From positions 1 to 13,398 of the forward strand of contig CAZMCX010000012.1 of the NCBI GenBank assembly GCA_964565125.1: a stretch of 13,398 nt of DNA. The letters are read 5' to 3'. The notes beneath the pieces are model-generated. The model saw only the letters and a program-made list of their open reading frames with translations, did no database searches and was not told the origin of the DNA. This document shows positions 1-13,398 of this stretch, piece after piece (position 1 is the first letter of the stretch; every line of letters starts with the position of its first letter). Made by a program: the position numbers and the translations under genes. The DNA comes from an uncultured archaeon (GTDB lineage: Archaea; Iainarchaeota; Iainarchaeia; Iainarchaeales; 0-14-0-20-30-16).

Positions 1-25
1 CCGGAGTTCGAATCTCCGTCGGACT
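1..25 (+). tRNA. 3'-terminal fragment of a tRNA gene cut by the window edge (isotype not determinable)
   Basis: CGGAG-TTCGAAT-CTCCG (2-18) is a perfect 5-bp T-stem with a canonical 7-nt T-loop. It is followed by a 7-nt 3' acceptor strand TCGGACT (19-25), with A26 as discriminator and no encoded CCA. The 5' part lies outside the window. Confidence 0.6.
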
Positions 26-211
26 ATTTAATGGGCTTTAGGCCCATTATGTCCATAGGACATTCCTCTTTTGCGCCACTGCTTTTTTCAAAAGCGGTGT
101 TCGGATCTCCGTCGGACTATTTAATGGGCTTTAGGCCCATTATGTCCATAGGACATTCCTCTTTTGCGCCACTGCTTTTTTCAAAAGCGGTGTTCGAATC
201 TCCGTCGGACT
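26..211 (+). repeat. Two tandem 93-bp units (26-118, 119-211), each ending in a 25-nt copy of the tRNA 3' end
   Basis: The units are identical at 92 of 93 positions (G104 vs A197). Copies of the tRNA 3' end lie at 1-25, 94-118 and 187-211. Each unit has three paper hairpins: TAATGGGC/GCCCATTA (29-49), ATGTCC-ATA-GGACAT (49-63) and CACTGCTTTT-TTC-AAAAGCGGTG (77-99, 10 bp with one G-U). Confidence 0.9.
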
Positions 212-262
212 GTCCTTTTTCTATCAATAGATATAAAAAACTATTAATTCAATAATTAGTTT

Positions 263-3100
263 ATGAATAAAACTGCAACTGTTATTTTATGTATAATTCT
301 ACTTCTTGTATTATCTGGGATAATAACTGGAATATACTTCCTTGTAATTAATGAAAAAACAAAGGACCAAGGATACATTTTTAACTTTAATGACGGAACT
401 TTTACAAAAAAAATCACTTCCGATGAAGTTACAGCTGAACTCATGAAATTAGATAAAGCCCAAGACTATTTTCTAGTTGTTTTCACCCCAAAAGACTCAA
501 AACTAATAACAAATAATGCAACTCTGACTTTAGAAAAAGGAATATATCTGATAGCAACAAATGATGCTTTTGAAATAAAACTAGAATATAATTCAAAAAG
601 TTGTGGATTATATTTCCCTGTAAAAATATCACATTACAATGATTTTTCTGAGGACGAAAAAGCAGAATTAATTAGCAGTATAAAAGCACAATATTATCCA
701 GAACTAGATTGTGATTTAGTTAATATTTTTGAAAAAAGCATTATGACAGAACTAAATAATGCAATTGCAAAAGGAGAACTAAAAACCGTAAAAAAGATAA
801 ACATTGTTTATTTTGAAGAAAAAAAATCTGTTTGGGATAAATATTACAAAAAGGCAATAAACTATGCAAAAGAAGAAATTGAAAAAGAAAAAGTAAAAAA
901 ACAGTATAGTAATATTAAGCTATCAATAACAATGGCTGTAGATAAAACAAAAATAGACCCAAGAATAGAAGAGTTTAAAATAAAGATAATATCAAACAAA
1001 CCTCTTTTTGAAGACGACTACAAATTAGAAGCAGAGGATATTGCTACTGCACAAAGATATCCAATAAAAACAGAGCAGACAGTAACTCAAGGCAGCAGCT
1101 TTATTGCAAATGTGATTTGGGATGGCAGTATAACTAAATTGTCCGGCCAAAAATACAAAAATGCAAACTTTAGTTTAAAAGTAATGGACAGTAAGTCAAA
1201 GAACGTACTTGCAAATCAAACAATAACCACCGAAATAGGAGAACTCTATTCAGAAGCATACAATTATGATGACTTAGAATCTGCAATTCCTACAGAAAAA
1301 TATTCTATATTAGAATTATTTAACCACGAATCAAAAAAAGTTCCACTTATTTTTAAAGATAAACAATTAGACACACCACAAATTTCAGCAAGTAATCCGA
1401 GCATAACAGTAACCTTAAAACCAACATATCAGATATGTTCTGACTGTTTAGAAATTTACAACCCAACTAGTATCGAACAAAACGTTGTAGACTTGTTAGA
1501 TAAATTATATTTCTTAGATAACATTGATAACCTATTTTTAATAGAGCAAGGCGTTTTTGAGAAAAGCCTTAACCAAAAACAAATTTCCACATTAAAGACT
1601 TTAATTGATAAAAAAATAATTTATTTAGGCCAGCCATATATTGCAACTATAACACCAGAGTTTATAGAAAACACAGAATTAATAAATGAGTCCAAACTGG
1701 TTGGTAACTTTTTTGAGAAAAAAGAAATAATAATAAACACCCTACTTATTAGCGATAAGTTAGGATTACGAGAAGCAATTACAAAAATACAAAGTTTTGC
1801 AAACACAGGCCAAAAATTTCAAGTTCTTGCAGAAATAGCAGACAAAATACGTGCAGAAAAACAATCTTCTGGATCCACAACCAATTCTTTAGGGATGGCT
1901 TATGATATTACTGCCAGCGATTATATTTATGCTTTAAAGAATCACAAAATAAGCTGTATTTCAGGAGGCATAATAATTGCAAGAACAATAGATTATATTC
2001 TAAAAAAATCAGGAGAACAAAATTATTCTGTGTCCTTAGTAGATGTAGAAGGGGCCGGAGAATTTTGGGAGGGGGCATACAAAGGCGCACACATAATAAC
2101 AAAAGTTGTTCTAAATCACGTAATACAATACTTTGACGCAACAAATACAACTAACCTTAGCCATCTACTAATTATAACCCCTACGAATAAAAAATATCAA
2201 CTAAAGGCAAATGACTCTGCAAGCACAATATACAGAACAAGCACAGAACATAGTATAGAAGATGCAGAAACTCTGTCAAAAACACAGCACAAAGTAATAA
2301 ATGGCCAAGCATTAACAACCCAAGAAATAAAAAATATCCCTATTGACTTTTTGCCTATTATTCTTTCACTTTATAGCCAATCAAATCAAAATCCGCAAGT
2401 TTATTCAATATTACAAAGCAGAGGAATCACAACAACAGCAAACTTAAAACAAATGCAAAATATTTATACACAATTAAAGTTGAATTCAGCTATTTTAACA
2501 TATTCTCATAATACAAAGTCAGAAATACCAAGCTCATTTGCTATAAATCAGCACAACATTTATCTAAACCTATACAAACAAGATCCAGACCTATATAATA
2601 ATATCAATCTTCTTGGGCTTTTGACCCCAAACATCATTGCATATAATAAAATAAAATTAGAAAAAAATATTGATTCAGACAGGATTTGGTTTACAGTATT
2701 AAAAACAATTACTCAATTCCCAATAAACACCACAATAATAACTGAAAAGCAATTATCAGATGCACACAAAATTATTTTCTCCTTTCCTTTCTGTATAGGA
2801 ATTTGTGATCCGGAAAAACAAGAAATAAATCAATATTCATATTTATCGCTTGGGTTTGCAGCACTAAGATACCGGATGTATTATTTAAATAAAAACAATG
2901 CTACTGAAGCTAATTCCTTAAAAACAATAATTACAGAGGCAGTAGATTATATTGATTCAAAACTAAATCCCAACTTTAAACAAAAATTTGAAAATCCAGT
3001 TATAATGTATCCACCTGGGGCAGATGACAAAACAAAGGAAATTGCAAAAACGGGCGAACAGGTGGGTATATATGCATCAGAAGTAAATAAAACTGTTTAA
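263..3100 (+). CDS. Large membrane-anchored (N-terminal signal-anchor) protein with a putative transglutaminase-like/papain-like cysteine protease core; otherwise unknown function
   Basis: Uninterrupted 945-aa ORF with ATG start and a TATA-like GATATAAAAAA about 28 nt upstream. There is one hydrophobic helix at aa 6-29 (TVILCIILLLVLSGIITGIYFLVI). The motif string HKIS-C565-ISGG...(45 aa)...GA-H610-IITKVVL...YF-D625-ATN resembles the Cys/His/Asp spacing and context of transglutaminase-core proteins (G-x-C ... H-a-W-x-E-V ... F-D-P-T). The rest is Lys/Asn/Ile-rich with no motif I recognise. Confidence 0.8.
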   Translation: MNKTATVILCIILLLVLSGIITGIYFLVINEKTKDQGYIFNFNDGTFTKKITSDEVTAELMKLDKAQDYFLVVFTPKDSKLITNNATLTLEKGIYLIATNDAFEIKLEYNSKSCGLYFPVKISHYNDFSEDEKAELISSIKAQYYPELDCDLVNIFEKSIMTELNNAIAKGELKTVKKINIVYFEEKKSVWDKYYKKAINYAKEEIEKEKVKKQYSNIKLSITMAVDKTKIDPRIEEFKIKIISNKPLFEDDYKLEAEDIATAQRYPIKTEQTVTQGSSFIANVIWDGSITKLSGQKYKNANFSLKVMDSKSKNVLANQTITTEIGELYSEAYNYDDLESAIPTEKYSILELFNHESKKVPLIFKDKQLDTPQISASNPSITVTLKPTYQICSDCLEIYNPTSIEQNVVDLLDKLYFLDNIDNLFLIEQGVFEKSLNQKQISTLKTLIDKKIIYLGQPYIATITPEFIENTELINESKLVGNFFEKKEIIINTLLISDKLGLREAITKIQSFANTGQKFQVLAEIADKIRAEKQSSGSTTNSLGMAYDITASDYIYALKNHKISCISGGIIIARTIDYILKKSGEQNYSVSLVDVEGAGEFWEGAYKGAHIITKVVLNHVIQYFDATNTTNLSHLLIITPTNKKYQLKANDSASTIYRTSTEHSIEDAETLSKTQHKVINGQALTTQEIKNIPIDFLPIILSLYSQSNQNPQVYSILQSRGITTTANLKQMQNIYTQLKLNSAILTYSHNTKSEIPSSFAINQHNIYLNLYKQDPDLYNNINLLGLLTPNIIAYNKIKLEKNIDSDRIWFTVLKTITQFPINTTIITEKQLSDAHKIIFSFPFCIGICDPEKQEINQYSYLSLGFAALRYRMYYLNKNNATEANSLKTIITEAVDYIDSKLNPNFKQKFENPVIMYPPGADDKTKEIAKTGEQVGIYASEVNKTV

Positions 3101-3589
3101 TCACTTTAATTTCATTATTAATTCTCTCTGGTTTTCTAAGATCTTTTTCATCAAATCCAAAGTTACATTTGTTTTTGCACCTAAATCTGCCAAAGACCTT
3201 TTTATTATAGCAATATCGTCATGTGCCGCGTCTATTTTATCTAAAGAAATAGAATCTAATTTATCATAAGTTTTCGTCATGTTTTCATTTAAGGCTTTCA
3301 TATGTTCCTTATGTTCATCAAGTGTTTTTGTTGCATTATCTACAACATTCATTGCCATAGAACTTGCTAACTCTGCATGATGTGCATAGTTTTTTGTGTT
3401 CTCTTCTATAACCATATTATCAGATTCTTTTTTTTCTTCTTGAGGTTTTTCCACCTTATTTTGTCCACCCACTGCTGAAGAAACGTCTTTTTCACTATAT
3501 CCTAAAGATATCAACATCTTAACAACTTCTTCTTTAGATATCCCTGAATCAAGCATCTTCTTTGCGTTTTCAACTAATACAGCATCCAT
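3101..3589 (-). CDS. Hypothetical protein: N-terminal UBA-like three-helix module plus C-terminal coiled-coil region
   Basis: The ORF track starts at a GTG (3598); I prefer the ATG 3 codons in (3589, MDAVLVEN...). The N-terminus ENAKKMLDSGISKEEVVKMLISLGYSEKDVSSAV has the G-x-S-x-E-E...G-x-S-x-x-D pattern of UBA/TS-N-like domains. An acidic/lysine linker follows, then heptad-like helical sequence. There is no TM segment. Its stop codon abuts the stop of the 945-aa gene. Confidence 0.65.
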   Translation of the reverse strand: MDAVLVENAKKMLDSGISKEEVVKMLISLGYSEKDVSSAVGGQNKVEKPQEEKKESDNMVIEENTKNYAHHAELASSMAMNVVDNATKTLDEHKEHMKALNENMTKTYDKLDSISLDKIDAAHDDIAIIKRSLADLGAKTNVTLDLMKKILENQRELIMKLK

Positions 3590-3642
3590 AGCTATCACAT
3601 AAACAAAGCAATTTTAATAATAATTGTTTTTAAGATATATAT

Positions 3643-5052
3643 ATGTTTACCCCTATAAAAGACAAAAATCATTACATTATCAAAAAAACTAAAGATATGA
3701 ACACTGACGTTATTCTCTATTTATCAGAAAACCTAATGAAAGGGGTAGAACAAGATGCAGTCCAGCAAATTATTAATGTTGCTTCTCTTCCAGGAATAAA
3801 AGACAGAGCTTACGCTATGCCAGATATGCATTCCGGATATGGATTTCCAATTGGCGGAGTAGCAGGTTTTGATTTAGAAAAAGGAATTGTAAGTCCTGGG
3901 GGACTTGGGTTTGATATAAACTGCGGTATCAGATTAGTAAAAACAAATTCCACAAAAGAAGAATTCGAAAAACTATTTTCTAAAAAAGAATTCGAAAAGT
4001 TATTTAGGTCCATACCTACAGGTGTTGGGTCAGAAAATAAAGAAAGAATAACAAAAGAAGAATTACTGGATATGCTTTCAAAGGGTATTGATTATTCAAT
4101 AAAAAATGGAGAAGCCACAAAAAAAGATAAAGACTGTGTTGAAGATTATGGAAAACTAAAAACATCCGCAGAATTTTTGTCTCAAAAAGCAATCTCAAGA
4201 GGATTAAAACAATCCGGAACTCTTGGAAGTGGAAACCATTTCATAGAACTACAGTACATTGACAAAATTTACAACAAAGAACTAGCGAAAAAGTGGGGCT
4301 TAAAAGAAAATCAAATAACTTTCATGATACATTCCGGCTCACGCGGTTTAGGACATCAAATCGCATCAGATCATATTGAAATATTTTTAAAAAATTATCA
4401 AAAATATAACCTAAAATTACTTGACAAAGATTTGGTATCAATTCCTATAAACTCACAAGAAGGAGAAAAATACCTTGACTCAATGAGGGCAGCAGCAAAT
4501 TATGCTTACGTAAACAGGCAGGTAATGACTTTCAAGGTAAGAGAAGCCCTAAAAGAACTTGGAATAAACACAGAATTAGTTTATGATGTTGCACACAATA
4601 TTGCAAAAGAAGAAGAATACAAAATAAATGGAAAAAAAGAGAAATTATTAGTGCATAGAAAAGGTGCAACAAGGGCATTTTCTGCAGGAAATAAAGTTCT
4701 TCCTGAGAAATATATTAACACAGGCCAGCCAGTAATAATTCCTGGAAGCATGGGAACTTGTTCTTATGTTTTAGTTGGAGATAAAGCTGAAGAAAAAAGC
4801 CTAGGAAGTGTTTCACACGGCGCAGGCAGGGCATTAAGCAGAAGTGCAGCAAAAAAGCAATTTGATGTTAAGGACGTCATAAAAGATTTGAGCAAAATAA
4901 ATGTTTCGGTTTTATCTGCAACAAATGCAAGCATTGTAGAAGAAGCACCACTTGCATACAAAGATGTTAACGAAGTTGTTAAGGTTTTAGAATTAAATGA
5001 ATTAGCAAAACCTGTTGCAAGAATGAAACCACTTTACACTATTAAAGGATGA
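3643..5052 (+). CDS. rtcB: RtcB RNA 3'-phosphate/tRNA-splicing ligase
   Basis: Hallmark RtcB motifs: MPDMHSGYGFPIGGV, GFDINCGIRL, GSGNHFIE, HSGSRGLGHQIA, VAHNIAKEE, HRKGATRAF, PGSMGTCSYVL, SHGAGRALSR, EEAPLAYKDV. The length (469 aa) is typical. Confidence 0.95.
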   Translation: MFTPIKDKNHYIIKKTKDMNTDVILYLSENLMKGVEQDAVQQIINVASLPGIKDRAYAMPDMHSGYGFPIGGVAGFDLEKGIVSPGGLGFDINCGIRLVKTNSTKEEFEKLFSKKEFEKLFRSIPTGVGSENKERITKEELLDMLSKGIDYSIKNGEATKKDKDCVEDYGKLKTSAEFLSQKAISRGLKQSGTLGSGNHFIELQYIDKIYNKELAKKWGLKENQITFMIHSGSRGLGHQIASDHIEIFLKNYQKYNLKLLDKDLVSIPINSQEGEKYLDSMRAAANYAYVNRQVMTFKVREALKELGINTELVYDVAHNIAKEEEYKINGKKEKLLVHRKGATRAFSAGNKVLPEKYINTGQPVIIPGSMGTCSYVLVGDKAEEKSLGSVSHGAGRALSRSAAKKQFDVKDVIKDLSKINVSVLSATNASIVEEAPLAYKDVNEVVKVLELNELAKPVARMKPLYTIKG

Positions 5053-5726
5053 TGATTTTTATGTACTTATGTGGAATAGATGAGGCGGGAAGAGGGCCAG
5101 TAATTGGGCCAATGGTTATGTGTGCCTGTGTAATCGATGCAAAATATGAAAAAGAGTTAAAAAGTTTGGGGGTAAAAGATTCAAAAAAACTAACTCCAAA
5201 ACAAAGAGAGGATTTGTATCCACAAGTGAAAAAAATGTGCAAATACTTTGTTGAAATAATTCCTGCAACACTTATAGATTCCACAAACAAAGATAAAATA
5301 AATCTAAACAAATTAGAGGAACTAACAACAGCCAAATTAATTCAAAAAACAAAAGAGTTTTGCAAAGGCGAAGAACTAAAAATCTACGTTGATGCACCAG
5401 ACATTAATTTTACAAGATATGGAAATGTTTTGTCACAAATCACAAACACAAATGTAATTGCGGAACATAAAGCAGATGATAAATATCCAATTGTTTCCGC
5501 AGCATCAATTATTGCAAAGGTTGACAGAGATGCAGAAATAAAAAGAATCAAAGAAGAAACAGGCATAGAGCTGGGCAGTGGTTATCCTGCAGATCCAATT
5601 ACCAAGAAGGCTTTAGAACAGTTAATAAAAAGCAAAAGCAAATACATCCGTTACTCTTGGGAAACCACAAAGACAATTATTAATAAATTAGAGAACAGCA
5701 AAGGAATACAAAGCAAACTAGTTTAA
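5049..5726 (+). CDS. rnhB: Ribonuclease HII
   Basis: Motifs GIDEAGRGPVIGPMV, DSKKLTPKQRE, DDKYPIVSAASIIAKVDRD and GSGYPADP are typical of type 2 RNase H. The ATG at 5049 overlaps the rtcB TGA (ATGA). ATGs at 5052 or 5061 (MYLCGIDEAGRG) are alternative starts. Confidence 0.9.
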   Translation: MMIFMYLCGIDEAGRGPVIGPMVMCACVIDAKYEKELKSLGVKDSKKLTPKQREDLYPQVKKMCKYFVEIIPATLIDSTNKDKINLNKLEELTTAKLIQKTKEFCKGEELKIYVDAPDINFTRYGNVLSQITNTNVIAEHKADDKYPIVSAASIIAKVDRDAEIKRIKEETGIELGSGYPADPITKKALEQLIKSKSKYIRYSWETTKTIINKLENSKGIQSKLV

Positions 5727-6205
5727 AACTTTTTTATCATTGGCTGATATTTCTGACTGCCAAATCTTTTTCCTGTTCTGACACCTGTTACTTTTTTATA
5801 GCCATATCTTTGATAAAATGGAACTGCATACAAAGACGACCTTATTTTTACTTGTTTACTACCTAACTTCAATACTCTTTTTTCAAACTCACAATATAAT
5901 CTGCCTCCAATCCCTTTTCTATGGTATTCCCCAATAACATATAAATTAACTAATCTGTTTTCTTTGCCTCTTAAAACACCCACAATTTTGTTATTATCTT
6001 CTGCAACCAACATAATAGGAGAGCTTAAAAATGCCACATTTAAAGATTCTCCATTTACTTTATAATTATAATAAGATAAGTAATGTTCAACAGAGTCTTT
6101 TGTGCCTTCTAATGACTGGAATTGTTTAAATACGCAGCAGATTAGTTCACAAACCTGCCCCAAATCTTCTTTTTGGTATTTTCGAATTTTTATCACAGTA
6201 ATCAC
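5723..6205 (-). CDS. GNAT-family N-acetyltransferase
   Basis: It carries the acetyl-CoA binding motif A: LYVIGEYHRKGIGGRLYCEFEKRV (R/Q-x-x-G-x-G/A), followed by FYQRYGYKK. Size is 160 aa with an apparent GTG start at 6205. Its stop overlaps the rnhB stop (TTAA at 5723-5726). Confidence 0.85.
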   Translation of the reverse strand: MITVIKIRKYQKEDLGQVCELICCVFKQFQSLEGTKDSVEHYLSYYNYKVNGESLNVAFLSSPIMLVAEDNNKIVGVLRGKENRLVNLYVIGEYHRKGIGGRLYCEFEKRVLKLGSKQVKIRSSLYAVPFYQRYGYKKVTGVRTGKRFGSQKYQPMIKKF

Positions 6206-6314
6206 TAATATAAAAATAGATTAGTAGGTTTTTTAAAAATAGGTTCAACAAAAATAAAAAGAAGAGGTGTGTAAACAAATACAAAATGGAAAGTTTGTAA
6301 AGGTTTCAGACTAG

Positions 6315-6445
6315 CCACCCAGTTTTATTTTAATAGACCGTAATTTTTCTTTCTTTCTTTTGTGAACTTAAGGACCTTTAGGGCCCACCTTTCTTTCTTT
6401 TAATAGACTGTAATTTTTCTTTCTTTTGGAAAGAAAGAAAAAGTT
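6315..6445. repeat. Two degenerate ~70-bp direct repeats; core TTTAATAGAC(C/T)GTAATTTTTCTTTCTTT at 6328-6361 and 6398-6426
   Basis: Both copies are preceded by CCACC (6315, 6386). The cores differ by one C/T substitution and a 4-nt CTTT indel. Polypyrimidine CTTT motifs are iterated. The region is non-coding, lying between divergent genes. Confidence 0.7.
6414..6442 (-). terminator. Perfect 13-bp hairpin (TTTTTCTTTCTTT-TGG-AAAGAAAGAAAAA), a candidate terminator directly downstream of the C/D sRNA
   Basis: The arms are exact reverse complements, read directly. On the minus strand the T-rich arm CTTTTTCTTTCTTT begins about 4 nt after the predicted sRNA 3' end, which is consistent with archaeal oligo-T termination. 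Confidence 0.45.
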
Positions 6446-6446
6446 A

Positions 6447-6506
6447 GAACTCAGCCCGCCAATCAATCATCATACATTCAGCAGGGGTTAACATCATCAT
6501 CGTCCC
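6447..6506 (-). ncRNA. C/D box sRNA (2'-O-methylation guide) with complete C, D', C', D boxes
   Basis: The minus strand reads GGGACG-ATGATGA(C, 6500-6494)-TGTTAACCCCTG(12 nt)-CTGA(D', 6481-6478)-ATGT-ATGATGA(C', 6473-6467)-TTGATTGGCGGG(12 nt)-CTGA(D, 6454-6451)-GTTC. Both C boxes match RUGAUGA perfectly and both D boxes are CUGA. Both guide spacers are exactly 12 nt, the canonical archaeal architecture. Total length is about 60 nt. Confidence 0.85.
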
Positions 6507-6528
6507 AATATCTTTATGTAGCACAAGA

Positions 6529-6538
6529 AATATAAAGA
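6529..6538 (-). promoter_or_regulatory. TATA-box-like element (CTTTATATT on the minus strand) upstream of the C/D sRNA
   Basis: It is centred roughly 26 nt upstream of the GGGACG that precedes the C box, which is the expected archaeal TATA-to-TSS distance. TATA-like strings are common in this AT-rich DNA, so support is weak. Confidence 0.4.
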
Positions 6539-6562
6539 AATTCAGATAAAGGGCAGATATCC

Positions 6563-6574
6563 TTATAATTATAA
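6563..6574 (+). promoter_or_regulatory. Perfect 12-bp palindrome TTATAATTATAA overlapping the likely TATA region of the toxin-antitoxin operon (candidate operator)
   Basis: The palindrome was read directly. It lies about 30-40 nt upstream of the antitoxin ATG (6603), with a GGTGGTG Shine-Dalgarno-like element at 6594-6600. AT palindromes can arise by chance here. Confidence 0.3.
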
Positions 6575-6602
6575 TGACTTATAAGTTGTTATAGGTGGTG
6601 CT

Positions 6603-6830
6603 ATGAGCTATACTACAATACAGGTAGAAGATACAGTGGTGGAACTTTTAAAAAGCATAAAAGAATACCCAAAACAATCATATAATGAAATAATCAAAAA
6701 AGTGTTTGGAGCTTATGTAAAAAATTTACAAAAAGGGGATCAGTACAACAAATTTTTACATTACATACAACAAGCAAAAATGAAAGAATTATGGGACAAT
6801 AAAGCAGATGAGGATTGGGACAATGTATAA
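6603..6830 (+). CDS. Putative antitoxin (ribbon-helix-helix/COG1753 VapB-like N-terminus, acidic Trp-containing C-terminal tail)
   Basis: The N-terminus TTIQVEDTVVELLKSIKEYPKQSYNEIIKKVF resembles the archaeal T-I-x-V-x-x-E-x-x-x-x-L-x-x-x-K...S-(F/Y)-(S/N)-(D/E)-V-I pattern of small CopG-like antitoxins. The C-terminus ELWDNKADEDWDNV is acidic with Trp, as in MazE-type toxin-binding tails. The gene overlaps the downstream toxin gene by 8 nt. Confidence 0.6.
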   Translation: MSYTTIQVEDTVVELLKSIKEYPKQSYNEIIKKVFGAYVKNLQKGDQYNKFLHYIQQAKMKELWDNKADEDWDNV

Positions 6831-7140
6831 ACCTGGTGACGTTATTTTAACATATGTACAATTTGCTGATTCTTTTGAAATAAAAAAACGCCCGGCAGTA
6901 GTTTTATTTTCAGAAGCAGACAATTTTATTGTTGCAGGAATAACAAGCAACAAACTTAGAACTGGAATACCGGTGACAATAAAAGAAGGGGCGATAAAAG
7001 ACTCTGTTATTAGAATTGATTATATCTATACAGTAAGTCAAAAAATAATTGACAAAAAATTATTTACCCTCACAAAAGAAAAAAAAGAACTACTTTTTAA
7101 AGAATTGAATAATAAAATTTCGGAGTTACTTAGCTGTTAG
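6823..7140 (+). CDS. MazF/PemK-family endoribonuclease toxin
   Basis: YKPGDVILTYVQFADSFEIKKRPAVVLFSE..NFIVAGITSN...KDSVIRIDYIYTVSQKIIDKKLFTLTKEKKELLFKEL parallels the PemK/MazF pattern (K-R-G-D-V...G-x-E-x-x-K-x-R-P-x-V-V...I-V-x-P-I-T-S...D-S-V-I-x-x-x-Q-I-R-T-I-D). The ATG at 6823 is preferred over 6808 because GAGGA lies 8 nt upstream and the overlap with the antitoxin stop is typical. Confidence 0.8.
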   Translation: MYKPGDVILTYVQFADSFEIKKRPAVVLFSEADNFIVAGITSNKLRTGIPVTIKEGAIKDSVIRIDYIYTVSQKIIDKKLFTLTKEKKELLFKELNNKISELLSC

Positions 7141-7153
7141 TTCTCTGTGGGAT

Positions 7154-7603
7154 TTAAGGGGTAACAGTAACTCTTATTTTATCTATTTCTTTTTCAATTT
7201 GTTCAATAAAATAAATTTTTACTGCACGTATGTCTCTTGAAGAAGCTTGCCTAACTTTTAAATTATTTACTGCCCTGCGCAGATGTTCTTTCAAAACCAT
7301 CACATTATTTTCTACTTCTAAATGTAATCTTGCTTTTCTTAATGCCTCTCTTTTTTTTAATAACCTATTGTGCATTTTTGCATCTTTCACAGCAGACAAT
7401 TCTCTATTAACTGTATCAAATTTTTGGTCCAGCCCACGCATTTTTAAAACACGATCCATATGGATTCCAGTTTGGAGTGGGTTCAACTTTGGCACATTAT
7501 GTAATGCCTGCCTTTCAAGATGATCAAATCCACGATTAACTTGTTCGTGCCATTTAGCCCTTGTTTTTTCAGATAAATGATATAATATTGGCCTTGAAGC
7601 CAT
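7154..7603 (-). CDS. Hypothetical Arg/His/Lys-rich, largely helical protein (no recognised family)
   Basis: Clean ORF. The start at ATG 7603 (MASRPILYHL) is preferred because a GGGGGG run lies 7 nt upstream; the track start at 7624 adds 7 aa. There is no TM segment. The composition is richer in R/H than the neighbouring genes. Confidence 0.6.
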   Translation of the reverse strand: MASRPILYHLSEKTRAKWHEQVNRGFDHLERQALHNVPKLNPLQTGIHMDRVLKMRGLDQKFDTVNRELSAVKDAKMHNRLLKKREALRKARLHLEVENNVMVLKEHLRRAVNNLKVRQASSRDIRAVKIYFIEQIEKEIDKIRVTVTP

Positions 7604-7663
7604 ATAATTACCCCCCAATATCAATACTAATTATAAAAGTAGATACCCTTTTAAAATTATATC

Positions 7664-9715
7664 ATGTGTGGAATAGCAGGGATTATAGACAGAAAAGATA
7701 AGAAAACTGTGAAGGAAATGCTTTTTGTGCTAAAACACAGAGGCCCAGATTCTTCAAAAGTCGTTTCTTGGAATAATCTTACCTTCGGACAAAACTTGCT
7801 TGCTATTATTGACAATATCCCACAACCAATTTATGACAAAGATTCAATTCTAGTTGCTAATTGTGAAATTTACAATTGGGAAGAATTAAATAAGAAATAC
7901 AAACTAAATGCAAAAAATGATGCTGAATTGTTATTCAAAATCTTAAAGAAAAGAGGAGTAGAAGCAATTAAAGAATTAGATGGAGATTTTGCATTTGTAT
8001 TTACTGACAAAAACAAGGCAATATTAGCAAGAGATTTTTTTGGACTAAAACCAATTTGGTATTCGAATACAAAAAAAGGGTTTTATTTTGCATCTGAAAA
8101 AAAGGCATTACCAAAGTTTGCACAAGAAACGGCACAAGATTTACATCCAAGAAATATTTTAGAATATAATTTTAAAACAAAAAAAACAACCACACATTTT
8201 ATTGATTTTTACAAAGAATTGGAGTACAAAACAAAACAAGGTATAAAAAAAGAACGAATTAAAAAAGACCTTACTTGCCTACTTGAACAAGCAGTAAAAA
8301 AAAGAGTAAACACAAATAAAAAAATTGGAATACTTCTATCTGGTGGAGTAGATTCTAGCATTATAACCGCAATCGCCAAGAAATATAATAAAAATATTAC
8401 TTGCTATGTTGCATCTGCACTAACAAAAAGCGAGGATGAAAAATACGCAGAGATCGTTGCAAAATATTTGGGACTAAAATTAAAAAAAATAATTGCAACA
8501 GAAAAAGAAATTCTAAAAGCACTACCAGAAATAATAAAAATCCTTGAAACATCAGACCCTGTAAAAATAGGGGTTGCATTGCCATTTTATTTCTGCACAA
8601 AAGAAGCAAAGAAAGATGGAATTAAAGTTATGCTTAGCGGATTAGGAAGTGAGGACGTTTTTATTGGATATGATAGGTATAACTCAAATAAAGATGGTTT
8701 ATATGGCCTAAAGAATATTTTCCACAGAGACCTTTACAGGGATGATTTAATTTGTATGAATAATTCTATTGAATTAAGAGTTCCTTTGCTAGACAAAGAA
8801 TTAGTAAAGTATGCAATAAATGTAGATATAAAACACAAAATAAAAGATAAAATAAAAAAATATGTCTTAAGAGAAATTGCTTTAGATTATTTACCAAAAG
8901 AGATTGCATTCCGAGCAAGAAAAGCAGCACAGTTTAGTAGTGGGTTTGATAAAGCAGTAACAAAATTAGCTAAGGACAGGCAAAAACAAAAAGGAGAATT
9001 CTATAAGAAATATATTTCAAAAAATAATGATAATGTTGGGATTCTTTTCACTGGCGGAAAAGATTCAGTTCTGACTTTAGAAATTCTAAAAAGTATGAAC
9101 TATGATATAAAATGTTTAATTACAATTGACAGCAAGAATAAAGATTCCTATATGTACCATACCCCAAATATTTCTTTGGCAAGGTTACAAGCAAAGGCTC
9201 TAGAAATTCCAATTATAGTGCTAAAAACAAAAGGAGAAAAAGAACTAGAATTAAAAGAATTAGAAAAAGCAATAAAAATCGCAAAAGAGAAATACAACAT
9301 TAATTTAATTGCAAGCGGGGCAATATTTTCAGAATATCAAAGAGACAGAATAGAAATAATTGCCGAAAGATTAGGCTTAAAATGTTTGGCGCCTTTGTGG
9401 CATAAAAATCAGGAGCAAGAGGTTACAGAACTTATCAGCAGAGGAATAAAAGCAATAATAACAAGGATTTGTGCACACGGCCTAAACCAAGACGATCTTG
9501 GAAAAGAGATTGACAAAAAAATGCTTGAAAATCTCAAAAAAATAAATGAACGGCTTGGATTTAACATTGCTGGAGAAGGTGGAGAATATGAATCTTTTGT
9601 TTTAGACTCCCCAAGTTTCAAGAAGACAATAAATATAGTAAAATCAACAAAAAGTTCTAATGGAGAATATAATCACACCCTTACCATTGAAAAAGTGGAA
9701 CTAAAAGAAAAGTGA
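7664..9715 (+). CDS. Fusion protein: AsnB-type class II glutamine amidotransferase plus asparagine-synthetase-like PP-loop domain (aa 1-~455), fused to a Dph6/MJ0570-type diphthine-ammonia-ligase-like ATP pyrophosphatase domain (aa ~458-683)
   Basis: The N-terminus is MCGIAGI (Cys2 Ntn nucleophile), followed by HRGPD, NCEIYN, DGDFAFVF, RDFFGLKPIWY and FASEKKAL. The first PP-loop is LLSGGVDSS (nt 8339-8359), followed by ELRVPLLDKELV and KYVLREIA...LPKEIAFRARKA. Then comes a second PP-loop, GILFTGGKDS (nt 9050-9067), with SYMYHTPN, SGAIFSEYQRDRIE, LAPLWH and GEGGEYESFVLDSPSF, which match the MJ0570/Dph6 family. It is a single continuous frame with no internal start at the junction. Confidence 0.85.
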   Translation: MCGIAGIIDRKDKKTVKEMLFVLKHRGPDSSKVVSWNNLTFGQNLLAIIDNIPQPIYDKDSILVANCEIYNWEELNKKYKLNAKNDAELLFKILKKRGVEAIKELDGDFAFVFTDKNKAILARDFFGLKPIWYSNTKKGFYFASEKKALPKFAQETAQDLHPRNILEYNFKTKKTTTHFIDFYKELEYKTKQGIKKERIKKDLTCLLEQAVKKRVNTNKKIGILLSGGVDSSIITAIAKKYNKNITCYVASALTKSEDEKYAEIVAKYLGLKLKKIIATEKEILKALPEIIKILETSDPVKIGVALPFYFCTKEAKKDGIKVMLSGLGSEDVFIGYDRYNSNKDGLYGLKNIFHRDLYRDDLICMNNSIELRVPLLDKELVKYAINVDIKHKIKDKIKKYVLREIALDYLPKEIAFRARKAAQFSSGFDKAVTKLAKDRQKQKGEFYKKYISKNNDNVGILFTGGKDSVLTLEILKSMNYDIKCLITIDSKNKDSYMYHTPNISLARLQAKALEIPIIVLKTKGEKELELKELEKAIKIAKEKYNINLIASGAIFSEYQRDRIEIIAERLGLKCLAPLWHKNQEQEVTELISRGIKAIITRICAHGLNQDDLGKEIDKKMLENLKKINERLGFNIAGEGGEYESFVLDSPSFKKTINIVKSTKSSNGEYNHTLTIEKVELKEK

Positions 9716-9777
9716 TTTTTGCCCCTACTTACACAGCACAGGGATATATTTTTAAACATGTTGACCATTAATAAGTA

Positions 9778-10236
9778 ATGGACAAAAAGAATCTTTATTC
9801 AACAATAATACTTATTTTGCTAGTAGTAGTAATTGTAATTCTAATGGTGCTTTCAAGTAAGCCAAATAACAACAACCAAAATACAAACTCAGACAGCAAT
9901 GTATTAAAGACTTTTTTTATAAACAAAGATGGCCCAATCCCCCCTGCAAACTGTGAAGCTGCGGACGGAAACAATAAAATAATTATTATTGAATCAAAAT
10001 ATTGTAGTGCCTGCAAAGAATTCTTAAAAACATTGGATAACTTAAAAGACAGCCCATACATTTTCCATTTATATGATATAACAGAATCAGAAAAAAGAGA
10101 TTTTATTGAAAATACTCTGAAAGTAGATGCCCAATATTATCCTACAAGCATCATTGGATGTGATGCTTACATTGGGGCAATGGACGAAAATACTCTATTA
10201 GAAGTATTAAGCACTTATGAATTAGAACAAAAGTGA
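9778..10236 (+). CDS. Membrane-anchored thioredoxin/glutaredoxin-fold protein with CxxC active site
   Basis: N-terminal TM anchor (STIILILLVVVIVILMVLS), an Asn-rich linker, then KIIIIESKY-C76-SA-C79-KEFL...YPTSIIGCDAYIG (cis-Pro YPT), which is the classical Trx/Grx fold order. The gene ends 4 nt before the next gene. Confidence 0.75.
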   Translation: MDKKNLYSTIILILLVVVIVILMVLSSKPNNNNQNTNSDSNVLKTFFINKDGPIPPANCEAADGNNKIIIIESKYCSACKEFLKTLDNLKDSPYIFHLYDITESEKRDFIENTLKVDAQYYPTSIIGCDAYIGAMDENTLLEVLSTYELEQK

Positions 10237-10240
10237 TATT

Positions 10241-11062
10241 ATGACCCCCAACAAAAAAAGACTAATAATAAGCATTAGCCTACTTGTTGGAATTATTCTT
10301 ATTTTCATAATTTTGAGTTTAATAAACCAAGACTCAATAAAGAATTTCGCAGGCTCATTACCTTTGCCAATTTTAACTGTTTTTGTTGGACTTTTAGATG
10401 GGTTTAACCCTTGCACCTTTTTTGTATTTGGCTTAATTCTAAGTCTACTAGTTTCAGTTTCTGACTCCAGAAAAAAAATGCTTGCAGTCTCATTATCTTT
10501 CATTATTGTTGTTTTTGTAATATACTTTCTTTTTATGTCTGCTTGGCTCACAATGCTAAGTATAATTGGATTTATGGACATCTTAAGAATTATTGTTGGC
10601 ATTATTGCAATAATTGCAGGACTAATAAACTGGAAAGAGTTTATTTGGTTTAGAAAAGGCATAACCTTAATGATACAAGATAAAGACAAAACAAAAGTAA
10701 CTAGAAAAATACAAAATTTAAAAGATAAGATAACTTCTGGAACAATACTAAGTCTTATTGGTGCAAGCATATTTTTAGCGTTGTTTACATCCTTGATTGA
10801 AATCCCCTGCACAGTTGGACTGCCTCTAATTTATACCACAATTTTAGCACAAAACGCCTTTGGATTCTCACATTATTTTTACATATTACTTTACTGCTTA
10901 ATTTATGTAATTCCACTACTTGCAATTTCTGGGTGGTTTATCTATTCTTTCAAAGAAAAAACAATTTCAAAGAAGCAAATGCAGTGGATAAAGCTAATTA
11001 CTGGGCTTATAATGATAGTATTGGGTATTATCATATTATTTTGGCCTGGGCTACTTATATAA
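10241..11062 (+). CDS. Polytopic membrane protein, CcdA/DsbD-like thiol-disulfide electron transporter (putative)
   Basis: About 7 predicted TM helices. Two intramembrane Pro-Cys motifs (GFNP-C58-TFFVFG and EIP-C190-TVGLPL) are spaced as in the two pseudo-repeats of CcdA/DsbD. It is adjacent to and co-oriented with a CxxC thioredoxin-fold gene. Confidence 0.55.
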   Translation: MTPNKKRLIISISLLVGIILIFIILSLINQDSIKNFAGSLPLPILTVFVGLLDGFNPCTFFVFGLILSLLVSVSDSRKKMLAVSLSFIIVVFVIYFLFMSAWLTMLSIIGFMDILRIIVGIIAIIAGLINWKEFIWFRKGITLMIQDKDKTKVTRKIQNLKDKITSGTILSLIGASIFLALFTSLIEIPCTVGLPLIYTTILAQNAFGFSHYFYILLYCLIYVIPLLAISGWFIYSFKEKTISKKQMQWIKLITGLIMIVLGIIILFWPGLLI

Positions 11063-11280
11063 AAAATTATTTAGGGCGAGGCCTAAATCTCTCCCGAAGT
11101 CTACTAAACAAAGACTTTTTAGGTGCTGGTTTTAAGGGTTCTATATGATCTGGAGAATATTTATTTCTTACTTTTCCAGTAGAAGGGTTTAAAAACACAC
11201 TGCAGCCCAATAATGATAGAAATATTTTAATAGTTCAAATCGAGTTAATCTATTTCTAAAGTTTTTCGGAGGAGAATTAA

Positions 11281-11466
11281 ATGAATGGTACAGTAAAGTT
11301 TTACAATGAAACTAAAGGTTTCGGTTTTATATCTGGAGAAGATGGGAAAGATTACTTTGTACATCAAACTGGATTAAAGGAAAGTATAAACAAGGATGAA
11401 GCAGTTACTTTCGATGTAGAAAAGGGAGATAAAGGCCCTAAAGCAGTAAATGTAGCTAAAGCTTAA
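11281..11466 (+). CDS. csp: Cold-shock domain protein (CspA family)
   Basis: MNGTVKFYNETKGFGFISGEDGKDYFVHQTGL... carries RNP1 (KGFGFI) and RNP2 (YFVHQ) and is 61 aa. GGAGG lies at 11268-11272, 8 nt upstream of the ATG. Confidence 0.95.
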   Translation: MNGTVKFYNETKGFGFISGEDGKDYFVHQTGLKESINKDEAVTFDVEKGDKGPKAVNVAKA

Positions 11467-11474
11467 GATTAATT

Positions 11475-11503
11475 TGCCCTTCGGGGCATATTATACTTTT
11501 TTT
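11475..11503 (+). terminator. Stem-loop TGCCC-TTCG-GGGCA followed by a T7 run, between the convergent csp and taw1 genes
   Basis: 5-bp GC-rich stem with a UUCG tetraloop at 11475-11488, beginning 9 nt after the csp stop; TTTTTTT at 11497-11503. Confidence 0.55.
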
Positions 11504-11564
11504 ATATTTTAATATTTACATACATTACATTTTCTTTTTGTATCTTTTCATCAACAAAGCATTA

Positions 11565-12554
11565 CTAACTATTGTCTTCAATTATTAATTTAGTTTTATA
11601 TTTACTTCCCTTATTTTTTAACAAGACAATTCTTGATGCTTCACAGTCATTCTCACACTTGTAAGATTTCAGATTCTTTAGCAGGATTTTTGAGTAATCC
11701 TTAATTTCACTAAATAAAGGCATATTTTCCTGCCCAAGCTTCTTCCTTGAATCTCCTATCCACATATAGGCTTTTACTTCTACAAAATCCGCCCCAGAGC
11801 CTTCGATAAGCTTTGCTAATTTCTCTAATTGCTCTTTTTGGGTGTTATAGTCCTTGATTAGGGTTACCCTGATTACAGACCTTACTTTAAGAGTTTTCAG
11901 CAGATTTAGGCTCTTCTTTAGGCTTTTAAAGCCATCTTTACTAATCCCTCTGTTTATCTGGACATATGATTTAGGATCATAAGCCGTTAAAGAGAGATAT
12001 AATTGAGAAGGAAGTGCCTTTTTCTCCTTAAGTTTCTGAAGCATTTCTGGATTCTGGCCATTTGTAACTATAAAAATGCTTTCCGCCCCTTTTTTCTTAA
12101 TTTCTTTAACAAGTTCAGGCAGATAAGGATAAAGAGTTGGCTCTCCAGAAAGAGATATTGCCCAATGTTTAGGGAATCCATCAATAGAAGCTTTCAGTTT
12201 CTTTTGGTTTACTTTTTCATAGCCTTTAAAGCCAATCAGTAGTAGCCTTCGCTTTTTAACAAGCTTATCAACAAGTTCCTTTGGCTTTATTGCCTCTTTT
12301 TTGCTTATCTTTTTAGTATTATACATTTCAGCAGGTCGCCAGCAGAATATACAGTTCTGATCACAGGTCAAGACATTAGGAGTTATCTGGGCACAGGAGT
12401 AGGTCTTCACACCATAGAATTTGTTTTTGTAGCATTCATCCTGGTCTCGCAGGCTCTTCTTGGTCCATTCACAAATCTGAACAGCACCTTGCTTTCCAGC
12501 AAGCCCATATTGTCTGCCAGTTAACATTTTTTCCTGAGAAGAGGTTAGTTGCAT
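11565..12554 (-). CDS. taw1: tRNA 4-demethylwyosine synthase (Taw1/TYW1), radical SAM enzyme
   Basis: Radical-SAM CxxxCxxC (C64-DQN-C68-IF-C71-WRP), plus the upstream Cys triad typical of the second cluster of TYW1 (C28 in ICEWTKKSL, C41 in CYKNKFYG, C54 in SCAQITP). The N-terminal region is collinear with archaeal Taw1 as I recall it. Confidence 0.85.
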   Translation of the reverse strand: MQLTSSQEKMLTGRQYGLAGKQGAVQICEWTKKSLRDQDECYKNKFYGVKTYSCAQITPNVLTCDQNCIFCWRPAEMYNTKKISKKEAIKPKELVDKLVKKRRLLLIGFKGYEKVNQKKLKASIDGFPKHWAISLSGEPTLYPYLPELVKEIKKKGAESIFIVTNGQNPEMLQKLKEKKALPSQLYLSLTAYDPKSYVQINRGISKDGFKSLKKSLNLLKTLKVRSVIRVTLIKDYNTQKEQLEKLAKLIEGSGADFVEVKAYMWIGDSRKKLGQENMPLFSEIKDYSKILLKNLKSYKCENDCEASRIVLLKNKGSKYKTKLIIEDNS

Positions 12555-12568
12555 AATAGTTCACTTAA

Positions 12569-12739
12569 TTAAGTTTTTATTTTTTTAATAGCATCCTCTG
12601 CTTTTTGAACGATTATAGATTTATCTTTAATATACATTATAAGTGTATCACCTTTAGAAATACCCATAAGTTCTCTAAGTTCTAAAGGAATACTTATTTG
12701 TCCTTTATCACTAACTTTAACAACCCAAATATCAGACAT
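12569..12739 (-). CDS. AbrB/SpoVT-family (MazE-like swapped-hairpin) small DNA-binding protein, 56 aa; below the ORF-track cutoff
   Basis: Hand translation: MSDIWVVKVSDKGQISIPLELRELMGISKGDTLIMYIKDKSIIVQKAEDAIKKIKT*. The core VKVSDKGQISIPLELRELMGISKGDTL matches the SpoVT/AbrB signature (V-x-V-x-x-K-G-Q-I-x-I-P-x-E-I-R-x-x-L-G-I-x-x-G-D). GTGAT lies 4 nt upstream of the ATG. The gene ends 14 nt before the taw1 ATG. Confidence 0.8.
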   Translation of the reverse strand: MSDIWVVKVSDKGQISIPLELRELMGISKGDTLIMYIKDKSIIVQKAEDAIKKIKT

Positions 12740-12786
12740 AATTATCACTTATAAATATTAGAATAGTAAGATTATTAAAACTATTC

Positions 12787-12918
12787 TTACCCCTTACCTA
12801 TGCCACTATTAGTTATTCCTTTAGTAATTTCTTCACCAACTAATTTATTTAAATCATCAAATTCTTCTTTTGCAGATCCAATAATAATTACTTTTGTTAG
12901 CTTTCCTTTAAACATCAT
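12787..12918 (-). CDS. Small 43-aa ORF of unknown function, translationally coupled to the upstream winged-helix gene
   Basis: Hand translation: MMFKGKLTKVIIIGSAKEEFDDLNKLVGEEITKGITNSGIGKG*. Its ATG (12918-12916) overlaps the TGA (12917-12915) of the upstream gene (ATGA). The beta-strand-then-helix pattern (KVIIIGSAKEEFDDLNKL) is reminiscent of the N-termini of RelE/HigB-like toxins or RHH proteins, but the ORF is too short to assign. Confidence 0.4.
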   Translation of the reverse strand: MMFKGKLTKVIIIGSAKEEFDDLNKLVGEEITKGITNSGIGKG

Positions 12919-13178
12919 AATTCAACACCTTCTTTTATTGCTCTATCCAATTTTTGACTTGGGTTATATATCCATAAAATTCCTTTTCTTCCATCAAGTA
13001 TTTTCCCACTTTCTTCAAGGTATCTTAAAATTAGATTTAGAGTTTGGTGCATAATTTTAGTTGGCACTTTTGATTTTAGTTCTTCCCTAGTCATTAAGTT
13101 ATTAGCACTTTTTAAGGTATTTTCTACCATTAATACAGTTTTTAAGTTAGGATAATGTATAACGTCAATCACTTGCAT
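12915..13178 (-). CDS. Small winged-helix-type putative DNA-binding protein (87 aa)
   Basis: The start at ATG 13178 (MQVIDVIHYP...) is preferred over the track start at 13253. GGTGGT lies 4 nt upstream, TTTATATAA/TATATAA TATA-like boxes lie further upstream, and the 25-aa extension would read through that promoter-like AT-rich DNA. MTREELKSKVPTKIMHQTLNLILRYLEESGKILDGRKGILWIY has a helix-turn-helix plus beta-wing pattern. Confidence 0.6.
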   Translation of the reverse strand: MQVIDVIHYPNLKTVLMVENTLKSANNLMTREELKSKVPTKIMHQTLNLILRYLEESGKILDGRKGILWIYNPSQKLDRAIKEGVEL

Positions 13179-13327
13179 TTTGACCACCAATTTATATAAA
13201 CTTATATAAGTTAGTATATAACAATATATAAATATTCCTAAGAAACATATCACTACAATAGCAAAAAAACAACTGCTTTTTCTTAACTGTGTTGGTACAA
13301 AAAAAGTAAAATTAAAAATGAGGAGTT

Positions 13328-13348
13328 ATGCAGACTTAACGTCTGCAT
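13328..13348. terminator. 8-bp hairpin ATGCAGAC-TTAAC-GTCTGCAT flanked by T-rich tracts on both strands
   Basis: Perfect inverted repeat, read directly. On the plus strand it is followed by TTTTAAATTTT; on the minus strand by CATTTTTAATTTTACTTTTTTT. It probably terminates a minus-strand gene lying beyond the right window edge, or a short plus-strand transcript. Confidence 0.35.
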
Positions 13349-13398
13349 TTTAAATTTTCTTATAGGGCCTAAACAGCATTAGTTATGTCTTGCCCATG

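Follow-up and report, generated by a model that had tools for sequence, protein, structure and literature searches.

The window, the whole stretch of 13,398 nt that was analysed, forms the start of contig C12 in an assembly (G000) of 838 kb, 131 contigs and 31% G+C. The genome is archaeal; genes in the window specify RtcB, RNase HII, a fused diphthamide synthase and a radical SAM enzyme of Taw1 type. Taken alone, the window yields no tRNA with ARAGORN. Another contig of this assembly, C18, terminates in a complete tRNA-Gln(UUG) gene (ARAGORN; Rfam tRNA, 62.9 bits), and the final 55 nt of C18 (11208–11262) are identical to window positions 1–55. Because this exact overlap supplies the complete gene, the tRNA-Gln(UUG) at the window edge is real. 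A preliminary description of this DNA had read its first bases as a bona fide tRNA T-arm and acceptor 3' strand and had suggested extending the sequence upstream to name the tRNA; the overlap with C18 bears this reading out and provides the name. The T-stem pairing CGGAG/CTCCG that it reported for the edge copy also stands, while the positions it gave were off by one base (5' strand at 2–6, T-loop at 7–13, CTCCG at 14–18). The discriminator, A26, directly abuts the first unit of a tandem repeat on the same strand. The features are:

1–26, plus strand: 3' end of tRNA-Gln(UUG), with variable-loop C48, T-arm (2–18), acceptor 3' strand (19–25) and discriminator A26; the 5' part is on C18.
27–119, plus strand: unit 1 of the 93-bp tRNA-linked repeat (Tandem Repeats Finder; fold z = −4.6).
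29–49, plus strand: hp1, an 8-bp hairpin (29–36/42–49), TAATGGGC/GCCCATTA, loop TTTAG; second copy at 122–142.
48–65, plus strand: diverged inverted copy of tRNA positions 57–73, TATGTCCATAGGACATTC; second copy at 141–158.
66–76, plus strand: T-tract spacer CTCTTTTGCGC, the 'box' of a terminator-like module; second copy at 159–169.
77–99, plus strand: hp3, a 10-bp hairpin (77–86/90–99), CACTGCTTTT/AAAAGCGGTG, loop TTC; second copy at 170–192.
100–119, plus strand: direct copy of tRNA positions 54–73, TTCGGATCTCCGTCGGACTA, with one change, A58G.
120–212, plus strand: unit 2 (Tandem Repeats Finder), differing from unit 1 at 197 (A against G104) and 212 (G against A119).
193–212, plus strand: second direct copy of tRNA positions 54–73, TTCGAATCTCCGTCGGACTG, with one change, A73G.
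213–262, plus strand: AT-rich spacer outside the repeat, between the array and the start codon (263) of the gene for a 945-aa membrane-anchored protein.

Tandem Repeats Finder describes the array (2–211) with a period of 93, 2.3 copies, 97% matches and no indels, and the window has the 14-mer ATCTCCGTCGGACT at three places (12–25, 105–118 and 198–211), where shuffled sequences give an expectation of zero. In the frame first used for them (26–118 against 119–211), the two units are identical at 92 of 93 positions, as had been stated, with G104 against A197 the only difference. Each unit is built in the order hp1, inverted tRNA-end copy, T-tract, hp3, direct tRNA-end copy, and the array as a whole follows the pattern A – hp1 – A' – hp3 – A – hp1 – A' – hp3 – A, with A standing for the tRNA end and A' for the inverted copy. 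Both direct copies equal tRNA positions 54–73 at 19 of 20 nucleotides. The repetition of the tRNA end had been recognized before, as a 25-mer; the copied segment is instead 20 nt long, runs from the T-loop to the discriminator, and abuts hp3. The inverted copy is less faithful, matching the reverse complement of tRNA positions 57–73 at 13 of 17 positions with one inserted base (by eye). An open reading frame of 74 aa (31–255) runs through the repeat, but it stays open as a by-product of the period (93 nt being 31 codons) and has no gene support, so that a coding reading was rejected.

The array has at least two units, since the junction of hp3, tRNA fragment and hp1 is itself assembled; the exact number is not fixed by the assembly, which breaks at these repeats, with the window beginning at a contig end. 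That the second unit, or the entire repeat, results from strain variants mis-joined at the contig end is extremely improbable. The position at a contig end would suit such an artefact, as would the fact that contigs C18, C12 and C50 all break inside these repeats, and there is a look-alike on C16, where an apparent repeat at a second tRNA-Gln (CUG) proved to be only a 100-N scaffolding gap with overlapping ends. However, the junction at ∼90–144 is possible only with at least two units, the three tRNA-end copies each carry their own variant and so define an ordered path, and a better-assembled relative, G002, repeats the architecture at seven tRNAs, inside contigs.

The Gln unit does not stand alone: this Iainarchaeota-like DPANN genus has a family of tRNA-linked repeats to which it belongs, and every member closes with the 3' end of its own tRNA. 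Whole units occur in G000 at the tRNA-Gln locus only, while inserts of this general kind are present at three loci or more: Gln, Ile-GAT (a 140-nt insert), and an orphan fragment of tRNA-Arg(TCT) type at the end of contig C50, where hp3 is followed by the tRNA 3' end and then by a generic trailer. In G002, 7 of the 30 tRNAs examined are trailed by inserts that end in the 3' end of the same tRNA. These are Arg-TCT (two different units in series), Arg-CCT (a tandem, broken by an assembly gap), Arg-TCG, Ser-CGA, Ser-GGA, Ser-GCT and Gln-TTG. Inserts are found at only 1 of 32 tRNAs in G001, and the rate expected by chance for a tRNA-end copy within 400 nt is, as a rough estimate, ∼0.015 per tRNA. 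The inserts span 65–150 nt. Their tRNA-end copies usually start at T54 ± 2 and are 12–22 nt long, except at Ser-GGA, where the copy reaches 58 nt and part of the trailer is duplicated as well. The fragment at tRNA-Ser(GCT) in G002 carries the T-loop of tRNA-Ser(GGA) in place of its own, and a G at position 58 is found in three fragments adjacent to hp3 (copy 2 at Gln in G000, Gln in G002, and C50 in G000).

Units at different tRNAs show only a rough resemblance (∼70–85% by eye), with the exception of hp3. This hairpin plus TTCGG, 36 nt in all, is identical in the Gln units and in the Arg-type unit of C50, and with its flanks (67–101) it forms a cassette that occurs at other loci. The 35-nt cassette is counted 3 times in G000, 13 times in G065 and twice in G006; G065, which belongs to a different family, has exact matches of 34–35 nt at three loci, and several of its copies lie in frame in the K/E-rich tails of proteins, including the ribosomal stalk protein P0. 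When 60 relatives were searched with the unit sequence, the unit was recovered in G002 only and hp3 in G006 only. The closed genome G021, from another family, has other structured tRNA trailers and one or two doubtful tRNA-end copies among 33 tRNAs, so that fragment-bearing units are not general in the order. A further family of hairpin inserts is present in G000, with direct repeats of variable length (13–36 nt) on either side.

The unit folds better than its shuffles, none of 200 being equally good. There are three hairpins per unit, as first described: hp1, hp3 and, between them, hp2 (49–54/58–63), which is a local fold inside the inverted-copy segment 48–65. This segment has two alternatives, local hp2 or a duplex with the tRNA-end copy that follows, and each internal direct copy can correspondingly pair with the diverged inverted copy of its own unit. 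The preliminary description had argued that the internal copies look built to fold differently from a T-arm, and the pairing agrees: at 95–99 and 188–192 they read CGGTG, T98 pairs with A78 in the 10-bp hairpin, and what would be the 5' strand of their T-stem is the 3' arm of hp3.

The hp1 stem forms 69 of 70 pairs over 10 family members, with 2–4 pair types per position, and none of 5000 partner shuffles does as well, a statistic that is somewhat inflated because the hairpins were chosen by eye. Pairs were counted by script, a covariance model having been dropped since MAFFT alignments lost the hairpin register. The segment after hp1 also pairs with its own tRNA fragment better than in permuted pairings (p = 0.002; duplex test on ten units). 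In the compact units (Gln twice, Arg-TCT, Arg-TCG and Ser-GGA) the best or near-best partner of this segment is its own fragment, in duplexes of 8–10 bp plus 3–6 bp; this cognate pairing is absent in the five looser units among the ten. In the Gln fragment of G002, both substitutions (A58G, and C to G in the T-stem strand) convert mismatches with the inverted copy into pairs, as read from the fold.

The tRNA-Gln site differs among the three congeners G000, G001 and G002 (completeness 76–85%). In G001 an identical tRNA-Gln directly joins a generic T-rich trailer hairpin, followed by a HIT-family gene, and is free of units. Behind this tRNA in G002 come one 72-nt unit, a 20-nt tRNA-end copy with two changes, a similar trailer and the HIT gene, and the unit has the same three hairpins in a different sequence. 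The comparison of copy number across relatives that had been proposed at the outset therefore gives 0 units in G001, 1 in G002 and 2 in G000, the layout of filled sites always being fragment–unit–fragment. Simple tandem duplication of resident sequence is insufficient to produce this, because the 70-nt interior is missing from the empty site; a fragment–unit–fragment layout against an empty orthologous site instead calls for foreign sequence to have been inserted while the tRNA end was duplicated, or for the exact reversal of such an event. The gene upstream of tRNA-Gln is orthologous in G000 and G001 (64% amino-acid identity). The Xer-like recombinase of G000 is 87.5% identical to that of G001 and 75% to that of G002, a species tree that has this one protein as its basis and incomplete metagenome-assembled genomes as its relatives. 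With G000 nearer to G001, the Gln and Arg-TCG units may date from the common ancestor and have disappeared from G001. The sequences would fit either a clean loss in G001 or separate gains in G000 and G002. If the units are ancestral, their preserved hairpins point to selection for structure and not to recent movement.

The explanation we prefer, and regard as about equally likely to be right or wrong, is that the unit is a small insertion-derived module that duplicated the tRNA end, and whose copy number was then changed by recombination between the copies. A short, hairpin-rich DNA would enter directly behind a tRNA gene, and the tRNA would stay intact because the segment from T-loop to discriminator is duplicated on insertion. 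Unequal or deleting recombination between the 20-bp copies could then leave 0, 1 or 2 units in the three congeners, and recombination might also exchange hairpin cassettes among units. The module would have arrived by insertion, in some such manner, instead of being constructed in place, and would play at most a passive part as trailer or terminator. Speaking for insertion are the filled and empty sites, the presence of the family at several tRNAs, the shared 36-nt cassette, the variable direct repeats around the other hairpin inserts, and the lack of a leader module at tRNA-Gln and tRNA-Arg(TCG), which speaks against an origin of their units by decay of the gene's own cassette. Speaking against it, no fitting enzyme was found in the three genomes; the length of the duplicated segment ranges between 12 and 58 nt, where a transposase would give a target duplication of fixed size; the inverted copy in the interior is specific to its target, and an element that hops freely could not bring it in; and units at different tRNAs, hp3 excepted, are only roughly alike.

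Construction in place, with no mobile DNA involved, is quite unlikely. Here fold-back priming or template switching during replication or break repair would copy the tRNA end around trailer hairpins, triggered by the near-palindromic T-arm together with the hairpins, and tandem copies would then arise by unequal recombination. The dyad symmetry of the array about hp1 and hp3 would be expected from such a process, as would the palindromic T-loop sequence TTCGAA, at the centre of which the inverted copy ends. Hairpins of hp1/hp2 type that lack a tRNA fragment trail tRNA-Met in G000 and tRNA-Ile-TAT in G002, and no mobility enzyme was found. On the other hand, several coordinated switches would have to recur at ∼10 tRNAs with the same order of modules, and the empty tRNA-Gln site of G001 has neither hp1 nor hp3 as starting material. 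Transfer between loci would, moreover, be needed anyway to account for the 36-nt cassette, identical at two unrelated tRNAs, and for the 35-nt matches in a different family.

The unit also has a wider setting of structured modules around stable-RNA genes. In this genus a module consisting of a hairpin, a T-run box and a second hairpin stands in front of most tRNAs, and behind them comes its mirror image, with a hairpin, the box CTAAGTTTGCCAAAAG and a hairpin with an ATAAA loop. The same modules form both ends of a 268-nt tRNA-Trp intron and lie 3' of a C/D box sRNA in the window. They look like terminator or insulator modules of stable-RNA genes. The box layout of the T-tract recurs in other units and in tRNA leaders, and the T-tract and hp3, which make up the right half of the unit, form a module of this leader and trailer kind. 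One candidate origin, a decayed duplicate of a tRNA's own leader–tRNA–trailer cassette, fits tRNA-Ser(GGA/GCT) of G002; it was rejected for the Gln and Arg-TCG units, because tRNA-Gln and tRNA-Arg(TCG) are without a leader module of their own.

These surroundings bear on a further alternative, in which the unit is a structured trailer, acting as a terminator or 3'-processing module or giving rise to a trailer-derived small RNA, and is kept by selection whatever its origin. In it the tRNA-end copy would be either a second tRNA-like processing site or a shield of the tRNA from the antisense segment. We consider this unlikely, though deserving serious attention. Compensatory changes maintain the hairpins between G000 and G002 and, for hp1, family-wide, and both substitutions in the G002 Gln fragment create pairs with the inverted copy, a pattern that selection would produce; templated correction of DNA palindromes could, however, yield the same apparently compensatory changes. 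Similar hairpin and T-tract modules flank most tRNAs, the ends of the tRNA-Trp intron and the C/D box sRNA, and the units may be old if the tree is ((G000,G001),G002). Archaeal transcription terminates at T-runs, and the T-tracts after hp2 and inside hp3 are at the place expected of an archaeal terminator. The same T5–T7 runs lie upstream of the fragment, so that transcription from the tRNA promoter would seldom yield an RNA with the full inverted-plus-direct helix, which leans towards an explanation at the level of DNA. The unit is also dispensable, given the same tRNA without it in G001, its copy number ranges from 0 to 2, and it has no match in Rfam: nothing beyond tRNA was found at E ≤ 1 (loci L002–L005) or at the gathering score (window), rtT included. 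Transcription and processing of the tRNA-linked repeats of Escherichia coli (PMC8144298) would favour a selected trailer.

Each of the three congeners has one Xer-like tyrosine recombinase; extra integrases are present in G000 and G001, while the unit-rich G002 has the Xer-like gene and no further tyrosine recombinase. A Y1 transposase is confined to G000 among the three. Neither Cas1 (PF01867) nor a reverse transcriptase was found in these 76–85% complete genomes. None of these (integrase, Y1 transposase, Cas1, reverse transcriptase) tracks unit abundance, and all were rejected as the cause; with no Cas1 found in the three genomes, integration of a casposon or CRISPR-like kind at tRNA ends was rejected as well. 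The units differ from MITEs, as they have only internal hairpins, their ends (hp1 and hp3) are unrelated, and the duplications lack a fixed length. They are not parts of an intron or a split tRNA, since the tRNA is complete without the copies and these carry A58G or A73G, and the predicted helices have internal loops in place of a 3-4-3 bulge-helix-bulge. A scheme in which RNase P is missing and the splicing endonuclease cuts leaders and trailers was also ruled out: RNase P RNA is present in G001 and G002, and tRNA 5' processing is therefore ordinary.

The preliminary description had offered stacked att scars as one origin and had pointed to nearby integrase genes as the thing to look for. In such a scheme an integrase-encoding virus or plasmid would have entered the 3' end of tRNA-Gln repeatedly and been deleted down to ∼70-nt remnants between copies of attL/attR type. 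This is now very unlikely. Direct repeats of a tRNA 3' part around foreign DNA are the classic footprint of integration, archaea included (PMC9897764), and such repeats do flank the insert here, but the integrase gene that should accompany them does not: there is no match to PF00589 on C12 or C18, and G002, where units are most numerous, has no such gene apart from the universal Xer-like one. The G58 shared by three hp3-adjacent fragments resembles the edge of a crossover region borne by an element, and the tRNA-Ser(GCT) fragment with a tRNA-Ser(GGA) T-loop looks as if the copy had moved with its insert. Random deletion, however, would not preserve the order of hp1, inverted copy, T-tract and hp3, with covarying hairpins, at many tRNAs. 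The repeats are also short (12–22 nt, compared with ∼44 bp in known archaeal cases; PMC9897764), and inserts of 65–150 nt contrast with kb-sized elements.

Partial tRNA copies in archaea are normally ascribed to integrated elements of 9–23 kb that encode an integrase and have repeats of ∼44 bp, such as PYG1 in the tRNA-Gln of Pyrococcus yayanosii (PMC9897764). The likeness is that a complete tRNA and a direct partial 3' copy bracket foreign DNA, and that tandem arrays are possible (PMC9897764). The difference is that the inserts described here have no genes and have repeats of 12–22 nt (58 nt once), and that no matching integrase was found. In a 2026 survey of transposable elements in archaea, the main text is free of any mention of tRNA, and thus describes nothing of this kind (PMC13343696). 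As a practical matter, the units break metagenome assemblies at tRNA genes, and the partial tRNA copies that they carry are at risk of being miscalled by annotation pipelines.

Prokaryotic MITEs and palindromic elements (Correia/NEMIS, REP/REPIN, the PATEs of IS200/IS605, and those of Rickettsia) are, like the units, small, gene-less, hairpin-forming and multicopy, and are sometimes co-transcribed. The hp3 cassette resembles the Rickettsia palindromic elements in lying in frame inside protein genes of G065. Unlike MITEs and palindromic elements, the units are without terminal inverted repeats that match a transposase, and the full unit is strictly linked to tRNA ends and has target-specific internal sequence.

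Another comparison is with folded single-strand attachment sites. In attP(+) of phage CTX and attC of integrons, an inverted and a direct copy of the target fold to mimic the duplex target, recombinases are supplied by the host or in trans, and tandem arrays are formed. The units share with these the inverted and direct target copies around a loop, a resemblance purely of architecture. By this analogy, the inverted copy, hp3 and direct copy might fold in single-stranded DNA to mimic the duplex 3' end of the tRNA gene, and so form a folded attachment site that lets a DNA of ∼90 nt, carrying no gene, integrate 3' of a tRNA by means of a host enzyme. We think this decidedly doubtful: each tRNA would need its own arms, in contrast to CTX attP and attC, and we know of no recombinase here that recognizes tRNA gene ends. 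If it were true, the units would be the smallest known integrative elements, and both the tandem arrays and the absence of any gene would be explained.

The closest known analogue, with no homology detected, is the tRNA-linked repeats of E. coli (rtT/TLR; rrA/rrB/rrF). These have been known since 1978, and the repeat unit at tyrT is 178 bp. There are 22 of them at ten loci, 1–5 per locus, located just downstream of tRNA or rRNA genes; each closes with 18–19 bp that are identical to the 3' end of the gene before it, they code for no protein, and their function and origin are unexplained (PMC8144298). The analogy with tyrT and rtT that the preliminary description drew holds by architecture, there being two units here that each end in 19 of the 20 nt of tRNA positions 54–73. 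In both organisms the units lie directly downstream of the gene on the same strand, in one to several tandem copies, each ending in a ∼20-nt copy of the gene end. The units of the archaeon, known here from DNA sequence, are shorter, with 93 bp at tRNA-Gln, and show no detectable sequence relationship to those of E. coli (no Rfam rtT match at E ≤ 1). The archaeal copies end at the discriminator, because no CCA is encoded, and the archaeal units contain in addition the tRNA end in inverted copy, as well as T-tract hairpins of the kind typical of terminators in archaea. They represent a second, unrelated and much smaller version of the tRNA-linked repeat, in minimal-genome archaea, and offer a compact system for study, with filled and empty sites, covarying hairpins and inverted-plus-direct copies of tRNA ends. 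Taken together with the E. coli repeats, this suggests that the layout is a recurrent product of some general process at the ends of tRNA genes.

Throughout the source genome (G000) and in its congeners G001 (loci L061-L090) and G002 (loci L031-L060), a conserved leader module stands in front of most tRNA genes. In one example it consists of GGGTTATCGAG..CGAAGATGGACCC, followed by AATTTTGGCAAACTTA and the hairpin GCCTTTATTAAAAGGC. The module ends 2-4 nt upstream of tRNA position 1, the trailer behind these genes is its mirror image, and the 268-nt tRNA-Trp intron begins and ends in these same leader/trailer modules. The modules may act as terminators, insulators or processing helices, or may be old palindromic elements.

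Leader/trailer module examples in the source genome
Contig C7, 16848-16990
Contig C8, 8561-8640
Contig C10, 14108-14447

The window holds a predicted small RNA gene with trailer modules of its own.

Features of the small RNA locus
Window 6447-6505, - strand: C/D box sRNA
Window about 6310-6445: trailer modules of this sRNA

This is a textbook archaeal C/D box sRNA with two box pairs, C (ATGATGA) to D' (CTGA) and then C' (ATGATGA) to D (CTGA), each enclosing a 12-nt guide; it has no Rfam match at gathering score. Behind it, in two copies, lies the same T-rich hairpin plus 'TTACAGTCTATTAAAAG' trailer module as that found behind tRNA genes.

G000 has a second family of hairpin inserts, 40-60 nt each, and tRNA trailers are among the places where copies occur. 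Exact direct repeats flank these inserts; they are 13-36 nt long, and some contain a Shine-Dalgarno sequence and ATG. The core is CAAGAAAGC-TTTTTGC..GCAAAAA-GCTTTCAGGNCC, and there is also a CAAGTTTGAATTTATGC type.

Second-family hairpin inserts in the source genome (others occur)
C13 11512
C11 7464
C9 12084
C19 7197
C21 8677
C30 7376
C85 1751

Within the tRNA-Gln(UUG) array, an ATG frame stays open across both units because one 93-bp period is a whole number of codons (31); it was rejected as a gene, having no supporting evidence. Another unit lies at a contig end.

Open frame and orphan unit
Window 31-255, + strand: ATG frame, 74 codons
Contig C50, 5856-5906 (L003 / L019): partial unit

C50 stops within this unit, which shares an identical 10-bp hairpin (hp3) with the tRNA-Gln units but has a tRNA-end copy of the tRNA-Arg(TCT) type (TTCGGGTCCCACCGAGGTCG). 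The tRNA-Arg(TCT) gene is absent from the G000 assembly; a contig break caused by the repeat is the probable reason. The assembly has 29 scaffolding gaps of 100 N; an apparent tRNA-Gln(CUG) duplication (C16, 3021-3290) was rejected as one such gap, where two contig ends overlap.

In G065, a genome of another family, a 35-nt hp3 cassette (TTTTGCGCCACTGCTTTTnnnAAAAGCGGTG) lies in frame within protein genes.

Loci with in-frame hp3 cassettes in G065
L026 1344-2627, - strand
L022 1328-1654

The cassettes contribute 'TAFEKSSGAK'-type peptides to K/E-rich tails, and the ribosomal stalk protein P0 has two. Their stems are constant and their loop bases variable (E/R/K/G/W), the pattern to be expected from an inserted hairpin and not from a selected peptide. 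The closed genome G021, from another family, carries an unrelated multi-hairpin repeat of its own (TCGGCTGAAAAGTCAGCCGGCACCTTGTACGTGTCCC...) behind many tRNAs (loci L100-L129); tRNA-end copies are nearly absent there.

Follow-up and report, generated by a model that had tools for sequence, protein, structure and literature searches.

A long-form Dph6, probably a diphthamide synthetase with a dedicated AsnB-derived partner, in a DPANN archaeon

Fusions of asparagine synthetase B (AsnB)-type domains with a DUF71 domain were described in 2012 from Methanohalophilus mahii, Methanosalsum zhilinae and 'Ca. Nanosalinarum sp. J07AB56', with the composition AsnB(GAT-II + Asn_Synthase_B_C)-DUF71 and the proposal that the GAT-II domain supplies NH3 (de Crecy-Lagard et al., Biol Direct 7:32, PMC3541065). 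The fused or split-adjacent copy is the sole DUF71 copy in M. mahii, M. zhilinae and M. burtonii (Table S1 of PMC3541065), and a reviewer of that paper asked at which ATP site the ammonia is consumed and what function the AsnB-like site has (PMC3541065). We found no literature after 2012 on the AsnB-DUF71 fusion. Stand-alone Dph6 proteins of the MJ0570 family (TIGR03679) include PF0828 (PDB 3RK1) and PH1257 (PDB 2D13), and a stand-alone Dph6 is enough in most archaea and in yeast. Eukaryotic Dph6 (yeast YLR143W) consists of the Dph6 core and two C-terminal RidA-like domains, which are likewise extra domains proposed to supply ammonia. The N-terminal parts of the fusions resemble AsnB itself (E. 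coli, PDB 1CT9; human ASNS, PDB 6GQ3) and also the beta-lactam and carbapenam synthetases (PDB 1JGT, 1Q15), AsnB-derived enzymes whose N-terminal domain is not known to have glutaminase activity, yet which adenylate their substrates.

The window (the whole 13,398 nt stretch of DNA that was analysed) contains a complete forward-strand ORF (7664..9715; 683 aa plus stop) that begins with ATG and encodes the N-terminus MCGIAG. A TATA-box-like element, TTATAAAA (7631..7638, + strand), was recognized by inspection 26-33 nt 5' of the ATG, and is possibly an archaeal promoter element serving a leaderless or short-leader mRNA. Strong HMM scores for all three parts bear out the sequence-only reading of one 683-aa frame with class-II glutaminase, AsnB-type PP-loop and Dph6 domains, and set the borders at residues 53-149 (GATase_7), from 206 (Asn_synthase) and 458-678 (Diphthami_syn_2); the motifs that had been quoted lie at 226-231 (SGGVDS), 463-468 (TGGKDS), 558-562 (YQRDR) and 638-643 (EGGEYE). 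With GAT-II, an Asn_synthase PP-loop and DUF71/Dph6 in that order on one polypeptide, the window protein is another member of the AsnB-DUF71 fusion class, an architecture that is already known. It shares the domain order and the Dph6-type C-terminal domain of the 2012 examples, one of which is also from a DPANN archaeon, and differs from them in no categorical respect. The earlier suggestion that the architecture was undescribed is thereby overturned: both the fusion and the same ammonia hypothesis were published in 2012, the fusion is common in archaea, and NCBI already names close relatives 'diphthine--ammonia ligase', while some other sources label members asparagine synthase. On balance, we take the ORF to encode this DPANN archaeon's diphthamide synthetase (Dph6) in a long form, with a dedicated AsnB-derived partner and with ammonia that is probably glutamine-derived.

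DPANN archaea widely carry the three-domain form, as do several Methanosarcinales and ANME lineages, and at least 65 archaeal species genomes (DPANN, Methanosarcinales, ANME-1) contain the fusion. A continuous single ORF occurs in 118 full-length homologues with 44-90% identity, drawn from NCBI, JGI, ENA and Logan assemblies; independent ENA assemblies of other samples add four proteins of 683 aa that fall into the window protein's own 90% cluster, and finished genomes of cultured Methanolobus also carry the fusion. The possibility that assembly error created the frame, by a frameshift or by chimeric joining of two genes, could draw on the few genomes in which the two parts are separate genes and on a 2.9-kb contig in which an 85%-identical module ends at the linker, but given these independent occurrences it is hardly credible. 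The helical linker itself (residues 430-457; 8951..9034, + strand) is conserved and confidently modelled, which likewise speaks against a join made in assembly, and a frameshift or chimera at the domain junction is ruled out by the continuous ORF in homologues from independent assemblies. AlphaFold2 predicts the whole chain as a single compact model (pLDDT 93.5, pTM 0.90), and this pTM together with the conserved linker suggests a rigid assembly.

Assignment of the C-terminal domain (residues 458-678; 9035..9697, + strand) to Dph6, diphthine--ammonia ligase, rests on profiles, motifs, alignments and fold. PF01902 (Diphthami_syn_2) matches residues 458-678 with an E-value of 3.3e-59 and 200.5 bits (cut-off 23.2), and TIGR03679 (Dph6_archaeal) matches residues 460-677 with 258.9 bits (cut-off 197.3). 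Residues 457-663 align to PH1257 with an E-value of 4.5e-51 and to PF0828 with 8e-45, and the modelled fold matches PF0828 (3rk1) with a Foldseek TM of 0.95 and an rmsd of 1.3 A. The S/T-G-G-K-D-S PP-loop, here TGGKDS (residues 463-468; 9050..9067, + strand), is the second of the chain, and its G465, K466 and D467 are invariant in the 118 sequences; Y558/Q559 are conserved. EGGEYE (residues 638-643; 9575..9592, + strand), in which E638, G639, G640, E641 and E643 are invariant across the 118-protein set, carries the EGG(E/D)xE188 signature of Dph6, as opposed to the ENGE(F/Y)H of the B12-type DUF71 subfamily (PMC3541065). With both profiles above their cut-offs and this signature present, the earlier placement of the C-terminal part in the Dph6 rather than the B12-type subfamily stands. 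The SGGKDS-type PP-loop, the Y-Q pair and EGGExE are thus shared with stand-alone Dph6, from which the window protein differs by about 455 extra N-terminal residues (glutaminase plus a further PP-loop domain); in addition, the fusion set has invariant His580 and Gln583 where Pyrococcus Dph6 has Glu and Pro. By the established chemistry of the family, the Dph6 domain of the window protein would adenylate the diphthine carboxylate on EF-2, which ammonia would then convert to diphthamide.

The middle domain (residues 196-429; 8249..8950, + strand) is an AsnB-derived PP-loop (N-type ATP pyrophosphatase) domain, identified by Pfam (Asn_synthase from residue 206, 1.4e-58) and by alignment to 1ct9, 6gq3 and CarA. 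Together with the N-terminal domain it has the two-domain fold of AsnB (TM 0.78, rmsd 3.0 A over about 465 columns), and it retains the SGGxDS motif (SGGVDSS at residues 226-232, of which SGGVDS, 226-231, lies at 8339..8356, + strand), an acidic residue at the position of Asp351/Asp367 and a basic residue near Lys449/Lys466, as well as the N-terminal Cys of the neighbouring domain. SGLGSED (residues 325-331; 8636..8656, + strand) places Leu327 where SGEGSDE has its catalytic Glu (E. coli Glu348, human Glu364); this position is Leu in 104, Asn in 11 and Thr, Val or Gln in one each of the 118-protein set, varies among L/S/N/T/V/I/M/A in about 75 genome loci, and is never acidic among about 190 family members. 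Val-Lys-Ile-Gly (residues 300-303; 8561..8572, + strand), with a Lys301 that is invariant in the 118-protein set, stands where the E. coli and human asparagine synthetases have Thr-Thr-Ile/Val-Arg, a segment associated with Asp/beta-aspartyl-AMP chemistry. In the alignment, the catalytic Lys (E. coli Lys449, human Lys466) falls on Arg417, with an insertion of two residues, and the basic residues there are conserved (R417 in 117 of 118; position 419 is Lys in 111 and Arg in 7). The C-terminal ~95 residues of AsnB are absent, the alignment to the E. coli enzyme stopping at its residue 457 of 553, and in the glutaminase domain Asn-Gly-Glu has become Asn-Cys-Glu. The Glu of SGEGSDE is needed for beta-aspartyl-AMP formation, and in the human enzyme E364A and E364Q abolish activity, even when NH4Cl is supplied (PMC6748925).

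These features bear directly on whether the protein is an ordinary glutamine-dependent asparagine synthetase that became fused to Dph6 by chance or co-regulation, the two activities being independent. Such bifunctionality, for which one may cite the intact glutaminase residues and PP-loop, the asparagine synthase labels of some sources and a TIGR01536 (asn_synth_AEB) score of 339 bits against a cut-off of 267, seems to us improbable: the Glu conserved and required in known asparagine synthetases is Leu here and a non-acidic residue in every family member surveyed, VKIG stands in the place of TT(I/V)R, the score with PRK09431, the AsnB equivalog model, is 306 against a cut-off of 499, the glutaminase is dead in several lineages, and the module does not occur apart from Dph6 among its best matches. 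The description of this part as a full AsnB-type synthetase must accordingly be given up, in view of the lost catalytic Glu, the exchanged Thr-Thr-x-Arg segment and the missing C-terminal residues; its residues rule out that the middle domain is a standard asparagine synthetase. The N-terminal two domains are of AsnB origin but would instead serve as a dedicated partner of Dph6, and to infer asparagine biosynthesis in reduced DPANN genomes from such proteins is probably a mistake.

The N-terminal class-II (Ntn) glutaminase domain (residues 1-190; 7664..8233, + strand) was delineated by Pfam GATase_7/GATase_6 (GATase_7 at residues 53-149, 4.5e-22) and by Foldseek comparison with AsnB 1ct9. It retains the glutaminase residues Cys2, Arg26, Asn66-Cys67-Glu68 and Asp106; in E. 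coli AsnB numbering, we take the glutamine-site residues to be Arg49, Asn74, Glu76 and Asp98. Across the DPANN set C2, R26, N66 and E68 are invariant (118/118 homologues), position 106 is D or N, and the Cys67 that replaces AsnB Gly75 is found in 116 of 118. Because these residues are intact, ammonia in the window protein would most likely come from glutamine and pass via the AsnB-derived domain to the Dph6 site. The nucleotide-binding residues of the AsnB-derived domain are kept and its beta-aspartyl-AMP Glu is absent, so this domain probably acts as an ATP-binding relay, gate or scaffold, or else carries out a second reaction.

Ammonia supply by the glutaminase, which the sequence-only reading had proposed, is thus plausible for this protein but fails as the sole reason for the fusion. 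The glutaminase is inactivated in Methanococcoides, Methanohalophilus, ANME-1/Methanophagales and Syntrophoarchaeum, through Cys2 to T/Y/S/Q/G/R and Asn66 to Asp changes, and the domain is missing altogether in 7 of 80 loci. No tblastn match to a glutaminase domain was found in the flanks (up to 10 kb per side) of these seven glutaminase-less loci, nor was any recurrent or glutaminase-like neighbour that might be a replacement amidotransferase seen beside them by inspection. The glutaminase is therefore dispensable in several lineages, and since those in which it is dead or deleted keep the AsnB-like domain joined or coupled to Dph6, ammonia supply is not the whole reason for the fusion. The 2012 hypothesis is qualified in the same way: the glutaminase-like domain of Methanohalophilus sp. 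RSK (locus L053) is without the Cys nucleophile, which is present in DPANN and Methanolobus members. For the glutaminase-dead lineages, the beta-lactam and carbapenam synthetases may offer an analogue: they are AsnB-derived and likewise have a non-Glu residue at the catalytic position (CarA Tyr, in TGYGSD). Unlike the fusion proteins, they belong to secondary metabolism, close an amide bond within one molecule and lack a Dph6 partner, and their identity to the fusion is 17-20%.

The same precedent, carbapenam synthetase, in which Tyr takes the place of the Glu and the N-terminal domain is glutaminase-like, lends some weight to the alternative that the AsnB-derived domain is an active adenylating enzyme with a substrate of its own. 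It might catalyse a second step, on EF-2 or elsewhere in diphthamide synthesis, or act on some other carboxylate, so that the fusion would reflect a shared substrate or pathway and not ammonia delivery to Dph6. The first PP-loop is retained almost throughout, with SAGxDS or SGNDS in a few lineages. Nearly every lineage, glutaminase-dead and glutaminase-deleted ones included, preserves SGGxDS, the acidic pair that follows SGxG, R359-D360, R417/K419 and Q423; in the split group, moreover, conservation is higher in the synthetase-like than in the glutaminase-like domain (71% versus 47% pairwise identity). Yet lineages that have lost the glutaminase show variation at K301, D361, E370 and R372, which could plausibly line a pocket or tunnel, and this argues against a single conserved substrate site. 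Archaeal EF-2 is not known to carry another carboxylate-to-amide or lactam modification, and gene context yields no candidate substrate, there being no conserved neighbourhood in 80 loci. We consider an independent substrate rather unlikely.

Tentative, and less likely than not, is the idea that the AsnB-derived module is an unrecognized dedicated component of archaeal diphthamide synthesis, whose AsnB-derived PP-loop site would do ATP-dependent work, either as an ATP-gated ammonia relay to Dph6 or in a second chemical step on EF-2. If true, such a role would account for the persistence of the module, whether fused or translationally coupled, despite a dead or deleted glutaminase, and the 'AsnB' genes that metabolic reconstructions of DPANN archaea count would then not belong to amino-acid biosynthesis.

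The surroundings of the gene were surveyed by ORF clustering of 80 loci, which revealed no conserved partner gene; the commonest families occur in at most 10 of the 80, and RNase HII in 9. None of the dph2, dph5 or EF-2 genes was found near the fusion gene in these loci; dph genes are generally carried by DPANN genomes. Rfam and tRNA scans of the 13.4-kb window detected no non-coding feature.

Genomes in which the fusion is divided show how closely the two parts remain associated. The fission point in Methanococcoides, Methanohalobium and one further locus (L081) is the linker (residues 430-457), and in the three split genomes that were read, dph6 follows after 2 nt (L082), with a 14-nt overlap (L083) or with an overlap in another frame (L074). 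When the Methanococcoides AsnB-like module was compared with the database, its best 120 relatives proved to be Dph6 fusions, modules of ~500 aa from Methanococcoides and Methanohalobium, or a few partial or unnamed short proteins, and no AsnB-like module apart from Dph6 was found among them. Pairing of the two PP-loop domains is a constant feature of the family, and both PP-loops are kept in nearly every lineage.

The fusion gene (7664-9715, forward strand) is a single uninterrupted ORF encoding 683 residues, in which Pfam places GATase_7/GATase_6 at ~38-149, Asn_synthase from residue 206 (1.4e-58) and Diphthami_syn_2 (PF01902) across 458-678 (3.3e-59); NCBIfam agrees, with TIGR01536 (asparagine synthase, glutamine-hydrolysing) scoring 339 bits (cut-off 267) and TIGR03679 (Dph6_archaeal, residues 460-677) 258.9 bits (cut-off 197). 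This confirms the three domains proposed in a sequence-only reading, including the PF01902 assignment of the C-terminal part, and all motifs quoted there are in place. PDB sequence search and Foldseek concordantly relate residues 13-429 to E. coli AsnB 1CT9 (7.5e-43, TM 0.78) and residues 457-663 to Pyrococcus Dph6 PH1257 and PF0828 (4.5e-51 and 8e-45, TM 0.95), and neither found the three domains together in one solved structure. An AlphaFold2 model from the 118-sequence alignment has pLDDT 93.5 and pTM 0.90, and its linker is free of low-confidence segments. That the fusion is an assembly artefact, through frameshift or chimera, is vanishingly improbable. A search of 5.8 billion proteins listed 120 matches. 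Nearly all are ~675-725 aa long, cover 95-100% of the query at 44-90% identity and have an identical Pfam set; the matches originate from NCBI, JGI, ENA and Logan assemblies with contigs reaching 1.3 Mb. The closest named relative, from 'Candidatus Iainarchaeum', is 90% identical. The 90% cluster of the protein holds four further 683-aa members from independent ENA assemblies, and the linker (430-457) is itself conserved, K434, L435, K443, Y446, L447 and N455 predominating in 92-95% of 118 full-length fusion homologues if K/R or Y/F exchanges are allowed. For practical purposes the artefact is ruled out and the fusion is genuine.

The architecture, of which the sequence-only reading was not aware of any description, was published in 2012 by de Crecy-Lagard et al. 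(Biol Direct 7:32, PMC3541065), who described a COG0367/AsnB domain N-terminal to DUF71 (examples include J07AB56), resolved the AsnB part into a GAT-II and an Asn_Synthase_B_C domain, and put forward glutamine hydrolysis as the NH3 source for both PP-loop enzymes. One reviewer wanted to know at which of the two PP-loops the ammonia is used, and what role the AsnB-like one has (PMC3541065). Our literature searches found no post-2012 work treating the fusion. Many fusion proteins carry the NCBI pipeline name 'diphthine--ammonia ligase', and a scan of one genome per GTDB species yielded 591 relatives, with the three-domain fusion in about 65 of the best 80 loci examined and a two-domain form in 7, so the fusion is already annotated and common as well as known. 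These loci span Woese-, Nano-, Iain-, Micr- and Altiarchaeota, together with Methanolobus (including M. bombayensis DSM 7082), Methanomethylovorans, ANME-3, Methanohalophilus, ANME-1/Methanophagales and Syntrophoarchaeum; one Heimdallarchaeota MAG protein is also a fusion. What interest is left lies in the role of the second ATP site in this AsnB-like/Dph6 fusion class. Some DPANN-type fusion or Dph6 genes occur on MAG contigs labelled Acidobacteriota, Thaumarchaeota and Peregrinibacteria (related loci L034, L061 and L076), and numerous DPANN-like sequences are labelled 'uncultured Methanosarcinales'; these labels are probably binning or labelling errors.

In Dph6 chemistry, diphthine is adenylated and ammonia then converts it to diphthamide. 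The family is defined against the B12-salvage DUF71 subfamily by its motif EGG(E/D)xE188, strictly conserved, in place of ENGE(F/Y)H; its EF-2-interface residues include Tyr103/Gln104 (PMC3541065). The window protein has EGGEYE (638-643) and Tyr558/Gln559, all invariant in the 118 homologues, signatures that mark the C-terminal domain as a genuine Dph6. Because M. mahii, M. zhilinae and M. burtonii have one DUF71 homologue each (Table S1, PMC3541065), the fused or adjacent copy is the sole Dph6 in those organisms.

The AsnB-like middle domain departs from asparagine synthetases at several points. Glu-364 of human ASNS (E. coli Glu348) is conserved across known asparagine synthetases, and E364A and E364Q are inactive, ammonium chloride notwithstanding (PMC6748925). 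Alignments show SGEGSDE of the E. coli and human enzymes replaced by SGLGSED in the window protein; the Glu position is Leu in 104 of the 118 fusion proteins and Asn in 11, the other three having Thr, Val and Gln, with no Glu or Asp. Among ~75 family members taken from genomes, L/S/N/T/V/I/M/A occur there, never Glu or Asp. Thr-Thr-(Ile/Val)-Arg, common to both enzymes, becomes Val-Lys-Ile-Gly, whose Lys301 is invariant in the 118, and the AsnB alignment ends at 457 of 553 residues, ~95 C-terminal residues being absent. With a score of 306 bits against the PRK09431 (AsnB equivalog) cut-off of 499 added to these losses, an ordinary bifunctional AsnB plus Dph6 is very unlikely. The domain reading of the sequence-only account stands, whereas its claims of novelty and of a 'full AsnB-type synthetase' do not: the middle domain, judged by its residues, is not a canonical asparagine synthetase. 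It is nevertheless strongly constrained, with SGGxDS, Glu/Asp330, Tyr358-Arg-Asp-Asp361, Glu370-x-Arg372-x-Pro374, Arg417, position 419 (K/R), Ala421 and Gln423 invariant or nearly so across the 118. Carbapenam synthetase, an AsnB derivative that retains adenylation of its substrate, has Tyr (TGYGSD) where the window protein has Leu; since it adenylates without the Glu, loss of this residue counts against asparagine synthesis and not against all catalysis. In a 2023 genome analysis, 'asparagine synthase AsnB' is one of the very few entries under amino-acid biosynthesis for cultivated nanohaloarchaea (PMC10266531), a metabolic inference that would be wrong if those genes are of the Glu-less, Dph6-partner type.

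Cys2, Arg26, Asn66 and Glu68 of the glutaminase are retained in the window protein and in all DPANN, Methanolobus, Methanomethylovorans and Methanohalobium versions. Elsewhere (Methanophagales/ANME-1, Methanospirareceae, two 'Halobacteria' MAGs, Syntrophoarchaeum, Methanohalophilus sp. RSK, Methanococcoides) the fold is kept and catalytic residues are lost: within the N-terminal ~190 residues Cys2 becomes T/Y/S/Q/G/R, Asn66 becomes Asp and Arg26 disappears (loci L048, L051, L052, L053, L054, L056, L058, L060, L074), the N-terminus reading MTRILG, MYRITG, MSRITG, MQKLIS, MGRIAG or MRGGER, or Cys2 being present with Arg26 and Asn66 gone. The two-domain form (L059 and L062-L067; 477-523 aa, for example L063 9983-11485) lacks the glutaminase altogether, beginning just ahead of the first PP-loop. 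We detected no glutaminase-like sequence in up to 10 kb of flank per side and no recurrent neighbour at these seven loci, and found no mention of this form in the 2012 fusion description (PMC3541065). The glutaminase, its catalytic residues intact here, is thus dispensable in the family. Despite its varying state, both PP-loops (in the window protein SGGVDS, 226-231, and TGGKDS, 463-468), the Dph6 catalytic residues and Arg359-Asp360, Arg417, Lys419 and Gln423 of the middle domain are, apart from a few departures, kept in all forms. Only in proteins with a glutaminase are Lys301, Asp361, Glu370 and Arg372 invariant, which suggests for them a role in glutaminase coupling or a tunnel.

Conservation of the first PP-loop even where the glutaminase is gone suggests that the middle domain makes an essential contribution to the Dph6 partnership, by binding ATP or by catalysis. 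We think it rather probable that the window protein is a Dph6 with a dedicated AsnB-derived partner, glutamine-dependent in this case: glutamine-derived ammonia would reach the Dph6 site by way of the AsnB-derived domain, and the Leu that replaces Glu at the AsnB tunnel mouth would suit a conduit, not a reaction chamber. That the middle site performs a distinct second reaction is possible, if doubtful.

The partnership with Dph6 outlasts division of the gene. Stand-alone ~500-aa modules occur in M. burtonii, M. methylutens, M. orientis, five further Methanococcoides strains and Methanohalobium. At split loci L074 (9761-11963), L082 (3001-5173) and L083 (3001-5179) an 'asparagine synthase-related' gene and dph6 break at the linker. 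In the complete genome of Methanococcoides sp. FTZ1 a 502-aa AsnB-like ORF terminates in the linker and the Dph6 frame overlaps it in a different frame, in M. burtonii DSM 6242 2 nt separate the AsnB-like stop from the dph6 start, and in a Methanohalobium MAG the genes share 14 nt; such abutting or overlapping genes suggest translational coupling. Mean identity in the split group is 71% for the synthetase-like and 47% for the glutaminase-like domain; for fused proteins of the Methanolobus type, whose glutaminase is live, the corresponding values are 77% and 60%. Every other full-length relative among the best 120 matches is a Dph6 fusion; a few shorter proteins, partial or unnamed, escaped classification. 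Among the matches listed, the AsnB-like subfamily thus apparently associates only with Dph6, and the two remain together even when split. One 85%-identical module (L081 1378-2733; P0005, 451 aa) stops exactly at the linker on a 2.9-kb contig, followed by unrelated DNA and adjoined by PIN and RHH genes; either the fission is recent or the contig is chimeric.

In the window (GC content ~30%) the fusion gene neighbours genes for RtcB, RNase HII, a GNAT acetyltransferase, a PemK-like toxin and TYW1; with the 90% identity to 'Candidatus Iainarchaeum', these features identify the source as a DPANN archaeon. A TATA-box-like element, TTATAAAA, lies at 7631-7638, 26-33 nt upstream of the ATG, a spacing that would be compatible with an archaeal transcript that has a short leader or none. 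Just upstream of the fusion gene region, a 75-aa ORF (6603-6830, forward) runs 23 nt into a 110-aa ORF for a PemK/MazF-like toxin (6808-7140, forward; PF02452, 4e-08), and the two probably form a type II toxin-antitoxin pair. Directly downstream of the fusion gene are a membrane-anchored protein of 152 aa that contains a CSAC motif (9778-10236, forward) and, 5 nt further on, a 273-aa multi-pass membrane protein (10241-11062, forward); neither has a Pfam match, and by eye they look like a thioredoxin-like/DsbD(CcdA)-like disulfide-relay pair. A 945-aa protein with a hydrophobic N-terminal segment (263-3100, forward), also lacking a Pfam match, is possibly a DPANN surface protein. A weak residual synteny involves RNase HII (5049-5726), whose gene sits some 2 kb upstream of the fusion: of the best 80 loci from the 591 relatives, 9 have it no more than 10 kb away.
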